Below, in pieces: positions 1 to 64,000 of a DNA stretch of 64,000 nt. Source of the DNA: an uncultured Actinomycetes bacterium (lineage in GTDB: Bacteria; Actinomycetota; Thermoleophilia; Gaiellales; Gaiellaceae); contig CAVQWS010000013.1 in the NCBI GenBank assembly GCA_963717725.1, positions 448-64,447 on the forward strand, given 5' to 3'. Below the pieces are notes generated by a model. The model ran no database searches, was not told where the DNA came from, and was given only the letters and a program-made list of their open reading frames with translations. Position numbers and translations under genes: made by a program. Position 1 is the first letter of the stretch; the number at the start of each line of letters is the position of its first letter.

Positions 1-1
1 C

Positions 2-424
2 CTGAACCTGAACGTCGTCTTCGGGTTCTGGACGATCCTGATCGCCCACATCATGTTCTGCATCTCGTTCGCGGTGGTGACCGTGAAGGCGCGCCTCGTT
101 GGCTTCGATCGGCATCTCGAGGAGGCGGCGATGGACCTGGGCGCCAACGAGTGGACGACCTTCCGCAAGGTGACGCTGCCCCTGATCGCGCCCGCGATCC
201 TGGCTGCGCTGCTGCTCTGCTTCGCGATCTCGATCGACGACTTCGTCGTTACGTACTTCAACTCCGGCAACCGGATCACGTTCCCGCTCTTCGTCTGGGG
301 CGCCGCCAGGATCGGCGCGCCGCCGCAGGTGAACGTGATCGGCACCGCGATCTTCGTGATCGCGCTGACCGCCATGCTCGTCAACGTCCTCGTCCAGATG
401 CGGCGCTCGAAAGGAGCAACATGA
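2..424 (+). CDS. ABC transporter permease, C-terminal part (PotC / spermidine-putrescine type); 5' end lies outside the window
   Basis: The frame is open from the window edge. It has hydrophobic TM segments and the permease EAA-type loop 'EEAAMDLGANEWTTFRKVTLPL'. Its stop overlaps the next start (ATGA at 421-424). Confidence 0.8.
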   Translation: MNLNVVFGFWTILIAHIMFCISFAVVTVKARLVGFDRHLEEAAMDLGANEWTTFRKVTLPLIAPAILAALLLCFAISIDDFVVTYFNSGNRITFPLFVWGAARIGAPPQVNVIGTAIFVIALTAMLVNVLVQMRRSKGAT

Positions 425-1878
425 CCTCCGTCTCGACCGGGCTCTCGCCCGAGCAGCTGCAGCAGGCCGCGCGCGACCATCTCTGGCTGCACTTCACGCG
501 CATGAGCGGCTACCGCGACGGCGAGGTGCCGATCATCGTCCGTGGCGACGGCTGCTATCTCGAGGACGCGCACGGCAAGCGCTACCTCGATGCGCTGGCA
601 GGGCTGTTCGCGGTGCAGATCGGCTACTCGTACGGCGAGGAGATCGGCGAAGCGGCGGCGGCGCAGATGCGCGAGCTGCCCTTCTACACGAACTGGTCCT
701 ACGCGCACCCGCGCGCGATCGAGCTCGCGGCCGAAGTGGCGGGCCTCGCGCCCGATGACCTCAACCGCGTCTTCTTCGTCTCGGGCGGCTCGGAGGCGGT
801 GGAATCGGCCTGGAAGCTCGCGCGCCAGTACTACTCGGCGCGCGGCGAGCACCATCGGGCGGCGGTTGCGCAGGCGCCCACGCACGACTACGACGCCGAA
901 CGGGCCGCGCGCTACACGGGCGAGCGCCGCTGGAAGGCGATCTCGCGCCACGTCGCCTACCACGGCACGACGATGGGCGCGCTCTCGATCAACGGCATCC
1001 CGGCGCTGCGCACGCCGTTCGAGCCGCTCGTGCCCGAGGTGCTGCACGTCCGCAACACGAACCGCTACCACCGCCCTGCGGCCGAGACCGAGGAGGAGTT
1101 CACGCGCATCCTGCTCGACGAGCTGCAGCAGACGATCGAGGCCACGGGCCCGGAGACGGTCTGCATGGTGATCATGGAGCCGGTGCAGAACGCCGGCGGC
1201 GCCTTCACGCCGCCCGAGGGCTACTGGCGCGGTGTGCGCGAGCTCTGCGACCGCTACGAGATCCTGCTCTGCGCCGACGAGGTGATCACCGGCTTCGGCC
1301 GCCTCGGCACCTGGTTCGGCTCGGAGCGCTACGACATCCGGCCCGACATCGTCACGTGCGCCAAGGGGCTTTCCTCGGCGTACGCGTCGATCGGCGCGGT
1401 GATCGCGACCGACCGGGTGATGGAGCCGTTTCTCGAGGGCGAGCGGATGTACACGCACGGGATCACGTTCGGCGGCCATCCGGTCCAGGCCGCGATCGCG
1501 CTGAAGAACATCGAGATCATGCGCCGCGAGAAGATCGTCGAGCACGTCGACGAGCAGCAAGACACGGTGCGGGCGACGCTCGAGCAGCTGCTCGACCTGC
1601 CGATCGCCGGCGACCTCCGGGGCACGGGCTTCTTCTACGCGCTCGAGCTCGTCAAGGACAAGGACACGCGCGAGACATTCTCGGACGAGGAGTGCGAGGA
1701 GCTGCTGCGCGGCTTCCTGACGCCGCGGATGTTCGAGGCCGGCCTGATCTGCCGGGCGGACGACCGGGGAGACCCGGTGATCCAGATCTCGCCGCCGCTG
1801 ATTGCGGGCCAGGCCGAGTGGGACGAGCTCGTCGGGATCCTCGGCGCGGTGCTCGAGGAGGCCTGGCAGCGGATATAG
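421..1878 (+). CDS. Class-III PLP-dependent aminotransferase (putrescine / omega-amino acid type)
   Basis: The ATG at 421 is inside track ORF 151..1878. Motifs: 'FFVSGGSEAVESAWKLAR', 'DEVITGFGRLGTWFG', and 'TCAKGLSS' (PLP lysine). Confidence 0.85.
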   Translation: MTSVSTGLSPEQLQQAARDHLWLHFTRMSGYRDGEVPIIVRGDGCYLEDAHGKRYLDALAGLFAVQIGYSYGEEIGEAAAAQMRELPFYTNWSYAHPRAIELAAEVAGLAPDDLNRVFFVSGGSEAVESAWKLARQYYSARGEHHRAAVAQAPTHDYDAERAARYTGERRWKAISRHVAYHGTTMGALSINGIPALRTPFEPLVPEVLHVRNTNRYHRPAAETEEEFTRILLDELQQTIEATGPETVCMVIMEPVQNAGGAFTPPEGYWRGVRELCDRYEILLCADEVITGFGRLGTWFGSERYDIRPDIVTCAKGLSSAYASIGAVIATDRVMEPFLEGERMYTHGITFGGHPVQAAIALKNIEIMRREKIVEHVDEQQDTVRATLEQLLDLPIAGDLRGTGFFYALELVKDKDTRETFSDEECEELLRGFLTPRMFEAGLICRADDRGDPVIQISPPLIAGQAEWDELVGILGAVLEEAWQRI

Positions 1879-3260
1879 GCCGCGTCTGGTGGCTCGAGGA
1901 GGCGCTGGCCGCCGGCTTCGGCGGCGAAGAGGCGACGCCGCTCGACGGTGACACCGACGCCGACGTCGCGATCGTCGGCGGTGGCTACACCGGCCTCTGG
2001 ACCGCGCTCGCGCTGAAGGAGCGGGAGCCCGGGCTCGACGTGATCGTGCTCGAGGCCGAGGAGTGCGGCCGCGGGCCGAGCGGGCGCAACGGAGGCTTCT
2101 GCCACGGCTACTGGAGCCACTTGCCGCGGCTGCGGGAGCGCTTCGGCGACGACGGCGCGCTGGCGGTGGCGCGGGCGAGCGAGACGATCATCCCCGGCGT
2201 GCGCGCCTTCGCAGAGGCGGCCGGCGCCGATGTCTGGCTGCGGCAGGGCGGGATGCTGCGCGTGTCCGCCGCGCCGGCGCAAGATCACGCGGTCGGCGAC
2301 GAGGTCGAGGCGGCGCGTGAGCTCGGCGTGCCCGACGAGGCCGTGCCGCTCTCGCGCGCGGAGCTTGCCGGGCGCATCAGCTCGCCGGTCTTCCGCGAAG
2401 GCGTCTTCCTGCCCGATGGCGCGACCGTCCAGCCCGCGCGGCTCGCGCTCACCCTGCGCCGCGTGGCGCTCGGCTCGGTGCGCGTGCACGAGCGGACGCG
2501 GGTCACGAATGTCAGCGACGGCGTGCTCGAGACCGCGCAGGGCCGTGTGCGCGCGAAGGAGATCGTGGTCGCCGTCAACGCGGCCGCGGCCGGCTGGAAG
2601 CCGCTGCGCCGGCGGCTGACCGCCTTCGGCTCGTACGTCGTGCTCACCGAGCCGGTCCCGCAGCTGCTCGAGCAGATCGGCTGGACCGGGGGCGAGGCCG
2701 TGCTCGACGGGCGCATGTTCCTGCACTACTTCCGCACGACGAACGACGGGCGCGTCCTGATGGGCAGCGGCTCGGGGCCGATCGGCTTCGGCGGCAAGCT
2801 CGACCAACGCTTCACGCAGGACGAGCCGACGGTCGCGCGGGCCGAGCGCGGCCTGCGGCGACTGCTGCCCGGGCTGGCGGAGGCGAAGGTGACGCACGCG
2901 TGGGGCGGGCCGATCGACGTCTCCTCCGACCATCTGCCCTTCTTCGGCACCGTCCCCGGCACGAGGATCCACTACGGCGCGGGCTACTCCGGCCACGGCG
3001 TCGGCCCGAGCTGGCTCGGCGGCCAGATCCTGTCGCGGCTCGCACTCGGCGTCGACGACGAGCTGACGCGCCTGCCGCTCGTCACGCGCCGCGTCCCGAA
3101 GCTGCCGCCGGAGCCGTTCCGCCGCCTCGGCGGCGGGCTCGTGCGCGCGTCGATCATGGCCTGCGAGGAGGCCGAGGAGCAGGGCCGCCGCGGCTCGCTC
3201 CCCGCGCGGGCAGGCGCCGCGCTGCCGCGCCTGCTCGGCATGTCGGTCGGGACGCGATAA
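1818..3260 (+). CDS. FAD-dependent oxidoreductase (DAO family, gamma-glutamylputrescine-oxidase-like)
   Basis: Rossmann motif 'DVAIVGGGYTGLWTALAL' in track ORF 1356..3260. The start is uncertain: GTG 1818 is the nearest conventional start, CTG 1863 is an alternative, and there is no ATG. Confidence 0.7.
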   Translation: MGRARRDPRRGARGGLAADIGRVWWLEEALAAGFGGEEATPLDGDTDADVAIVGGGYTGLWTALALKEREPGLDVIVLEAEECGRGPSGRNGGFCHGYWSHLPRLRERFGDDGALAVARASETIIPGVRAFAEAAGADVWLRQGGMLRVSAAPAQDHAVGDEVEAARELGVPDEAVPLSRAELAGRISSPVFREGVFLPDGATVQPARLALTLRRVALGSVRVHERTRVTNVSDGVLETAQGRVRAKEIVVAVNAAAAGWKPLRRRLTAFGSYVVLTEPVPQLLEQIGWTGGEAVLDGRMFLHYFRTTNDGRVLMGSGSGPIGFGGKLDQRFTQDEPTVARAERGLRRLLPGLAEAKVTHAWGGPIDVSSDHLPFFGTVPGTRIHYGAGYSGHGVGPSWLGGQILSRLALGVDDELTRLPLVTRRVPKLPPEPFRRLGGGLVRASIMACEEAEEQGRRGSLPARAGAALPRLLGMSVGTR

Positions 3261-3269
3261 TCGGGAGCG

Positions 3270-4379
3270 GTGGAGGTTCTCCTCGGCACGCAGGCGCTCG
3301 AGCCGCGCTCGTATCTGGTCACGGTCACCGAGCACCTGGAGCGGCTCGGGCACGAGGTGCGCGTGTTCTCGGCCGAGCCGCTGCCCTCGCCGGAGGAGCT
3401 GCGGGTCGTCGGCGTCGAACGCGACCTGCCCCTTGCGCCGGACGTGATCTACAGCCAGGACGCCGAGGCCGCGTTGCTGCTCGCTCATCTCTACCCGCTG
3501 ACGCCGCAGCTCTTCGCCACGCACGGCGACCGCGAGGACGTCTGGCTGCCACCGCAGCTCGCCGGTGTGGTCGCCCGCGTGGTCGTGTTCGACGACCGCA
3601 CCGGTGAGCGCGTTCGGGCGGCCTCATCGCCGCAGCAGCTCGTCCGCCTGCGCCGTCCGGTCGACCTCGACCGGATCGCCTCGCGCGGCGAGCTGCCCGC
3701 ACGGCCGGCCAAGGCGCGAGTCCAGCTCGACGGCGTCTCCGACTACCGGCGCGGAATCGTCCAGCGCGTGCTCGCGGACGCGCGGATCGAGCTCGACGAC
3801 GACGCCGACCTCGTGCTCGGCCGCGGCGCGGCGGTGGTCGAGGCGCTGGCGGAGGGTCGGGCTGCCTATGTCTACGGCGACGAGGGCGGCGACGGCTGGG
3901 TCACGCCCGAGCGCTACGAGCTGCTCGAGGCCGACGGCTTCTCGGGCCGCGCGGAGCCAGGCGCGACCACCTTCGAGCGTCTGCGCGCCGAGCTCGACGA
4001 CTACGACCCGGCGCTCGGGCCGGCGGGCCGCGAGCTGGCGCAGGCCCACGACGCCCGGGCCCACGCGCAGGAGCTCGTTGCCGCCTTCGACGAGGTCAAG
4101 CCGCGCCGCGACCCGGTGGACGCGCCGCTGCGGGAGCTCGCCCGCCTCGTGCGAGTCGAGGCGGCCAGCGCCCGGAACGCACACGCCCACGCGCGGGAGG
4201 CCGAGAGCGCGCACACCCGGGCAACGGAGCTCGAGCGCGAGCTGGCCGAGGCCCGCGAGCGCAACGAGCAGCTCACGCGCGAGGTCGAGGAGCTGCGCCG
4301 CCAGGCCGACGAGGCCGCTGCCCTGGAGGAGCAGCGGCTGGAGCGTCAGAAGAGCCGTCGCTTCGGCCCGCGCCGCTAG
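3270..4379 (+). CDS. Hypothetical protein, GT-B-like N-terminal part with a C-terminal Ala/Glu/Arg-rich coiled coil
   Basis: GTG-start ORF with high GC3. The alternating beta-alpha pattern resembles a glycosyltransferase fold, but no donor-binding motif was recognised. The tail 'ELERELAEARERNEQLTREVEELRRQADEAAALEEQRLE' looks like coiled coil. Confidence 0.55.
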   Translation: MEVLLGTQALEPRSYLVTVTEHLERLGHEVRVFSAEPLPSPEELRVVGVERDLPLAPDVIYSQDAEAALLLAHLYPLTPQLFATHGDREDVWLPPQLAGVVARVVVFDDRTGERVRAASSPQQLVRLRRPVDLDRIASRGELPARPAKARVQLDGVSDYRRGIVQRVLADARIELDDDADLVLGRGAAVVEALAEGRAAYVYGDEGGDGWVTPERYELLEADGFSGRAEPGATTFERLRAELDDYDPALGPAGRELAQAHDARAHAQELVAAFDEVKPRRDPVDAPLRELARLVRVEAASARNAHAHAREAESAHTRATELERELAEARERNEQLTREVEELRRQADEAAALEEQRLERQKSRRFGPRR

Positions 4380-4494
4380 AACCGGAAAAAGTCCCTCGTC
4401 CGAGGGATGACCGATTTGCGGCTCGCCCCGATGGTGGTTGCGAGACATACGGACGAACTCAAGCTCTGCGGCCGAGCTCGTCTCTCTCGACTCT

Positions 4495-7419
4495 ATGGCC
4501 GCCGACCGCAAACTTCTCGCCGCAGCATTTGCCGCCATCGCCTTTCTGACGGCGGGCCCCGCTCGTGGCGCGGTAACGCGCCCGACCCAGACCGCGCCAG
4601 CCGCCGGCGCGGTCGTCCAATTCCTTCCCTCGTTCGCGTGGACGCCGGTCGCGGGCGCCGACAAGTACGAGTTCCAGATCAGCGCCGACGCCGGCATGAA
4701 CTCGCCGGTGCTCGGCAGCGGCAAGGACGACTTCTTCACGCGCAACACGCGCGCGACGCTGCTGAAGACGATCCCGAACGGGACCTACTACTGGCGGGTG
4801 CGGGCGACCAATGCCACCGGTGGGATCTCGAACTGGACCGAGCCGCGCTCGTTCAGGAAGCTCTGGAACCTGCAGCCGGCGCTGCAGAGCCCGAGCTCCG
4901 GCGACTCGCTGACATTCCCGACGAGCCCGGTCGTGCTGACGTGGTCGGGGGTCCCCGGTGCGGCGCACTACCTCGTCTCGGCCGCGAGCGACCCGAGCCT
5001 CGGCTCGCTCGTCCTCAAGTACGGGAACCAGGACGATCCGAAGGGGCCACCTAACGTCGCGGCGACCTCCGCTGCGATCACCTCTTCGCTGGCGCCGGGG
5101 TCGTACTACTGGAGCGTCACCCCCGTGGACGCCGAGGGCAACCGCGGCGTCTCGACTCCGGTCGCCTCCTTCAACTGGCTCTGGCCCTCGGCGACGGCGA
5201 CGCAGCTCGAGGACCTGAACCCCGCGCCGGAGGCGTACGACCCACGCTTCTCGTGGAATCCGATTCCGGGCGCTGCGCGGTACGAGGTCGAGGTCAACTC
5301 CTCATCGGACTTCACGCCCGGCTCGAAGGTCTGCTGCGACGGCGCGACGATCGCGACCTCGATCTCGCCGACCGAGGTGCTGAAGGACAACGTCTTTTAC
5401 TGGCGCGTCCGCGCACTCGATCCCGACGGCAACGCCGGCGTCTGGAACTACGGCGGCTCCTTCACGAAGACGTTCGACAAGGTCGCGCCGGCGGGCCCGG
5501 TCACCGGCACGAGCATCAAGAACGTCCGCATGCGGGACAACCTCGTCGACCCCGGCACTGACGTCGACACCGGAACCGCCGGCTACCAGACACGTGTGCC
5601 GGTCGTGCGGTGGGACCCCGTGCCCGGCGCGGCCAGCTATGAGGTCGAGGTCGTGCCGTGGACGGGCGCGATCTGCGACTGGGGTATCCCGAACCCCTAC
5701 ATCAAGAAGACGGCCGTCCCCCAGTGGACACCGCTGTCGAGCACCAGCTCCAACCCCGTCACCTGGCAGGGGGCGCTCGCCGAGGACGGGCTGCAGATCG
5801 TGCCGGGGGAGTGGTGTGTGCGCGTCCGCGCGCGGGCCGATCGCGCGCCGGGGAACCAGGAGGTCTGGGGCGACTACACCTACCTGTCGAACGGCAGCAC
5901 GGACACGTCCGAGGAGGTCGGTGAGGCGTTCAAGTGGACGGCTTACCCGGACCCGACCGACGCGTCTGCGTCGGCCGGCTGCGTGAGCGGGATTCGCGTC
6001 TACCCATGTGCCGCCGACTACAGGCTGCCGCAGACCGGCACGACGATCGGCCAAACGCCCCTCTTCACGTGGAACGCAGTCGCCGGGATGAACAGCTACT
6101 TCGTCGTCGTGGCCAAGGACGCGAACTTCAGCAACATCGTCGACGAGGCATTCACGCAGATTCCCGCCTATGCACCGCGGAACTCGCTCAAGCCGACGAC
6201 GTACAGCGACGAGACGACGCTCTTCTACTGGGCGGTCCTGCCGGCAACGGTCGCCGGCGGTGATGACGCGCCGCCGCTCTCGGTCGCCAGCGCTGCGAAG
6301 GGCTCGTTCCAGAAGCAGTCGACTCCGCCGGCCCTGGTCTCGCCGAGCGCGGTCCAGGCCTTCCTCGACCAGCCGACGTTCCGCTGGACGCCGACGCTCG
6401 GCGCGCGGCGCTACCGGCTCCAGGTCGCGGCCGACCCGACCTTCGGCAGCCCGCTCGACGACGTCGTCACCGACGCGACCTCCTACTCGAGCGACACGAC
6501 CTACCCGGCAGACACCGTGCTCTACTGGCGAGTCCGCGCGGACGACGAGAACCTGACCGGCCTCACCTGGTCCGCGACGGGAACGTTCCAGAAGAAGCTC
6601 GCCGCGCCGGTCGCGAGCGCCTCGAACCCGACCCAGGGCGAGTCACTTCCGGTCTGGGCCTGGAGCTCCGTGCAGGGCGCCGCCTCGTACGACCTGTCGG
6701 TCGACCAGCCGGACGGTTCGCACCGCGACTACTCCGACATTCGTACTCCGGCGGCCTCGTTCATCAAGATGACGGGCACCGGCGTCTGGCACTGGCGCGT
6801 CCGTGCCGAGTTCCCCAAGGACTTGACTGGCACCGTGCCCGGGCCCTACATGGCGACGCAGTCGTTCACCCGAACGATCGGCGAGCCGGCGAACGCGAAG
6901 ACCGACAGCGCGAAGGATCACGTCCTGCTCAGCTGGGATCCGCGCCTGGGAGTGAAGGAGTACAAGGTGCAGATCGCATCGAGCCCCGACTTCAGCCACG
7001 TCGTGGAGACGGTCTCGACGGACAATCCCAGCTACGCCCCCACGATGACCTCCTACGGTTACACCACGTCGAGCACGCTCTACTGGCACGTTGCAGGCGT
7101 CGACGAGGACCGCAACCAGGGCGACTGGTCGCAGGCCCAGCAGATCCGCCTGCTGCCGCGCCTGCGTGTCTCCGTCAGCGGCCTCGCGCGGCCCAAGCGG
7201 TCGAGCACCGTCCGCGTGACGGTGATGGACACGCTGGGCAAGCGGCTCTCCGCCGCCAAGGTACGCCTCACGGGAGTCGGTGTCCGGCCGGTGACCGGGA
7301 AGACGAACCGGCTCGGCCAGGTGGTCTTCAAGGTGCGGCCGAAGAAGAAGGGCAAGCTGTTCGTCAGCGCGACCAAGTCCGGTTTCCAGCCGGCGTATGG
7401 AACGCTGAAGGTGCGATGA
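4495..7419 (+). CDS. Secreted multi-repeat surface protein: signal peptide, eight ~95-aa FN3/Ig-like modules, and a C-terminal carboxypeptidase-regulatory-like beta-sandwich
   Basis: ATG 4495 gives the signal peptide 'MAADRKLLAAAFAAIAFLTAGPARG'. Eight modules each carry a W-x2-[VP]-x-GA-x2-Y anchor and a YWRVRA-like end. The tail is 'VRVTVMDTLGKRLSAAKVRLTG...GQVVFKV'. Confidence 0.85.
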   Translation: MAADRKLLAAAFAAIAFLTAGPARGAVTRPTQTAPAAGAVVQFLPSFAWTPVAGADKYEFQISADAGMNSPVLGSGKDDFFTRNTRATLLKTIPNGTYYWRVRATNATGGISNWTEPRSFRKLWNLQPALQSPSSGDSLTFPTSPVVLTWSGVPGAAHYLVSAASDPSLGSLVLKYGNQDDPKGPPNVAATSAAITSSLAPGSYYWSVTPVDAEGNRGVSTPVASFNWLWPSATATQLEDLNPAPEAYDPRFSWNPIPGAARYEVEVNSSSDFTPGSKVCCDGATIATSISPTEVLKDNVFYWRVRALDPDGNAGVWNYGGSFTKTFDKVAPAGPVTGTSIKNVRMRDNLVDPGTDVDTGTAGYQTRVPVVRWDPVPGAASYEVEVVPWTGAICDWGIPNPYIKKTAVPQWTPLSSTSSNPVTWQGALAEDGLQIVPGEWCVRVRARADRAPGNQEVWGDYTYLSNGSTDTSEEVGEAFKWTAYPDPTDASASAGCVSGIRVYPCAADYRLPQTGTTIGQTPLFTWNAVAGMNSYFVVVAKDANFSNIVDEAFTQIPAYAPRNSLKPTTYSDETTLFYWAVLPATVAGGDDAPPLSVASAAKGSFQKQSTPPALVSPSAVQAFLDQPTFRWTPTLGARRYRLQVAADPTFGSPLDDVVTDATSYSSDTTYPADTVLYWRVRADDENLTGLTWSATGTFQKKLAAPVASASNPTQGESLPVWAWSSVQGAASYDLSVDQPDGSHRDYSDIRTPAASFIKMTGTGVWHWRVRAEFPKDLTGTVPGPYMATQSFTRTIGEPANAKTDSAKDHVLLSWDPRLGVKEYKVQIASSPDFSHVVETVSTDNPSYAPTMTSYGYTTSSTLYWHVAGVDEDRNQGDWSQAQQIRLLPRLRVSVSGLARPKRSSTVRVTVMDTLGKRLSAAKVRLTGVGVRPVTGKTNRLGQVVFKVRPKKKGKLFVSATKSGFQPAYGTLKVR

Positions 7420-7517
7420 AGCCGGTGAAGAAGCAGAAGCCGAAGGTGCTGCGCATCTGGCGCGTCTTCGAGTACCGCCGCCCGGTGCCGGTGCGCCGGC
7501 CGCGCTTCACGATCTAG
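7416..7517 (+). CDS. Possible 33-aa highly basic micro-protein, translationally coupled to the repeat protein
   Basis: ATGA overlap (ATG 7416-7418, upstream TGA 7417-7419). Sequence 'MKPVKKQKPKVLRIWRVFEYRRPVPVRRPRFTI'. Too short for the ORF track and no homology recognised. Confidence 0.25.
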   Translation: MKPVKKQKPKVLRIWRVFEYRRPVPVRRPRFTI

Positions 7518-7521
7518 TCCG

Positions 7522-7917
7522 CTAGTCCCAGGTCCAGTTCGGATCCGGCGTGTCGCCGTCGCCCGGGCCCGTGTTCGGCGCGCCGACGGCGATCACCTCT
7601 GCGCCGTCCGGGCCGCCCCTGATCCCGCGCATCACGTGCGGCGGCACGCGGACGGCGTGGAATGGCCGCAGCTCGATCTCGTCGTCGCCGACCTTCATCT
7701 CGGCCGAGCCGGTGACGAGCACGTAGATCTCCTCCTGCTGCTTGTGCCGGTGCCCGTGTGCCTTCGCGCCGGGCGCGAAGCGCAGGTAGCTGACGCCGCA
7801 GTGCTCGCAGTTCAGGGCAACTCGCCCGAAGCGGAGGTTGAACTGCTCCGGGTCGAGCCCGAGGTTCGGCGCCTGGTCCTCGACCTGGGTCAGGTCGACG
7901 TGGCTGTAGTCGCTCAT
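7522..7917 (-). CDS. Cupin domain protein
   Basis: Internal ATG of track ORF 7522..8799. Cupin metal motif 'GHRHKQQEEIYVLVTG ... HAVRVPPHVMRG'. Confidence 0.75.
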   Translation of the reverse strand: MSDYSHVDLTQVEDQAPNLGLDPEQFNLRFGRVALNCEHCGVSYLRFAPGAKAHGHRHKQQEEIYVLVTGSAEMKVGDDEIELRPFHAVRVPPHVMRGIRGGPDGAEVIAVGAPNTGPGDGDTPDPNWTWD

Positions 7918-7946
7918 CGCAGCTCCTCGTGAGGGTTGGCGAGAAC

Positions 7947-8777
7947 CTAACTCCCTCGGCCAGGTCGGGCGAGCAGGATCGCGCCGGCCGTGACTGCGGC
8001 GAAGGCGAGGATGCGCAGGGCTCCCAAGGCGCCCGACGGCACCGGCTCGCCGAGAACGACGCTGCCTGCGGCGATCGGGAGCGCATTCGTCAGCAGCGTC
8101 GCGATCCCGGCGACCGTAAGCGCGCGGGTCTTCTGGTAGCCGAGCTGCAGGAAGAAGGTGCCGAGCGAGTAGCCGATCACCACGGCGACGGCAAAGGCTG
8201 TCCGGACCCCTCCCTGGGTGGCGATCTTGACGGAGATGTCGCCGATCGAAAAGAACAGCCCGCCGGCGATGCCGTAGGCCACTCCGCTCCACCCGAAGCG
8301 CCGGCCGAGTGCCAGCGCGACGACGGCCGCGACAGCCGTTGCGCCGAGCCAGAGCAGGATCTCGCCCGTCGTGCCGCCCGTGCCCTCGCCGCTGCCGCCG
8401 GCCAGCGAGACGGCGAGCGCGAGCAGCCCGAGCATCGAGATCCACACGCCTGCGAGCTCGGTTCGCCCGAGCCGCCGGTGACCCATCCGGGCCGAGACGA
8501 AGGCGAGGACCCCGATCCCCCCCGCAGCCACGCTCTGGACGAGCGAGAGCGGCGCCAGCGCCAGCGCGACGACGTAGAGCGCAAAGCCGGCGCTCTCGAG
8601 CGCGAAGCCGAGCAGCCAACTGCGATCGGTGAGCAGCGCCTGCACCGAGTGCAGGGGCCGCCGAAGCGAGAGCGTGGGCAGCGCGGCCGCGGCGTCGTGC
8701 TCGAGGAGGTACGCGATGTTTGTCAGCGTCGTGGACGCCAGCGCGAGCACAAGCGCGACTCCGGTCTGGGTGCTCAC
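7947..8777 (-). CDS. DMT/EamA-like multi-pass membrane transporter
   Basis: 276-aa ORF made almost entirely of hydrophobic helices, with Gly/Ala-rich TM segments typical of drug/metabolite transporters. Confidence 0.65.
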   Translation of the reverse strand: MSTQTGVALVLALASTTLTNIAYLLEHDAAAALPTLSLRRPLHSVQALLTDRSWLLGFALESAGFALYVVALALAPLSLVQSVAAGGIGVLAFVSARMGHRRLGRTELAGVWISMLGLLALAVSLAGGSGEGTGGTTGEILLWLGATAVAAVVALALGRRFGWSGVAYGIAGGLFFSIGDISVKIATQGGVRTAFAVAVVIGYSLGTFFLQLGYQKTRALTVAGIATLLTNALPIAAGSVVLGEPVPSGALGALRILAFAAVTAGAILLARPGRGS

Positions 8778-8824
8778 GGACGCCGCATCGCCGGTCCATC
8801 CTAGAGCCGCGCGATCATCGGGCC

Positions 8825-8971
8825 ATGACCTTGATCTGGTTCGTCGTCTGGCTGATCTCGAACGTGATCGGCGATCACGAGCCGCTGCTGTTCGACCCGG
8901 TCAACTGGTGGACAGGAACGCTGCTCGGCGCGATCGCCATCGACCTCAGCCGCCAGCACGCGAAGATCTAG
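8825..8971 (+). CDS. Small membrane protein (48 aa)
   Basis: 'MTLIWFVVWLISNVIGDHEPLLFDPVNWWTGTLLGAIAIDLSRQHAKI' has two hydrophobic segments. A strong hairpin follows 16 nt downstream. Confidence 0.45.
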   Translation: MTLIWFVVWLISNVIGDHEPLLFDPVNWWTGTLLGAIAIDLSRQHAKI

Positions 8972-8986
8972 CGGCCCAATAGGTGT

Positions 8987-9015
8987 GGGGCGGCCTGGAG
9001 GCCGCCCCGTCTTGG
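8987..9015 (+). terminator. GC-rich hairpin (9-bp stem GGGGCGGCC / GGCCGCCCC, 4-nt loop) followed by GTCTTGG
   Basis: Perfect inverted repeat read directly at 8987-9008. The U-tract is weak. Confidence 0.45.
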
Positions 9016-9161
9016 AACATCTAAATGGCCGACTGCCTGCTGACCGAATACTGCTGGGCGCGGGCCGAGGCCGCGTGACCTGTCCAGGTCAATCCGGCGG
9101 AATGGCACATCCGAGTCAAGCCGTGCGCTGGGGTAGCTCGCCAGAGTCTGCAGAGACCCCG

Positions 9162-9382
9162 ATGAAGCCTTCGCTAACCATCACGGCGCTGATCGCCGTC
9201 GCTACTCTGGCCGCCGCAGCTGCCTTCGCGGCTACAGCTCTTACAAGCTCGTCACCCGTGAGGATGCGAACCACGAGCTGCACGTCTATCGCGTGCCAAC
9301 CGACCCGTACATGCAGGCCATCTGGCGCAAGGGCAACCTGCGCGTAGTGGTCGGCTCGGGCGGTTGCGACGGTCTCTGCTGA
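9162..9382 (+). pseudogene. Small secreted Cys-containing protein, apparently split between two frames
   Basis: The ATG 9162 frame encodes the signal peptide 'MKPSLTITALIAVATLAAAAAFAATA'. From about 9233 the coding signal moves to another frame: GC3 is 41/49 there versus 23/38 in the ATG frame. That frame reads 'YKLVTREDANHELHVYRVPTDPYMQAIWRKGNLRVVVGSGGCDGLC*'. Confidence 0.3.
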
Positions 9383-9486
9383 AGTCGTCATAGCGCCAAC
9401 GTGATCGTGAGGGACACGAGACCAACACCGATGAGATCGGTTCGGTGGGCCGGTCGTACCAACGACGTCCGACCGAAAGCAGTGAC

Positions 9487-10560
9487 ATGAACCCGACAAC
9501 GAACGGCGAGTCGCTGTGGCCGAGGCTCGCGGAGCTGCCGCTCGTGATCGAAGCGTGCGAGTACGACCGCCTGCATGCCGTCCTCGCCAACGAGTTCGAG
9601 CGCATCACCACCCACGTGCGGCTCGCCGGCGACGGCACCGACGGCCTGGGTGAGGACGTCTCGATCTTCCGGGAGGACGGCACTTCGCTGCACGAGGCCC
9701 GCCCTGCGCTGGGGCTCGAGGGTCAATGGACGCTGGCCGGCTTCTGCGACCACCTCGCCACGGTCGAGCTGTGGCCGGAGCCCCCGGAGTGGGAGGCGGC
9801 GCTGCGCTTCCGCAACTGGGCGTTCGAGTCGGCGGCGCTCGACCTCGCGCTGCGCCAGGCAGGCCGCTCGCTGCACGACGTGCTCGGGTGGGAGCCGCGG
9901 CCGGTGCGCTTCGTCAACTCGCTCGGCCTCGGCAAGGAGCCGTCGTTCGAGCCTCTGCGCCGGCGACTCGCCCGCTCTCCCGGCGTGCGCTTCAAGCTCG
10001 ACGCGGAGGCGACGTGGACGCCGGGGCTCGTGGACGAGGTCGCGGCGACCGGCGCCGTGGACACGATCGACTTCAAGGGCCACTACGGCATCGAGGTCGA
10101 GGATCCGGAAGCCCTCGTTGCCCTGTACGACCATGTGCTCGCCGCGTTCCCGGATGTCTATCTGGAGGACCCGCACGACTTGCCCGAGATCGCCCAGCGG
10201 CTCGGCGATCACCTCGAGCGCGTGTCCTACGACGCGCCGATCCGCAGCGCCCAGGACATCGGCGCCACGCCGCTGGCCGCGCGCGTGGTGAACGTCAAGC
10301 CGTCGCGGATCGGCAGCCTGCGCGCCCTGTTCGAGATCTACGCGCGCTGCGCGCGCGAGCGGCGGCCGATGTACGGCGGCGGCATGGGCGAGCTAGGCGT
10401 GGGCCGCGGGCAGATCGAGCTGCTCGCCGCGCTGTTCCACGCCGACGCGCCCAACGACGTGGCGCCGAGTGCCTACAACGAGGACGACCCGGCGGACGGC
10501 CTCCCGCCCAGCCCGCTGGCGCCGCGCCCTGCGGCCACCGGCTTTCGCTGGTCGGCGTAG
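9487..10560 (+). CDS. Enolase-superfamily-like protein (MR/MLE C-terminal barrel pattern)
   Basis: ATG 9487 in track ORF 9445..10560. The motif order matches the enolase-superfamily K / D / E / D / K layout: 'FKLD', 'IDFKGHY', 'YLEDP', 'SYDAP', 'VNVKPSRIGS', 'YGGGMGELGVG'. Confidence 0.55.
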   Translation: MNPTTNGESLWPRLAELPLVIEACEYDRLHAVLANEFERITTHVRLAGDGTDGLGEDVSIFREDGTSLHEARPALGLEGQWTLAGFCDHLATVELWPEPPEWEAALRFRNWAFESAALDLALRQAGRSLHDVLGWEPRPVRFVNSLGLGKEPSFEPLRRRLARSPGVRFKLDAEATWTPGLVDEVAATGAVDTIDFKGHYGIEVEDPEALVALYDHVLAAFPDVYLEDPHDLPEIAQRLGDHLERVSYDAPIRSAQDIGATPLAARVVNVKPSRIGSLRALFEIYARCARERRPMYGGGMGELGVGRGQIELLAALFHADAPNDVAPSAYNEDDPADGLPPSPLAPRPAATGFRWSA

Positions 10561-10572
10561 GCGAGTCCGCAG

Positions 10573-10788
10573 CTAGCGGGAGCGGTGGCTCTCTTCGCGT
10601 CCTGGATCGAGCAGATCCGGCGTGGGAGCCGAGAGGAGGGAGCTGCCGGCCTGCTTCGCCGCGGTGTTTTGCGAGATTCTGATCGTCTGGCGACGTGCTG
10701 CATCCAGGCGCTGAGCCTCGTCCGAGGCGAGCGTCTCTGGATCGGTGGGCCCTCGCCACCAAGACATCAGTTTCTTCACGGGATTCAT
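10573..10788 (-). CDS. Hypothetical small protein (71 aa)
   Basis: Track ORF with moderate GC3 (52/71) and no recognisable motif. It lies in an ORF-poor stretch. Confidence 0.25.
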   Translation of the reverse strand: MNPVKKLMSWWRGPTDPETLASDEAQRLDAARRQTIRISQNTAAKQAGSSLLSAPTPDLLDPGREESHRSR

Positions 10789-10979
10789 GACCCGATCCTA
10801 GTCGCCGCCGCGACCGACATGGCGGGCATGGCTTGCTTTGGCCGAGGCCGCAGCCGCTCTTCGTTCGCGGGCGGCGGCCATGAGCAGCCTTCACGATCCC
10901 AGGCGACTCACTTCGGCTTCACAGATAGGTCACGCCCAAGGTTGCTTCACCCGGTCGCGGCTCGACGGCCGGCGCCCCG

Positions 10980-11007
10980 TTGACAGCCGGCGCCCCACTT
11001 GTATAGA
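10980..11007 (+). promoter_or_regulatory. Near-consensus sigma-70-type promoter TTGACA-N16-TATAGA driving a leaderless or near-leaderless DUF11 gene
   Basis: TTGACA at 10980-10985 and TATAGA at 11002-11007. The ATG at 11016 is only 8 nt after the -10 box. The -35 box is flanked by an 11-nt direct repeat, GCCGGCGCCCC (10968-10978 and 10986-10996). Confidence 0.5.
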
Positions 11008-11015
11008 TTCGCGCC

Positions 11016-11549
11016 ATGTGCCGCGTAGCCGCCTGGCGCGTCGCCGCAGTTGCCGCCCTCGTAGTTGGTGCCTTGCTGGTCGTCTCAGCAGGTTTCGGTG
11101 GCACTACCTCCGGTGGCCTGCGGGCGAAGAAGACCGCGTTCTCGCCGCTCAGCGCCCAAGCCGCCCGGCTCACAATCGGCTTGAAGGTCACGCCACGCAC
11201 GGCGACCCGCGGGAAGACCGTCACCTACCTGCTGCGACTCTCCAACGTCGGCGATGCCACGGCCAGTCTGGTGCGGGTCTGTGACCAGGTTCCGCTCAGG
11301 TTGATCCTCGTTAGCGCGCCTCCTGGGTTCGTAGAGGGTGGCGCCAGATTGGTCTGCAGGAGATTCGCTCGGCTGCCGGTCGGCGGAACGGTGATCTTCA
11401 AGTTCGTGATGCGAGTCGCACCGTCGGCCAAAGGAGGCGTGGTCGTGAACACCGCCTACGCCAGGTGGCGAGGGGCAGTCAGCTTCATCTACGCCCAGAC
11501 GCCGCTCACGATCGGCGTGCTGGTTGGGTGCTCACGGTCGGCGTGCTGA
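11016..11549 (+). CDS. Secreted DUF11 (conserved repeat domain) protein
   Basis: N-terminal signal/anchor 'VAAVAALVVGALLVVSAG'. DUF11-like core 'GKTVTYLLRLSNVGDATASLVRVCDQVP'. Many codons unusual for this window (AGG, AGA, TTG, GTT, CCT, GGT). Confidence 0.7.
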   Translation: MCRVAAWRVAAVAALVVGALLVVSAGFGGTTSGGLRAKKTAFSPLSAQAARLTIGLKVTPRTATRGKTVTYLLRLSNVGDATASLVRVCDQVPLRLILVSAPPGFVEGGARLVCRRFARLPVGGTVIFKFVMRVAPSAKGGVVVNTAYARWRGAVSFIYAQTPLTIGVLVGCSRSAC

Positions 11550-11833
11550 GCATCACGCGCCTCCTCTGCTGAGAGCCGGTAATCAGGCGCCGTCGCTCGC
11601 GCTTGATCGTGCGTGAGGCGAGGTTGCCTAGGTTGGTCGCGGTGCGCGAGTTCGAGCGCTGGGTCGAGGCTAACGCGGCACGGATCCTTTAGCCCTTGAT
11701 TTGAAATGGCTCGGTCGCGCGCTGAACGAGGCCGCCGAACAACCGCGAGCTCGTTCACTGCCAGGACACGGCCCCGGGCACCAGGCCAGCGCCCTAGCCG
11801 CGCAACCGGCCTGGCCAAGCCGTTTCCGGGCCA

Positions 11834-11906
11834 TGGAGCGTACCGGGATCGAACCGGTGACCTCCGGCTTGCAAAGCCGGCGCTCTCCCAGCTGAGCTAA
11901 CGCCCC
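11834..11906 (-). tRNA. tRNA-Ala (anticodon TGC)
   Basis: The reverse complement folds as a cloverleaf: acceptor GGGGCGT/ACGCTCC with the G3:U70 Ala identity pair, anticodon loop TTTGCAA, T-loop GGTTCGATCC. No CCA is encoded. Confidence 0.95.
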
Positions 11907-11925
11907 GAACTCCTCATTCTAGAGA

Positions 11926-11955
11926 CGGAAAAGCCGGCGGGGCCAGCCGCCGGCT
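11926..11955 (-). terminator. Rho-independent terminator after the DUF2630 gene
   Basis: On the minus strand: AGCCGGCGG-CTGGCC-CCGCCGGCT (9-bp stem) followed by TTTTCC. Confidence 0.65.
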
Positions 11956-11988
11956 CTTCTCGTTCACGGGGGAGAGAACCCCGGGGTC

Positions 11989-12231
11989 TTACGCGGCTCG
12001 CGCCAGGCGCTCTTCGTGCCGGGCGCGCTTGATGATCTCGTCGCGGTCGCCGAAGCGCTGCTGCGCCTTGAGCGTCCGCTGCTCGTCCCAGAGCGTCGCG
12101 ATGCGCTCCTCGAGCTCGTGGAGCTCCTGCGAGAGCGCGGCGTCATGGCCGTCCGAAAGTAGGTGCCAAAGCTCCGACCGGCGTTCGGTCGCCTGGTCGA
12201 GCTCGATGCGGATGTCGTCCATTGTTCTCAT
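11989..12231 (-). CDS. DUF2630-family small helical protein
   Basis: ATG 12231 in track ORF 11989..12474. 'MRTMDDIRIELDQATERRSELWHLL...LHELEERIATLWDEQRTLKAQQRFGD' matches my memory of the DUF2630 pattern. Confidence 0.7.
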   Translation of the reverse strand: MRTMDDIRIELDQATERRSELWHLLSDGHDAALSQELHELEERIATLWDEQRTLKAQQRFGDRDEIIKRARHEERLARAA

Positions 12232-12266
12232 GTCTCTGAAAACGATTTGTCCCCTGCCCACATTCC

Positions 12267-12359
12267 TCAATCGCGAGGGCCGAACAGGTAGAGCACGAGC
12301 ACGACGAGGGCGACCACGCCGGCGGCGATTGCGATCCCGGTGAGCACGCCCGAGCTCAC
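12267..12359 (-). CDS. Possible 30-aa single-TM micro-protein, translationally coupled to the rhomboid gene
   Basis: The GTG (12357-12359) overlaps the rhomboid TGA (12356-12358). Sequence 'VSSGVLTGIAIAAGVVALVVLVLYLFGPRD'. Confidence 0.35.
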   Translation of the reverse strand: MSSGVLTGIAIAAGVVALVVLVLYLFGPRD

Positions 12360-13060
12360 CAGGCCGGCCGTAAGGGCGGTCGCTCGGCAAAGAGCCGCAC
12401 GGTCGCCAGCCCGAAGACAAAGCCGCCGACATGGGCGAAGAAGGCGGTGCCGCCACCCGACTGTGGCTGCGCAATCGAGAAGCCGCCCTCCACGAGCTGG
12501 AGCAGGAACCAGAAGCCGATGAACCAGTACGCCGGGATCTCGCGCAGGAAGACCAGGCCGATGATGAAGGCGGTCAGCACGCTCGCCTGCGGCAGCAGCA
12601 GCAGGTACGCGCCGAGCACACCGGCGATCGCGCCCGAGGCGCCGATGTTGGGGATGCTCGCGCCCGCCGCGTCGGTGGTGGCGAGGGTGACCACGGTCTG
12701 GGTCGCCGTCGCCGCGAGGCCGGCCAGCAGGTACCAGACGAGAAAGCGCGTGCGGCCCATCGAGTCCTCGACGTTGTTGCCGAAAATCCAGAGGAAGAGC
12801 ATGTTGCCGCCGATGTGAATCCAGCTCGCGTGCATGAACATCGAGGTGAACGCGCCCAGGAACCACGGCAGGTGGTCGACCGTCGCAGCCGGCGCCACGC
12901 ACGGCCCCTCGACCGAGCACGGGTAGTAGCCGTAGTGGATGACCTCCTTCTCCACGCCCGTCTCCCACTCCCACAGCCAGACGATCACGTTGGCGGCGAT
13001 CAGCGCGACGGTCACCAGCGGGAACGCCCTCGTCGGGACGTTGTCCTTCAGCGGCAGCAT
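12356..13060 (-). CDS. Rhomboid-family intramembrane serine protease
   Basis: 'HASWIHIGGNMLFLWIFG', catalytic 'GASGAIAGVLG' and 'FAHVGGFVFG' motifs, six TM segments. Confidence 0.9.
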   Translation of the reverse strand: MLPLKDNVPTRAFPLVTVALIAANVIVWLWEWETGVEKEVIHYGYYPCSVEGPCVAPAATVDHLPWFLGAFTSMFMHASWIHIGGNMLFLWIFGNNVEDSMGRTRFLVWYLLAGLAATATQTVVTLATTDAAGASIPNIGASGAIAGVLGAYLLLLPQASVLTAFIIGLVFLREIPAYWFIGFWFLLQLVEGGFSIAQPQSGGGTAFFAHVGGFVFGLATVRLFAERPPLRPAW

Positions 13061-13073
13061 CGCCGCGCGGAGG

Positions 13074-14006
13074 CTACGAGATCACGAGCGCGAGCAAGGC
13101 TTTTTGCGCGTGCAAGCGGTTCTCGGCCTCGTCCCAGACCGCCGAGCGCGGCCCGTAGAGCACGTCTTCGGTGATCTCCTCGCCGTAGTGGGCGGGGAGG
13201 CAGTGGAGGACGATGGCGTCGTCGTTCGCGAGCCCCACGAGCTCCGCGTCGATGCCGAACCCGGCCAGATCGCGCAGCCGCCGCTCGCGCTCTTCCTCCT
13301 GGCCCATGCTCGTCCAGACGTCGGTGTAGAGGACGTCGGCGCCCTCCGCGGCCGCGCGTGCGTCGGTGGTGAGCTCGACCTCGCCGCCGGTCTCGCGGGC
13401 GAGCTCGACGGCCTCCGGCCACACCTCGTAACCCTCGGGCGACGCGGCCACGAAGGGCGCGCCGAGCTTCGCGCAGGCGACCATCAGCGAGGCACAGACG
13501 TTGTTGCCGTCGCCGAGGTAGGCGACCCGCACGCCCTCGATTCGCCCGAGCCGCTCGCGGATTGTCATCACGTCGGCGAGCGCCTGGCACGGGTGCGAGA
13601 TGTCGGTCAGGCCGTTGATCACCGGGATCGAGGCGTGCGTGGCGAGCTCTTCGACGTCGGCCTGATCGAACGTGCGGATCATGATCCCGTCGACGTAGCG
13701 CGAGAGCACCGTCGCGGTGTCCTTGAGCGTCTCGCCGCGGCCGAGCTGGAGGTCGCCGGCGGCGAGGTAGAGCGCGTGGCCACCCAGCTGGGTCATCCCG
13801 ACCTCGAACGAGACACGGGTGCGGGTCGAGGGCTTCTGGAAGATCATCGCGAGCGTGCGGCCGGGGAGGAGGTGATGCTCCTCGCGCCGGGCCTGCCGCT
13901 GCTTGAGGTCGTCCGCGAAGTCGAGCACCGACTCGAGCTCGTCGCGGCTCCAGTCGGCGACGCGGGTGAAGCTGCGGCCCTTGAGGCTCTCGGCGATTGC
14001 GCTCAT
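13074..14006 (-). CDS. argF: Ornithine carbamoyltransferase
   Basis: ATG 14006 in track ORF 13074..14180. Motifs 'STRTRVSFE', 'HPCQALAD', 'HCLPAHYGEE'. Confidence 0.92.
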   Translation of the reverse strand: MSAIAESLKGRSFTRVADWSRDELESVLDFADDLKQRQARREEHHLLPGRTLAMIFQKPSTRTRVSFEVGMTQLGGHALYLAAGDLQLGRGETLKDTATVLSRYVDGIMIRTFDQADVEELATHASIPVINGLTDISHPCQALADVMTIRERLGRIEGVRVAYLGDGNNVCASLMVACAKLGAPFVAASPEGYEVWPEAVELARETGGEVELTTDARAAAEGADVLYTDVWTSMGQEEERERRLRDLAGFGIDAELVGLANDDAIVLHCLPAHYGEEITEDVLYGPRSAVWDEAENRLHAQKALLALVIS

Positions 14007-14019
14007 CCGAGCGCGGATC

Positions 14020-14631
14020 TTACGGGTACGAGCCTTCGAGACCGGCCTGGTCGAGCAGGTCGCGCAGTCGCGAGAGGCCGGTGAACATACGGCTCTTGAT
14101 CGTCCCGAGTGGCTGGTCGAGCCGCTCCGCGAGCTCGCTCTGGGTGAGGCCGCCGTAGTAGCCGAGCTCGAGCGCCTCACGCTGCTCGGCCGGGAGTTGC
14201 GAGAGCGCCTCCTGCACGAGCCTGCGGCGGAAGCCGAGCGAGGCCTCGTCCTCCGCGGTCGTCGGGGCGGCGGGCTCGGGCGCGCGCTCGAGCGGCTCGC
14301 CGCGGCGGATGTCCTCGCGGCGGACGAGGTCGACGGCGCGGCGGTGGACGAGCGTCAGGATCCACGTGCTCGCCTTCGCGCGCTCGGCCAGGAAGCGGTC
14401 GGCGTTCCGCCAGACGCCGAGGAACGCCTCCTGGACGGCGTCCTGGGCAAGCGTCTCGTCGCGCAGGATCCGCAACGCGAGCCCGTAGGCGACGCGGCCG
14501 AAGCGGTCGTAGAGCGCGGCCAGCGCGTCGTCGTCGGAGGCCGCGACCAGTGAGAGCAGCGCCTCGTCGGAGAGCCGCGCCAGGTCACGCGACGGGCGCG
14601 CGGGCGGCGGCTGCACCGTCAGCACGGTCAC
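14020..14631 (-). CDS. ECF (sigma-70 family, SigK-like) RNA polymerase sigma factor
   Basis: C-terminal part of track ORF 14020..16404. Region 2 'DAVQEAFLGVWRNADRF', region 4 'GLTQSELAERLDQPLGTIKSRM'. The GTG start (14629-14631) overlaps the anti-sigma TGA; alternative GTGs at 14625 and 14616. Confidence 0.85.
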   Translation of the reverse strand: MTVLTVQPPPARPSRDLARLSDEALLSLVAASDDDALAALYDRFGRVAYGLALRILRDETLAQDAVQEAFLGVWRNADRFLAERAKASTWILTLVHRRAVDLVRREDIRRGEPLERAPEPAAPTTAEDEASLGFRRRLVQEALSQLPAEQREALELGYYGGLTQSELAERLDQPLGTIKSRMFTGLSRLRDLLDQAGLEGSYP

Positions 14632-15290
14632 GAGACCGCCTTGCTGGCGGCGAGCGGCTTGCTCGTCGGCTGGTCGACCCCGCCGGAGCGTTCGAGCGTG
14701 ACGGCGACGACCGAGCCGGGCTTGACGGGCCGTTGGATCCGCAGCACGGTCGACCCGGAGAAGAGCCCCGCCCGTTTGGCCGCGCCGTTGCGGATCACCC
14801 AGGCCTCGTAAGTCTTGCCCTCGGGCGCGCGCGGGACGGTGAGCGCGATCGCGGCCGTGCCGTCTGGAGCGACCGCCAGCGTGCCGCGATCGCCCATCGG
14901 CACGAGCTGCGCGCCGGGTTCCGCGAGCACGGACGCGAACGCGTCGTTCGTTGCCGGGCGAGTGGCCGCCCAGACGCCGACGCCGATCGCGACGGCCGCG
15001 GCAACCGCAGCCGCGGCGGCGAGGGGAGCCGTCCACGAGCGGCGGCGCGGCAGCGAGACGATGTTCGGGCGCTCGGCCTTCGCGTCCTCCAGGATCCGCT
15101 GCTTCAGCTCCGGCGGCGGCGGAGGGCCGACGGCGCCGTAGGCCAGTGCCGCGGTCGCTTCGCGCAGGCTCGCGAGCTCCTCGCGGCAGGCCTCGCACGA
15201 AGCAAGGTGTTCCTCGAAGGCGCGCTCCTCGTCTACATCTAGCGCGTCCATGGCGTAGAGCGCGACATCGGCGTGGGGATCTGCGGCCAT
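14628..15290 (-). CDS. Anti-sigma factor, RskA-like (zf-HC2, one TM, RskA C-terminal domain)
   Basis: 'EEHLASCEACREEL' zinc-finger-type anti-sigma motif, TM 'LAAAAAVAAAVAIGVGVWA', C-terminal 'GKTYEAWVIRNG...VAVTLERSGG'. Confidence 0.8.
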   Translation of the reverse strand: MAADPHADVALYAMDALDVDEERAFEEHLASCEACREELASLREATAALAYGAVGPPPPPELKQRILEDAKAERPNIVSLPRRRSWTAPLAAAAAVAAAVAIGVGVWAATRPATNDAFASVLAEPGAQLVPMGDRGTLAVAPDGTAAIALTVPRAPEGKTYEAWVIRNGAAKRAGLFSGSTVLRIQRPVKPGSVVAVTLERSGGVDQPTSKPLAASKAVS

Positions 15291-15974
15291 CTAGAAATAG
15301 TAGGGCGCGACCTGAAGGGCGCCCAGCGCGTACCAGACGCCGAAGGACAGGCTGATCACGCCCAGCACCGGCGCGAGCGCCGGGAAGAGGCGGCCGACCC
15401 GCCCGCGCTCGAGCGTGAAGCCGAGGCCGGTCGAGAGCGCCGCCATCGAGAGTGCGGTGCAGAGCGCGAACAGGCCGAGGGCCGCGACCGCGATCTCCTG
15501 GTTGTGGATCGACGCCAGCAGCAGGACGCCGACGCCCGCGCTGCCGCCCATCCCATGCACCAGGCCGATCCCGTAGGCCTGCAGCGGCGAGCGCGCGCGC
15601 CTGGGGGGATGGCGGTGCGTGTGGAACGCGCCGCGGTGCCAGCGCAGAAGCAGCGAGACCGCGAGCGCGACGATCACGAGGCCGACCGTCGTCTCCGCTG
15701 CCTCCTGCGCTGGCTCGGGCAGGTAGCTCTGGAAGAGCACGATCGGCAGCCCGAAGGCGAACAGGGTCGTCGCGTGGCCGAGGCCCCAGCAGAGCCCGAG
15801 CCGGGCGGCCGCGCGGGTGGCGCGCTCGCGGGTGCCGGCGATCAGCGTCGAGACGGCGGCGAGGTGATCGGGATCGGTCGCGTGGCGGAGGCCGAGCACC
15901 ATCGCGACCAGGCAGACGAGCGCGAGCGTGGCGCCGTCGGAGAACGATGCAACCCAGGTGTCGAGTCCGAACAC
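15291..15974 (-). CDS. NicO/RcnA-type nickel/cobalt transporter-like membrane protein
   Basis: 'RHATDPDHLAAV' (H-x4-DH signature), 'GLGHATT', 'HGMGGSAGV'; six TM segments. Confidence 0.75.
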   Translation of the reverse strand: MFGLDTWVASFSDGATLALVCLVAMVLGLRHATDPDHLAAVSTLIAGTRERATRAAARLGLCWGLGHATTLFAFGLPIVLFQSYLPEPAQEAAETTVGLVIVALAVSLLLRWHRGAFHTHRHPPRRARSPLQAYGIGLVHGMGGSAGVGVLLLASIHNQEIAVAALGLFALCTALSMAALSTGLGFTLERGRVGRLFPALAPVLGVISLSFGVWYALGALQVAPYYF

Positions 15975-15977
15975 GGT

Positions 15978-17273
15978 TCAGCTCACTTTCGGGACGGCGC
16001 GGAAGGTCATGGCGATTCCCGCGACGAGGATGACGAGTGCGCTGGCGGCGGGCAAGAGCCGAACCAGCCGGCCTTCGAAGGAGACGCGGCGGAACGCCGT
16101 GCGCGCGACAACCGCTGCGAGGCCGATGCCGGTGATCGTGAGCGCAAGGCCCGCGCTGAAGGCGAGGATCAGCAGCAGACCGAAGGCGACTCGGTGCAGC
16201 GAGATCGCCGCGAGCAGGACCACGAGCGCGGAGGGGCAGGGAAGGAGGCCGCCCGAGACGCCGACTGCGAAGAGCGAGCGGAAGCTGGTGCCCTCCTCGC
16301 CGTGGTGGTGGTGATGGTGGTGCTGCCGGCTGTGCCGCCAGCGGGAGCGCAACACCGACGCGCCGATGCCGACCACGAGCAGGCCCGAGACGAGGTTCAA
16401 CCACGGGTAGAGCCGGTCGGGGACGATGAACTGCGAGAGCGCGAGCGTCACCAGGCCGAGGCTGAAGACGCCGATCGTGTGCGTGATCGTCACGATCAGC
16501 CCGAGCAGCGCCGCGTGCCGCGGGGTGCCGCGCTGTCCGACCAGGTAGGCAGTGATGATCGTCTTGCCGTGCCCGGGCGAGAGCGCGTGCGCGGCGCCCC
16601 AGAAGAGCGCGGCCGCGAGCGAGGCGAGGATCACGAGCAGGCTCAGGTGCGACTGGCCGACGAGCGAGGCGAAGCCGGAGTCCGCGATCCGGTCCGGCGC
16701 CTGCAGGCTGGCTCCGTCCGAGAGCGGGGGAGCGACGTCGGCGCCGGAGCCAGGGGAGAGCTCAGCGGACGCCGATGTCACATCGAGCGGGCTCTCGAGC
16801 ATGTCCTTCGGGTAAGCCCGGAGCTCGTGGCTGCGGCTCGGCGTGCGCGCCCCGATCACGATCTCCTTCCAGCCGATCCGGTTGGCGTAGTTCGAGTCGC
16901 GGTAATGGAGCCGTGCCGGCCCGGAGAGCCGCGGCCCGGCCAGTACCACCTCGATCCGCGTCGTCCTGAGCCCGCCCGCGCCCGGTGGGTGGGCGAGCGC
17001 CTGCCCGAGCGGGACGAGTCGTGCCGGCCGCCCCGCCACCGTCAGGTGGGCGTTGGAGGCGATCCGCCGCGCGTAGGCCCTGGCGTCGATGTGGCCTGCC
17101 TGGAAGGTCGGGATCTCGGCCATGTCCAGGACGTAGAGCACGTAGAGGCGGTGGCCCGAGACCTCGACGCGGCTGAACCGATTGATCGTGAAGTTGCCGA
17201 GCGGGTGCGCGGATGCCGCCGCCGGCGTGAGCAGCGCGGCCGCCACTGCGAGCAGAAGGACGAGGCGCTTCAT
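15978..17273 (-). CDS. Exported N-terminal domain fused to a NicO/RcnA-like transporter with a His-rich loop
   Basis: ATG 17273 (ATGA overlap with the TPR gene). Signal peptide 'MKRLVLLLAVAAALLTPAAASA', 'HPLGNFTINRFSRVEV', transporter part 'HALSPGHGKT', loop 'RWRHSRQHHHHHHHGEEG'. Confidence 0.8.
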   Translation of the reverse strand: MKRLVLLLAVAAALLTPAAASAHPLGNFTINRFSRVEVSGHRLYVLYVLDMAEIPTFQAGHIDARAYARRIASNAHLTVAGRPARLVPLGQALAHPPGAGGLRTTRIEVVLAGPRLSGPARLHYRDSNYANRIGWKEIVIGARTPSRSHELRAYPKDMLESPLDVTSASAELSPGSGADVAPPLSDGASLQAPDRIADSGFASLVGQSHLSLLVILASLAAALFWGAAHALSPGHGKTIITAYLVGQRGTPRHAALLGLIVTITHTIGVFSLGLVTLALSQFIVPDRLYPWLNLVSGLLVVGIGASVLRSRWRHSRQHHHHHHHGEEGTSFRSLFAVGVSGGLLPCPSALVVLLAAISLHRVAFGLLLILAFSAGLALTITGIGLAAVVARTAFRRVSFEGRLVRLLPAASALVILVAGIAMTFRAVPKVS

Positions 17274-18559
17274 CGCAGCTCCCTCGTCGCCACAGGCGCC
17301 CACAGCACCGAGAAGCGCGGGTTCAGCGCCAGCGCACGGCCGAGCCAGCTCCTCGCTGCGGCCCGGTGACCGAGGCAGTGCTCGATCTCGCCGCGGTGGA
17401 AGTACTTGAGCGCATCGAGCGTGCCAAGCCGGAGGGCGCGCCTGGAGTAGCGCAGCGCCTCGCCGCAGTGCCCGGTTCGCGCGAGCGCCCAAGCCAGGAC
17501 GTCGTCTCCGTCGATCGACGGGCGCTCCCGCTGCGCGTGCCGAGCGAGCGCGAGCGAGGCCGAGAGGCGAATGCCGTGATCGACGTCGAAGAGCGCCGTC
17601 TCGAGGTCGGTCTGGACGCCGTTGGCGACGAGCAGTCGCTCGATGACGCCGATCAGCGCGTACTGCTTAGCGGCTTCCGCCGCTCGGCCGTCCGAGCCCT
17701 GGAGGTCGCCGAGCATCGCCACGTACTGCGGCAGCGGAATCCGGTCGACCGCTTCCTGCTCCGCCGCGATCGCCTCCTGGACGTGTCCGCGGCCGTACTC
17801 GGCCCAGGCCAGCGCGTCATAGGCCGGCGCGTAGCCGGGGAAGGCCCGCACGGCGGCGTGCGCCTGCGCGAGCGCCGGCGCGACCCGGCCGACCGAGAAC
17901 GCGGCCCTGCTCAGCTGCACGCGGGTCCACGCCTCGATCTCTCCCTGTCCGAGCGAGGCCTCGAGCGCAGACCGCAGCGCCGAGCGGGCGCCGGCCACGT
18001 CACCGAGCAGCAGGCGCGCGTGTCCGACCCGCGCGTACGACGAGACGTCGGGCCGCAGCCCGGACATCGTGTCGAACGCCTGGAATCCTTGCTTGTAGCG
18101 CCCCAGCTCGACGAGCGCGTCGCCGATCACGCCGTAGTTGCGCGCCGTCGTCGGCGAGATCGCCCGCGCGCGGCGGCCGAGCGCGAGCGCCTCGCGGAAG
18201 CGGTGCCGCGAGAGCGCGAGCGAGCCGAGGCCGCTGGTCGCGATCAGGTCGCGCGGTGCGAGGCGCAGCGCCCGCCGCAACACCTCGTCCGACTTGGTGT
18301 AGTAGGTCGGGTCGCCCGTCTCGCGGGCCCGCTGCTGGTACGCGAGCCCGAGCGCGTCGAGCGAGCGCACGTCGTCGCGGCTCCCGCGCAGCTCGTTCTG
18401 GAGTTTCGCGATCTGCGTCGACGTGTCATCGGCCGCGGGCGGCCGTGCGACCAGGGCGGAGCTGGCCTGCGGCGAGCCGTGCAGCGCCCCGCCGAGGAAC
18501 AGGGCGGTGACCGTCAGCCCCGCTGCCACTCCTCCGATCAGCAATCTCCGTGCCTTCAT
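17270..18559 (-). CDS. Exported tetratricopeptide-repeat protein
   Basis: Signal anchor 'MKARRLLIGGVAAGLTVTALFLGG', then repeated 34-aa Ala/Leu/Tyr TPR periodicity throughout. Confidence 0.8.
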   Translation of the reverse strand: MKARRLLIGGVAAGLTVTALFLGGALHGSPQASSALVARPPAADDTSTQIAKLQNELRGSRDDVRSLDALGLAYQQRARETGDPTYYTKSDEVLRRALRLAPRDLIATSGLGSLALSRHRFREALALGRRARAISPTTARNYGVIGDALVELGRYKQGFQAFDTMSGLRPDVSSYARVGHARLLLGDVAGARSALRSALEASLGQGEIEAWTRVQLSRAAFSVGRVAPALAQAHAAVRAFPGYAPAYDALAWAEYGRGHVQEAIAAEQEAVDRIPLPQYVAMLGDLQGSDGRAAEAAKQYALIGVIERLLVANGVQTDLETALFDVDHGIRLSASLALARHAQRERPSIDGDDVLAWALARTGHCGEALRYSRRALRLGTLDALKYFHRGEIEHCLGHRAAARSWLGRALALNPRFSVLWAPVATRELR

Positions 18560-18576
18560 GACACTCCTTCAGCCGG

Positions 18577-18613
18577 GACGGAGGGGCCCGCCGGCTGGCC
18601 GGGCCCCTCCGTC
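18577..18613 (-). other. Intercistronic 14-bp GC hairpin between the DUF4331 and TPR genes
   Basis: GACGGAGGGGCCCG (18577-18590) and CGGGCCCCTCCGTC (18600-18613) are perfect complements around a 9-nt loop. No U-tract on the coding (minus) strand. Confidence 0.45.
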
Positions 18614-18626
18614 GTCTGGTCGCCGC

Positions 18627-20132
18627 CTAGGGCACCTCGTAGCCCTGATGCGGATTCGCGACGTACGGGAACGTGTTGGAGAGCGACACGTCGTTGGCGT
18701 CGACTCCGTCACCGACGAGGTTGTTCGGGCTCAGGTTCGGCAGACCGAACGCCCCGTTGAGGAACGAGCCGTAGCCCTGGCCGATCGCCCGCAGCTCGAT
18801 GTCGACAACGTCGTCCCCCAGCCGCCGCCCGTTCGGGAAGCCGCAGAGGTCGGCGGCGAGGACGGCCATCCGGTCGGGCGCGGCCGGGCTGGCCGTGCCG
18901 CCGGGACAGGCGCCGTTCACGCCGGGCTTGATCGCCGTGTTGAGCCTGAGCAGATCCGACTGCGTCGAGCCCGTGAAGTTCAGCCCGGGCACGCCCGTGA
19001 GCAGGATCAGCGAGAGATCGTTGCGCCCTGTCTCGGCAATCGGTGCCAAGGCGCCGCCTGCATGACCGGCAGGTGGAGCGCCGTAGAGCACGTTCTCGAG
19101 GTGAGCGACCTCGGGAGTCGTGTAGTAGTGGGCGAACTGGCTGTCGTCAGCCGGATCGTCCCGGTTCCAGACGTCCTTGTCGCCCAGCGGGATCACGACC
19201 TCGTTGATGAGCGGGTTCCCGAGCCGGGAGACCTGCACCCACGGGCCGTGCCCGTCCTTCGTCCCGTCCGCCTTGAGGACGGTCTTCTGCTCGCGCTCGG
19301 CGCTTGCATAGATGCCGACCGTCGTGCTGGGAGCCTGCACGAGCTGCGAGATCGGCACGCGCAGGACGATCGAGTGCGTGTTGTAGTTCTTCAACGCGTC
19401 CACGCCCGCCGCCGCAGGCAGCGGAATCAGGTGGAACGGGTTGAACGGACGCAGCCCGGCCAGGTCGAAGACCGAGCCGAGGTCGACGTAGAACGGGTCG
19501 TCCCGCTGGCCGGCGAAGACCTTGATTCCGCCGGACAGGTTGGTGGCCGCCGCCGACGCGAGGGCGGCATAGTTCGGCGTCGAGCGGGGCCCGATGTTGT
19601 CGGGCGGCGTCGGGATGTTGCTGCCGAGGACGACCGGATCCTTCGCGTTGCCGTTCTTGTTCAACCGGACACGCGTGAGCGTGTAGGTCTGCGGCCGGTT
19701 CCAGTTCGGGCTGTCGAGCGAGGTGATCGGCCCGGTGTTGTAGAGGAATGTGTCCTCGTTCCGGGTCTGCGTCTGGAAACGGAACTGGTAGCCGATGTCG
19801 GCGTGTCCGTCCCCGTTCTGGTCGATCCCGATCTGGTAGAGAGCGCTGTCGTCGAAGCTGTAGAAGTTCGGCCCGCTGGCCGGTGCCTCGAGCGGGATGT
19901 AGTTCGCGATGATCGTGACCGTGTTCGTGTCGTCAGGGCTGACGAACGCGTACAGGTCGGTGTTGTCCGCTCGCGGGTCCTGGCTGATCAGCGGCGCCTC
20001 GGAGTGGCTGGACGCCTTAGCTGCGCTAGGCCCGGGAGCGTGGGTCAGGATCACCATGATCGCCAGCGCTCCGAGCGCGAGTGCGGCGGCCATGGCAACC
20101 GGTTTGCGGATACGTGGTACGGCTGCGTGCAT
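18627..20132 (-). CDS. Secreted DUF4331-family protein
   Basis: Signal peptide, then the family-typical N-terminus 'SSHSEAPLISQDPRADNTDLYAFVSPDD'. SD GGAGGAGG lies upstream of the ATG. Confidence 0.85.
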   Translation of the reverse strand: MHAAVPRIRKPVAMAAALALGALAIMVILTHAPGPSAAKASSHSEAPLISQDPRADNTDLYAFVSPDDTNTVTIIANYIPLEAPASGPNFYSFDDSALYQIGIDQNGDGHADIGYQFRFQTQTRNEDTFLYNTGPITSLDSPNWNRPQTYTLTRVRLNKNGNAKDPVVLGSNIPTPPDNIGPRSTPNYAALASAAATNLSGGIKVFAGQRDDPFYVDLGSVFDLAGLRPFNPFHLIPLPAAAGVDALKNYNTHSIVLRVPISQLVQAPSTTVGIYASAEREQKTVLKADGTKDGHGPWVQVSRLGNPLINEVVIPLGDKDVWNRDDPADDSQFAHYYTTPEVAHLENVLYGAPPAGHAGGALAPIAETGRNDLSLILLTGVPGLNFTGSTQSDLLRLNTAIKPGVNGACPGGTASPAAPDRMAVLAADLCGFPNGRRLGDDVVDIELRAIGQGYGSFLNGAFGLPNLSPNNLVGDGVDANDVSLSNTFPYVANPHQGYEVP

Positions 20133-20199
20133 GGGCTGGATGCCTCCTCCCCCCGGTGGTTGTCGAGCCTGGTTCGCAGCGGGGCCGCGAACGGTTCGG

Positions 20200-21106
20200 C
20201 TACGGGTGGATGCGCGTGCCGGCCCGGCCCTCGAGCGCCTTGCCCAGAGCTGCGGGCGAGGTGATCAGGGCCTCGTGGCCGGTGGCGCGGACGAACTCGA
20301 CCGACGCCTCGACCTTTGGCCGCATCGAGCCGGCCGCCAGCTCGTGGATGAGCGCCTCGGCCTCGTCGATGGAGAGCTCGCGCAGCTCCTCCTGGCTCTC
20401 GCCGCCGAAGTCACGGGAAACGGCGGTGACCTCGGTCAGGATCACCAGCCGGTCGGCGTCGAGCTCGCGGGCCAGCAGGGAGGAGGCCCGGTCCTTGTCG
20501 ATCACCGCGTCGATGCCGGCCAGGTGCTCGCCCGCGCCTGGTCGCCGGGATGCCGCCGCCGCCGCAGGCGACGACGATCGAGCCCGAGGCGAGCAGCGAG
20601 CGGATCGCGCCGAGCTCGACCACCTCGAGCGGCTTCGGCGAAGGCACGACGCGGCGCCAGCCCCGGCCGGAGTCGTGGACGACCTGCCAGCCGCGGTCGC
20701 GCTCCAGCGCACGCGCCTCGTCCTCGCCGTAGAACGGCCCGACCGGCTTGGTCGGCTCCGCGAAGGCCGGGTCGTCCTCGGCCACCAGCACGTGGGTCAG
20801 CAGGCAGACCACCGGGCGGCCGGCGACGGGCTCGAGCTCGCTTTCGATCAGCGCGCCGATCTCCGCCTGGGTCTGCGCGACCGCGAGGTAAAGCGGCAGC
20901 GGCGGCACCTCGTCGGCGGCGCGTTCCTGACGGAGCAGCTCGTTGCCGACCTGCGGGCCGTTCCCATGCGTGACGACCAGCTCGCCGCCCAGGAGCGGCC
21001 GCAGCGCGGCGCAGGCCTCCCGCAGATTCGCGCGCTGCTCGGCGGCCGTGCCGCGCTCGCCGGGCCGCATCAGCGCGTTCCCGCCGAGCGCGACGACGAT
21101 GCTCAC
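20200..21106 (-). pseudogene. arcC: Carbamate kinase interrupted by a +1 frame change
   Basis: N-terminal 'VALGGNAL...THGNGPQVG...ACGGGGIPA' is in track ORF 20411..21106. C-terminal 'EHLAGIDAVIDKDRASSLLA...GSMRPKV...GTRI' is in track ORF 20200..20712. The 907-nt span is not a multiple of 3. Confidence 0.8.
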
Positions 21107-22443
21107 ACGAGTGCTTTGTCGCCTATGAGGCCGTGCTCGGTGAGGACGTCGGCCAGTGTCGGCTCGCCGACTTCCTGGAGCTTGTACGTCACCCGCAGCG
21201 CGGGCACGTCGAAGTCGATCAGCTTGCGCAGGTCGATCGGCGTTCCGATCAGCACGAGCTCGGCGCCCGAGGCCTCGATCGTGGCCTTGAGGTCGTCCAT
21301 CTGCTTGCGCCCATAGCCCATCGCGGGCAGCAGCGCGCCGACGTTCGGGTAGTCCACGAAGGTCTGCGCGATCGAGCCGACGGCCGCGGAGCGGGGGTCG
21401 ATCAGCTCGGCCGCGCCGTTCGCCTTCGCGGCGAGCACGGCTGCGCCGTAGGTCATCTCGCCGTGGGTCAGCGTCGGCCCGTCCTCGATCGCGAGCACGC
21501 GCTTGCCGGCGATGTCGGCGATGTCGCCCTCGACGTGGAACGGCGAGGCCGCGAGCACGATCTTCGCCCCCGGGTTGTGGGTGCGGATCGAGTCGAGCAC
21601 GGCGTCGATGCCTTCCTGGGTGGCGCTGTCGATCTTGTTCACGACGCAGACATCGGCCATGCGCAGATTGGTCTCGCCCGGGTGGTAGCGCAGCTCGTGG
21701 CCGGCGCGGTGCGGGTCGACGACGACGATGTGGACGTTCGGCTTCACGAACGGCGTGTCGTTGTTGCCGCCGTCCCAGAGGATCACGTCCGCCTCCTGCT
21801 CGGCGCGGTCGAGGATCGCCGCGTAGTCGATCCCGGCGAAGACGAGGTTGCCCTCGGCGATGTGCGGCTCGTACTCCTCGCGCTCCTCGATCGTCGCGTC
21901 GGCGGCGTCGAGGTCCTCGTAGCGCTCGAAGCGCTGGACGGCCTGCTTGGTCAGATCGCCGTAGGGCATCGGGTGCCGCAGGACGGCGACGCGCTTGCCC
22001 GACTCGCGCAGCAGCGCGGCGACGTGGCGCGTGGTCTGGCTCTTGCCCGAGCCGGTGCGGACGGCGCAGATCGCGACCGCCGGCTTGGACGAAGTCAGCA
22101 TCGTCTCGCGCGGCGAGATCAGCCGGTACGAGGCGCCGGCCGCCAGTGCGCGCGAGCCGACGTGCATCACGTGCTCGTGCGTCACGTCGGAGTAGGCGAA
22201 GACGACCTCGTCGACCTCGTGCTTGGCGATCAGCTGCTCGAGCTCGGCCTCGGGCTCGATCGGGATCCCGTCGGGGTAGAGCTCACCCGCCAGCTCGGGC
22301 GGGTAGACGCGCCCGGCGATGTCCGGGATCTGCGTCGCCGTGAAGGCGACCACCTCGTACTCCTCGCGGCCCCGGTAGACGAGGTTGAAGTTGTGAAAGT
22401 CGCGGCCGGCCGCGCCCGCGATCAGCACCCGTGTCCTGGTCAT
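21103..22443 (-). CDS. Cyclic 2,3-diphosphoglycerate-synthetase-like P-loop protein
   Basis: 'VLIAGAAGRDFHNFN' N-terminus and P-loop 'RTGSGKSQT'. Its stop overlaps the arcC GTG (GTGA). The family assignment is from memory of proteins annotated this way. Confidence 0.6.
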   Translation of the reverse strand: MTRTRVLIAGAAGRDFHNFNLVYRGREEYEVVAFTATQIPDIAGRVYPPELAGELYPDGIPIEPEAELEQLIAKHEVDEVVFAYSDVTHEHVMHVGSRALAAGASYRLISPRETMLTSSKPAVAICAVRTGSGKSQTTRHVAALLRESGKRVAVLRHPMPYGDLTKQAVQRFERYEDLDAADATIEEREEYEPHIAEGNLVFAGIDYAAILDRAEQEADVILWDGGNNDTPFVKPNVHIVVVDPHRAGHELRYHPGETNLRMADVCVVNKIDSATQEGIDAVLDSIRTHNPGAKIVLAASPFHVEGDIADIAGKRVLAIEDGPTLTHGEMTYGAAVLAAKANGAAELIDPRSAAVGSIAQTFVDYPNVGALLPAMGYGRKQMDDLKATIEASGAELVLIGTPIDLRKLIDFDVPALRVTYKLQEVGEPTLADVLTEHGLIGDKALV

Positions 22444-22479
22444 GCATAAAGCTTATGCAGCTACACAGGACAGCGGCGC

Positions 22480-23379
22480 TCAGACTGCGAGGACCTGCTC
22501 GATCCGAAAGTGGGCATTGGCCACGAGCTCGGGGTTCGTGTCCCGGTAATACGGAAGGATGCAGATTCCGGTCCAGAGCGCCCAACCTCGACCGCGCTCC
22601 CAGGTTGCGTCGTCGACCTGCAGCTCCTCACCCAACAGCTGCCTCGCCCCCGCGGGCAGGAGGTTCCAGGCGACGGCCAGGTCCACAGCCGGATCGCCGA
22701 GCCCGAGCAGGCCCCAGTCGATCACCCCTGTCAGCCTCGACCCCTGGACGATCAGATTGGCCGGCATCAGGTCTCCGTGAAGCCAGACCGGCTCGCCGTG
22801 CCAAGGCGGAGTGGCCAGCGCGCTCTCCCACGCGATCAGTGCCGCCTTGGTGTCGATCGTCTGCTCGAGCTCAGCGAGCGCGACCCGGGTCGGCTCGTCC
22901 CAGCGGGCGAGCGAGGAACCGCGAGCCGTGAGCGGCGGGTCGGGTAGCTCGACGAGCCACAGTGCCCGGATCAGCTCCGCAATCTTTCGGGCGAGCTCCT
23001 CCGGGTCGTCCAGCGCCTCGAAGTCCGGGGTCTCGCCGGCGAGCCAGGAGTAGACACCCCAGGCGGCGGGATAGCCGTCCGCGGGAGCGCCTTTGGCGAG
23101 AGGTACGGGAACGGCGACCGGCAGCAGTGGCGAAAGCCTGGGCAGCCAGCGCGCATCTCGGTCGAACGACCGCCCTTCCGCATCGTTTCCGCGGTCGCGG
23201 ATGCGGGGCAGGCGCACGACCTTGTCGCCTCCCAGCCGGTAGAGGACGTTGTCGGTCCCAGGGGAGGGGATCCGCTCGAGCGGCAGCTCGGCCCACTGCG
23301 GGAACTGCTCGGCGACCAACCGTACGATGAGACTGTCGTCCAGCCCGAGCTCGTCGGGGTGCATCGTTCCTGGCGGCAT
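22480..23379 (-). CDS. Aminoglycoside/choline-kinase-type phosphotransferase (APH family)
   Basis: Brenner motif 'LHGDLMPANL' and 'VIDWG' (metal-binding Asp). The start may be Met6. Confidence 0.8.
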   Translation of the reverse strand: MPPGTMHPDELGLDDSLIVRLVAEQFPQWAELPLERIPSPGTDNVLYRLGGDKVVRLPRIRDRGNDAEGRSFDRDARWLPRLSPLLPVAVPVPLAKGAPADGYPAAWGVYSWLAGETPDFEALDDPEELARKIAELIRALWLVELPDPPLTARGSSLARWDEPTRVALAELEQTIDTKAALIAWESALATPPWHGEPVWLHGDLMPANLIVQGSRLTGVIDWGLLGLGDPAVDLAVAWNLLPAGARQLLGEELQVDDATWERGRGWALWTGICILPYYRDTNPELVANAHFRIEQVLAV

Positions 23380-23390
23380 GCCAGGCGAAG

Positions 23391-24869
23391 CTACGAGAGG
23401 TGCTCTCGCACACGGTCGCCGACGGCGGACATCTGGATCTCCGCGCCGGTGACGTCCTTCAGCAGCTCGTCGGCGGTCGGCTTCTGGCCCAAGCCCCAGA
23501 GCTCGCGCAGCAGCGAGCCCGCCTCGCGCTGGGCGAACCAGTCGCTGCCGAAGCGCTCGCGCAGGTGGTCGCGCAGCTGACTCTCAAACGCCCACGAGCG
23601 GAGGTAGGCGGTGACGTAGAAGCCGGAGTCGATGTCCGCGAGGTAGTTGGCCTCGCTGATCTCGAACTTGAGCGCGTCGCCGAGCAGCTCGGCGTAGCGC
23701 TTCGGCATCTCGCCGATGTCGTCGGCCGAGTGGAACTCGAGCTCGTAGAGCAGCTTCGCCGAGTAGCGGCGCACGAAGAAGAGCAGCCAGAGCATTCCCT
23801 CGGCCGCGTACTCGTCCGGGCGCGGAAAATCGAGCTTGCGCGAGAGCCAGCCGGGCTCGTCGGTCAGGTGCTGCATCAGCATCGCCCAGCCCTCGGTGAC
23901 CGCCGTGTCGCCCAGGCGCTTCTCCTCCATCGCCAGGTCGCGCGAGGTATTGCCGAAGTGCTCGGCGTGCCCGGCCTCGTGGAAGAAGGCGCGCCAATCG
24001 TCGGCGCCGCCGATCGGCTGGATCACGAGCATCACCTTGTCCGGGACCTCGATCGGCGAGCAGAACGCGCGCGGCGTCTTCTGCGGTCGCTGCTCGATGT
24101 CGAGCGTGATGTTCTGCTGGCTGTCGAGGTCGATCCCGAGGTCGGCCAGCGTCGCCCGCAGCGCCGGCACCATCTTGTCGCCGGGGAAGCCCTCGTCCCA
24201 CTGCGGCGAGCGCAGCAGGCGCTGCACGTCCCAGCGCGCGAGCTCGTCGAGCGAGATCCCGAGCAGTGTCCGTGAGGCGCGGTCCATGCGCTCCTCGTAG
24301 AGCTGCTCGGTGTCGGCGAGGAACGCCACGCATTGCGCTGCCAGCTCCTCGAGCCGGAAGCCGAAGCGCTCATAGAGCTCGACGTAGGTCGAGACGCCGA
24401 GTGAGGGCAGCTCCCGGCGGACGACGTCGACGCCGTCCAGGTAGATCGGGTTCAGGTGCTCCTCGGTCGCCTCCCACATCGCGCGGTCGAGCTGCTCGCG
24501 CTTCCCGCGATCGGCCTCGTTGGCCATCTCCGGGCGGATCATTCGGAAGGGCAGCGTCTCGCCGTCGACGGTCACCTCGAGCTCGGCCTCCAGCTCGGCG
24601 AGCTTCTCAGCGTGCTCGCGCGTGAACTTGCCGAGGTAGCCCTCGCAGCCGAACTCCCAGAGCTCGCGGATGCGGCGGTCGCCGTTCACCGCCGCGCCGA
24701 CGGCCTGCACGTTCTCGAGCTCCGTCAGCTTCGAGTGCCGGTCGTAGATGTCCTCGAGCTCGAGCTTGTCCTTCAGGCCCGCGTAGTGCTGGTAGTACTC
24801 CTCGTCGAGCTCGGCGATGAAGCGGTCGGCTTCGGCGCTGTAGGCCTCGATCTCCGGGCTGCTCGGCAT
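23391..24869 (-). CDS. M3-like zinc metallopeptidase (oligoendopeptidase-F-like)
   Basis: 'FFHEAGHAEH' HExxH zinc motif in a ~490-aa helical protein. Confidence 0.7.
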   Translation of the reverse strand: MPSSPEIEAYSAEADRFIAELDEEYYQHYAGLKDKLELEDIYDRHSKLTELENVQAVGAAVNGDRRIRELWEFGCEGYLGKFTREHAEKLAELEAELEVTVDGETLPFRMIRPEMANEADRGKREQLDRAMWEATEEHLNPIYLDGVDVVRRELPSLGVSTYVELYERFGFRLEELAAQCVAFLADTEQLYEERMDRASRTLLGISLDELARWDVQRLLRSPQWDEGFPGDKMVPALRATLADLGIDLDSQQNITLDIEQRPQKTPRAFCSPIEVPDKVMLVIQPIGGADDWRAFFHEAGHAEHFGNTSRDLAMEEKRLGDTAVTEGWAMLMQHLTDEPGWLSRKLDFPRPDEYAAEGMLWLLFFVRRYSAKLLYELEFHSADDIGEMPKRYAELLGDALKFEISEANYLADIDSGFYVTAYLRSWAFESQLRDHLRERFGSDWFAQREAGSLLRELWGLGQKPTADELLKDVTGAEIQMSAVGDRVREHLS

Positions 24870-24886
24870 AGCCGTAGGATATCCGG

Positions 24887-25285
24887 GTGCGAGAGATCAG
24901 CCTTCGGACCGAGCGGCGGACGCAGCTGCTCGACATCACGGAACAGGTTGAGCTAGCGCTCAACGGGGCCAACGGGGCGGCCGCCGCGCTCGTCTATGTG
25001 CCCCACACGACCGCCGGCGTGACGATCAACGAGGACATCGATCCGGTGCTCGCCGCAGACCTCGAGCAGGCGATGGAGAAGGTGGTCGAGGACGGCTGGA
25101 CGTGGAAGCACGACGACGAGGACGGCCCGAACGCGCCCTCGCACATGCGCGCGTCGCTGATCAGCCCTGAAGTGCTCGTGCCGCTGCAGGAAGGCAAGCT
25201 CGCCCTCGGCCGCTACCAGGGGATCTTCTTCTGCGAGTTCGACGGGCCGCGCGAGCGCAAGGTCTACGTGACCGCGCTTAGCTGA
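24887..25285 (+). CDS. YjbQ/UPF0047 family protein (secondary thiamine-phosphate-synthase type)
   Basis: 'VYVPHTTAGVTINEDIDP' and 'NAPSHMRASL' family motifs. Confidence 0.8.
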   Translation: MREISLRTERRTQLLDITEQVELALNGANGAAAALVYVPHTTAGVTINEDIDPVLAADLEQAMEKVVEDGWTWKHDDEDGPNAPSHMRASLISPEVLVPLQEGKLALGRYQGIFFCEFDGPRERKVYVTALS

Positions 25286-25337
25286 GTCACAACCGGGCGT
25301 ACACCTGAACTCAACGTGAGCGGCGTACGTTCCGCTC

Positions 25338-26739
25338 GTGCCGGGCCGACTCCCGCTTGCGTTCGCCCTTTCGGTGGCGCTGGTCGCGGGAGTGGCCTTC
25401 TTCTCGCACGAGGACGAGCCGCACGCCCACATCGTTGCGGGGATCCACAAGATCCGCCACGTCGTCGTGATCATGCAGGAGAACCGCTCCTTCGACTCCT
25501 ACTTCGGCACGTACCCGGGAGCGGACGGCCTGCCGCGGCACGACGGCCATTTCACCGTCTGCTCGCCGGACCCGCGCACCGGGATCTGCCTCTACCCGTT
25601 CCACGACATCGCGCGACCGCAACAGCGGCGGGCCGCACGAGCATCTCGACGCGGTCCGCGACGTCAACGACGGCAAGATGGACGGGTTCGTGCGCCAGGC
25701 CAGGCGCGGGCTCGTGACCGGCTGCTCGGTCAGCCCGGACGCGCCGCTCTGCTCGTTCGGCGCGGCGCATCCGGACGTGATGGGCTACCACGACCGGCGC
25801 GAGATCCCGAACTACTGGGCCTACGCGCGGAACTTCGTGCTCCAGGACCACATGTTCCAGCCGGACACCTCCTGGAGCCTGCCGGCCCACCTGTTCATGG
25901 TCTCCGAGTGGTCGGCCCGCTGCCGCACCCACGCGGCGTCGAGCTGCGTCAACGCGGTCGAGAACCCGCTCGCGCCGCCGCACGAGCGGCAGAACCCGAC
26001 CGCCCGCAAGCCGGACTACGCGTGGACGGATCTCACGTACCTGCTGCACAAGCACCACGTCTCCTGGCGCTACTTCATCGTCAAGGGCGCCCAGCCCGAC
26101 TGCGACGACGACGGGATGGTCTGCACGCCGCCGAAGCAGAGCGCCGGCACACCCGGGATCTGGAACCCGCTGCCGTGGTTCGACACGGTCAAGGCCGACC
26201 ACGAGCTCCGCAACATCGTCCCGATGCGGCAGCTGTTCGGGCTGGCCAGGCGCGGCCGGCTGCCGGCGGTCTCGTGGGTGATCCCGAGCAACCGGGTCAG
26301 CGAGCACCCGCCGAGCCTCGTCAGCAACGGCCAGAGCTTCGTCACGAGCGTGGTCAACGCGGTCATGCGCAGCAAGGACTGGGGCTCGACCGCGATCTTC
26401 CTCGCCTGGGACGACTGGGGCGGCTTCTACGACCACGTCGTGCCGCCGAAGGTAGATGTCAACGGCTACGGCCTACGGGTGCCGGGGCTCGTGATCTCAC
26501 CCTATGCCCGCCGCGGCTACGTCGACCACCAGGTGCTGAGCTTCGACGCCTACGCGAAGTTCATCGAGGACGACTTCCTGCGCTCGTCGCGGCTCGACCC
26601 GGCCAACGACGGGCGGCCCGATCCGCGGCCCACGGTGCGCGAGCAGGTATCGCAGCTCGGCAACCTTGTCTCCGATTTCGACTTCGCTCAGAAGCCGCGC
26701 AAGCCCCTTTTGCTCCCGCTGCACCCACCGTTCTCATAG
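25338..26739 (+). pseudogene. Secreted phosphoesterase-family protein (phospholipase C / acid phosphatase type) with a frame change
   Basis: N-terminal '[21 protein letters not shown]' is in the frame of 25338. The rest ('NSGGPHEH...GKMDGFV...NYWAYARNF...VSWVIP...[13 protein letters not shown]') is in the frame of 25678. The 1402-nt span is not a multiple of 3. Confidence 0.8.
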
Positions 26740-26749
26740 CCTGGGGCGA

Positions 26750-28114
26750 ATGGCCGCGCCCGTCTCGAAGGACCAGGAGCTCGAGCTCTCGATCGACTCG
26801 CTCGCCTACGGCGGGAACGGCGTCGCGCGCCTGAACGGGTTCGTCGTCTTCGTCCGTCGCGGCCTCCCGGGCGACCTCGTGCGCGCGCGCGTGACGAAGG
26901 TGAAGCGGAGCTTCGCGGAGGCGACCGCAGTCGATGTGCTCGAGCCGAGCCCGCTGCGCGTCGAGGCGCCGTGCGAGCACTACCCGGCCTGCGGCGGCTG
27001 CCGCTTCCAGGATCTCGCCTACGAGGCGCAGGTCGCGGCAAAGGAGGAGCAGGTCGCCGACGCGCTGCGCCGGATCGGCGGGATCGCTGAGCCTCCGCTC
27101 GAGCCGATCGTTCCGGCCGAGGAGGTCTTCCACTACCGCAACAAGCTCGAGTACTCGTTCACGCAGACGGAGGAAGGGCCTGCGCTCGGCTTTCATCGCG
27201 CCGGTCGCTGGGACGAGGTGCTCGACATCCGCCGCTGCTGGCTGACGACCGACCTCGGCAACGCCGTGCGCGAGACCGTCCGCGCGTGGGCGCGAGGCGA
27301 GCGGCTCGAGGCCTACGACCAGTCGGAGCACACCGGCTACCTGCGCCACCTCGTCCTGCGCGAGGGTCGCAACACCGGCCAGCTGCTCGTCCAGCTCGTG
27401 ACCGCCGCGGGCGAGCGCTTCGACCGCGACGAGTTCGTCGAGGTGCTGCGCCGCTTCCCCGAGGTGCGCTCGATCCACTGGTCGGTGAACGAGGCGCCCG
27501 CGGAGGTGACGAACCTACCGACGTCCCTGCTCTGGGGCGAGGACGCGATCGAGGAGGAGCTCTGCGGCCTGCGCTTCCGCGTCCGGCCGAACGCATTTCT
27601 GCAGACGAACACGCGCATGGCCGAGCGGCTCTACGAACTGGCCGGCGAGTACGCGGGGCTGACCGGCACCGAGACGGTCTACGACCTCTACTGCGGGATC
27701 GGCACGATCGGGCTGACGCTCGCCTCCAACGCGCTGACGGTGTGGGGCGTCGAGGTCTCGGAAGAGTCGGTCGCCTGCGCGCTCGAGAACGCCGATCTGA
27801 ACGGGATCACGAACGCCGCCTTCTTCGCGGGCGAGGTGGGCGCGTCGCTCGAGGAGCTGGCCGACCGCGCCGGTGCGCCGGACGTGGCCATCGTCGACCC
27901 GCCGCGCGCGGGGCTCTCCGGCAAGGCGCTGCGCCGGCTCGCTCGGCTCGAGGCCTCGCGGATCGTCTACGTCTCGTGCAACCCGACGACGCTCGCCTCG
28001 AACGTCAAGGAGCTGCAGGCCGAATGGGGCTACACGCTCGAGCGAGCGCGGCCGGTGGACATGTTCCCGCACACACCGCACGTCGAGACCGTCGCATTGC
28101 TCACCCGGCGCTGA
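26750..28114 (+). CDS. RumA/TrmA-family RNA (uracil-5-)-methyltransferase with TRAM domain and Fe-S cluster cysteines
   Basis: ATG 26750. 'CEHYPACGGCRFQ', SAM site 'DLYCGIGTIG', catalytic 'YVSCNPTT'. Confidence 0.85.
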   Translation: MAAPVSKDQELELSIDSLAYGGNGVARLNGFVVFVRRGLPGDLVRARVTKVKRSFAEATAVDVLEPSPLRVEAPCEHYPACGGCRFQDLAYEAQVAAKEEQVADALRRIGGIAEPPLEPIVPAEEVFHYRNKLEYSFTQTEEGPALGFHRAGRWDEVLDIRRCWLTTDLGNAVRETVRAWARGERLEAYDQSEHTGYLRHLVLREGRNTGQLLVQLVTAAGERFDRDEFVEVLRRFPEVRSIHWSVNEAPAEVTNLPTSLLWGEDAIEEELCGLRFRVRPNAFLQTNTRMAERLYELAGEYAGLTGTETVYDLYCGIGTIGLTLASNALTVWGVEVSEESVACALENADLNGITNAAFFAGEVGASLEELADRAGAPDVAIVDPPRAGLSGKALRRLARLEASRIVYVSCNPTTLASNVKELQAEWGYTLERARPVDMFPHTPHVETVALLTRR

Positions 28115-28544
28115 GCTCGGCTTCGATCGCCTCGCGGAGCTCGGTCAGCCCGCCACGCAGGCCGTCGATGCTTTCCCCGCCGAGCCGGCGTTCGACCGAC
28201 TCGGCAAAGGCGCGGAACTTCGGCCGGGCCTGCTTCAGCAGCTCCTCACCGTCGGCGTTCAGGTTGATCAGGTACGACCGCCGGTCGTTGGGGTTCGGGA
28301 CTCGCTCGACGTGGCCGCGCTTCTCCAGACGGCCGACGCGGAAGAGCACCGTCGAGAGCGGCATCTTCATCCGCTCGGCGAGCAGGGTCGGCGTCCAGGG
28401 CCCCTCGGCGCCGATCAGCACGTAGAACGGGTAGTCCTCGGGCGGCAGCTCGAGACCCGCGAGCGACGCCTCGATCAGCCGCTCGCGCAGCTGGTTCGTC
28501 CGGAAGAGGTCGAGCAGGATCGTGTCCGGAGCCGGTTCTGTCAC
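28101..28544 (-). CDS. MarR-family transcriptional regulator
   Basis: Winged-helix pattern 'LLAERMKMPLSTVLFRVGRLEKRGHVERVPNPNDRRSYLINL'. Confidence 0.85.
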   Translation of the reverse strand: MTEPAPDTILLDLFRTNQLRERLIEASLAGLELPPEDYPFYVLIGAEGPWTPTLLAERMKMPLSTVLFRVGRLEKRGHVERVPNPNDRRSYLINLNADGEELLKQARPKFRAFAESVERRLGGESIDGLRGGLTELREAIEAELSAG

Positions 28545-28545
28545 T

Positions 28546-28561
28546 ACCGCAACCTTGTGGT
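28546..28561. promoter_or_regulatory. Imperfect 16-bp palindrome ACCGCAAC/CTTGTGGT in the MarR / beta-propeller divergent intergenic region
   Basis: 6 of 8 positions are symmetric. It lies in the 33-nt gap between the two divergent starts. Confidence 0.25.
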
Positions 28562-28577
28562 AATGTAGTGCAAGATT

Positions 28578-29474
28578 GTGCTAAGTCTACTGCGCGGTGG
28601 GGTCGTCGTCTTGGCCGTTGCGGTGGTGTGCGGCACGGCGGGCGCCGCCGCGCCGACGAAGGTGCACGTCGGGCTGTCCGCCTCCTTCGCCCTCACGGGA
28701 GGCGGCGCCCTGTGGGTGACCGACCGGGTCGACAACAAGCTGATCCGCGTCGATCCCGCGGGCGGACGCGTGAAGTGGCAGCTCGGCATCCCGAGCAGTC
28801 CGTTCGGGCTGGCTTACGGCGCGGGCAGCGTCTGGGTCGGCTCGAGGAACGCCGGCCGGGTCACTCGCGTCAATCCCACGACGAAGCGGGTGCTGAAGCG
28901 GATCTCGGTGGGTTCCGCCCCCTACGCGCTCACCTTCGGCGCCGGCGCCGTGTGGGTCTCGAACGAAGGCTCGGGCACGGTCAGCCGCATCGCGCCGAAG
29001 CGGAACAAGGTCGTGAAGACGATCCGCGTCGGCGGCGGCCCGAACGGGATCGCGGTCGCCTTCAAGAAGGTCTGGGTCGCCGACTACGGCCACAGCCATC
29101 TGATCCGGATCGACCCGGTGCGCGACCGCGTCGAGAAACGCATCTCGCTGCCGAAGGCCGACTGGATCACGCCGTCGGCCGACGCGCTCTGGGTCTCGAG
29201 CGAGGGCGGGAAGATCTACAAGATCGACCCGGTGTCGATGGCCGTCCTGGCGACCGTGACCGTTGGGGCGAACCCGCTCGCCACAGCGTGGGTGGCCGGC
29301 AAGCTCTGGGTGCCGAACATCGACGACAACACGGTCTCGGTGGTCGACCCGGCGACGGCAGCGGTCGTGAGCACGATCCCCACCGGTCAGAGCCCGCTCG
29401 CGGTCGCCTCGGCCGCAGGCCACGCCTGGGTCACGTCTGACTTCGACGGGGATCTCTGGCGTTTCGACCCCTGA
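28578..29474 (+). CDS. Secreted YVTN/NHL-like beta-propeller repeat protein
   Basis: Signal peptide, then about seven ~40-aa repeats of the form 'G..P.g.a.g.g.vWV.n...g.V.rIdP'. Confidence 0.75.
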   Translation: MLSLLRGGVVVLAVAVVCGTAGAAAPTKVHVGLSASFALTGGGALWVTDRVDNKLIRVDPAGGRVKWQLGIPSSPFGLAYGAGSVWVGSRNAGRVTRVNPTTKRVLKRISVGSAPYALTFGAGAVWVSNEGSGTVSRIAPKRNKVVKTIRVGGGPNGIAVAFKKVWVADYGHSHLIRIDPVRDRVEKRISLPKADWITPSADALWVSSEGGKIYKIDPVSMAVLATVTVGANPLATAWVAGKLWVPNIDDNTVSVVDPATAAVVSTIPTGQSPLAVASAAGHAWVTSDFDGDLWRFDP

Positions 29475-30189
29475 CCGCGCGCCAGAGCAGGTCGGCGTTC
29501 GGGACCAGGAAGCCGACCGAGAGCAGCGGCAGCGCGGGCAGCCCGTCCACCTCGAGCCAGGTGGCGAGCGAGATCGTCCCGCCGATCGAGGCCACCAGGC
29601 AGAGCCAGGTCCAACCGGGCCGCAGCCGCCAGCGGGCGGCCGCGCCCAGGAAGAGGGCGAAGAAGAGCAGGTCCGGCAGCCCGAGCTTCGCGCCGCCATC
29701 CACGCCCGGGACCGGAAATGTGAACGAGAGCGCGTCGAAGACCTCCACGTGCTTGGTCACGATCGTGTTCGTGGGGCCGCGCCAGACCGAGTAGGAGTCG
29801 ACGAAGGGCACGATCAGGGCGACGAGCACGACCCAGCTCAGCTCCTCGAAGAAGCGCAGGAAGCACCAGCCTGCGAACGTCATCGCGCCGAGCTTTGCGA
29901 AGTTCGCGACCGGTGAGGCGCCCGTCGCCTGCAGCACCACCGCGGCGACACCGAAGGCGGCCGCGGTGATCAGCAGCCGGGGCAGAGGCATCGCCCAGGC
30001 CGGAAGCGCGAGCCAGACGAAGCCGAACACCGCCGGGATCACGAGGAACGAGAGCCACGCGATCGCCCCCCAGAGCGAGAGCCTGAACCACGACTCGTGC
30101 GTGCCGTAGTAGACGCCGACGACGACCGCGAGCGCGACGAACGCGGCGGCGCGGCGCGGGCTCAGTACGGCGGCAGCTCGGCCCACCAT
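29431..30189 (-). CDS. Polytopic membrane protein with presenilin / signal-peptide-peptidase-like motifs (variant GLPD)
   Basis: 'PFVDSYSVWRGPTNTIVTKHV' (first Asp), 'KLGLPDLLFFALF' (second Asp, 42 residues later), 'GLPALPLL' (PAL). About 8 TM segments. The start overlaps the upstream gene by 28 nt. Confidence 0.6.
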   Translation of the reverse strand: MVGRAAAVLSPRRAAAFVALAVVVGVYYGTHESWFRLSLWGAIAWLSFLVIPAVFGFVWLALPAWAMPLPRLLITAAAFGVAAVVLQATGASPVANFAKLGAMTFAGWCFLRFFEELSWVVLVALIVPFVDSYSVWRGPTNTIVTKHVEVFDALSFTFPVPGVDGGAKLGLPDLLFFALFLGAAARWRLRPGWTWLCLVASIGGTISLATWLEVDGLPALPLLSVGFLVPNADLLWRAVRGRNARDPRRSQT

Positions 30190-30746
30190 GGGCCCAGTGC
30201 CTTGAAGGCGTTCCAGAAGCGCGTCTTCGCAGGCGCCTCGTCCAGCGACTCGTCGATGTCGGGCACGTAGAGCGCCTGGATCGTGGGCGTGAACCGCTGG
30301 AGCTCGCCGAGCGTCGGCTCGAGCTTGTCGGCGAGCGGGAACTCGATCGCGTTCAGGAACTCGAGCGCGGTCTCGCCCATCACGACCACGAGCTTCGGCT
30401 GGACGATGTGCAACTCGCGGATCAGCCAGCCGCGTGCCTGGTCCTCGTCGCCGCCTGCCAGCTTGAAGCAGTTCGTGCCGTAGATCGCCAGCGGATCGAC
30501 GTTCAGCCGCTGTAGCGACTTGAGCAGCGCCTGGCCCGAGCGGCCGTAGAACGCGACACCCTCCTGCACCTCCGCCGGCTGCGGCGAGTGCTTGAGCAGG
30601 AAGACGTCGGCGAGCGGATGCCCGGAGCCCAGCACGGGCACCTGGCCCTCGCCCGCAGCGCGCGCGATCTCGTCACCGAGCTCGTTCGTCTCGGCGATTG
30701 CTTTTTGCAGGTACTTCTCGAAGATCTCGTCCGTCACGGCAGCCAC
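30162..30746 (-). CDS. Uracil-DNA-glycosylase-superfamily protein (family 4/5-like, divergent motif A)
   Basis: 'VLGSGHPLADVFLLKHSP' and 'AFYGRSGQALL' sit where the UDG family-4 motifs 'GEGP..A..M.VGE.PG' and 'PF.G.AG.LL' are found. Confidence 0.65.
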   Translation of the reverse strand: MAAVTDEIFEKYLQKAIAETNELGDEIARAAGEGQVPVLGSGHPLADVFLLKHSPQPAEVQEGVAFYGRSGQALLKSLQRLNVDPLAIYGTNCFKLAGGDEDQARGWLIRELHIVQPKLVVVMGETALEFLNAIEFPLADKLEPTLGELQRFTPTIQALYVPDIDESLDEAPAKTRFWNAFKALGPWWAELPPY

Positions 30747-30767
30747 TGGGCCTTGGACCTTTCTCGG

Positions 30768-32495
30768 CTAGCGGACCCTTTCCTTGGCCTGCGCCGCCCA
30801 CTTCAGCGACTGCAGGTAGAGCAGCGAGCGGGGGCGGCGCAGAACCTGCCCGCTGCGCAGGCGGACGAGGAACTCCTCGGGCCCGTCGAAGGCACGCATC
30901 CGTACCGCGCCGGTGCCCACGCCCTGGAGTACGTGCGCGTCCGAGCCGGCGCCCATCGTCAGGTCGTACTTGCGCGCGAAGCGCAGCGCCTCGTCGTTGT
31001 AGGCCTCGAACAGCAGGCGGGCGTTGTAGACCTCGAGGACGTCCACTTGCGCGAGGTGGCGGTGCAACGTCGCCGGCTCCGGGATCGCGTGGAGGCGGTC
31101 GAAGGGATGGGGGAGGTAGACGATCCCGCCCTGGGCGCGGATCGCGTCGACCGTCTCGCCGAACGAGAGCCCGCGCGGGATCTCGTCAGAGAGGAAGAGT
31201 CCGATCACCTCGCCCTGGTCGGCGGTCTTGACCTCTTCTCCCGGGATCACGACCAGGTCGCGGCCGCGGGCCAGCTCGACCGCCTCGCGGGCGCCGCCGA
31301 AGACGTTGTGGTCGGTGACGGCGATCGCGCCGAGGCCCTCCGCCTCGGCGTGGTCGAGCAGCTCCTCGACCGGGATCTGGCAGTCGTGCGACCACGAGGT
31401 GTGCATGTGCAGGTCGGCCACGATCCAATCGCGGTCGCCGAGCGGCTCGGCACTTCGCGAACGGCGCCTCGTGGCCAGGCCGCGGTAGAGCTCGTCCAGC
31501 TCGTGGGCGGCCGCGCCGAAGCTCTGCGGCTCGGCGGATTCACGGGCTCGCATGCTCTCGCGCTCCCGGTAGTCAATGTCCTCGGCGAGGCGCAGCAGCT
31601 CGGCGGCCGCCAGCTCGGGCTGGTCACGCAGGCCCGGCGGGAAGACGATCGCTGCTCCTGCGGCGGCCGCCTCGAGCGAGACGCGGTCGAGGCCGTCGAG
31701 GGCGGGGACGAAGATCGAGGCCTCGTTCAGCAGCGGCGCCCTCACGGCTCCGTCGCGGAGCGTGCGCACGCGTGCGCGACCACGTAGCGCCCTCGGCAGC
31801 GAGGGCCGGCCGGCGAGCGGCTTGGTGCGCAGGAAGACGAGCTCCCAGTCCGGCAGCGAGGCGAGCGCCCGCACGACCGCGCGGGTCAGCGCCCGCTCGC
31901 CTGGCCGCCACTCGAGCACGACGAGCCGGCGCTTGCGCCCGGGCTTGAAGCGCTCGAGGTCGACGCCCGCGGTGATCACCCGGTAGTCGCCGGGCAGGCG
32001 CTCGGCCGCGGCCTCCGCGGTGGCCTCCGCGGTGGCGACGAGAGCGTCGATGCGGCCTAGCAACCGCTCCCGCTGCGCCTTGCCCGGTGGGTAGCCGAGC
32101 CGGTCGGCGGAGAGAAACGTCGCGACCGCGAAGGCCCGCGAGTCGCGCAGCGCGAGGTACGAGAGGCTCGGCAGGCCCGGCTCGAAGCCGTGCACGACGT
32201 CGTACTCGCCCCGCGCCAGGGCGAGCGAGAGGTTAGTCCGCACGCCGACCGGAACGCCGATCCGGCTGCGCCGGGAGACCGGCAGGGCCGGGCCGAGCGC
32301 GATCAGCTCGTGCGGGCCGCCGTCGAGCAGCGCGCGACGACCGGCGATCAGGTCGGCCGCTCGCGTCGAGGGCGCGAGCACGGTGACGTCGTGGCCGAGC
32401 TCGCGCAGCTCGTGCGCGACCCCGGCCACGTGCTCGTTGACGTCGTGCGGCCTCGACCAGGCGAACGGCGTGACCAGACAGACACGCAGGCCCAT
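30768..32495 (-). CDS. Fusion protein: PimA-like GT4 glycosyltransferase (N) plus PHP-family phosphoesterase (C)
   Basis: ATG 32495 in track ORF 30768..32834. N-terminal 'MGLRVCLVTPFAWSRPHDVNEHVAGVAHELRELGHDVTVLAPS'. From about residue 355 the PHP motifs appear: 'ADLHMHTSWSHD', 'IAVTDHN', 'YLPHPFD', 'GAGSDAH'. Confidence 0.8.
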   Translation of the reverse strand: MGLRVCLVTPFAWSRPHDVNEHVAGVAHELRELGHDVTVLAPSTRAADLIAGRRALLDGGPHELIALGPALPVSRRSRIGVPVGVRTNLSLALARGEYDVVHGFEPGLPSLSYLALRDSRAFAVATFLSADRLGYPPGKAQRERLLGRIDALVATAEATAEAAAERLPGDYRVITAGVDLERFKPGRKRRLVVLEWRPGERALTRAVVRALASLPDWELVFLRTKPLAGRPSLPRALRGRARVRTLRDGAVRAPLLNEASIFVPALDGLDRVSLEAAAAGAAIVFPPGLRDQPELAAAELLRLAEDIDYRERESMRARESAEPQSFGAAAHELDELYRGLATRRRSRSAEPLGDRDWIVADLHMHTSWSHDCQIPVEELLDHAEAEGLGAIAVTDHNVFGGAREAVELARGRDLVVIPGEEVKTADQGEVIGLFLSDEIPRGLSFGETVDAIRAQGGIVYLPHPFDRLHAIPEPATLHRHLAQVDVLEVYNARLLFEAYNDEALRFARKYDLTMGAGSDAHVLQGVGTGAVRMRAFDGPEEFLVRLRSGQVLRRPRSLLYLQSLKWAAQAKERVR

Positions 32496-32527
32496 GTCCG
32501 GCGAGTCTAGCCCGGTCCGCTTGCCGC

Positions 32528-33976
32528 CTAGGACTTGGCGGCCACCTTGGCCGGCTTGCGCGCGTGCTTGCGGATGAACTCCTCCGTCAGGTCCCGCGCC
32601 TCGTCGTCCGCGTGCTGGACCGGCGGCGACTTCATCAGGTAGGAGCTCGGCCCGCCGAGCGTGCCCGAGACGCCGTTGTTGAGGGCGAGCTTCGCCATAC
32701 GCACCGCGTCGATCACGACACCGGCCGAGTTCGGCGAGTCCCAGACCTCGATCTTCAGCTCCGCGTTCAGCGGCACATCGCCGAACGAGGTGCCCTCCAG
32801 CCGGATATAGGCCCACTTGCGGTCCTCGAGCCACGGCACGTGGTCGGACGGGCCGACGTGGATGTTCTTAGCCTCGATCTCGTACGGGACGGTCGACTGG
32901 ATCGCGTACGTCTTCGAGATCTTCTTCGACTCGAGGCGGTCCCTTTCCAGCATGTTGAGGAAGTCCGAGTTGCCGCCGAAGTTGAGCTGGAAGGTGCGGT
33001 CGACCTGCACGCCGCGGTCGCGGAAGATGCTCATCAAAACGCGATGGGTGATGGTCGCGCCGACCTGTGACTTGATGTCGTCGCCGATGATCGGCACGCC
33101 GGCCTCCTCGAAGCGCCGCTGCCAGTAGTTCTCGCGCGCGATGAAGACGGGCATGCAGTTCACCATCGCGCAACCGGCGCTGAGGATCTGCTCCGTGTAC
33201 CACTTGGTCGCCTCCTCGGAGCCGACCGGCAAGTAGTTGATCACGACGTCGGTGTTCGTGTCCTTGAGGATCCCGACCACGTCTGCGGTCTCGCCTGGCG
33301 CCTTCTCGACGATCTCGGAGAGGTACTTGCCGAGCCCGTCGTGCGTCATCCCGCGCGAGACGGTGATGCCGTTCTTCGGCACTTCCGAGAACTTGATCGT
33401 GTTGTTCGGGTGCGCCCAGATCGCCTCGGAGAGGTCCTTTCCGACCTTGTCAGTGGTCACGTCGAAGGCGGCCGTGAACTCGATATCACTGATGTGATAG
33501 CCGCCGAGATCGACGTGCATCAAGCCCGGGACGAAGTCGTCCGGGTTGGCGTTCTTGTAGTACTCGACGCCTTGCACGAGCGAGCTCGCGCAGTTGCCGA
33601 CGCCGATGATCGCGACCCGGACCTTGCTGTCTCCGCGTCGCGCCTTGCCGTTGGTCGAAGCCATGGGTTCCTTTCCTCCGAGCCGCTCCGAGAGCGTCTC
33701 GACGATCAGGTCGTTGACGTTGCGCTTCCGCTGCGCCGCGCGCGCGGCCAGCTTGTCCTTCAGCTCCGGAGGCATCCGCAGGAGCACGGAGCCACTCTTG
33801 CCGGGGTCCTTCCCCGCGCGGCCGCTCGGGTCGAACGAGACGGCGAAGCGGGAGGCGAGGATGCCGACGGCGACGTCGTTGAGACTACGGCCGCTGCGCC
33901 GGACCTCGTCCGAGAGCAACCGCTTCAGCTCACCGGGCATCCGGACGAGCACATGCTTGCGCGCTGGAGCTAGCAC
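32528..33976 (-). CDS. ino1: myo-Inositol-1-phosphate synthase with an in-frame N-terminal tandem Arc/MetJ-type RHH extension
   Basis: Ino1 core from Met105 (ATG 33662-33664): '[18 protein letters not shown]', 'NYLPVGSE', '[11 protein letters not shown]', '[11 protein letters not shown]'. Residues 1-104 hold two RHH repeats. There is no stop between them and the core. Confidence 0.85.
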
Positions 33977-33988
33977 AGAAGTGCTAGC
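33969..33988. promoter_or_regulatory. Perfect 8-4-8 palindrome GCTAGCAC-AGAA-GTGCTAGC covering the GTG start of the RHH-ino1 ORF
   Basis: Read directly. The arms are exact complements. The GTG start codon (33974-33976, minus strand) lies inside one arm. The palindrome sits in the 20-nt gap after the CDP-alcohol transferase gene. Confidence 0.55.
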
Positions 33989-33996
33989 AGTCTACC

Positions 33997-34632
33997 CTAG
34001 TTTCGGTCGCGAAGTTGCCCGCGAACGCTGAGCACGCGCTGCAGCACGGTGATCCAGGCCGCCACGGCGAGGAAGTAGATCGCCCACTGCAGCCCGCCCC
34101 ACGGCGCGAAGACGAGGCCGCCCGTGATCACGACGACGCGCTCGGCGCGGCTGCCGAGGCCGACGTCGCCCTTCAGGCCGAGCAGCTCGGCCTTGGCCCG
34201 CGCGTAGGAGACGAGGAACGAGCCGGCCATCGCGGCGAAGGTGAAGCCGACCGCGATGTCGTTCCCCTCGCGCGCGAAGACGAGCGCGACCGCGGTCAGC
34301 ACGAAGCCCTCGCTGACGCGGTCGGAGATCGAGTCGACGAACGCCCCGAACGGCGTCGCCTTGCCGCCGTAGCGCGCGAGTGCCCCGTCGAGGATGTCGA
34401 GCACCGAGCCGACCACGAACACCACGGCCGCGAGCCAATACAGGAGCCACGGGCGGTGGTAGGCGAACCAGATGATCACCGCCGAGGCCGCGCAGAGGGT
34501 GATCCCGGCCGCGGTCAGCGCGTTCGGTGTCACGCGCGTGCGCGCGAGGCCGCCGATCCAGCGCGCGGCGAGCCTGCGGGTGCCGTCGGTGTAGCCGCGC
34601 TTGACCCAGGCGAGGGTCTCGGCGCGGGTCAC
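33997..34632 (-). CDS. CDP-alcohol phosphatidyltransferase (PgsA1 / phosphatidylinositol-phosphate-synthase-like)
   Basis: The GTG start overlaps the upstream TGA. Family signature D-G-x2-A-R-x8-G-x3-D-x3-D appears as 'DILDGALARYGGKATPFGAFVDSISD'. Confidence 0.85.
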   Translation of the reverse strand: MTRAETLAWVKRGYTDGTRRLAARWIGGLARTRVTPNALTAAGITLCAASAVIIWFAYHRPWLLYWLAAVVFVVGSVLDILDGALARYGGKATPFGAFVDSISDRVSEGFVLTAVALVFAREGNDIAVGFTFAAMAGSFLVSYARAKAELLGLKGDVGLGSRAERVVVITGGLVFAPWGGLQWAIYFLAVAAWITVLQRVLSVRGQLRDRN

Positions 34633-35381
34633 GCGCTTACGGTCGCGGTGCGGCGGCGTCGCAGCGGGTTGCGGTAGACGATCAGGCCTGCGATCACCGC
34701 CACGAGGATGCCGGCGACGATGTCGAGCCAGAAGTGGTTGCCCGTGGCCATCACGCTGAACCAGACCCAGCCCGGCCAGAGCAGCCAGAGCACCTTGGCG
34801 AAGCGGCTGCGGCAGACCGAGGCGAGCACGATCCCGACGATCAGCGCGTCGGCTGCGTGCAGGCTCGGCATCGCCGCGTACGGGTTGGCCGCGAACTCGA
34901 CGAGACCGCTCCCGTGGTTGAGCTCGCCGAAGTTCGAGAGCGTGTCGTTGAAGCCGAAGTCCGGGAACATCCGAGGCGGCGCGGTCGGCAGCAGCACGTA
35001 GCCGATCAGCCCGAAGGCATTCGCCAGCAGGATCCAGTTGCGGAAGCGGATGAACGCCTCGTTGCGGCGCAGGTAGACCCAGAGCAGCGCCAGCCCGAGC
35101 ACTGTGAACTCGGAGTTCCAGTACGTCCACGAGGCCAACGTCGCCAGCAGGTGGGAGCCGTCGACGGCCCGCTGCAGGCTCAGCTCGATCAGCCCGTGGA
35201 CATGGCGCTCGATCCCGATCACGTGCAGGCCGTTGTCGAAGGCCTTCGGCGGGTTGCGGTCGGCGATCCCACGCGCCACCTGGTACAGGCCGAGGAACCC
35301 GAACCAGATCGCGAGTTGAAGGCCGAAATCTGCCCAACCACGTGGCAGAACCCGGCGGCCAGCTGAGACGAGAGCGCTCAC
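34629..35381 (-). CDS. PAP2-superfamily membrane protein of the Aur1/Ipt1 (PAP2_3, inositol-phosphotransferase-like) type
   Basis: GTG 35381 in track ORF 34629..35471. 'LLPTAPPRMFP', 'MPSLHAADA', 'ATGNHFWLDIVAG' (H-x3-D). Confidence 0.7.
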   Translation of the reverse strand: MSALVSAGRRVLPRGWADFGLQLAIWFGFLGLYQVARGIADRNPPKAFDNGLHVIGIERHVHGLIELSLQRAVDGSHLLATLASWTYWNSEFTVLGLALLWVYLRRNEAFIRFRNWILLANAFGLIGYVLLPTAPPRMFPDFGFNDTLSNFGELNHGSGLVEFAANPYAAMPSLHAADALIVGIVLASVCRSRFAKVLWLLWPGWVWFSVMATGNHFWLDIVAGILVAVIAGLIVYRNPLRRRRTATVSA

Positions 35382-35430
35382 GGGAACGCCAAATTGTAAC
35401 GTCCTTGCAGGAGGGCTTCTTCCCGAGCGC

Positions 35431-36420
35431 TCAACCCCCGATTTGTGACATCGAGCGCGAGGCCCGTACAAACCCGGGGTCGTTGATCTTGTGCTTCAGC
35501 TCCTTGTGGCGTACCGCGAAGCGCAGCAGCCGTTCGAGCTCCGCGTCGGAAGCGCCCTCGCGCAGCGGGGTCTTCAGGTCCCATTCGCGGCGCGAGAAGA
35601 GGCACGTGCGCAGCTGGCCGTCGGCTGTCAGGCGGATCCGGTCGCAGCTCGAGCAGAAGGGCTCGGACACCGGATTGACGAAACCGATCTCGCCGGCGCC
35701 GTCGGCGAAGCGGAAGCGGCGCGCGGTCGAGGAAGCCTTCGCCGGAACCTCCTCGAGCGGCCAGCGTTCCTCGATCAGGGCGCGGATCTCGGCGCCGGTG
35801 AGCACGTCGTCGCCGCGCCACGACTCATCCGCGTCGAGCGGCATGAACTCGATGAAGCGCACCACGTACGGCTTGCGCCGGGCGAGCTCGGCCAGCGCCG
35901 GCACCTCGACCTCGGTGAAGCCGCGCATCGCCACGCAGTTGACCTTGATCGGCCGCAGCTCCGGGTACCGCTCGGCCTCCTCGAGCCCGGCGAGCACGCG
36001 ATCGAGCGCGTCGCGGCGCGTGATCTCGGTGAAGCGCACGTGCGAGAGCGAGTCGAGCGAGACGTTCAGGCGGGTCAGGCCAGCCTCGACGAGCGGCCCC
36101 GCCAGGCGGTCGAGCAGGACGCCATTCGTCGTCAGCGAGAGGTCGGTTACGCCGGGGATCGAGCCGAGCTGCTCGACGAGCACCGGCAGGTCGCGGCGCA
36201 CGAGCGGCTCGCCGCCGGTCAGTCGCACCTCGTCGACGCCGAGGCTCGCGAGCACGCGCACGAGCCGCGCGATCTCCTCGAAGCTCAGCAGCTCCTCGCG
36301 CTCGAGCCACTCGAGCCCCTCGGCCGGCATGCAGTAGCGGCAGCGGAAGTTGCACTTGTCGGTGACGGAGACCCGCAGGCTCTTGATCTCGCGTCCCCAG
36401 GAATCGCGCAGCGGCTCCAT
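35431..36420 (-). CDS. moaA: GTP 3',8-cyclase (molybdenum cofactor biosynthesis protein A)
   Basis: Radical-SAM 'CNFRCRYC', C-terminal cluster 'CSSCDRIRLTADGQLRTCLF', terminal 'SQIGG'. Confidence 0.92.
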   Translation of the reverse strand: MEPLRDSWGREIKSLRVSVTDKCNFRCRYCMPAEGLEWLEREELLSFEEIARLVRVLASLGVDEVRLTGGEPLVRRDLPVLVEQLGSIPGVTDLSLTTNGVLLDRLAGPLVEAGLTRLNVSLDSLSHVRFTEITRRDALDRVLAGLEEAERYPELRPIKVNCVAMRGFTEVEVPALAELARRKPYVVRFIEFMPLDADESWRGDDVLTGAEIRALIEERWPLEEVPAKASSTARRFRFADGAGEIGFVNPVSEPFCSSCDRIRLTADGQLRTCLFSRREWDLKTPLREGASDAELERLLRFAVRHKELKHKINDPGFVRASRSMSQIGG

Positions 36421-36501
36421 TCCGGCAGCCTAGCCGAGGTTTCGGTGGATCAAAGGTGCGGAAGATCGGCGGAGCAAATCTCGACCCAAGGGAGGAATCA
36501 G

Positions 36502-36573
36502 ATGTCCGACATGGAGCAGGAAGGCCAGGGCGGCCAGGACGCACCGGACACCGACGACCAGGGCGGCGGCTGA
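36502..36573 (+). CDS. Acidic Gly/Gln-rich micro-ORF (23 aa as written; possibly continues to 36658 in another frame)
   Basis: SD GGGAGG lies 6 nt before the ATG. Sequence 'MSDMEQEGQGGQDAPDTDDQGGG*'. The next frame reads 'EGGGGSEGGGSEGGGMGGDDDQESGGGM*' and ends 20 nt before a terminator. Confidence 0.45.
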   Translation: MSDMEQEGQGGQDAPDTDDQGGG

Positions 36574-36678
36574 AGGCGGCGGCGGCTCCGAGGGCGGCGG
36601 CTCCGAAGGCGGCGGCATGGGCGGCGACGACGACCAGGAGTCCGGCGGGGGCATGTAGCCCCTCCAGCTCTTCGTTGT

Positions 36679-36712
36679 GAAGGCGCCCACGACGGGCGCC
36701 TTCCTTCGTTTC
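36679..36712 (+). terminator. Rho-independent-type terminator (10-bp stem GAAGGCGCCC/GGGCGCCTTC, 5-nt loop, then CTTCGTTTC)
   Basis: Perfect inverted repeat at 36679-36703, read directly. Confidence 0.6.
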
Positions 36713-36728
36713 GGAGGGAGGTGACGAG

Positions 36729-36854
36729 ATGACCGAGCGTGAGACCGAGAGCCCGGAGGAGCAGGACGACCGCGAGCAGGCGGACGGGGCCGAAGGCTGG
36801 GAGGAGACGAACGACGAGCCCGCGCAGGGCGAGGGCGGCCAGGAGAGCGTGTAA
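36729..36854 (+). CDS. Acidic micro-protein (41 aa)
   Basis: SD GGAGGGAGG lies 7 nt before the ATG. Sequence 'MTERETESPEEQDDREQADGAEGWEETNDEPAQGEGGQESV*'. Too short for the track. Confidence 0.45.
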   Translation: MTERETESPEEQDDREQADGAEGWEETNDEPAQGEGGQESV

Positions 36855-36876
36855 CCCAGCGCCCTAGACTCGCGCC

Positions 36877-37740
36877 GTGCCGTTGCTGGCGCTGATCGCG
36901 GTCACGGCCGTTTGGGGCGTCACCTTCGTCCAGGTCAAGGACGCGGTCGACGTCTACCCGCTGTTCGCGTTCCTGGCGGTGCGCTATGCGATCGCGACCG
37001 GCGTGCTCGCGGTCGCGGGCGGTCGGCGCGTGCTCACGCTCGGCCGCTCCGGCATTGCCGCAGGCGCGGTGCTCGGCGGGCTGCTCGGGCTCGGGATCGG
37101 GCTGCAGACCGCGGGGCTCGAGCGGACCACCGTCTCGAGCACCGGGTTCATCACCGGGCTCTACGTCGTGCTGACGCCGCTCTTCGGGCTGCTGCTCTTT
37201 CGCACGACAGTGGGGCTCGAGGTCTGGGCCGGCGTCGTGCTCGCGGTCGTCGGGCTCGCGCTGCTGAGCGGCGTCGACGTCGGCTCGCCCGTGGGCGACC
37301 TGCTCGTGCTCGCCTCCGCCGCGGCGCAGGCGCTGCAGATCGTGATGGTCGAGCGCTACGCCAACCGCTACGACGTGATCGCCCTGGTGCTCGTCGAGAT
37401 GGGCGCCTGCTTCGCGGGCTTCCTCGCGATCGCGCTGGCGCTCGGCCAGCTCGAGGTGCCCCACGGCCGCACGGTGTGGGGTGCCCTGATCGTGACCGGC
37501 GTCTTCGCCAGCGCGCTCGCCTACCTGATCCAGGTCTGGGCACAGCGGCGCATCTCGGCGGCGCGGATCGCGGTCGTCTTTTCGCTCGAGACGGTCTTCG
37601 CCGGGATCTTCGGCTACTGGCTGGCCGACGACCGCCTCGGCTGGCTGGGGTGGGGCGGCTGCGCGATCATCCTGGCCGGAATCGTGCTCGCAGAGCCCAC
37701 GGCTGCGCGGTTCCTGCGTAGCTTGCTACCATCTGACTGA
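36877..37740 (+). CDS. EamA/DMT-family transporter
   Basis: Ten predicted TM helices in two EamA-like halves; '[10 protein letters not shown]' N-terminus. Confidence 0.8.
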
Positions 37741-37769
37741 GGTTTTCTCACAACGAAGGAGATAGACAC

Positions 37770-39674
37770 ATGGCGAAGACGATCGGCATCGACCTCGGCA
37801 CGACCAACTCTGCGATGGGCGTGATCGAGGCCGGCGAGCCGGCCGTGATTCCGAACGCCGAGGGCGGCCGCACGACGCCGTCCGTGGTGGCGTTCACGAG
37901 CGACGGCCAGCGGCTCGTCGGGGCGCCCGCGAAGCGCCAGCAGGTGACGAACCCTCAGAACACCATCTTCTCGATCAAGCGCTTCATGGGCCGCAAGTTC
38001 GGCGAGGTGAGCGAGGAGATGAAGATCGTCCCGTACGAGGTCGAGGAAGGCCCGAACGGCGACGTGCGCGTCAAGGCGGAGGGCAAGGACTACGCCCCGC
38101 CGGAGATCAGCGCGATGATCCTCCAGAAGCTGAAGGCTGACGCCGAGGCGTATCTCGGCGAGGCGGTCACCGACGCGGTGATCACCGTTCCGGCCTACTT
38201 CAACAACGCGCAGCGCGAGGCGACCAAGGACGCCGGCAAGATCGCCGGGCTCAACGTCCTGCGGATCATCAACGAGCCGACCGCCGCGGCGCTCGCGTAC
38301 GGCCTCGACAAGGAGGCCTCCGACCACACGATCCTCGTCTTCGACCTCGGCGGCGGCACGTTCGACGTGTCGGTGCTCGAGCTCGGCGAGGGCGTCTTCG
38401 AGGTGAAGGCCACCAACGGCGACAACCACCTCGGCGGCGACAACTTCGACAAGACGATCGTCGACTGGATGGTCGCCGAGTTCAAGCGCGACCAGGGCAT
38501 CGACCTGGCGCAGGACAAGATGGCCCTGCAGCGCCTCTACGAGGCGGCCGAGCGCGCGAAGATCGAGCTCTCCTCGACGATGACGACGCAGATCAACCTG
38601 CCGTTCGTCACCGCCACTCCGGAGGGCCCGAAGCACCTCGACCTGACGCTCACGCGCGCGAAGCTCGACGAGCTGACTGCGGAGCTGCTCGAGCGCACGG
38701 TCGGCCCGACGAAGCAGGTGCTCGCGGACGCGGGCATCGAGGCCTCGGCGATCGACCACGTCGTGCTGGTGGGCGGCATGACCCGCATGCCCGCCGTGCA
38801 GGAGAAGGTCAAGGCCCTGATCGGCAAGGACCCGCACAAGGGCGTCAACCCGGACGAGGTCGTCGCCGTCGGCGCGGCCATCCAGGGCGGCGTGCTCAAG
38901 GGCGAGGTCAAGGACGTGCTCCTGCTCGACGTCACCCCGCTGTCGCTGGGGATCGAGACCAAGGGCGGCGTCTTCACGCGCCTGATCGAGCGCAACACGA
39001 CCATCCCGACCAAGAAGTCGGAGACGTTCACGACGGCCGAGGACAACCAGCCGTCCGTCGAGGTGCACGTGCTCCAGGGCGAGTCGGAGATGGCGCTCTA
39101 CAACAAGACGCTCGGCAAGTTCCAGCTCGTCGGCATCCCGCCGGCGATGCGGGGCACGCCGCAGATCGAGGTCACCTTCGACATCGACGCGAACGGGATC
39201 ATCAACGTCTCGGCACGAGACCACGGCACCGGGAACGAGCAGCAGATCAAGATCGAGGGCGGCTCGGGCCTGAAGCCGGAGGAGGTCGAGCAGATGATCA
39301 AGGACGCGGAGGCGCACGCCGACGAGGCGCACCACCTGCGCGAGCTGGCCGACGCCAAGAACGTGGCCGAGTCGCTCGCGTACGCGACCGAGAAGAGCCT
39401 CAAGGAGCACCGCGAGAAGCTCGACGAGAGCGAGGCCTCGACGATCGAGGGCCGCGTGATGGAGCTCAAGCAGGCGCTCGAGTCCGACGACCTGAGCGAG
39501 ATCCGCTCCAAGACGGACGCGCTCCAGGAGGCCTCGCAGAAGCTCGCCGAGGCGGTCTACGCCCAGGCGGCGCAGGCGCAGGCCTCGGCCGGCGGCAACG
39601 GTGAGGCGACCGAGTCCGACGACGAGGTGATCGAGGACGCCGAGGTCGTGGACGAGGAGGCCAAGACCTCGTGA
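37770..39674 (+). CDS. dnaK: Molecular chaperone DnaK (Hsp70)
   Basis: '[10 protein letters not shown]', '[12 protein letters not shown]', '[10 protein letters not shown]'. Confidence 0.98.
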
Positions 39675-40162
39675 CCGAGGAGCGTGAGCTCACGCTCGAG
39701 GAGCAGGTGGCGGCGCTCGAGGCCGAGCGCGACGAGCACCTGAACGACCTCAAGCGGGTCGCGGCCGAGTTCGAGAACTACCGCAAGCGGGTCCTGCGCG
39801 ACCAGGAGAGCCTGGTCGCGCGGGCCCACGAGCGGCTCGTCAAGGAGCTGCTGCCCGTGCTCGACGATCTCGAGCGGGCGCTCGCCGCCGCCGAGGAGCA
39901 CGAGGAGGCGAAGCTCGAGGAGGGCGTCCGGCTCGTGCACCGCGAGCTTGCGGACGCGCTCGCGCGCGAGGGGCTCGCCGAGATCGAGACCAACGGCGTC
40001 TTCGACCCGCACGTCCACGAGGCGCTGCTCTCGCAGCCGTCCGACCAGGACGAGGGCTCCGTGCTAGAGGTGGTGCAGAGGGGCTACCGGCTGGGCGACC
40101 GCGTGCTGCGGCCGGCCCGCGTGGTGGTCGCCGCGCCGCGGGAGGACGATGGCGGCAGTTAA
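39671..40162 (+). CDS. grpE: Nucleotide exchange factor GrpE
   Basis: 4-nt overlap with dnaK. 'AEFENYRKR' and 'DPHVHEAL' GrpE motifs. Confidence 0.92.
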
Positions 40163-41213
40163 GGACCTGTACGGGACGCTCGGCGTCTCGAAGAGCGCGA
40201 GCCAGGACGAGATCAAGAAGGCGTATCGCAAGCTCGCGCGCCAGTACCACCCGGACGCGAACCCGGGCGACGACTCCGCGGAGGAGCGCTTCAAGGAGGT
40301 CCAGGGCGCCTACGACGTGCTCTCGGATCCCGAGAAGCGGAAGCAGTACGACCGCTTCGGCTCCGCCAACGGCCGCGGGCCGGGCCCGGGCGGCGTCAAC
40401 TTCGAGGGCTTCGACTTCGCCGACCTCGGCGATTTGGGTGACATCTTCGGCGGCATCTTCGGCGCGCGCGGCCGCGCGCAGCAGCAGCCGCGCGGCCAGC
40501 GCGGGAGCGATCTCGAGGTCGAGGTGCGGCTCTCGTTCGACGACTCGCTCAAGGGTGTCGAGACGACGATCCCGGTCGAGCTCGAGACCGCCTGCCGCGA
40601 GTGCAACGGCTCGGGCGCGAGGCCCGGGACGGCGCCGGTGCTCTGCCCGGAGTGCCACGGCCGCGGCGTCATCTCCGAGAGCCAGGGTCTGTTCGCGCTC
40701 TCGCAGCCGTGTCCGCGCTGCCGCGGGAACGGCACCGTGATCGAGGAGCCGTGCCCGAACTGCCGCGGCACCGGCCGCGAGCGGCGCACCAAGCGCTACA
40801 CGGTCAAGATCCCCGCAGGCGTCAAGGACGGCTCGCGGATCCGCCTGCGCGGGAAGGGCGAGGCGGGCTGGGGCGGCGCCGAGGCGGGCGACCTCTACGT
40901 CGTCACGCGCGTCGCGCCCTCGGACACCTACACCCGCCGCGGTGACGACCTCGTCGTCGACGTGCCGGTCAGCTACCCCGAGGCGACGCTCGGCGCTCAG
41001 GTGCAGGTGCCGACCCCGGACGGGCCGGTGACCGTGAAGGTCAAGCCGGGCACCGAGGACGGGACGCTTCTGCGCGTGAAGGGCAAGGGCGCGCCGAAGC
41101 TGAAGGGCTCCGGCCGTGGCAACGTCCTCGCGCGCGTGAAGCTGACCGTGCCGAAGAAGCTCTCGAAGCAGGAGCGCGAGGCGATCGAGGCGCTCCGCGA
41201 GGCGAGTGGATGA
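40149..41213 (+). CDS. dnaJ: Co-chaperone DnaJ
   Basis: J-domain 'YHPDANPGD', G/F linker, and four CxxCxG zinc-finger repeats ([32 protein letters not shown]). Confidence 0.97.
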
Positions 41214-41401
41214 GAGTCGGGCTCGTCAGCTTCCTGAGCGGGTTGGCCCTCTACCTGGTTGCTGGGATCTCGCAGCTCTCGTACGAGCAGCCGCGTCCCG
41301 GCTGGATCAACCCGCTCTGGCTGGTGGCCACGCTGCTCGTCGTGCTCGGCCTGCTCGCGATGGTCAACACCGCCGTACGCGTCCACCGGGAGCGAATGTG
41401 A
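41210..41401 (+). CDS. Small two-TM membrane protein (63 aa) between dnaJ and hspR
   Basis: Overlaps both neighbours by 4 nt (ATGA at dnaJ, GTGA at hspR). '[16 protein letters not shown]' and '[17 protein letters not shown]'. Confidence 0.5.
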
Positions 41402-41759
41402 TCGACGAGCGCCCGCGCTACATGATCTCCGTCGCAGCCGAGCTCGTCGGCATGCACCCGCAGACCCTGCGCATGTACGAGCAGAAGGGCCTCGTGCGAC
41501 CGCAGCGCACCGCCGGGAACACCCGCCTCTACTCGGAGGCCGACCTCGAGCGGCTGCGCCTGATCCAGCGGCTGACGGGCGAGCTCGGGCTCAACCTCGC
41601 CGGCGTCGAGGCCGTGCTCGGGCTCGAGGAGCAGTTGCAGCTGATGCAGGCGCGGATGGAGCGCCTCGAGCGCGAGATGCGTGAAGCCGTCGCCAGCGTG
41701 CACAGGCAGTACCGCCGCGACCTCGTCCTCTACGACGAAACCCAACTACCGGAGCGAAA

Positions 41760-41778
<19 letters not shown>
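41398..41778 (+). CDS. hspR: Heat-shock repressor HspR (MerR family)
   Basis: GTG 41398 in track ORF 41206..41778. HTH '[38 protein letters not shown]'. It is in the classical position after dnaJ. Confidence 0.88.
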
Positions 41779-44224
<2,446 letters not shown>

Positions 44225-44225
<1 letters not shown>

Positions 44226-45007
44226 TGGCCAGACAGGCGAGACCCAAGGAGCCGCTGCCGCCGGCGCTGCCGCCGGAGACCCGCCCGGTCGGGCAGCTGA
44301 TCGGCGAGGCGATCAAGCTCTACGGCCGGCGGTTCTGGCCCTCGCTCGCGCTCGGCCTGCCGATCGGCATCTTCGGCGCGGTCGCGCGCGCCTTCGACGG
44401 CTGGACGTACGCGATCTTCAGCGTCACCGTCGGCGCGCTGCTGCTGACGCTGACCTACGTCGGCGCGGCGGTGATCGCCGCCGAGCGGCCGATACCGCGG
44501 CGCCGGCTGTTCGTCGCGTTCGCGGCTGGGATCGTCGTCTTCCTGCCGTTCCCGGTGCTCGTGCAGCTCTACATCCTCCCGGCGGTCGCGTGGTTCGCGC
44601 TCGTCGGGCTCGCCGTGCCGGCGGCGGTGATCGAAGGAACCGGGTTCGTCGCCTCGCTCAAGCGCGGCTTCCAGCTCGGGCGCGCCGACTACGTGCACTC
44701 GCTCGGCACGATGGCGGCGCTCGGGATCCTCTTCTACCTCTCGACGCGCGTGCTCGCGGTGGCGCTCAACGCCGGCAGCGGTCAGGCGGCCGAGATCGCG
44801 CGGCCGCTCTCCGAGGGTGTGCTCTGGCCGGTCGTCGTGCTCGGCGCGAGCCTCCTCTACTTCGACCAGGCCGCCCGAGTAGAGTCGGGCCGTCCGCGAT
44901 CGAGGAGGAACCGCGATGCCGACCTACATCATGCTCTCGAGCCTGACCGCCCAGGGCGTGCAGACCCTGAAGGCGAACCCCGACCGGCTGCGGGAGGTCA
45001 ACCGTGA
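44225..45007 (+). CDS. Polytopic membrane protein, function unknown
   Basis: The ATG overlaps the clpB stop (TGATG). It lies in the tail frame of track ORF 41681..45007, with 5-6 TM helices. The last ~30 codons are Arg/Pro-rich and overlap the GYD gene by 92 nt, so the true 3' end is doubtful. Confidence 0.6.
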
Positions 45008-45203
45008 CGTCGAGGAGCTCGGTGCGAAGGTCGTGCACCAGTGGGCGACGCTCGGGCCGTTCGACTTCGTGAACGTGGTCGAGGCGCCCGACCCCGAGAC
45101 GATCGCCCGCGTGTCGGTGGCGCTCGGTGCCCGTGGCAGCGCGAAGCTGCAGACGCTGTCGGCGTTCTCGATCGACGAGTTCCTCTCGTCGCTCAACCGC
45201 TAG
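44916..45203 (+). CDS. GYD-domain protein
   Basis: SD GAGGAGGAA upstream. '[11 protein letters not shown]...WATLGPFDFVNVVEAPD' matches the GYD family pattern. Confidence 0.8.
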   Translation: MPTYIMLSSLTAQGVQTLKANPDRLREVNRDVEELGAKVVHQWATLGPFDFVNVVEAPDPETIARVSVALGARGSAKLQTLSAFSIDEFLSSLNR

Positions 45204-46086
45204 CGGCCACGGCGACCTGCGCCGCGAGGCGCGCGTTGGCGACGATCAGCTCGCGATTCACCTCGAGCGTGCGGCCGTCGCTGCGCTCGTGCAGGTACGA
45301 GAGCACGAACGGCGTCACGGCCTGGCCGTGGATGCCCTGCGCAGCGGCCGCGGCCAGCGCTTCCTCGATCAGCGGCTCGACGTCGACGCCGTCGACGGGA
45401 TCGCGCGCGAGCAGCAGTGCTGCGCCACCGAGCTCCCAGTGCGCTTCGGCCGTGCGCGCCGCCTGGTCGGCGTCGTCGACGCGCGCCGAGACGGGCGGCC
45501 CGCCGCCGGCGCTGTAGAAGAGCGGCAGCTCGTCGGTGCGGTAGCCGAGCACCGGCACGCCCAGCGTCTCCAGCAGCTCCGCGGTCGCGGGGACGTCGAG
45601 CAGCGACTTGATCCCGGAGGAGACGACGAGCGCCGGGGTGCGGGCTAGCTGCGCCAGATCGGCGGAGATGTCGGGGCGCTCCGCGAAGCCGCGGTGGACG
45701 CCGCCGATCCCGCCGGTGCCCATGAACCTGATGCCCGCGAGGCGCGCGGCCGCGAGCGTGCCGCCGACGGTCGTCGCGCCGAGCTCGCCGCTCGCCACGC
45801 AGGCGGCGAGATCGCGCGGGCCGGCCTTGCGCGCGCCGGCTCCGGCCTCGCCGAAGCGCTCGAGCTCGCCGGCGTCGAGCCCGACCACCACCTGGCCGTC
45901 GAGCACACCAACCGTTGCGGGCATGGCCCCTTCGGCCCTGACCGCCGCATCCGCGGCCCGACCCACCTCCACCCCCACCCCGGGTGGGAACCCGTGTGCG
46001 ACCAGCGTAGTCTCGAGCGCGACTACCGGGTCGCCCTCGTGAAGCATTTGTTGCACTTCCGGCGCGATTCGGAGCGCCTCCGTCAC
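45193..46086 (-). CDS. psuG: Pseudouridine-5'-phosphate glycosidase
   Basis: 'VVALETTLVAHGFP', 'GATTVGGT', 'MGTGGIGGVHRG' (indigoidine synthase A-like family). Confidence 0.88.
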   Translation of the reverse strand: MTEALRIAPEVQQMLHEGDPVVALETTLVAHGFPPGVGVEVGRAADAAVRAEGAMPATVGVLDGQVVVGLDAGELERFGEAGAGARKAGPRDLAACVASGELGATTVGGTLAAARLAGIRFMGTGGIGGVHRGFAERPDISADLAQLARTPALVVSSGIKSLLDVPATAELLETLGVPVLGYRTDELPLFYSAGGGPPVSARVDDADQAARTAEAHWELGGAALLLARDPVDGVDVEPLIEEALAAAAAQGIHGQAVTPFVLSYLHERSDGRTLEVNRELIVANARLAAQVAVAASG

Positions 46087-46164
46087 TTCCGCGCTCCGCT
46101 TTGTGCCGCCTTCCGAGACGTCCTCATCCCGTCACTCACAGGACGAAACCAGACGCGTAGCGTG

Positions 46165-46986
46165 TCACGCCGGCACCGCTCCGAGCTGGCCGACGCAGCG
46201 GGCGGCCGTCTCGAGGCCGAGCTCGATCCCGCCGACGAGGAACCCGGCCGCGAGCGCGTCTCCCGCGCCGGTCGTGTCCACGACCTCGGCGTCGAGCGGC
46301 GGGAACTCCTCGATGCCCTCGGGCGAGCGCACCTCGACGCCGCGCGAGCCGCGCTTGACCACCGCCGTCTCCGCCAGGGCGTAGGCGCCGCCGACCATCT
46401 CCCACTCGGGCTCGTTGGCGAAGACGACATTCGGCGCGGCCGCGTCGAGGTTCGCGCGGAAGCGCTCAGACCCGTAGGCCCGGATCGCGCTCCACGAGGA
46501 GAGGTCGACCGCCACGCGCGCCTCACGCGCCCGCGCCAGCCGCGCTGCGGCCAGCGCCGCTTCCGCGATCGGCTCGGCGAGCAGCGCGTAGCCGGAGAGA
46601 TGCAGCCACGAGCAGCCCTCGAACCACGCGGGCTCGAGCTCGTTCGCTTGCAACTCGACCGAGACGCCGCGGTCGGTCGCCATCGAGCGCTCGCCGTCCG
46701 GCGAGACGAGGGCGACCACCGTCCCGGTCGTTCCGGCCACGACCGGGCCGGCGAGCTCGACCCCGCGGCGCTCGAGCAGCGTGCGCGCGAGCGTGCCTGC
46801 CGCGTCGTCGGCCTGCTTCGCCACGCAACGGGCGCGCTCCCCAAGCTCGGCGACCCATGCCGCCACATTCGCCGCCTGGCCACCGGTGGCAAGCCGGGTC
46901 TCGACCGGGCTGTCGGCGCCGGGCGCGAGCGGCTCGGAGGTCCGCACGATCACGTCGAGGAGCACGTCGCCGAGAGTGCAGATCAC
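46165..46986 (-). CDS. PfkB-family carbohydrate kinase (pseudouridine-kinase-like by context)
   Basis: GTG 46986 in track ORF 46165..47358. 'ATGGQAANVA' and PfkB signature 'DTTGAGDALAAGF'. It lies directly upstream of psuG. Confidence 0.78.
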   Translation of the reverse strand: MICTLGDVLLDVIVRTSEPLAPGADSPVETRLATGGQAANVAAWVAELGERARCVAKQADDAAGTLARTLLERRGVELAGPVVAGTTGTVVALVSPDGERSMATDRGVSVELQANELEPAWFEGCSWLHLSGYALLAEPIAEAALAAARLARAREARVAVDLSSWSAIRAYGSERFRANLDAAAPNVVFANEPEWEMVGGAYALAETAVVKRGSRGVEVRSPEGIEEFPPLDAEVVDTTGAGDALAAGFLVGGIELGLETAARCVGQLGAVPA

Positions 46987-47009
46987 GAGGGCAACCGTAC
47001 AATCGACGC

Positions 47010-47216
47010 GTGGATCGGGAGTCACAGTCGGCCCGCCTGCGCTCGTTCGTGATCGGCGGCCTGCTCGGCGCCTCCGCGGCGCTCGCCGCCGCGCGCCGCA
47101 GGCGCCGTCCGCACCGCCCGGTCCAGCCGGGCCTCGCCGCCTTCGAGGACGCGCCCTGCTACCGCGAGACCCTGGAGCGCGAGAGCGGCCGCAGCCAGTC
47201 GCCCAACTATCCTTAG
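47010..47216 (+). CDS. Possible small membrane-anchored protein (68 aa)
   Basis: GTG 47010. 'LRSFVIGGLLGASAALAAARRRR' TM segment. It ends 4 nt before the FmdB-type gene. No homology recognised. Confidence 0.3.
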   Translation: MDRESQSARLRSFVIGGLLGASAALAAARRRRRPHRPVQPGLAAFEDAPCYRETLERESGRSQSPNYP

Positions 47217-47220
47217 ATCG

Positions 47221-47490
47221 ATGCCGATCTACGAGTACCGATGCCCTAACGGGCACCTCTTCGAGCTGTTCCAGAAGATCGGCGACGCGCCGCCCGACAA
47301 GTGCGAGGTCTGCGGCGAGGGGCCGCTCGAGCGCGTGCTCTACCCGGTCGCGGTGCACTTCAAGGGCTCGGGCTTCTACACGACCGACTACGGCCGCGGC
47401 TCGGGCAAGAAGCCCTCGAAGGACGGCGACTCCACGTCGTCCGAGCCCGCCAAGCCCAAAGAAGAGAAGAAAAAGGCCGCCGAGGCCTAG
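47221..47490 (+). CDS. FmdB-family zinc-ribbon protein
   Basis: 'MPIYEYRCPNGH...CEVCGEG' CxxC-CxxC ribbon with a Lys/Glu-rich tail. Confidence 0.85.
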   Translation: MPIYEYRCPNGHLFELFQKIGDAPPDKCEVCGEGPLERVLYPVAVHFKGSGFYTTDYGRGSGKKPSKDGDSTSSEPAKPKEEKKKAAEA

Positions 47491-48659
47491 CCGCCGAGGC
47501 AGCCGGGTGGGTAGGTGTCACCCGACGGCGCCGGGGGCTGCGCGGCGGACTTGCCGAGCACCATCAGGATCACCTTCGCGTTGTCCTCGCTCGGGGTGAT
47601 GTCTCCCCCGGTCGAGGTCCCGCCGAGGCGGCAGTGAAGCGTGCGCCCTGCGCGGAACTTCGCCCAGCCGAGCCCGGCGAAGTCGTTCGCGGAGAGATCG
47701 GTCGCGAGCGGCTTCGTCAGGTCTTTGCCATCGAAGGGCAGCCGCATGAAGGTTGAGAAGCTGGCGAGCTTGCTCATCAGCGCCTGCAACACCTGCTGGT
47801 TGCGCTCGCCGCGCGTGATGTCGCTCTCGGCTGGATTGAGCGCGTTCTTGCGCACCCGTGAGTAGATCAGCGCTCGCTGACCGCTCATGTGCTGCTTGCC
47901 CGGGGAGAAGCGCCAGCCGGGCCAGCGCGCGCAGCGGGCCTCGGTCTTGTACGGGCAGTCGAACTTGGACTGGATTTTCTCCGGCACGACGATGTCGATC
48001 CCACCGACTGCGTCGATCAGGTCTTTGAACTCGGCGAAGTTGACGACGACGATGTGGTTGATCGGGATGTCGGTGTAGGCCGAGACCGTGCGGGCGGCGA
48101 GGCGCGGGCCGCCGACCTGGTAGGCGGTGTTGATCTTCGCGCCGCCATAGCCGGGGATCTCGACGCGCAGGTCGCGCGGGATCGAGAGGTAGTAGAGCCG
48201 GTGGTGCGCTGGATCGGTGCGTAGCAGCGTGATCGAGTCGGAGTGCCGGTCGCCGGCCCGCGAGGCGGCGAGCGAGTGGTCGGTGCCGAGCAGCAGGATC
48301 GCGGTCGGCTTCGAGAGCAGGCTGCCCTGGTCGGGCGCCAGCGCGCGCCGCGCGTTCTGCGGCAGCCGCTTGTTCGCCTCCGAGACGCCGCTGCGGAAGA
48401 CGAGGTAGCCGATCACACTCCAGGCAAGGAAGAAGGCGACGATCAGGACGAGCGCGATCGTCAGCTCGCGGCCCCAGCGGATCTGGCGCGGGCGGCGGGC
48501 GGTCGTCTTCGGCCCGGGACCGCGATAGTTGCTGCGGCCGTCGCGCTCTGCCTTTGCCCGCGGCGGCGATTTCTCGGGCCGCCCGACGGTCGGCACCCGG
48601 CCCTTCTGGCGCCCGCCCCGGTAGACGCGGTAGGGCTTCTCTCCACCGGGCGTCGACAT
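47487..48659 (-). CDS. LytR-CpsA-Psr (LCP) family cell-envelope phosphotransferase
   Basis: ATG 48659 in track ORF 47487..49172. Basic N-terminus, TM 'LTIALVLIVAFFLAWSVIGYLVF', 'ILLLGTDH', 'HSDSITLLR', 'IPRDL'. Confidence 0.85.
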   Translation of the reverse strand: MSTPGGEKPYRVYRGGRQKGRVPTVGRPEKSPPRAKAERDGRSNYRGPGPKTTARRPRQIRWGRELTIALVLIVAFFLAWSVIGYLVFRSGVSEANKRLPQNARRALAPDQGSLLSKPTAILLLGTDHSLAASRAGDRHSDSITLLRTDPAHHRLYYLSIPRDLRVEIPGYGGAKINTAYQVGGPRLAARTVSAYTDIPINHIVVVNFAEFKDLIDAVGGIDIVVPEKIQSKFDCPYKTEARCARWPGWRFSPGKQHMSGQRALIYSRVRKNALNPAESDITRGERNQQVLQALMSKLASFSTFMRLPFDGKDLTKPLATDLSANDFAGLGWAKFRAGRTLHCRLGGTSTGGDITPSEDNAKVILMVLGKSAAQPPAPSGDTYPPGCLGG

Positions 48660-48669
48660 CCGGCGGCGT

Positions 48670-49593
48670 ATGGTACCCGCGGCGGTTTTGGAGCAGTCGC
48701 GGGTCATCGGGGTGGACGTCGGCGGGACGAAAATCCTCGCCGCGGTCGTCTCGCGCGACGGCTCGCTGGGCGCGCGGCTCGAGCGTCCGAGCGACCATTC
48801 CTCGCAGGACGCGCTCCTCGCGGAGCTCGACTCCCTGGTGGAGGAGCTGCACCGGGCCGAACCGGACGCGCAGGCGCTCGGCTTCGGCGTCCCTTCGAGA
48901 ATCGACCAGGCCGCGGGCCGCGCGCTCAAGTCTGTGAACATTCCGCTCGAGGGCGTCGACCTACGCGACCGGATGCGGGAGCGGCACGGCCTGTCCGTGG
49001 CGCTCGACAACGACGCCAACGCCGCGGCGATCGCCGAGTGGCGGGTCGGGGCGGCGCGGGGAGCGCGAGACGTCGTGATGTTGACGCTCGGGACCGGCGT
49101 TGGCGGCGGCCTGATCCTCGACGGCAAGCCGTATCGCGGCGCGACCGGGAGCGGGGCCGAGCTCGGCCACATCGTGCTCGAGCCCGGCGGCCCGCCCTGC
49201 GGCTGCGGCGGCCACGGCCACCTCGAGTCCTTCGCCGCCGGCCCGGCGGCGGACCGCGTCGCTCGCTCGCTCTACGGTGACGGCTCGAACGCGCACGACC
49301 TCGTCACACGCGCGCGGAAGGGCGAGCCCGTAGCGGTCGAGGCGCTGGCCGGGGTCGGCCGCTACCTCGGTGCCGGAATCGCGAGCTTCGTCAACGTCTT
49401 CGAGCCCGAAGTGGTCGTCGTCGGCGGCGGCTTCGGCGCGGCCGGTGAACTGCTCCTGGCGCCTGCACGTAAGGTCGTCGCCGTCGAGGGGCTCGAGCCG
49501 GCGCGCGACAACGTGCGGATCGTCCAGGCCGAGCTCGGCGTCGATGCGGGCGTGATCGGCGCCGGGATGGTGGCGTTCGAGGCGCTCGGCTAG
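48670..49593 (+). CDS. ROK-family glucokinase
   Basis: 'IGVDVGGTKI' and ROK zinc motif 'CGCGGHGHLE'. Confidence 0.88.
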   Translation: MVPAAVLEQSRVIGVDVGGTKILAAVVSRDGSLGARLERPSDHSSQDALLAELDSLVEELHRAEPDAQALGFGVPSRIDQAAGRALKSVNIPLEGVDLRDRMRERHGLSVALDNDANAAAIAEWRVGAARGARDVVMLTLGTGVGGGLILDGKPYRGATGSGAELGHIVLEPGGPPCGCGGHGHLESFAAGPAADRVARSLYGDGSNAHDLVTRARKGEPVAVEALAGVGRYLGAGIASFVNVFEPEVVVVGGGFGAAGELLLAPARKVVAVEGLEPARDNVRIVQAELGVDAGVIGAGMVAFEALG

Positions 49594-50402
49594 TGCCGCT
49601 CGCGGTCTGCGCGACGCCGATCGGCAACCTCGAGGACGTGACCCTGCGCGTCCTGCGCGAGCTCGCCGAGGCGGAGGTCGTGCTCGCCGAGGACACGCGC
49701 CACACGCGCGGGCTGCTGGAGCGGCACGGCATCCGCGCGCGGCTGCTCTCCTACCACGACCACAACGAGGCGAAGCGGACGGCTGAGCTTCTCCCGCGCC
49801 TGCAGGCCGGCGAGCGGCTGGCGCTGGTCAGCGACGCCGGCCTGCCGGGGATCAGCGATCCGGGCGCGCGGCTGGTGGCGGCCGCTCTCGAGGCGGGCGT
49901 GCCGGTGACGGTGCTGCCGGGGCCATCGGCGGTGGAGACGGCACTGGTCGCGAGCGGGCTCGTCGGCGAGCGCTACCAGTTCGTCGGCTACCTGCCTCGC
50001 GGCGAGCGGGCGCTGACCGCGTTCGGTGAGGAGCTGTCCGGCTGGCGATGGCCGGTGGTCGCCTTTGAGTCGCCGCAGCGGCTGCCGCGCTCACTGGCAG
50101 TCCTCGCGCGCGTGGCCCCCGACCGGCCGTGTGCAGTGTGCCGCGAGTTGACGAAGCGCCACGAGGAGGTCGCGCTAGGCACGGTCTCCGAGCTGGCGGA
50201 GCGCTTCGGCGAGCCGGTGCGCGGCGAAGTGACGCTCGTGCTCGGGGCGGCACCGCCGGCGGAGGCTGCCGGTGAAGAGGCGGCGGCCGCGGCGGCGGTC
50301 GTAGAGCTCGTCGAGGCGGGAGTGCCGCGCCGGCAGGCAGCCGAGCTCGTCTCGCGGCTGACCGGAGCCTCGCGCAACGCGCTCTATCGCGGCTCGCTGT
50401 AA
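49593..50402 (+). CDS. rsmI: 16S rRNA (cytidine1402-2'-O)-methyltransferase
   Basis: 'CATPIGNLEDVTLR', 'SDAGLPGISDPG' tetrapyrrole-methylase-fold motifs. Confidence 0.88.
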   Translation: MPLAVCATPIGNLEDVTLRVLRELAEAEVVLAEDTRHTRGLLERHGIRARLLSYHDHNEAKRTAELLPRLQAGERLALVSDAGLPGISDPGARLVAAALEAGVPVTVLPGPSAVETALVASGLVGERYQFVGYLPRGERALTAFGEELSGWRWPVVAFESPQRLPRSLAVLARVAPDRPCAVCRELTKRHEEVALGTVSELAERFGEPVRGEVTLVLGAAPPAEAAGEEAAAAAAVVELVEAGVPRRQAAELVSRLTGASRNALYRGSL

Positions 50403-50408
50403 TCCGAT

Positions 50409-51671
50409 TTGACAACGTCCGGGCCGGCCTGGTACCTTGAGGTCGGTTTGCAGAACAGACAACAGCGATCGGCGTTCACCCGGCTCGCGGCCATCGCGGT
50501 GCTCCTGGCACTCGCAACGCCCGCCGCTGCAGGCGCCTGGACGTGGCCCGTCGCGGGGCCGGTGCTACAGGGGTTTGCCTTCGACGAGGAGAACCCGCTC
50601 GTCCCTGGTCAGCATCGCGGGATCGACATCCAGGGAACTGTCGGCGCTCCGGTGCTCGCGCCGGCCCCGGGAACGGTGACCTTCGCCGGCAGGGTCGCGG
50701 CGAACGGGCTCACGATCACGATCCAGACGGCGGACTACGCCGTCACGCTCCTGCATCTCGGCTCGTTCCTGGTCGGCGCGGGGGCGGTCGTGGCCGAGGG
50801 CCAGCCGGTCGCGATCGTCGGCACGAGTGGGGTGCCGGCTCACTCGGTCCCGTACGTGCAGCTCGGCGTCCGGCTCAGCAGCGACCCGCAGGGCTACCTC
50901 GATCCAATGAACTTCCTGCCGCCCGTCGCGGCGCCTCCGCCTGTGCCGAACGAGCCGCCTGCGCCCGCTCCGGCTCCGTCACCGTCGCTTTCCCCCGCGC
51001 CGACGCCTCCGCCGCCGGCGCCCTCGCTCCGGGTCGTTGCGCCGGTCGGCGTATCGGAGCCGCGGCCGGTGGTCGAGCTCCCGTCGCCGACACCGGCCGT
51101 CGGGCCGCAGCCCGGCGGGCCTGTCCCCGAGCCTCGGCCCGCTGCTCGCCCCGTGAGCGCCCGCCCGCCGGTCTCGGCCCCAGCAGCGCCGATGCCTGTC
51201 GAGGCGGCCGATCCTGCTCCGGTGGGCACAGCGCCCGCGACCCCGCACCGACCCGTATCTGCACCAACCACGAGGCCATGGCTTCGCGCAAGTGACCCTG
51301 AGCCGGTCGTCGAGCTCGGCGAAGCGCGAGGGAAGCCGTTCCCCTGGAAACTGCTCGCCGCCGGGACATCGCTCCTGGCCGCAGCCGCGCTCGCCGCGCG
51401 TGGCCGGCGCAAGGCCGCTCGTATCATTGAGGGCGATGCGCTACTACCTGACGACACCCATCTACTACGTCAACGCGAGCCCGCACATCGGGCACGCGTA
51501 CACGACGATCGCGGCCGACGTCCTCGTCCGGCACCATCAGCAGCGCGGCGAGGAGACCTTCTTCCTGACGGGCACCGACGAGCATGCCTCGAAGGTGTAC
51601 CGCGTCGCCGAGGAGCAGGGGCTCGACCCGAAGGCGTACGTCGACGAGATCGTCGAGAAGTATTGGCGTGA
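50409..51671 (+). CDS. M23-family peptidase with Pro-rich linker and C-terminal membrane anchor (3' end doubtful)
   Basis: TTG start. 'HRGIDIQG', 'GTVTFAG', 'LLHLGS' M23 motifs, Pro/Ala-rich spacer, TM 'LLAAGTSLLAAAALAA'. The frame then runs 236 nt into metG with an Arg-rich tail. Confidence 0.7.
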   Translation: MTTSGPAWYLEVGLQNRQQRSAFTRLAAIAVLLALATPAAAGAWTWPVAGPVLQGFAFDEENPLVPGQHRGIDIQGTVGAPVLAPAPGTVTFAGRVAANGLTITIQTADYAVTLLHLGSFLVGAGAVVAEGQPVAIVGTSGVPAHSVPYVQLGVRLSSDPQGYLDPMNFLPPVAAPPPVPNEPPAPAPAPSPSLSPAPTPPPPAPSLRVVAPVGVSEPRPVVELPSPTPAVGPQPGGPVPEPRPAARPVSARPPVSAPAAPMPVEAADPAPVGTAPATPHRPVSAPTTRPWLRASDPEPVVELGEARGKPFPWKLLAAGTSLLAAAALAARGRRKAARIIEGDALLPDDTHLLRQREPAHRARVHDDRGRRPRPAPSAARRGDLLPDGHRRACLEGVPRRRGAGARPEGVRRRDRREVLA

Positions 51672-52959
51672 GCTGCCCAAGACCGTCGGAGCGGAGTACG
51701 ACTTCTTCATCCGCACAACCGACGAGGGGCACAAGCGCTTCGTGCAGGAGTTCCTGCAGCGCATCTACGACAACGGCGACATCTACCAGGACGTCTACTC
51801 GGGGCTCTATTGCGTGCAGTGTGAGGAGTTCAAGTCCGAGTCCGAGCTCGTCGACGGCCTGTGCGCAGACCACGGCATCCCGCCGGAGCGGATCGAGGAG
51901 ACGAACTGGTTCTTCCGCCTGTCCGCCTACCAGGAGAAGCTGCTCGCGCTCTACGACGAGCGCCCCGATTTCGTCCTGCCGAGCCACCGCTACAACGAGG
52001 CGCGTAGCTTCATCGAGGGCGGTCTGCAGGACTTCAGCGTCAGCCGCGCCGGCCAGCCGTGGGGCGTGCCGATCCCCTGGGACGAACGGCAGGTCACGTA
52101 TGTCTGGGTAGACGCCCTGATCAACTACCTGAGCGCACTCACGTACGCGCGAGACGGGGAGGACCTGCGCGAGGAGTTCTGGCCGCACGCCCATCACCTG
52201 CTCGGCAAGGACATCCTCCGGTTCCACTGCGTCTTCTGGCCTGCGCTGCTGCTTGCCGCCGGCTACGAGGTGCCGCGGCAGCTGTTCGTCCACGGCTACC
52301 TGTTGCTGGACGATCGGAAGATCTCGAAGTCGCTCGGCAACGTGATCGACCCGCTCGACCTGGTGGACGTCTACGGCTCGGACGCCGTCCGCTTCTGGGC
52401 GTTGCGGTCGGTGTCGTTCGGCCAGGACGGCAGCGCCTCGATCGACGCCCTGCACGAGCGCTACGAGCGGGAGCTCGCCAACGACCTCGGCAACCTCGTG
52501 TCCAGGACGACGGCAATGGTCGCCCGCTATCGCGACGGGCGTGTCGCGCCCGGACAACCGAACGAGGAGCTGGGAGCCGCGCTCGACGGCCTGCGGGAGA
52601 AGCTCGTGGAGCACTTCGACGCCTGGGACCTGACCGGCGCGCTCGAGGGCATCTGGGAGCTCGTGCGCTGGCTCAATCGCCACGTCGAGAACACCGCCCC
52701 GTGGCAACTCGCCAAGGACGAGGACCGAGCCGACGAGCTCGACGCGGTCCTCTACGACCTGGTCGACGGCGTGCGGGCGGTCGCGGTCGCGCTCTCCGCG
52801 TACCTGCCGCAAACCGCGCCGCAGATCCTGGAAGCGCTCGGCCAGCCCGTCCAGCTCGAGCTCGAGCGAATCGCCTACGGCCTGACGCCGGAGACCGACG
52901 GGATCGCCGCGGCCGCGCCGCTCTTCCCGCGGGTCGACCAGCCCACCGCCGCGGCGTGA
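51436..52959 (+). CDS. metG: Methionine--tRNA ligase
   Basis: ATG 51436 in track ORF 51292..52959. HIGH motif 'SPHIGHAYT' and KMSKS motif 'KISKSLGN'. Confidence 0.95.
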   Translation: MRYYLTTPIYYVNASPHIGHAYTTIAADVLVRHHQQRGEETFFLTGTDEHASKVYRVAEEQGLDPKAYVDEIVEKYWRELPKTVGAEYDFFIRTTDEGHKRFVQEFLQRIYDNGDIYQDVYSGLYCVQCEEFKSESELVDGLCADHGIPPERIEETNWFFRLSAYQEKLLALYDERPDFVLPSHRYNEARSFIEGGLQDFSVSRAGQPWGVPIPWDERQVTYVWVDALINYLSALTYARDGEDLREEFWPHAHHLLGKDILRFHCVFWPALLLAAGYEVPRQLFVHGYLLLDDRKISKSLGNVIDPLDLVDVYGSDAVRFWALRSVSFGQDGSASIDALHERYERELANDLGNLVSRTTAMVARYRDGRVAPGQPNEELGAALDGLREKLVEHFDAWDLTGALEGIWELVRWLNRHVENTAPWQLAKDEDRADELDAVLYDLVDGVRAVAVALSAYLPQTAPQILEALGQPVQLELERIAYGLTPETDGIAAAAPLFPRVDQPTAAA

Positions 52960-53702
52960 TCGACACTCACGCGCACCTCGACGCGTGCGCGGAGCCGGCT
53001 GACGAGCTCCTCGCGCGGGCGCGCGGGGCCGGCGTCGACCGGATCGTCTCGGTCGGCTCGGGCCTCGACTCCTGCCGCGAGACGCTCGCGATCGCCGGGC
53101 GGCACGACAGCGTCTTCGCAGCGCTCGGGATCCATCCGCACCAGGCCGCGGAGCCCGACGCGATGCGGGTCGACGAGCTGCGCGAGCTGCTCGCCGACGA
53201 GCGCGCGGTGGCCGTCGGCGAGACCGGTCTCGACTTCTACCGTGACTACGCGCCGCGTGAACGTCAGCGCGAGCTCTTCGAGCGCCAGCTCGAACTGGCC
53301 GCCGAGCTCGGCAAGACGGTCGTCGTTCACACGCGCGCGGCCTCCGAGGAGACGGCCGCCGCGCTGGAGCCGTTCGCGGGCACCGTCGTCCTGCACTGCT
53401 TCTCGGCGCCCGAGCTCCTGCCGGTCGCACTCGAGCGCGGCTACTTCCTCTCCTTCGCCGGCAACGTCACCTACCCGAAGGCCGAGGACCTGCGCGAGGC
53501 GGCGCGCGCCGTGCCGGGCGAGCGGCTGCTCGCCGAGACCGACAGCCCATACCTCGCCCCGCAGCCGAGGCGCGGCCGGCCGAACGAGCCCGCGAACGTC
53601 GTCCACACGATCGCTGCGCTCGCCGAGGCGCGAGGCGAAAACGCAAGCGAGCTCGCCGCCCGGCTCGACGCCAACGCGAGCGCCGCCTTCGGGCTCCCAT
53701 GA
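52956..53702 (+). CDS. TatD-family metal-dependent hydrolase
   Basis: The GTG overlaps the metG stop (GTGA). 'IDTHAHLD', 'VGETGLDF', 'VVHTR', 'LLAETDSPYL'. Confidence 0.9.
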   Translation: MIDTHAHLDACAEPADELLARARGAGVDRIVSVGSGLDSCRETLAIAGRHDSVFAALGIHPHQAAEPDAMRVDELRELLADERAVAVGETGLDFYRDYAPRERQRELFERQLELAAELGKTVVVHTRAASEETAAALEPFAGTVVLHCFSAPELLPVALERGYFLSFAGNVTYPKAEDLREAARAVPGERLLAETDSPYLAPQPRRGRPNEPANVVHTIAALAEARGENASELAARLDANASAAFGLP

Positions 53703-54481
53703 GCCGGCCAGCCGCGAAGAAGGAGCTCGGCCAGCACTTCCTGGTCGACGAGAACCTGCTCGGCGTGATCGGCCGCCTTGCCGAGCTCGGCCCCGAGGAC
53801 GTCGTGCTGGAGGTCGGACCAGGGCTCGGTGTGCTCACCATCTATCTCGCCGACCGGACCGCGCGCGTGCACGCTGTCGAGCTCGACCCCTCGCTCGAGC
53901 CACGCCTGCGCGAAGCACTCGGCAGCCGCGAGAACGTCGAGCTCCACCTCGGCGACGCACTCCGGCTCGACCTTACGACGCTCGAGCCGACGCCGACGAA
54001 GCTCGTCTCGAACCTGCCCTACAACATCGCCACGCCGCTGATCGTGGAGAGCCTCGACGGCCTGCCGAGCATCGAGCTCTGGTGCGTGATGGTGCAGCGC
54101 GAGGTCGCCGACCGCTTCTTCGCCGAGCCCTCCACGAAGGCTTACGGCGCGGTCTCGGTGCTCGTCCAGCTCGCCGCGGAGCGGACCGGCTTCCACCCGG
54201 TCTCGCGCACGGTCTTCCGGCCGCGGCCGAACGTGGACTCGGCCCTCGTCGCCTTCCGCCGGCTCGAGCTGCCTCCCGGCTTCGCGCGCGTGAAGCAACT
54301 CGTGACCGCCGCCTTCGCTCACCGGCGCAAGCGCCTGGCGAACTCGCTCGAGCTCGCCGGCTTCGCAACGCGCGGCGATGCGACGGAAGCGCTGCGCGCG
54401 ATCGGCCGAGACCCAGCCGCCCGGGCCGAGGAGCTCGCGCCGCCCGAGTTCGTCGCCCTCGCGGAAGCGCTGTCCGCGTGA
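53699..54481 (+). CDS. rsmA: 16S rRNA (adenine1518/1519-N6)-dimethyltransferase
   Basis: 'LGQHFL', SAM site 'VLEVGPGLGVLT', 'SNLPYNI'. Confidence 0.93.
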   Translation: MSRPAAKKELGQHFLVDENLLGVIGRLAELGPEDVVLEVGPGLGVLTIYLADRTARVHAVELDPSLEPRLREALGSRENVELHLGDALRLDLTTLEPTPTKLVSNLPYNIATPLIVESLDGLPSIELWCVMVQREVADRFFAEPSTKAYGAVSVLVQLAAERTGFHPVSRTVFRPRPNVDSALVAFRRLELPPGFARVKQLVTAAFAHRRKRLANSLELAGFATRGDATEALRAIGRDPAARAEELAPPEFVALAEALSA

Positions 54482-55296
54482 ACCGAGCGCCCGCGACCGC
54501 GAAGCTGAACCTGGCGCTCGTCGTCGGGCCGCTCCGCGACGACGGCCGGCACGAGGTCGCCACGGTCCTGCAGCGGATCGACCTGGCCGACCGCGTCTCG
54601 ATCGAGCCGGCGGCCGAGCTCCGCGTCGAAGGCTTCGCCGAGGACACGCTCGTCCGAGCTGCGCTCGAGCGGCTGGCCGAGGCCGCGAACACCGACCCGC
54701 GCTGGCACGCGCGGATCTGGAAGCAGGTCCCGGTCGCGGCCGGCCTCGGCGGCGGCAGCTCCGACGCCGCGACCGCGCTCAGGCTCGCCAACGAGACCCT
54801 GGCCGAGCCGCTCCCGCCCGAGCGCCTGCACGAACTGGCGTCCGAGCTCGGCGCCGACGTCCCCTTCTTCCTCACCTCGGGCCCACAGCTCGGCACCGGC
54901 ACCGGCACCGAGCTCGAGCCGCTGGAGCTGCCGCAGGACTACTGGATCGTCCTGCTGCTTCCGCACGACCAGCGCAAGCCGTCGACGGCCGACGTCTACG
55001 CCGGCTTCGACCGGCGCGACGGCGCCACCGGCTTCGAGGAACGGCACGCGCGCCTACGCGAGACCCTGGCCGAGGCCAAGCGCCCGCGCGACCTGGCGGC
55101 GCTGCCGCCGAACGACCTCGCGGCGTCGCCGCATGCGGAGCGGCTGCTCGAATTTGGCGCCTTCCGCGCAGACGTGAGCGGGGCCGGACCGGCGGTCTAC
55201 GGGCTCTTCCTGCACCGCGCCCAGGCAGCCGCCGCCGAGCGTGAGCTCGAGGCTCTCGGGCGCACCTGGATCACGGTTCCCACTTGGTACGGTTGA
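54478..55296 (+). CDS. ispE: 4-diphosphocytidyl-2-C-methyl-D-erythritol kinase
   Basis: The GTG overlaps the rsmA stop. 'AKLNLAL', GHMP motif 'PVAAGLGGGSSDAA'. Confidence 0.9.
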   Translation: MNRAPATAKLNLALVVGPLRDDGRHEVATVLQRIDLADRVSIEPAAELRVEGFAEDTLVRAALERLAEAANTDPRWHARIWKQVPVAAGLGGGSSDAATALRLANETLAEPLPPERLHELASELGADVPFFLTSGPQLGTGTGTELEPLELPQDYWIVLLLPHDQRKPSTADVYAGFDRRDGATGFEERHARLRETLAEAKRPRDLAALPPNDLAASPHAERLLEFGAFRADVSGAGPAVYGLFLHRAQAAAAERELEALGRTWITVPTWYG

Positions 55297-55301
55297 GCAC
55301 G

Positions 55302-55679
55302 ATGGGCGCCAACGAATCGCTGGAACACCGCGGCACGGTCGAGCACGGGACGACACGTCTCGGCCGCTGGCTTCAGCACCGCCGGATCCGGATCACGCTC
55401 TGGATCGCGGTGCTCGAGGGCATCGTCGTCGCGTTCGCCCAGGACCTCTCCCGCTGGACGGTGATCGCGCTCGCGATCCCGATCCTGGCGCTCTACCTCT
55501 TCTGGGGCCGGAACGCGCGGTCGCACACCGCGAGGCAGGTGCTCTGGATCGCCGGCGCCTCGCAGGCGCTGGCGGTCGTGGTCGTGATCCTGGCCTTCAT
55601 CCTCAACTGGCTCGCGCTGCTGCTGGCCGCCATCTTCGCCGCAGTAGCACTCCTTTTCCTCTTCTCCGACCGGGGCTAA
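55302..55679 (+). CDS. Small integral membrane protein (125 aa)
   Basis: ATG 55302 in track ORF 55284..55679, with four hydrophobic helices. Confidence 0.6.
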   Translation: MGANESLEHRGTVEHGTTRLGRWLQHRRIRITLWIAVLEGIVVAFAQDLSRWTVIALAIPILALYLFWGRNARSHTARQVLWIAGASQALAVVVVILAFILNWLALLLAAIFAAVALLFLFSDRG

Positions 55680-55787
55680 GCTCTCATAGCCAAGTGCCAA
55701 GGCATCGCTGGCGATGCCGCTTAGGGCCACGGCGGCTTCGCCGACGGGGCCGTCTTGCACCCGTTGTTGCGCAAACAGACATATCGT

Positions 55788-55861
55788 TGGGGCGTAGCCA
55801 AGTGGTAAGGCAGCGGGTTTTGGTCCCGCGATCCCAGGTTCGAATCCTGGCGCCCCAGCCA
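55788..55861 (+). tRNA. tRNA-Gln (anticodon TTG), CCA encoded
   Basis: Acceptor TGGGGCG/CGCCCCA with the U1:A72 pair, anticodon stem GCGGG/CCCGC, loop TTTTGGT, T-loop GGTTCGAATCC, then G-CCA. Confidence 0.93.
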
Positions 55862-55869
55862 TCTCGCCC

Positions 55870-57204
55870 GTGACCCAGACGCCACCTGCAGCGATCATCC
55901 TGGCCGCCGGCCTCGGCACGCGCATGCATTCGGCCACGCCCAAGCACCTGCACCCGCTGCTCGGACGGCGGCTCGCCGACTGGGTGATCGAGGCCGTGCG
56001 GGCGCTCGGGCCCGAGCCGCTCGTGGTCGTCACCTCGCCCGACGCGCGCGAGGCCTTCGATGGCGAGACCGTCGCCGTGCAGGAGACGCCGCGTGGCACC
56101 GGCGATGCCACCGCGGCGGCCCGCGCGAGCCTCGAAGGCTTCGACGGCGACGTGCTCGTCGTCACCGGCGATGCGGCCACAATCACGAGCGAGTTGCTGG
56201 CCGCGCTGCTCGAGACGCACCGCTCGGCCGGCTCCGCCGCGACCGTGCTCTCCTTTGAGCCGGCCGACCCGGGCGCCTACGGCCGCATCGTCCGCGACGC
56301 CGACGGCGCGCTGCAGGCGATCGTCGAGGCACGCGACGCGAGCGAGCAGGAGCTCGGGATCCGAGAGGTCAACTCCTCGATCTACGTCTTCGAGGCGGCC
56401 AAGCTCTGGCCTGCGCTCGAACACCTGACCCCGCAAAACGCCCAGGGCGAGCTCTACCTGACCGACACCGTGCGCGACCTGGTCGCGGCCGGCGAGCGCG
56501 TCGCCGTGCACATGGCCGCTGACCCGGCCGAGGCTGAGGGCGTCAACACCCGCGCCGAGCTCGCAGCGGCCGCGGCCGTGCTGCGCGACCGGATCAACCT
56601 CGGCCACATGCTGGCCGGCGCGACGATCGTCGACCCGGCGACGACCTGGATCGACCCATCCGTCGAGCTGGAGCCCGATTGCACGATCCAGCCCTTCACC
56701 GTCCTGCGCGGCGGCACGCGCGTCGCCCGCGGCGCCGACGTCGGCCCGCACGTGGTCGCCGTCGACGCGGCGATCGGCTCCGACACGCTGGTCGGCCCCT
56801 TCTGTTACCTTCGCCCCGGAACGGTCCTGGAGACGGGCGCGAAGGCAGGCGCCTTCGTGGAGATCAAGAACTCGCGCATCGGGGAACGAACGAAGGTGCC
56901 CCACCAGTCGTACATCGGAGACGCGGAGATCGGCGCGGACACGAACATCGCGGCGGGCAACATCACCGTCAACTTCCCTCATCAGCCCGGCAAGCCGAAA
57001 AGCCGGACGACGATCGGGCGCAACGTCAGGACCGGCGTCCACAATGCGTTCGTCGCGCCCGTGGAGATCGGCGACGACGCGTGGATCGGGGCGGGCTCGG
57101 TGATCACCGAGGACGTCCCGCCCGAGTCGCTCGCGGTCGGGCGGGCGCGGCAGGAGAACAAGGAAGGCTACGTGCGACGAAAGCGGGAGCAGGAGGATGA
57201 GTGA
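55870..57204 (+). CDS. glmU: Bifunctional UDP-N-acetylglucosamine diphosphorylase / glucosamine-1-phosphate N-acetyltransferase
   Basis: 'ILAAGLGTRM', and hexapeptide-repeat left-handed beta-helix in the C-terminal half. Confidence 0.93.
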   Translation: MTQTPPAAIILAAGLGTRMHSATPKHLHPLLGRRLADWVIEAVRALGPEPLVVVTSPDAREAFDGETVAVQETPRGTGDATAAARASLEGFDGDVLVVTGDAATITSELLAALLETHRSAGSAATVLSFEPADPGAYGRIVRDADGALQAIVEARDASEQELGIREVNSSIYVFEAAKLWPALEHLTPQNAQGELYLTDTVRDLVAAGERVAVHMAADPAEAEGVNTRAELAAAAAVLRDRINLGHMLAGATIVDPATTWIDPSVELEPDCTIQPFTVLRGGTRVARGADVGPHVVAVDAAIGSDTLVGPFCYLRPGTVLETGAKAGAFVEIKNSRIGERTKVPHQSYIGDAEIGADTNIAAGNITVNFPHQPGKPKSRTTIGRNVRTGVHNAFVAPVEIGDDAWIGAGSVITEDVPPESLAVGRARQENKEGYVRRKREQEDE

Positions 57205-58243
57205 GGCGACGCTGCCGGGGCTCGAGACCGTCGAGCCGGTGCTGCCGATGACCGAGCGCACGCCCTGGATCGAGCGCGGGCCGCAGAAGCGGCTGATGCT
57301 CTTCTCGGGCCGCTCGAACCCGGACCTGGCCGAGCAGATCGCCGAGAAGCTTGGCGTGCACCTCGGCGAGGTGAAGCTGAAGACGTTCGCCAACGGCGAG
57401 ACCTACGTGCGCTACCAGGACTCGATCCGCGGCGGTGACGTCTTCATCGTCCAGTCGGGCAACCAGCCGGTGAACGACCACCTGGTCGAGCTGCTGATCA
57501 TGATCCAGGCGGCGAAGCTCGCCTCGGCCAAGCGGATCACGGCCGTGATTCCCTGGTTCCCGTACTCGCGCCAGGACAAGAAGTCTGCGCCGCGAGAGCC
57601 GATCACCGCCAAGCTCGTCGCGGACGCGCTCGAGACCGCCGGCGCCGACCGCGTCGTGACGATGGACCTGCACGCGGGCCAGATCCAGGGGTTCTTCTCG
57701 ATCCCCGTCGACCACATGACCGCACTGCAGCTGTTCGCGCAGTACTACCGCGACAAGGGGCTGCAGGGCGAAGGCATCGTCGCCGTCTCGCCCGACCCGG
57801 GCCGCGCGAAGATGGCGCGCCGCTTCGGCCAGATGCTCGAGGGCGACCTCGCGATCCTGAACAAGACGCGCCCGGGCCACGACGAGGCGTCGGTCACGGA
57901 GGTGATCGGCCGGGTCGAGGGCAAGGTCGCGATCATGAGCGACGACATCGTCGTCACCGGCGGCACCCTGATCGCGGGCGCCGAGGCGCTGCTCGAGGCC
58001 GGCGCGACCGAGGTCTACGCCTGCGCCACGCACGGCCTCTTCCCCGGCAATGCCTTCGAGAAGGTCGCGGCCAGCAAGATCAAGCAGGTCACGGTGACCA
58101 ACACCGTCCCGATCGACCCGGTCAACCGGCCGGCCAAGATCGACGTGCTGCCCGTCTCGAGCCTGCTGGCGGAGACGATCCTGAACGTCTTCGCCGACGA
58201 CTCGGTCTCGGCCATCTTCGCGGGCGAGAACCAGCTCTTCTGA
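57197..58243 (+). CDS. prs: Ribose-phosphate pyrophosphokinase
   Basis: SD GGAGCAGGAGG upstream. 'DLHAGQIQGFF', 'VSPDPGRAK', PRPP loop 'DDIVVTGGTL'. Confidence 0.95.
   Translation: MSEATLPGLETVEPVLPMTERTPWIERGPQKRLMLFSGRSNPDLAEQIAEKLGVHLGEVKLKTFANGETYVRYQDSIRGGDVFIVQSGNQPVNDHLVELLIMIQAAKLASAKRITAVIPWFPYSRQDKKSAPREPITAKLVADALETAGADRVVTMDLHAGQIQGFFSIPVDHMTALQLFAQYYRDKGLQGEGIVAVSPDPGRAKMARRFGQMLEGDLAILNKTRPGHDEASVTEVIGRVEGKVAIMSDDIVVTGGTLIAGAEALLEAGATEVYACATHGLFPGNAFEKVAASKIKQVTVTNTVPIDPVNRPAKIDVLPVSSLLAETILNVFADDSVSAIFAGENQLF
58227..58243 (+). repeat. Direct repeat copy 1 (AGAACCAGCTCTTCTGA), the last 17 nt of prs including its stop
   Basis: Exact match to 60434-60450, read directly. Confidence 0.9.
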
Positions 58244-58349
58244 TCTTTCTGGCTCGGGGAGCGCGCTTGCGCGTTCCATGTACCAGATCCATGCACCGAG
58301 TCGGATCTGGCGCCCACGGCTGAACTAGGCGACGGAGCGCTCGTCGGGG

Positions 58350-58622
58350 TTGAAGCGCATACGCTCCGGCACGATGGTGAGCGTTGGCGCATCGATCGGG
58401 ATCACGATGCGCGCCAACTTCGGCATGAAGTGGTTCCAGGTCGCAGCGGCGCATCACCACACAGCGAAGGACGCGCGGGACCGCCTCGACGCTGCAGAGC
58501 GTGGAGGAAGAGACATTGGACAGGCGCTCGACGACGAGTTGCAGACCACCATGGTCGTCGTCGCGGCCGCGGCGTTCTCGATCGACGCGCTCTTCGTAAA
58601 GCTCGAAGAGCTCGCAGCGTGA
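58350..58622 (+). CDS. Hypothetical protein (90 aa from TTG; 71 aa from ATG 58407)
   Basis: Only uninterrupted frame across 58457-58622; GC3 is 73/90. 'MRANFGMKWFQVAAAHHHTAKDARDRLDAAERGG...AAAAFSIDALFVKLEELAA'. No family recognised. Confidence 0.4.
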   Translation: MKRIRSGTMVSVGASIGITMRANFGMKWFQVAAAHHHTAKDARDRLDAAERGGRDIGQALDDELQTTMVVVAAAAFSIDALFVKLEELAA

Positions 58623-58653
58623 AGCTCGGTGGCTCGAGATCGTTCTAGGTCGT

Positions 58654-60149
58654 TCAGCCTCCGACGACCCATTGCTTCGCGAGGCGGCCGAGATACGAAC
58701 GGAGGGTCTCGTCGAGATCCGCCCGGCGTGTCCCGTCCCAGACCAGCGCCTCGTCCAGGGTGCCGATCTCCACTGTGGCGGTGTCTTTGACCTCGGCCTT
58801 CCAGTGCGCGAGCTCGCGCCACGGGCCTTCGTCGTCGCGACCGAGACCCAGGGCGTGCCGCGCGCGTGAGAACAGCGACGGCTTCTCGACCGGCGCGCAG
58901 CGGAACAGCTTGAAGGTGCAGCTCGCCGAGCTCCCCTCGAACTTCGCGTCGAGGTGAATTCCGCCGCGTCCGCCGTGGCCCAGCCAACCCGACACCTGCT
59001 CCCACACCAGGGCCTCCGCGCCTGCGACCAGGGCCCCGCCTCGGCCGGCCGGTTCCTCGCGTAGGCCGCATGCGCTTCGCTCAACCGCCGGACCGCCTCT
59101 CCCGTGATCTTGAGCTCATGCCCCGTCTCGGGCTCGCGCGCGCACGTCAGCTCGAGCAGCTCCCGCAGGGCCGGCTCGAACTCGCCTTCGCGCTTGCACA
59201 TCCGCTGCCCGGTGTTGCAGTGCTCCGGCAGGTCGCCGCTGGAGGCCTTGAGCTGCCAGTCGAGCTTTTCCGCGCCCGGGACGCTGCCGCGGAGAAGGAA
59301 CCAGGCCGCCCCGGCGAGCAGGAGCAGCACGGCAACCACTGCGAAGGGCCACCACGTCGTCCCGCCGTCCGGCTCGGGCGGGGGGGACGGCAGCGCGGGG
59401 AACCTTGCCCGTTGCCTGGCGATGTTGTTCAGGACCTGCGTCTCCCCTGGAACCGGCGACACGACCGCGAACAGGTCCTGCACGTGTCCCCGGGCCGAGG
59501 ACGGCACCGGCATCACGAGGTGCAGGCGATAGTGGTGACCCGAACCAAGGGCCGGCACTCGGCGCGGTCGCGATGTGACCCCGGCCACCCGCAGGTGCGC
59601 CACCGAGGCCTGCGCCGCTCCATCGCCGATGTTCGTCACCTCGACCGTCGCTCTCGCCTTCGCGCCTTGGTGGTGACCGATGATCGCCATGCCGAGGTCG
59701 GGCTGCGTCACGCCGGGCGGCGGCGGTGGAGGCGGCTGGACCGGCGGGGGCGGCGGTGCCGGAGCCGTCTCGCCGGCCACGGTGAACGTCGTCGTCGCCG
59801 TTTGCACGTAGGTGTCGATGCTGTGCAGTTCCTTGTTGACGGCGGTGTTCTGGGCGACCACCGAGAACGTGTACGCCCCGGCCGTCACCGGGTACGTCAC
59901 CACCCCTTTTGTGGTCTTGGCGCCGCATGGTTGGGAGCTCCCCTCACCGAGCTGGCACGTGAAGTCGGCCGGCTCGTTGGCCGTATAGACGATCGTGGCC
60001 GAGTCCGAGTCGGTGAAGAGCGCCTCGATGCCGACGGAGAGATCGGGCGAAGCGAGTGCGAAACCCGCTGCGAACAGCAGCAAAGCTCCGGCTGCGGCGA
60101 GAACGTGCCTGATCAGCTTCTGCGGCTGCCTGCGGGTCGACCGCTCGAT
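58654..60149 (-). pseudogene. Two-TM surface protein (Ig-like domain, Pro-rich linker, CARDB-like domain, TM, unknown cytoplasmic domain) with a -1 frame break
   Basis: The frame of track ORF 58122..60341 is coding-like from 'IERSTRRQPQKLIRHVLAAAGALLLFAAGFALASP' to '...AAYARNRPAEAG'. Coding signal then continues in the frame of track ORF 58654..59007 ('...WEQVSGWLGHGGRGGIHLDAKFEG...LGRLAKQWVVGG*'). CARDB-like 'ATVEVTNIGDGAAQASVAHLRV'. Confidence 0.55.
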
Positions 60150-60166
60150 TTCTGCCTCCGATCGAG

Positions 60167-60346
60167 CTACGCCGCAGCTTGCTGTGCCGACAGGGTCTCG
60201 CGCCTGCCAGCATTCGTCAAGGCCGCTCGGCCGCGCGGAGACCGCCAAGTCGCGAGATTTACCTGCACCTCGCCGGGACGGCGTTCCACGACGAAGCGGC
60301 GGCGCTGGAGCGGCGGCTGCTCGGCGATAATGGTGTACCAAACCAT
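60167..60346 (-). CDS. Hypothetical 59-aa protein at the right end of the insert
   Basis: ATG 60344-60346 with GGTGG 4 nt upstream. GC3 is 45/59 versus 34/60 for the overlapping track frame. 'MVWYTIIAEQPPLQRRRFVVERRPGEVQVNLATWRSPRGRAALTNAGRRETLSAQQAAA'. One codon short of the track cutoff. Confidence 0.4.
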   Translation of the reverse strand: MVWYTIIAEQPPLQRRRFVVERRPGEVQVNLATWRSPRGRAALTNAGRRETLSAQQAAA

Positions 60347-60433
60347 GTACCCACCGAAGGGAACCTCACAGAACCTGGGAAGACCGAAGGCGTGTGAGCA
60401 AGCGCCTCGGGGAGCGCGTGGACCTGTCCTCTA

Positions 60434-60450
60434 AGAACCAGCTCTTCTGA
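60434..60450 (+). repeat. Direct repeat copy 2 (AGAACCAGCTCTTCTGA)
   Basis: Exact match to 58227-58243. It lies 23 nt upstream of the exchanger GTG. Confidence 0.9.
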
Positions 60451-60473
60451 ACAAGATCTGGCCGCTGGTCGCG

Positions 60474-61493
60474 GTGACCGCGGCCTTCACGGCCGCGGCA
60501 GGGGTCGCCCATTTCGCCGACGCGACCCCGCTGCTCACGTTCGGGCTCGCCACGGTCGCCCTCGCCGGGCTCGCGTGGATCGTCTCCTTTGCGACCGAGC
60601 GGGTTGGGCAGCACTACGGGCCGGCCGTGACCGGCGTGCTGCAGTCGACGCTCGGGAACCTGCCCGAGTTCTTCATCGTCCTGTTCGCGCTCTCGGCGGG
60701 CGAGCTCGTGGTCGCGAAGACCTCGATCCTCGGCTCGATCTTCGCCAACGCGCTGCTCGTGCTCGGGATCGTGATCGTGGCCGGCTGCCACGCAAGCGCC
60801 GATGGCGTGATGCACTTTCACACCCGCCTGCCGAAGGACAACGCGGTCCTGATGCTGCTCGCGAGCTTCCTGATCGTGCTGATCGGGCTGTCCGCGGCCA
60901 CCGAGGACAATGCCTCGCACCACATCGAGGCGATCTCGATCGTCGGCGCGGTTGCCCTGCTGCTCACCTACGGCGTCTGGTTGAACGACTATCTCCGCTC
61001 GGACATGCCGAGCATGGCCGTCGAGGGTGCCCCGCGCGTCTCGATGAGGCTCGCGTTGGCGCTCCTGGCGGTTGCGGGGGTGGGGGCGGCCTTCGTCTCC
61101 GACTGGTTCGTCACGGCGCTGACGCCGGCGATGGAGCAGATCGGGGTCTCGCAAGCGTTCGCGGGGATCGTGGTCGTCGGGATCGCCGGCAACGCGGTCG
61201 AGAACACGACCGGGATCGTGCTCGCGCTGAAGGGCGAGGCCGACCTGGCGATCTCGGTCGTCAAGAACTCCGTCGCCCAGATCACGGCCTTCCTCTTCCC
61301 GGCGCTCGTGCTCGTCTCGCTGCTGTTCTCGACCCACCTCACGTTCGACCTCGGGCCGGTCTACATCGGCGCGCTGCTGCTGACCGCGGTCGCGCTCTGG
61401 CAGATCACCGCCGACGGCGAGGCGACGAGGTTCGAGGGCGTCGCCTTGATCGCGTTCTACGTGATCGTGGCCGTGCTCGCGTTCTACGAATAA
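60474..61493 (+). CDS. Ca2+/H+ (cation/proton) exchanger, CaCA family
   Basis: The two alpha-repeat motifs 'GNLPEFFIVLFA' and 'GNAVENTTGIVLA', with 10-11 TM segments. Confidence 0.88.
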   Translation: MTAAFTAAAGVAHFADATPLLTFGLATVALAGLAWIVSFATERVGQHYGPAVTGVLQSTLGNLPEFFIVLFALSAGELVVAKTSILGSIFANALLVLGIVIVAGCHASADGVMHFHTRLPKDNAVLMLLASFLIVLIGLSAATEDNASHHIEAISIVGAVALLLTYGVWLNDYLRSDMPSMAVEGAPRVSMRLALALLAVAGVGAAFVSDWFVTALTPAMEQIGVSQAFAGIVVVGIAGNAVENTTGIVLALKGEADLAISVVKNSVAQITAFLFPALVLVSLLFSTHLTFDLGPVYIGALLLTAVALWQITADGEATRFEGVALIAFYVIVAVLAFYE

Positions 61494-61522
61494 CTTCGCC
61501 CGCGCCGGGTAAGGGGTGCGTC

Positions 61523-61699
61523 GTGCGCAGGTTCCCGCCATTGCTCGTGCTGATCTACTTCGGCATCGGTGTCGCCGTCGCCGCCGAGCGGCACTACTTC
61601 GAGCACGTGCACGGCGTGCACGGGGTCGTCGCGGCGATCCTGGCGATCCTGCTCTGGCCGCTGCTGCTGCTCGACCTGATCACGATCAAGCGCACGTAG
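61523..61699 (+). CDS. Small two-TM membrane protein (58 aa)
   Basis: GTG 61523 in the tail frame of track ORF 60575..61699. 'VRRFPPLLVLIYFGIGVAVAAERHYFEHVHGVHGVVAAILAILLWPLLLLDLITIKRT'. Confidence 0.45.
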   Translation: MRRFPPLLVLIYFGIGVAVAAERHYFEHVHGVHGVVAAILAILLWPLLLLDLITIKRT

Positions 61700-61725
61700 C
61701 TCCCAGGCGCGATAGTTGACGGGCC

Positions 61726-64000
61726 ATGGCCGAGCTTCCGACCGGCACAGTGACCCTGCTCTTCACGGACATCGAGGGCTCGACGCGCCTGCTGCGCCGG
61801 GCGGGCGACGCCTACGCCGGGCTCCTCTCTCAACATCGCTCGTTGCTGACGCAGGCGTTCCTCGCGCATCGAGGTGTGGTCGTCGACCAGGAAGGTGACG
61901 CCTTCTTCGTCGCGTTCGCCTCTGCCAAAGACGCGGTTGTCGCGGCTGCCGATGCCCAGCGTGCGCTCGTCTCGCACGACTGGGTGGACGAGAACGAAAT
62001 CCGTGTGCGGATCGGCCTGCACACCGGAGAGCCGCGCGTTGTCGAGGGACGCTACGTGGGGCTCGACGTCCACCTGGCCGCGCGCGTGATGGCGGCCGCC
62101 CACGGCGGCCAGGTGGTGGTCTCGGAGTCGACCCAGGGGCTGCTCGAGGAGGAAACGCGCCTCCGCGACCTCGGTGAGCACCGGCTGAAGGACATCGTGA
62201 CGCCGCAGCGGCTGTACCAGCTCGAGTTGGAGGGCTTGCCGAGCGAGTTCCCGCCCCTGGCGACGCTCGACAACCGGCCGACGAACCTGCCTGCGCAGCC
62301 GAACCCCTTCATCGGGCGTGAGCGCGAGCTCGCCGAGACGCGCGCGCTGCTCGAGCGGGAAGACGTCCGGCTGCTGACCCTAATCGGGCCGGGGGGCACC
62401 GGCAAGACCCGGCTCGCGCTCCAGCTCGCGTGGAACGTGCTCGAGCAGTTCCGCAACGGCGTGTTCTTCGTCTCGCTGGCGCCCATCCGGGACTGGGAGC
62501 TCGTCGTGCCCACCGTCCTGCGCACCCTCGGCCTGCGCGAGCAGCCCGGCGAGACGCCGCTCGAGACGCTGACCGATTACCTCGGCGAGAAGGAGCTGCT
62601 CCTCGTGCTCGACAATTTCGAGCACGTGTTTGCGGCTGCGCCGGCCGTGGCCGGGTTGCTCGAGGCCGCGCCGGACCTCCATGTGCTCGCCACGAGCAGG
62701 ATGCCCTTGCACCTGCAGGCCGAGCAGGCGCATCGCGTCCCGCAGCTCGCCGTGCCAGACCTGCGGCGGCCTGCGGTCGCCGAGGAGGTCGTCGACTTCG
62801 AGTCGGTTCGCCTGTTCGTCGAGCGGGCGCGCGCCGCGGCCGCCGACTTCACGCTCAGCAACGTGAACGCGGAGGCCGTGGCCGAGATCGTCGTCAGGCT
62901 CGACGGCCTGCCGCTGGCGATCGAGCTCGCGGCGCCTTGGGTGCGGACGCTCACGCCTCCCGCGCTGCTGCGCCGTCTCGACCAGCGTCTGCCCCTGCTG
63001 ACCGGCGGAGCGCAGGACGCCGATGCCCGGCAGCGGACACTCCGAGGGGCGATCGCCTGGAGTCACGACCTACTGCTGGCGAACGAGAAGGCGCTCTTCG
63101 AGCGGCTTGCCGTCTTCGTCGGGGGCTGCCGCCTCGAGGCCGCCGAGGTGGTGTGCGACTTCGACGGCAGCTTCGGCGACGAACTGCTCGACGGGCTCGA
63201 CTCACTTGTCCAAAAGAGCCTCCTGCGCCAGCGCCAGGACTCCGACGGCGAGCCGCGCTTCTGGATGCTCGAGACGATCCGCGAGTTCGCGCTCGAGCTG
63301 CTCGAGTCGTCCGGTGAGCTGGAGCACGCATGCCGGCGGCACGCGTCCTATACGGCAGACGCCGCCGAGCGCCTGGAGGCGAAGTCCCGCACCGGCGACC
63401 ACTCGACCTTCCTAACCCGAGTCGACGACGGGCTGCCGAACGTGCGGGAGGCGATCTCGTGGGCACGCGACCAGCGCGACGGCGAGCTGCTGCTGCGGCT
63501 CGCGACCGCGCTCTGGGTCTTTTGGTCATCTCGCGGCCTCGCCGCGGAAGGGCGGCGAGTCCTGGAGGACGCGCTCGAGCTGAGCGGGCGGCGACCGGCC
63601 CGCGCACTGCTCGGTCTCTGCACGCTGCGTCACCTGAGCGGGAGCAGCGAGGGCCTGCGCGAGGCGGCGCGGGAGGCGCTAGAGGCCTGTCAAGAGCTCG
63701 GCGACGACTACAGCCTCGCGCAGGCCTGGAACATGGCCGGCCGCGTCGAGGGGAGCCTGATGGGCTCGATGGGGGCCGCCGAGGAGGCGTGGCGGCAGGC
63801 TCTCACGTATGCGAGGCGGTCGAACTTCCAGGCGGAGAAGGCGGAGAGCATCTCGTGGCTCATGGTGAGCGCGGTGTTCGGGCCGCTGCCTGTCGAGCAG
63901 GGGATCGCCCGCTGCATCGAGTTCCTTGGCTCCGACGGCGGCGAACCGACGATCCGCGCCGCGTGCTCGGTCGAAAGGGCTGTGCTCGAGGCGATGCGAG
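61726..64000 (+). CDS. Class III adenylate/guanylate cyclase fused to a STAND (NB-ARC-like) P-loop NTPase and TPR-like C-terminal region; 3' end lies outside the window
   Basis: Not in the ORF track because there is no stop in the window; translated by hand. 'GTVTLLFTDIEGST', 'GDAFFVAF', 'RIGLHTGE' cyclase motifs, Walker A 'GPGGTGKTRLA', Walker B 'LLLVLDNFEH', 'LDGLPLAIELAA'. Confidence 0.85.
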   Translation, partial: MAELPTGTVTLLFTDIEGSTRLLRRAGDAYAGLLSQHRSLLTQAFLAHRGVVVDQEGDAFFVAFASAKDAVVAAADAQRALVSHDWVDENEIRVRIGLHTGEPRVVEGRYVGLDVHLAARVMAAAHGGQVVVSESTQGLLEEETRLRDLGEHRLKDIVTPQRLYQLELEGLPSEFPPLATLDNRPTNLPAQPNPFIGRERELAETRALLEREDVRLLTLIGPGGTGKTRLALQLAWNVLEQFRNGVFFVSLAPIRDWELVVPTVLRTLGLREQPGETPLETLTDYLGEKELLLVLDNFEHVFAAAPAVAGLLEAAPDLHVLATSRMPLHLQAEQAHRVPQLAVPDLRRPAVAEEVVDFESVRLFVERARAAAADFTLSNVNAEAVAEIVVRLDGLPLAIELAAPWVRTLTPPALLRRLDQRLPLLTGGAQDADARQRTLRGAIAWSHDLLLANEKALFERLAVFVGGCRLEAAEVVCDFDGSFGDELLDGLDSLVQKSLLRQRQDSDGEPRFWMLETIREFALELLESSGELEHACRRHASYTADAAERLEAKSRTGDHSTFLTRVDDGLPNVREAISWARDQRDGELLLRLATALWVFWSSRGLAAEGRRVLEDALELSGRRPARALLGLCTLRHLSGSSEGLREAAREALEACQELGDDYSLAQAWNMAGRVEGSLMGSMGAAEEAWRQALTYARRSNFQAEKAESISWLMVSAVFGPLPVEQGIARCIEFLGSDGGEPTIRAACSVERAVLEAMR

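Follow-up and report, generated by a model that had tools for sequence, protein, structure and literature searches.

The window, namely the whole 64-kb stretch of DNA analysed here, carries on its minus strand a cassette of six genes that are all stop-free (Table 1). These genes and their families had been listed in a preliminary description, and they were borne out by the ORF list with its translations and by Pfam and NCBIfam searches, as were every junction and the hairpin. At four of the five junctions the genes overlap or lie no more than 3 nt apart: they overlap by ATGA at 17273-17270 and by GTGA at 14631-14628, abut at 15290/15291 and leave 3 nt in between at 15975-15977. The fifth one, between the DUF4331 and TPR genes, is a gap of 67 nt (18560-18626) and contains the hairpin. 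Furthermore, the homologues of the cassette can be aligned from residue 1, which supports the start codons chosen. We found neither a sigma-70-like promoter nor a canonical terminator in the region 13500-20700, nor a riboswitch, and the best explanation is that the six genes form one operon transcribed from a single ECF-type promoter.

Table 1. Genes and regulatory features of the cassette, in window coordinates.
Feature	Position	Strand	Details
ECF-type promoter	20167..20200	-	-35 CGAACC (20198-20193), 16-nt spacer, -10 CGAAC (20176-20172)
DUF4331 protein	20132-18627	-	501 aa; ORF list and Pfam
14-bp GC hairpin	18577..18613	-	18613-18600 pairs with 18590-18577; 9-nt loop
TPR protein	18559-17270	-	429 aa; N-terminal membrane anchor or signal segment
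Large permease	17273-15978	-	431 aa; RcnA/NicO-like
Short permease	15974-15291	-	227 aa; NiCoT-like
RskA-type anti-sigma factor	15290-14628	-	220 aa
SigK-like ECF sigma factor	14631-14020	-	203 aa; GTG start

Regarding the promoter, a search upstream of 20132 for an ECF motif, as advised in the preliminary description, revealed CGAACC-N16-CGAAC at 20198-20172. The gene upstream encodes carbamate kinase, and its stop codon directly precedes the site, which lies 30-60 nt before the DUF4331 gene and whose end is about 40 nt away from the ATG of that gene. Its two-part consensus is CGAACC-N16-CGAAY, and the strict pattern has one match in the window versus 0.13 expected. Scored with a weight matrix derived from 25 homologous sites, which include the window's own site and one near-identical site, it reaches 31.7 bits. 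No other site attains 12 bits in the window or 19.8 bits in the whole genome (3.03 Mb), where the runner-up has 17.8 bits. The motif lies 5' of DUF4331 in 17 loci (19 sites, window included), of the sigma gene in 6 and of the short permease in 2 (L015 and L017, where a separate copy of the promoter precedes this gene); together, these positions make up 27 of the 43 loose-pattern matches in 1.12 Mb. At the loci of leaderless DUF4331 proteins, whose sigma factor is more distant, the motif co-varies to TGATCC-N16-CGAAT/CGTAG. A single strong site in this genome suggests that the sigma factor controls this operon alone, itself included. The earlier proposal of self-regulation by a dedicated ECF/anti-sigma pair is thus supported, as far as the sequences can tell, because the motif is common to DUF4331 and sigma genes in relatives and occurs once in the genome, and the promoter is presumably recognised by the cassette's own SigK-like sigma factor.

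This sigma factor has regions 2 and 4 (Sigma70_r2 and r4 in Pfam; TIGR02937 in NCBIfam, 90 bits). Its best NCBIfam match is SigK, with 164 bits and therefore under the cut-off of 226, and it has no cysteines at all, hence neither of the two SigK signature cysteines. The anti-sigma factor has at its N-terminus a zinc-finger anti-sigma domain with the motif HxxxCxxC, spans the membrane once and exposes an RskA_C domain on the extracytoplasmic side (zf-HC2 and RskA_C in Pfam, the latter with 67 bits; NF052375 in NCBIfam, 173.5 bits versus a cut-off of 100). The RskA_C domain contains neither His nor Cys, so direct metal binding through such residues is unlikely. The sigma gene is the final one of the operon, and the order anti-sigma-then-sigma reverses the usual one. 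Loci L001 and L003 have the same order and overlap, and in other Gaiellaceae loci the pair is divergent, or upstream in the usual order; the pair therefore goes with the cassette in three arrangements within this family. The swapped pair at the 3'-end, together with a single-promoter regulon, is a new feature.

The hairpin between the DUF4331 and TPR genes has a predicted energy of -42.7 kcal/mol (z = -3.0), and no T-run follows it. In most loci a hairpin occurs at the same position with a different sequence, and 25 of 34 loci have one that exceeds 95% of random windows in strength. It is probably a partial terminator or 3'-end stabiliser, which would lift the output of DUF4331 over that of the membrane components.

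The DUF4331 protein matches the whole profile of PF14224 (positions 1-421, E 5e-136) from residue 41 onwards. Residues 1-40 are a predicted signal peptide ending in AKA, and the predicted mature N-terminus is Ser-Ser-His, encoded at 20012-20004. The host is a soil actinobacterium, and the label 'periplasmic' is uncertain for its actinobacterial envelope. As stated previously, the family has no published function, and no structural relative has been solved. The structure prediction that had been recommended gave an AF2 model (pLDDT 86.6, pTM 0.86) whose fold has no match in the PDB with an E value below 1e-3, every TM score being below 0.3; the sequence does not match any PDB entry either. All 82 DUF4331 ORFs that include an N-terminus share a mature tip X-S-H, after an AxA site or after the initiator Met. 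Among 150 family representatives (50% clustering), 127 have the strict motif, 6 have close X-X-H variants and 17 are truncated or frameshifted, and no full-length member without the tip was found. We infer from the sequence a predicted ATCUN-type Ni(II)/Cu(II) site, and the role of extracytoplasmic metal-binding component that had been suggested for DUF4331 would fit this tip as well as the neighbourhood. Six Arg, several Asp/Asn and a single His are among its 58 invariant positions, and such a large and strongly conserved protein might suit an enzyme as well as a carrier.

Several TPR models of Pfam match the second protein, whose invariant residues include H119, D147, E151, Y155, R177 and D327. 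In the large permease, a predicted cleavage at ASA|H leaves a His-1, which is kept in all homologues with a recovered N-terminus, at the tip of an exported beta-sandwich domain (residues 23 to ~200). AF2 modelled most of this domain with a pLDDT of ~90 or higher, and Foldseek ranked the Cu-containing Ang-1 anglerase domain 9gce first (probability 1.00, E 1.7e-3, TM 0.44). The published Kd of Ang-1 is 74 nM for Cu and 220 nM for Ni (PMC12537917). The membrane domain has six helices and is RcnA/NicO-like (Pfam NicO, 35.9 bits, cut-off 27.7), with HALSPGHGK, a cytoplasmic H7 loop and LPCPSA. The short permease has the NiCoT signature H-x4-DH as HATDPDH (H31-H37) and a GLGHAT motif, and it matches NicO with 30.4 bits (cut-off 27.7), HupE_UreJ_2 with 21 bits and both TIGR00802 and NicT with E values of ~1e-7 (NCBIfam). 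BLASTP aligned its signature region with a NicT equivalog (30% identity, E 1e-7), and its sequence resembles the N-terminal part of HoxN/NixA/NicT transporters.

The large permease also matches Pfam DsbD_2 (E 1.4e-8) and its membrane part the CcdA structure 5vkv (Foldseek probability 0.96), and the regulatory pair is SigK/RskA-like, a system that is redox-linked in M. tuberculosis (PMC7826278, PMC7509140). The cassette could then serve redox reactions or protein folding in the envelope, as a module of the SigK regulon type, with a CcdA/DsbD/DipZ-like large permease that does not transport metal. Nevertheless, we consider this highly improbable. The CcdA/DsbD mechanism requires one cysteine in each of two repeats, whereas the large permease has a single Cys (in LPCPSA), replaced by Ser in several homologues, and its first repeat has SPGHG; the sigma factor lacks the SigK cysteines, and all the metal-related evidence (NicO permeases, ATCUN-type tip, Ang-1-like domain, neighbours) contradicts it. 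The likeness to CcdA/DsbD is accounted for by the shared LysE-type superfamily fold.

The neighbourhood of DUF4331 is conserved across phyla, so the earlier proposal did not founder on this point. A NicO-family permease lies within 6 kb of DUF4331 in 34 of 80 loci, and a TPR gene adjoins it in 48 of 80. The 52 Sec-class DUF4331 genes, whose products bear a signal peptide, have the TPR gene as a constant partner (48) and often the RcnA-like permease (28), but never a Tat escort, NicT or a His-rich protein. The 27 leaderless ones are accompanied by a Tat escort (21), a His-rich protein (15) or NicT (8; an equivalog with 545 bits, cut-off 450), but never by the TPR protein or the RcnA-like permease. 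In Acidobacteriota, DUF4331-TPR adjoins a His-1 HupE/UreJ-2 protein and TonB-dependent receptors, and at locus L040 the neighbour is a true His-1 HupE/UreJ-2 protein. Going by these family assignments, most of the partner transporters belong to importer families.

This strict separation of partner sets, with an exporter-type family beside Sec export and an importer family beside Tat-type export, would also suit another explanation, in which DUF4331 is the client: it would depend on Ni or Cu outside the cytoplasm, might be an enzyme, and would get its metal from the co-encoded permeases on the side of the membrane where it folds. In the Sec class, the RcnA-like permease would export the metal, the His-1 domain would pass it on and the TPR protein would hold the apo-protein; in the leaderless class, NicT would import the metal, the small His-rich protein would load it and the twin-arginine escort would export the folded protein. 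Tat piggy-back export typically serves proteins loaded with a cofactor, and MelC1/MelC2 is cited as the analogue. The size of DUF4331, its many invariant Arg/Asp/Asn, a fold not found in the PDB and the lack of a clear phyletic link with hydrogenase agree with this explanation too. However, the leaderless class is one clade (support 100/100), so the dichotomy represents one evolutionary split and not a repeated correlation. Moreover, Sec-class DUF4331-TPR also adjoins importers, as seen in Acidobacteriota, and a catalytic motif is not known for the family. We therefore regard the client role as rather unlikely.

Regarding the genome itself, the only NicO-type genes found are the two of the cassette, and searches for CbiM and for HupE/UreJ had no match. 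A need for nickel is implied by HypA, HypD and a hydrogenase-like gene, all of which the genome has. In the genus, DUF4331 and NicO go together, side by side: both occur in 12 genomes, DUF4331 alone in 2, NicO alone in 2 and neither in 9. DUF4331 and HypD are both present in 7 genomes, each alone in 7 and both absent in 4, counts that are confounded by incomplete genomes, and co-occurrence with hydrogenase maturation genes is not clear.

The distribution of the cassette in the genus is patchy (13 of 24 genomes), as is often the case for accessory resistance genes. A resistance operon against metal stress (Ni/Co or Cu) would have the RcnA-like permease as the efflux protein, DUF4331 sequestering the metal outside and the anti-sigma/sigma pair sensing envelope metal stress, like CnrYXH-CnrCBA or RcnA/RcnB. 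ECF control is more typical of stress and resistance systems, e.g. CnrH, although FecI-type ECFs do control uptake. There are ECF groups linked to heavy-metal resistance, and ECF290 is a precedent with an RskA-like anti-sigma factor (PMC7826278). A high-affinity ATCUN-type tip would suit sequestration, and the top subfamily match of the large permease is the RcnA nickel/cobalt efflux transporter (NF007454, E 1e-32), although its 113 bits are under the curated cut-off of 195. Against resistance, the partner transporters in other lineages are of importer families (NicT, HupE/UreJ-2, TonB receptors), the short permease bears an uptake signature, the genome has hydrogenase maturation genes and yet yielded no further family of Ni importers, and the sensor domain of the anti-sigma factor lacks His and Cys. 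In our opinion, resistance is distinctly unlikely.

The metal link itself is supported by sequence comparison: by the two NicO-family permeases with the NicT, HupE/UreJ-2 and TonB neighbours elsewhere, and by the ATCUN-type tip of DUF4331 with the Ang-1-like His-1 domain of the large permease. Thus, of the metal acquisition or detoxification system proposed before, the metal part is supported, and the system may acquire the metal (Ni, Co or Cu), detoxify it or load DUF4331 with it. We give about an even chance to a module that regulates itself and, outside the cytoplasm, captures nickel, or possibly copper, for import.

In such a capture-and-import module, for which we infer metal binding, hand-over between proteins, transport direction and metal identity, the membrane RskA-type anti-sigma factor would hold the SigK-like sigma factor in check. 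An envelope signal would free the latter and increase the transcription of the full cassette, sigma and anti-sigma included, making a positive loop with a built-in brake; their basal levels could come from read-through from arcC upstream. The metal would be of the nickel type, Ni(II) or possibly Cu(II) or Co(II). DUF4331, of which the hairpin behind its gene is proposed to yield an excess, would be exported by Sec and grip the metal with its Ser-Ser-His tip. The membrane-anchored TPR protein would keep it at the permease, and the metal would be handed to the His-1 anglerase-like domain and then cross the membrane via the large RcnA/NicO-type permease, the short NiCoT-like one, or both. The hand-over step is awkward, since ATCUN sites bind very tightly, and the large permease is nearest to RcnA, an exporter, which counts against import; its His-rich loop does not tell the direction of transport.

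Compared with known systems, DUF4331 shares with ATCUN proteins a predicted free amino terminus with His as the third residue and a residue other than Pro as the second, and it retains the tip whether the N-terminus arises by signal peptidase or by Met removal; however, its tip is predicted on a protein of ~460 aa whose fold was not found in the PDB. The ATCUN motif is NH2-X-X-His and binds Cu(II)/Ni(II), e.g. in serum albumin, and the nickel proteins RcnR, HypA and Ni-SOD use the N-terminal amine. Operons of solute-binding proteins (malE-malF, hisJ-hisQ) likewise have a strong stem-loop after the soluble binding gene and before the membrane-component genes, which plausibly sets unequal expression, but they encode an ABC transporter and the cassette does not. 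CnrYXH-CnrCBA of Cupriavidus metallidurans and RcnA/RcnB of E. coli also combine a dedicated ECF sigma factor or an RcnA-family permease with an exported accessory protein for Ni/Co. Nevertheless, the cassette has neither an RND pump nor a CnrX/CnrY-type sensor, DUF4331 is unrelated to RcnB and the transport direction is probably opposite to that of CnrCBA/RcnA.

SigK-RskA (ECF18/ECF19 clade; M. tuberculosis, Yersinia; PMC7509140, PMC7826278) is similar in its ECF sigma factor with a single-pass RskA_C anti-sigma factor carrying a zinc-finger domain, and in its small local regulon with a conserved two-part promoter, found also 5' of the sigma gene in relatives. The cassette differs in the score below the SigK cut-off and the absent signature cysteines, in the reversed pair at the 3'-end of the operon and in a regulon of DUF4331 and permeases instead of fasciclin MPT83/70. 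Finally, the anglerase-permease fusions (Ang-1/Ang-2 on HupE/UreJ-2; Franco Cairo et al., Nat Commun 2025, PMC12537917; PDB 9gce) share an exported Ig-like beta-sandwich that bears a His-1 left by signal-peptide cleavage and is joined to a multi-helix metal permease. Their permease is HupE/UreJ-2, whereas here it is RcnA/NicO-like with a His-rich loop, and the N-domain has no detectable sequence similarity to Ang-1 and a TM score of only 0.44. DUF4331, TPR partners and ECF control go unmentioned in the published anglerase work (PMC12537917), and the cassette is probably an undescribed way to capture and move trace metal.

The six minus-strand genes that the preliminary description had claimed for this cassette were all found, stop-free, in the ORF list and in the translations (see table), in a region with a G+C content of around 70% that the closest loci assign to Gaiellaceae. 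The junctions it had listed were also correct, namely the 67-nt gap with a hairpin between the DUF4331 and TPR genes, the ATGA overlap between the TPR and large permease genes, the 3-nt gap between the two permease genes, the 0-nt gap before the anti-sigma gene and the GTGA overlap of the anti-sigma and sigma genes, and its family names were upheld by profile searches in Pfam and NCBIfam. In Pfam, the DUF4331 protein matched PF14224 with 454.7 bits (cut-off 27; E 5e-136) over profile positions 1-421, starting at residue 41, and both permeases exceeded the cut-off of the NicO profile.

Genes of the cassette, in window positions and in order of transcription
Gene	Position	Strand	Basis
DUF4331	20132-18627	minus	ORF list and translation, stop-free
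TPR protein	18559-17270	minus	ORF list and translation, stop-free
Large permease	17273-15978	minus	ORF list and translation, stop-free
Short permease	15974-15291	minus	ORF list and translation, stop-free
Anti-sigma factor	15290-14628	minus	ORF list and translation, stop-free
Sigma factor	14631-14020	minus	ORF list and translation, stop-free

The DUF4331 family comprises at least 6,192 clusters at 50% identity in bacteria and archaea, and a full-text literature search for DUF4331 or PF14224 returned no paper naming it. The AF2 model of the window protein (pLDDT 86.6, pTM 0.86) had no Foldseek match in the PDB with E <1e-3 and none with TM >0.3, and a sequence search of the PDB gave no match. 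The most conserved stretch among the 82 ORFs of the fetched loci is the very start, [S/T/A]-S-H-x-E-A-P. In the Sec class it comes directly after a signal peptide whose residues -1 and -3 are small, and in the leaderless class directly after the initiator Met, where the first residue of this tip permits removal of the Met. Among 150 family representatives from the 50% clustering, 127 had the strict motif, 6 had close variants that all remain X-X-H (SSHRDAP, SSHNDAP, SNH, GGH) and 17 were truncated or frameshifted; no full-length protein lacking the tip was found among them. In the window protein the site AKA/SSH (the slash marks the cleavage) fits the -3/-1 rule of signal peptidase and cleavage is predicted there, and the histidine of this tip, His43, is the sole invariant one of DUF4331. 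The ATCUN motif, whose N-terminal tripeptide binds Cu(II) and Ni(II) in a square-planar manner, consists of a free alpha-amino group and a His at position 3, with no Pro at position 2. At the level of sequence, the predicted DUF4331 tip satisfies this motif. AF2 confidence is low at the N-terminal tail, as would be expected of a flexible metal-binding end.

Regarding the neighbourhoods, we analysed 80 loci from at least 8 phyla, archaea included. A TPR gene lay within 2.5 kb of DUF4331 in 48 of the 80, a NicO-family permease gene within 6 kb in 34 (29 when only the 56 loci with sufficient flanks are counted) and a SigK-like sigma gene within 3 kb in 23. The two classes of DUF4331 differed in their partners as follows.

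i) Sec class. The TPR partner accompanied 48 of the 52 genes and a large RcnA-like permease 28 of them, whereas the other three partners, which are a twin-arginine escort of ~95 aa directly upstream, a small His-rich protein and a canonical NicT/NiCoT, were each found with 0 of the 52.

ii) Leaderless class. Here the escort preceded 21 of the 27 genes, the small His-rich protein occurred with 15 and NicT/NiCoT with 8 (one NicT gene scored 545 bits, above the 450 required of a NicT equivalog), whereas TPR and the large permease were both at 0/27.

The leaderless class formed one clade with 100/100 support in the tree, and therefore the dichotomy of partners represents one ancient split and not a repeated correlation. 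Judged from the tree, this Sec/leaderless split appears to have been spread widely by transfer. The tree also cuts across taxonomy (relatives' loci L005, L010, L032, L049): one copy from Acidobacteriota branches inside those of Gaiellales, one from the bacterial Aminicenantes lies among sequences of archaea, and one from Chloroflexi forms a pair with one from Nitrososphaerales. These conflicts point to frequent transfer of the module. Within the genus, where the DUF4331 and NicO genes are adjacent, both were present in 12 genomes, DUF4331 only in 2, NicO only in 2 and neither in 9.

Several further features of these loci were recorded. The ~95-aa protein upstream of leaderless DUF4331, whose sequence starts Met-Ser-Ser-His, combines a twin-arginine signal of the classic kind, SRRxFLK, with a short C-terminal domain that is conserved (L062, L066-L068, L070, L071, L032, L036, L041-L043, L048, L052, L054, L057), and TatC is encoded near leaderless DUF4331 in the archaeal loci. 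The twin-arginine neighbour suggests piggy-back Tat export of the leaderless protein. Downstream of leaderless DUF4331 in L062 (9393-9719) there is a protein of ~110 aa that has conserved His clusters and lacks both a signal peptide and any Pfam match; its homologues occur in L039, L044, L051, L054, L060 and L066-L071, some of them with long His-rich or HGALE-repeat N-termini, and it could serve as a metal chaperone in the cytoplasm. Two other Pfam-less candidate families, of 358 aa and 248-314 aa, turned out to be alternative-frame shadows of NicT and of the sigma/anti-sigma genes, respectively.

The partner split could be taken to mean that DUF4331 is itself a metal client, supplied by the permeases. 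We downgraded this reading to a less likely rival, because the single leaderless clade reduces the Sec/Tat split to one event and because acidobacterial DUF4331-TPR loci adjoin importer families: a His-1 HupE/UreJ-2 protein together with a sigma/anti-sigma pair in L040, TonB-dependent receptors in L029 and L061, and MgtE in L063. It is possible, though rather unlikely, that DUF4331 constitutes a new class of extracytoplasmic Ni (or Cu) metalloproteins, perhaps enzymes, having a fold without PDB match, an X-Ser-His active centre and two alternative maturation routes. The protein would either be exported by Sec and metallated outside through the TPR holder and the permease with the His-1 domain, or be metallated in the cytoplasm and exported by Tat on the back of its escort, the route being under a private sigma factor in this lineage. 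As to L040 itself, its HupE/UreJ-2 protein (6654-7754, minus strand, 367 aa) has a signal peptide ending in ARA/HE, which is the His-1 'anglerase' architecture, and its gene is divergent from DUF4331-TPR and adjoins the sigma/anti-sigma pair.

Among subfamily models, RcnA (NF007454) came closest to the large permease, but with 113.4 bits against a cut-off of 195, and over the membrane part only, the protein falls outside this subfamily. It shares the HAxxPGHGK motif, the His-rich loop and the LPCP motif with RcnA and has an extra N-terminal domain of ~180 aa. Its signal peptide ends in ASA/H, thus the mature protein would begin with a histidine (His-1), and ASA/HPLGNFT was kept in every homologue with a recovered N-terminus. 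The exported domain is a well-predicted beta-sandwich in the AF2 model, and its best Foldseek match in the PDB was the copper-bound anglerase domain Ang-1 (9gce), followed by the zinc-binding PA4063 and ZrgA; PDB sequence searches gave only His-tag artefacts for the whole permease and nothing for the N-terminal domain alone. As in anglerases, therefore, the exported, modelled beta-sandwich domain would start with His-1 once the signal peptide is removed, whereas the membrane part matches NicO and DsbD_2 and not HupE_UreJ_2 (PF13795). In Foldseek the membrane part also matched CcdA. CcdA/DsbD thiol-disulfide transporters have one essential cysteine in each repeated PCxxP-type motif. A redox role of this kind was discarded, since the required cysteine pair is missing: the permease has a single Cys, variable among homologues, and its first repeat reads SPGHG.

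The short permease scored 30.4 bits against NicO (PF03824; cut-off 27.7). It has the NiCoT signature H-x4-DH, as HATDPDH at residues 31-37, and aligns with a NicT equivalog across the signature region. Nevertheless, its 227 aa compare with ~340 for the HoxN/NixA/NicT family and its scores are far below the TIGR00802 and NicT cut-offs, so we consider it a divergent short relative and not an equivalog.

Regarding the metal, nickel is favoured because of the links to the NicT, NiCoT, HupE/UreJ-2 and RcnA families, with copper as a possibility, since ATCUN and His-1 sites have no lesser affinity for Cu(II). The direction of transport could be outward, the resemblance of the large permease to RcnA and the ECF control both being in keeping with an efflux or detoxification system. 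However, import is favoured because most of the partner families are importers and because HypA, HypD and a hydrogenase-like gene are present in this 92% complete assembly, in which no further recognised secondary Ni importer was found. Urease and CobN were not found in it either, and at 92% completeness such gene absences are provisional. The search for Ni-SOD gave no match in this genome and none in the control genomes either, so that this negative carries no information, and a Lar_N-like match was weak. Among 24 congeners, many of them with incomplete genomes, DUF4331 showed no clear co-occurrence with HypD.

Concerning regulation, the upstream DNA of DUF4331 aligned across relatives gave a two-part consensus, cCGAACCG-N15-GCGAAyCAGG, a predicted ECF-type -35/-10 pair. 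The preliminary description had proposed to look for an ECF promoter motif upstream of position 20132, and a site is present at 20167-20200. A loose pattern (GAACC, 16-17 nt, CGAA) had 43 matches in 1.12 Mb of fetched loci, 27 of which were upstream of DUF4331, sigma or short-permease genes: 19 sites directly precede DUF4331 genes (17 loci including the window), 6 the neighbouring sigma gene and 2 the short permease gene. Motifs common to a sigma gene and the adjoining operon typically mark an ECF regulon that is autoregulated. With a weight matrix from 25 promoter sites, only the site at 20167-20200 reached 12 bits or more within the 64-kb window; its 31.7 bits are somewhat inflated because it is itself one of the 25, its uniqueness being unaffected. 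One site in the 3.03-Mb assembly exceeded the lowest training score, and the next best reached 17.8 bits. The claim of self-regulation thus agrees with the motif common to DUF4331 and sigma genes in relatives and with the single strong site in this genome.

The sigma factor has Sigma70_r2 and Sigma70_r4 only and scored 90.2 bits against TIGR02937 (cut-off 42.9), as an ECF sigma should. It is nearest to SigK (NF007228; ECF18/19), but with 164 bits against a cut-off of 226 it is not SigK proper; it contains no cysteine at all, the two conserved cysteines of SigK included. The anti-sigma factor is of the RskA type (NF052375, 173.5 bits against 100; RskA_C, 67.3 against 29.4; zf-HC2, 26.2 against 22.2), with the HxxxCxxC motif reading HLASCEAC, one transmembrane segment and an extracytoplasmic RskA_C domain. 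Within Gaiellaceae the pair accompanies the cassette in three arrangements: downstream, anti-sigma then sigma (window, L001, L003), divergent upstream (L002, L004, L008, L015, L017), and upstream on the same strand (L072). The weight matrix gave no second ECF site of at least 12 bits inside the cassette, and scans of 13500-20700 revealed no sigma-70 promoter, canonical terminator or, in Rfam, riboswitch (NiCo included). Since the pair lies downstream in the window with no ECF-type promoter of its own, it relies on the operon promoter, and it is probably also fed by read-through from arcC.

Other promoter arrangements were observed in relatives. In Gaiellaceae loci L015 (12138) and L017 (13604) a separate copy of the CGAACC-N16-CGAAC promoter belongs to the short NiCoT-like permease; that of the window lacks such a site, its translation being coupled to that of the large permease. 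Upstream of the escort-DUF4331 operon in L062, L067, L068, L071, L054 and L057 there is another ECF-type motif, TGATCC-N16-CGAAT/CGTAG, and in these loci the SigK-like sigma is divergent with only 36-40% identity, the -35 box co-varying with the sigma. Tandem DUF4331 paralogues from different deep clades of the tree occur in L004, L015, L017, L019, L024, L034 and L044, and in the first three every paralogue comes with an ECF promoter of its own. The Bathyarchaeota loci L036, L041-L043, L048 and L052 have in common a conserved block, GGAAAAACCGTTAAG, ~100-150 nt upstream of the escort gene, possibly an archaeal promoter or a site for a regulator. The motif scan of the window's own genome also showed identical 34-mers on different contigs (C7:8765-8798 and C8:12398-12431; C19:195849-195882 and C24:2247-2280), which could be repeats or redundant contig ends of the assembly.

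The hairpin after the DUF4331 stop codon is a 14-bp GC stem of -42.7 kcal/mol (z = -3.0). Most loci have a stem of other sequence at the same position, which in some overlaps the start of the TPR gene, and in 25 of 34 loci the hairpin was stronger than 95% of random 90-nt windows of the same locus. Conservation of place and strength and not of sequence argues for a function, most likely as a partial terminator or 3'-end protector that raises DUF4331 above the membrane proteins.

On the same strand, the flanks (13077-14006 and 20200-22443) contain argF (ornithine carbamoyltransferase) downstream and arcC (carbamate kinase) on the other side. Only the C-terminal part of arcC is readable in one frame, and a P-loop gene upstream of it has a weak match to a CobW/HypB/UreG domain (E 8.5e-6). 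The arcC stop codon abuts the -35 box. Because only 13 nt, without a terminator, separate the sigma stop codon from the start of argF, the cassette lies inside an arcC-argF transcription unit; the link to arcC is common to L001, L003 and L007.

The locus therefore offers a compact testable hypothesis, with a putative metal-binding tip, defined partner proteins, and a defined promoter and sigma usable as a reporter switch. If it is true, a protein-based system for capturing trace metals, or a new metalloprotein together with the route by which it matures, would join nickel/copper homeostasis in soil lineages that are abundant but difficult to cultivate. Regarding known systems, the nearest described ones are the anglerase-permease fusions, SigK-RskA, CnrYXH and RcnAB, and operons of binding proteins that contain an intercistronic hairpin. 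In the first of these, the His-1 domains joined to HupE/UreJ-2 permeases have affinities of 60-220 nM for Cu and Ni and have been proposed to catch metal for the permease (PMC12537917). In those fusions the permease is HupE/UreJ-2, whereas the window has the same idea built on an RcnA/NicO-type permease, to which the 'anglerase' idea would then extend. Peculiar to the window are an anti-sigma/sigma pair that lies at the 3' end in swapped order, a -35 box of the CGAACC type, a regulon with a single site and the place between arcC and argF.
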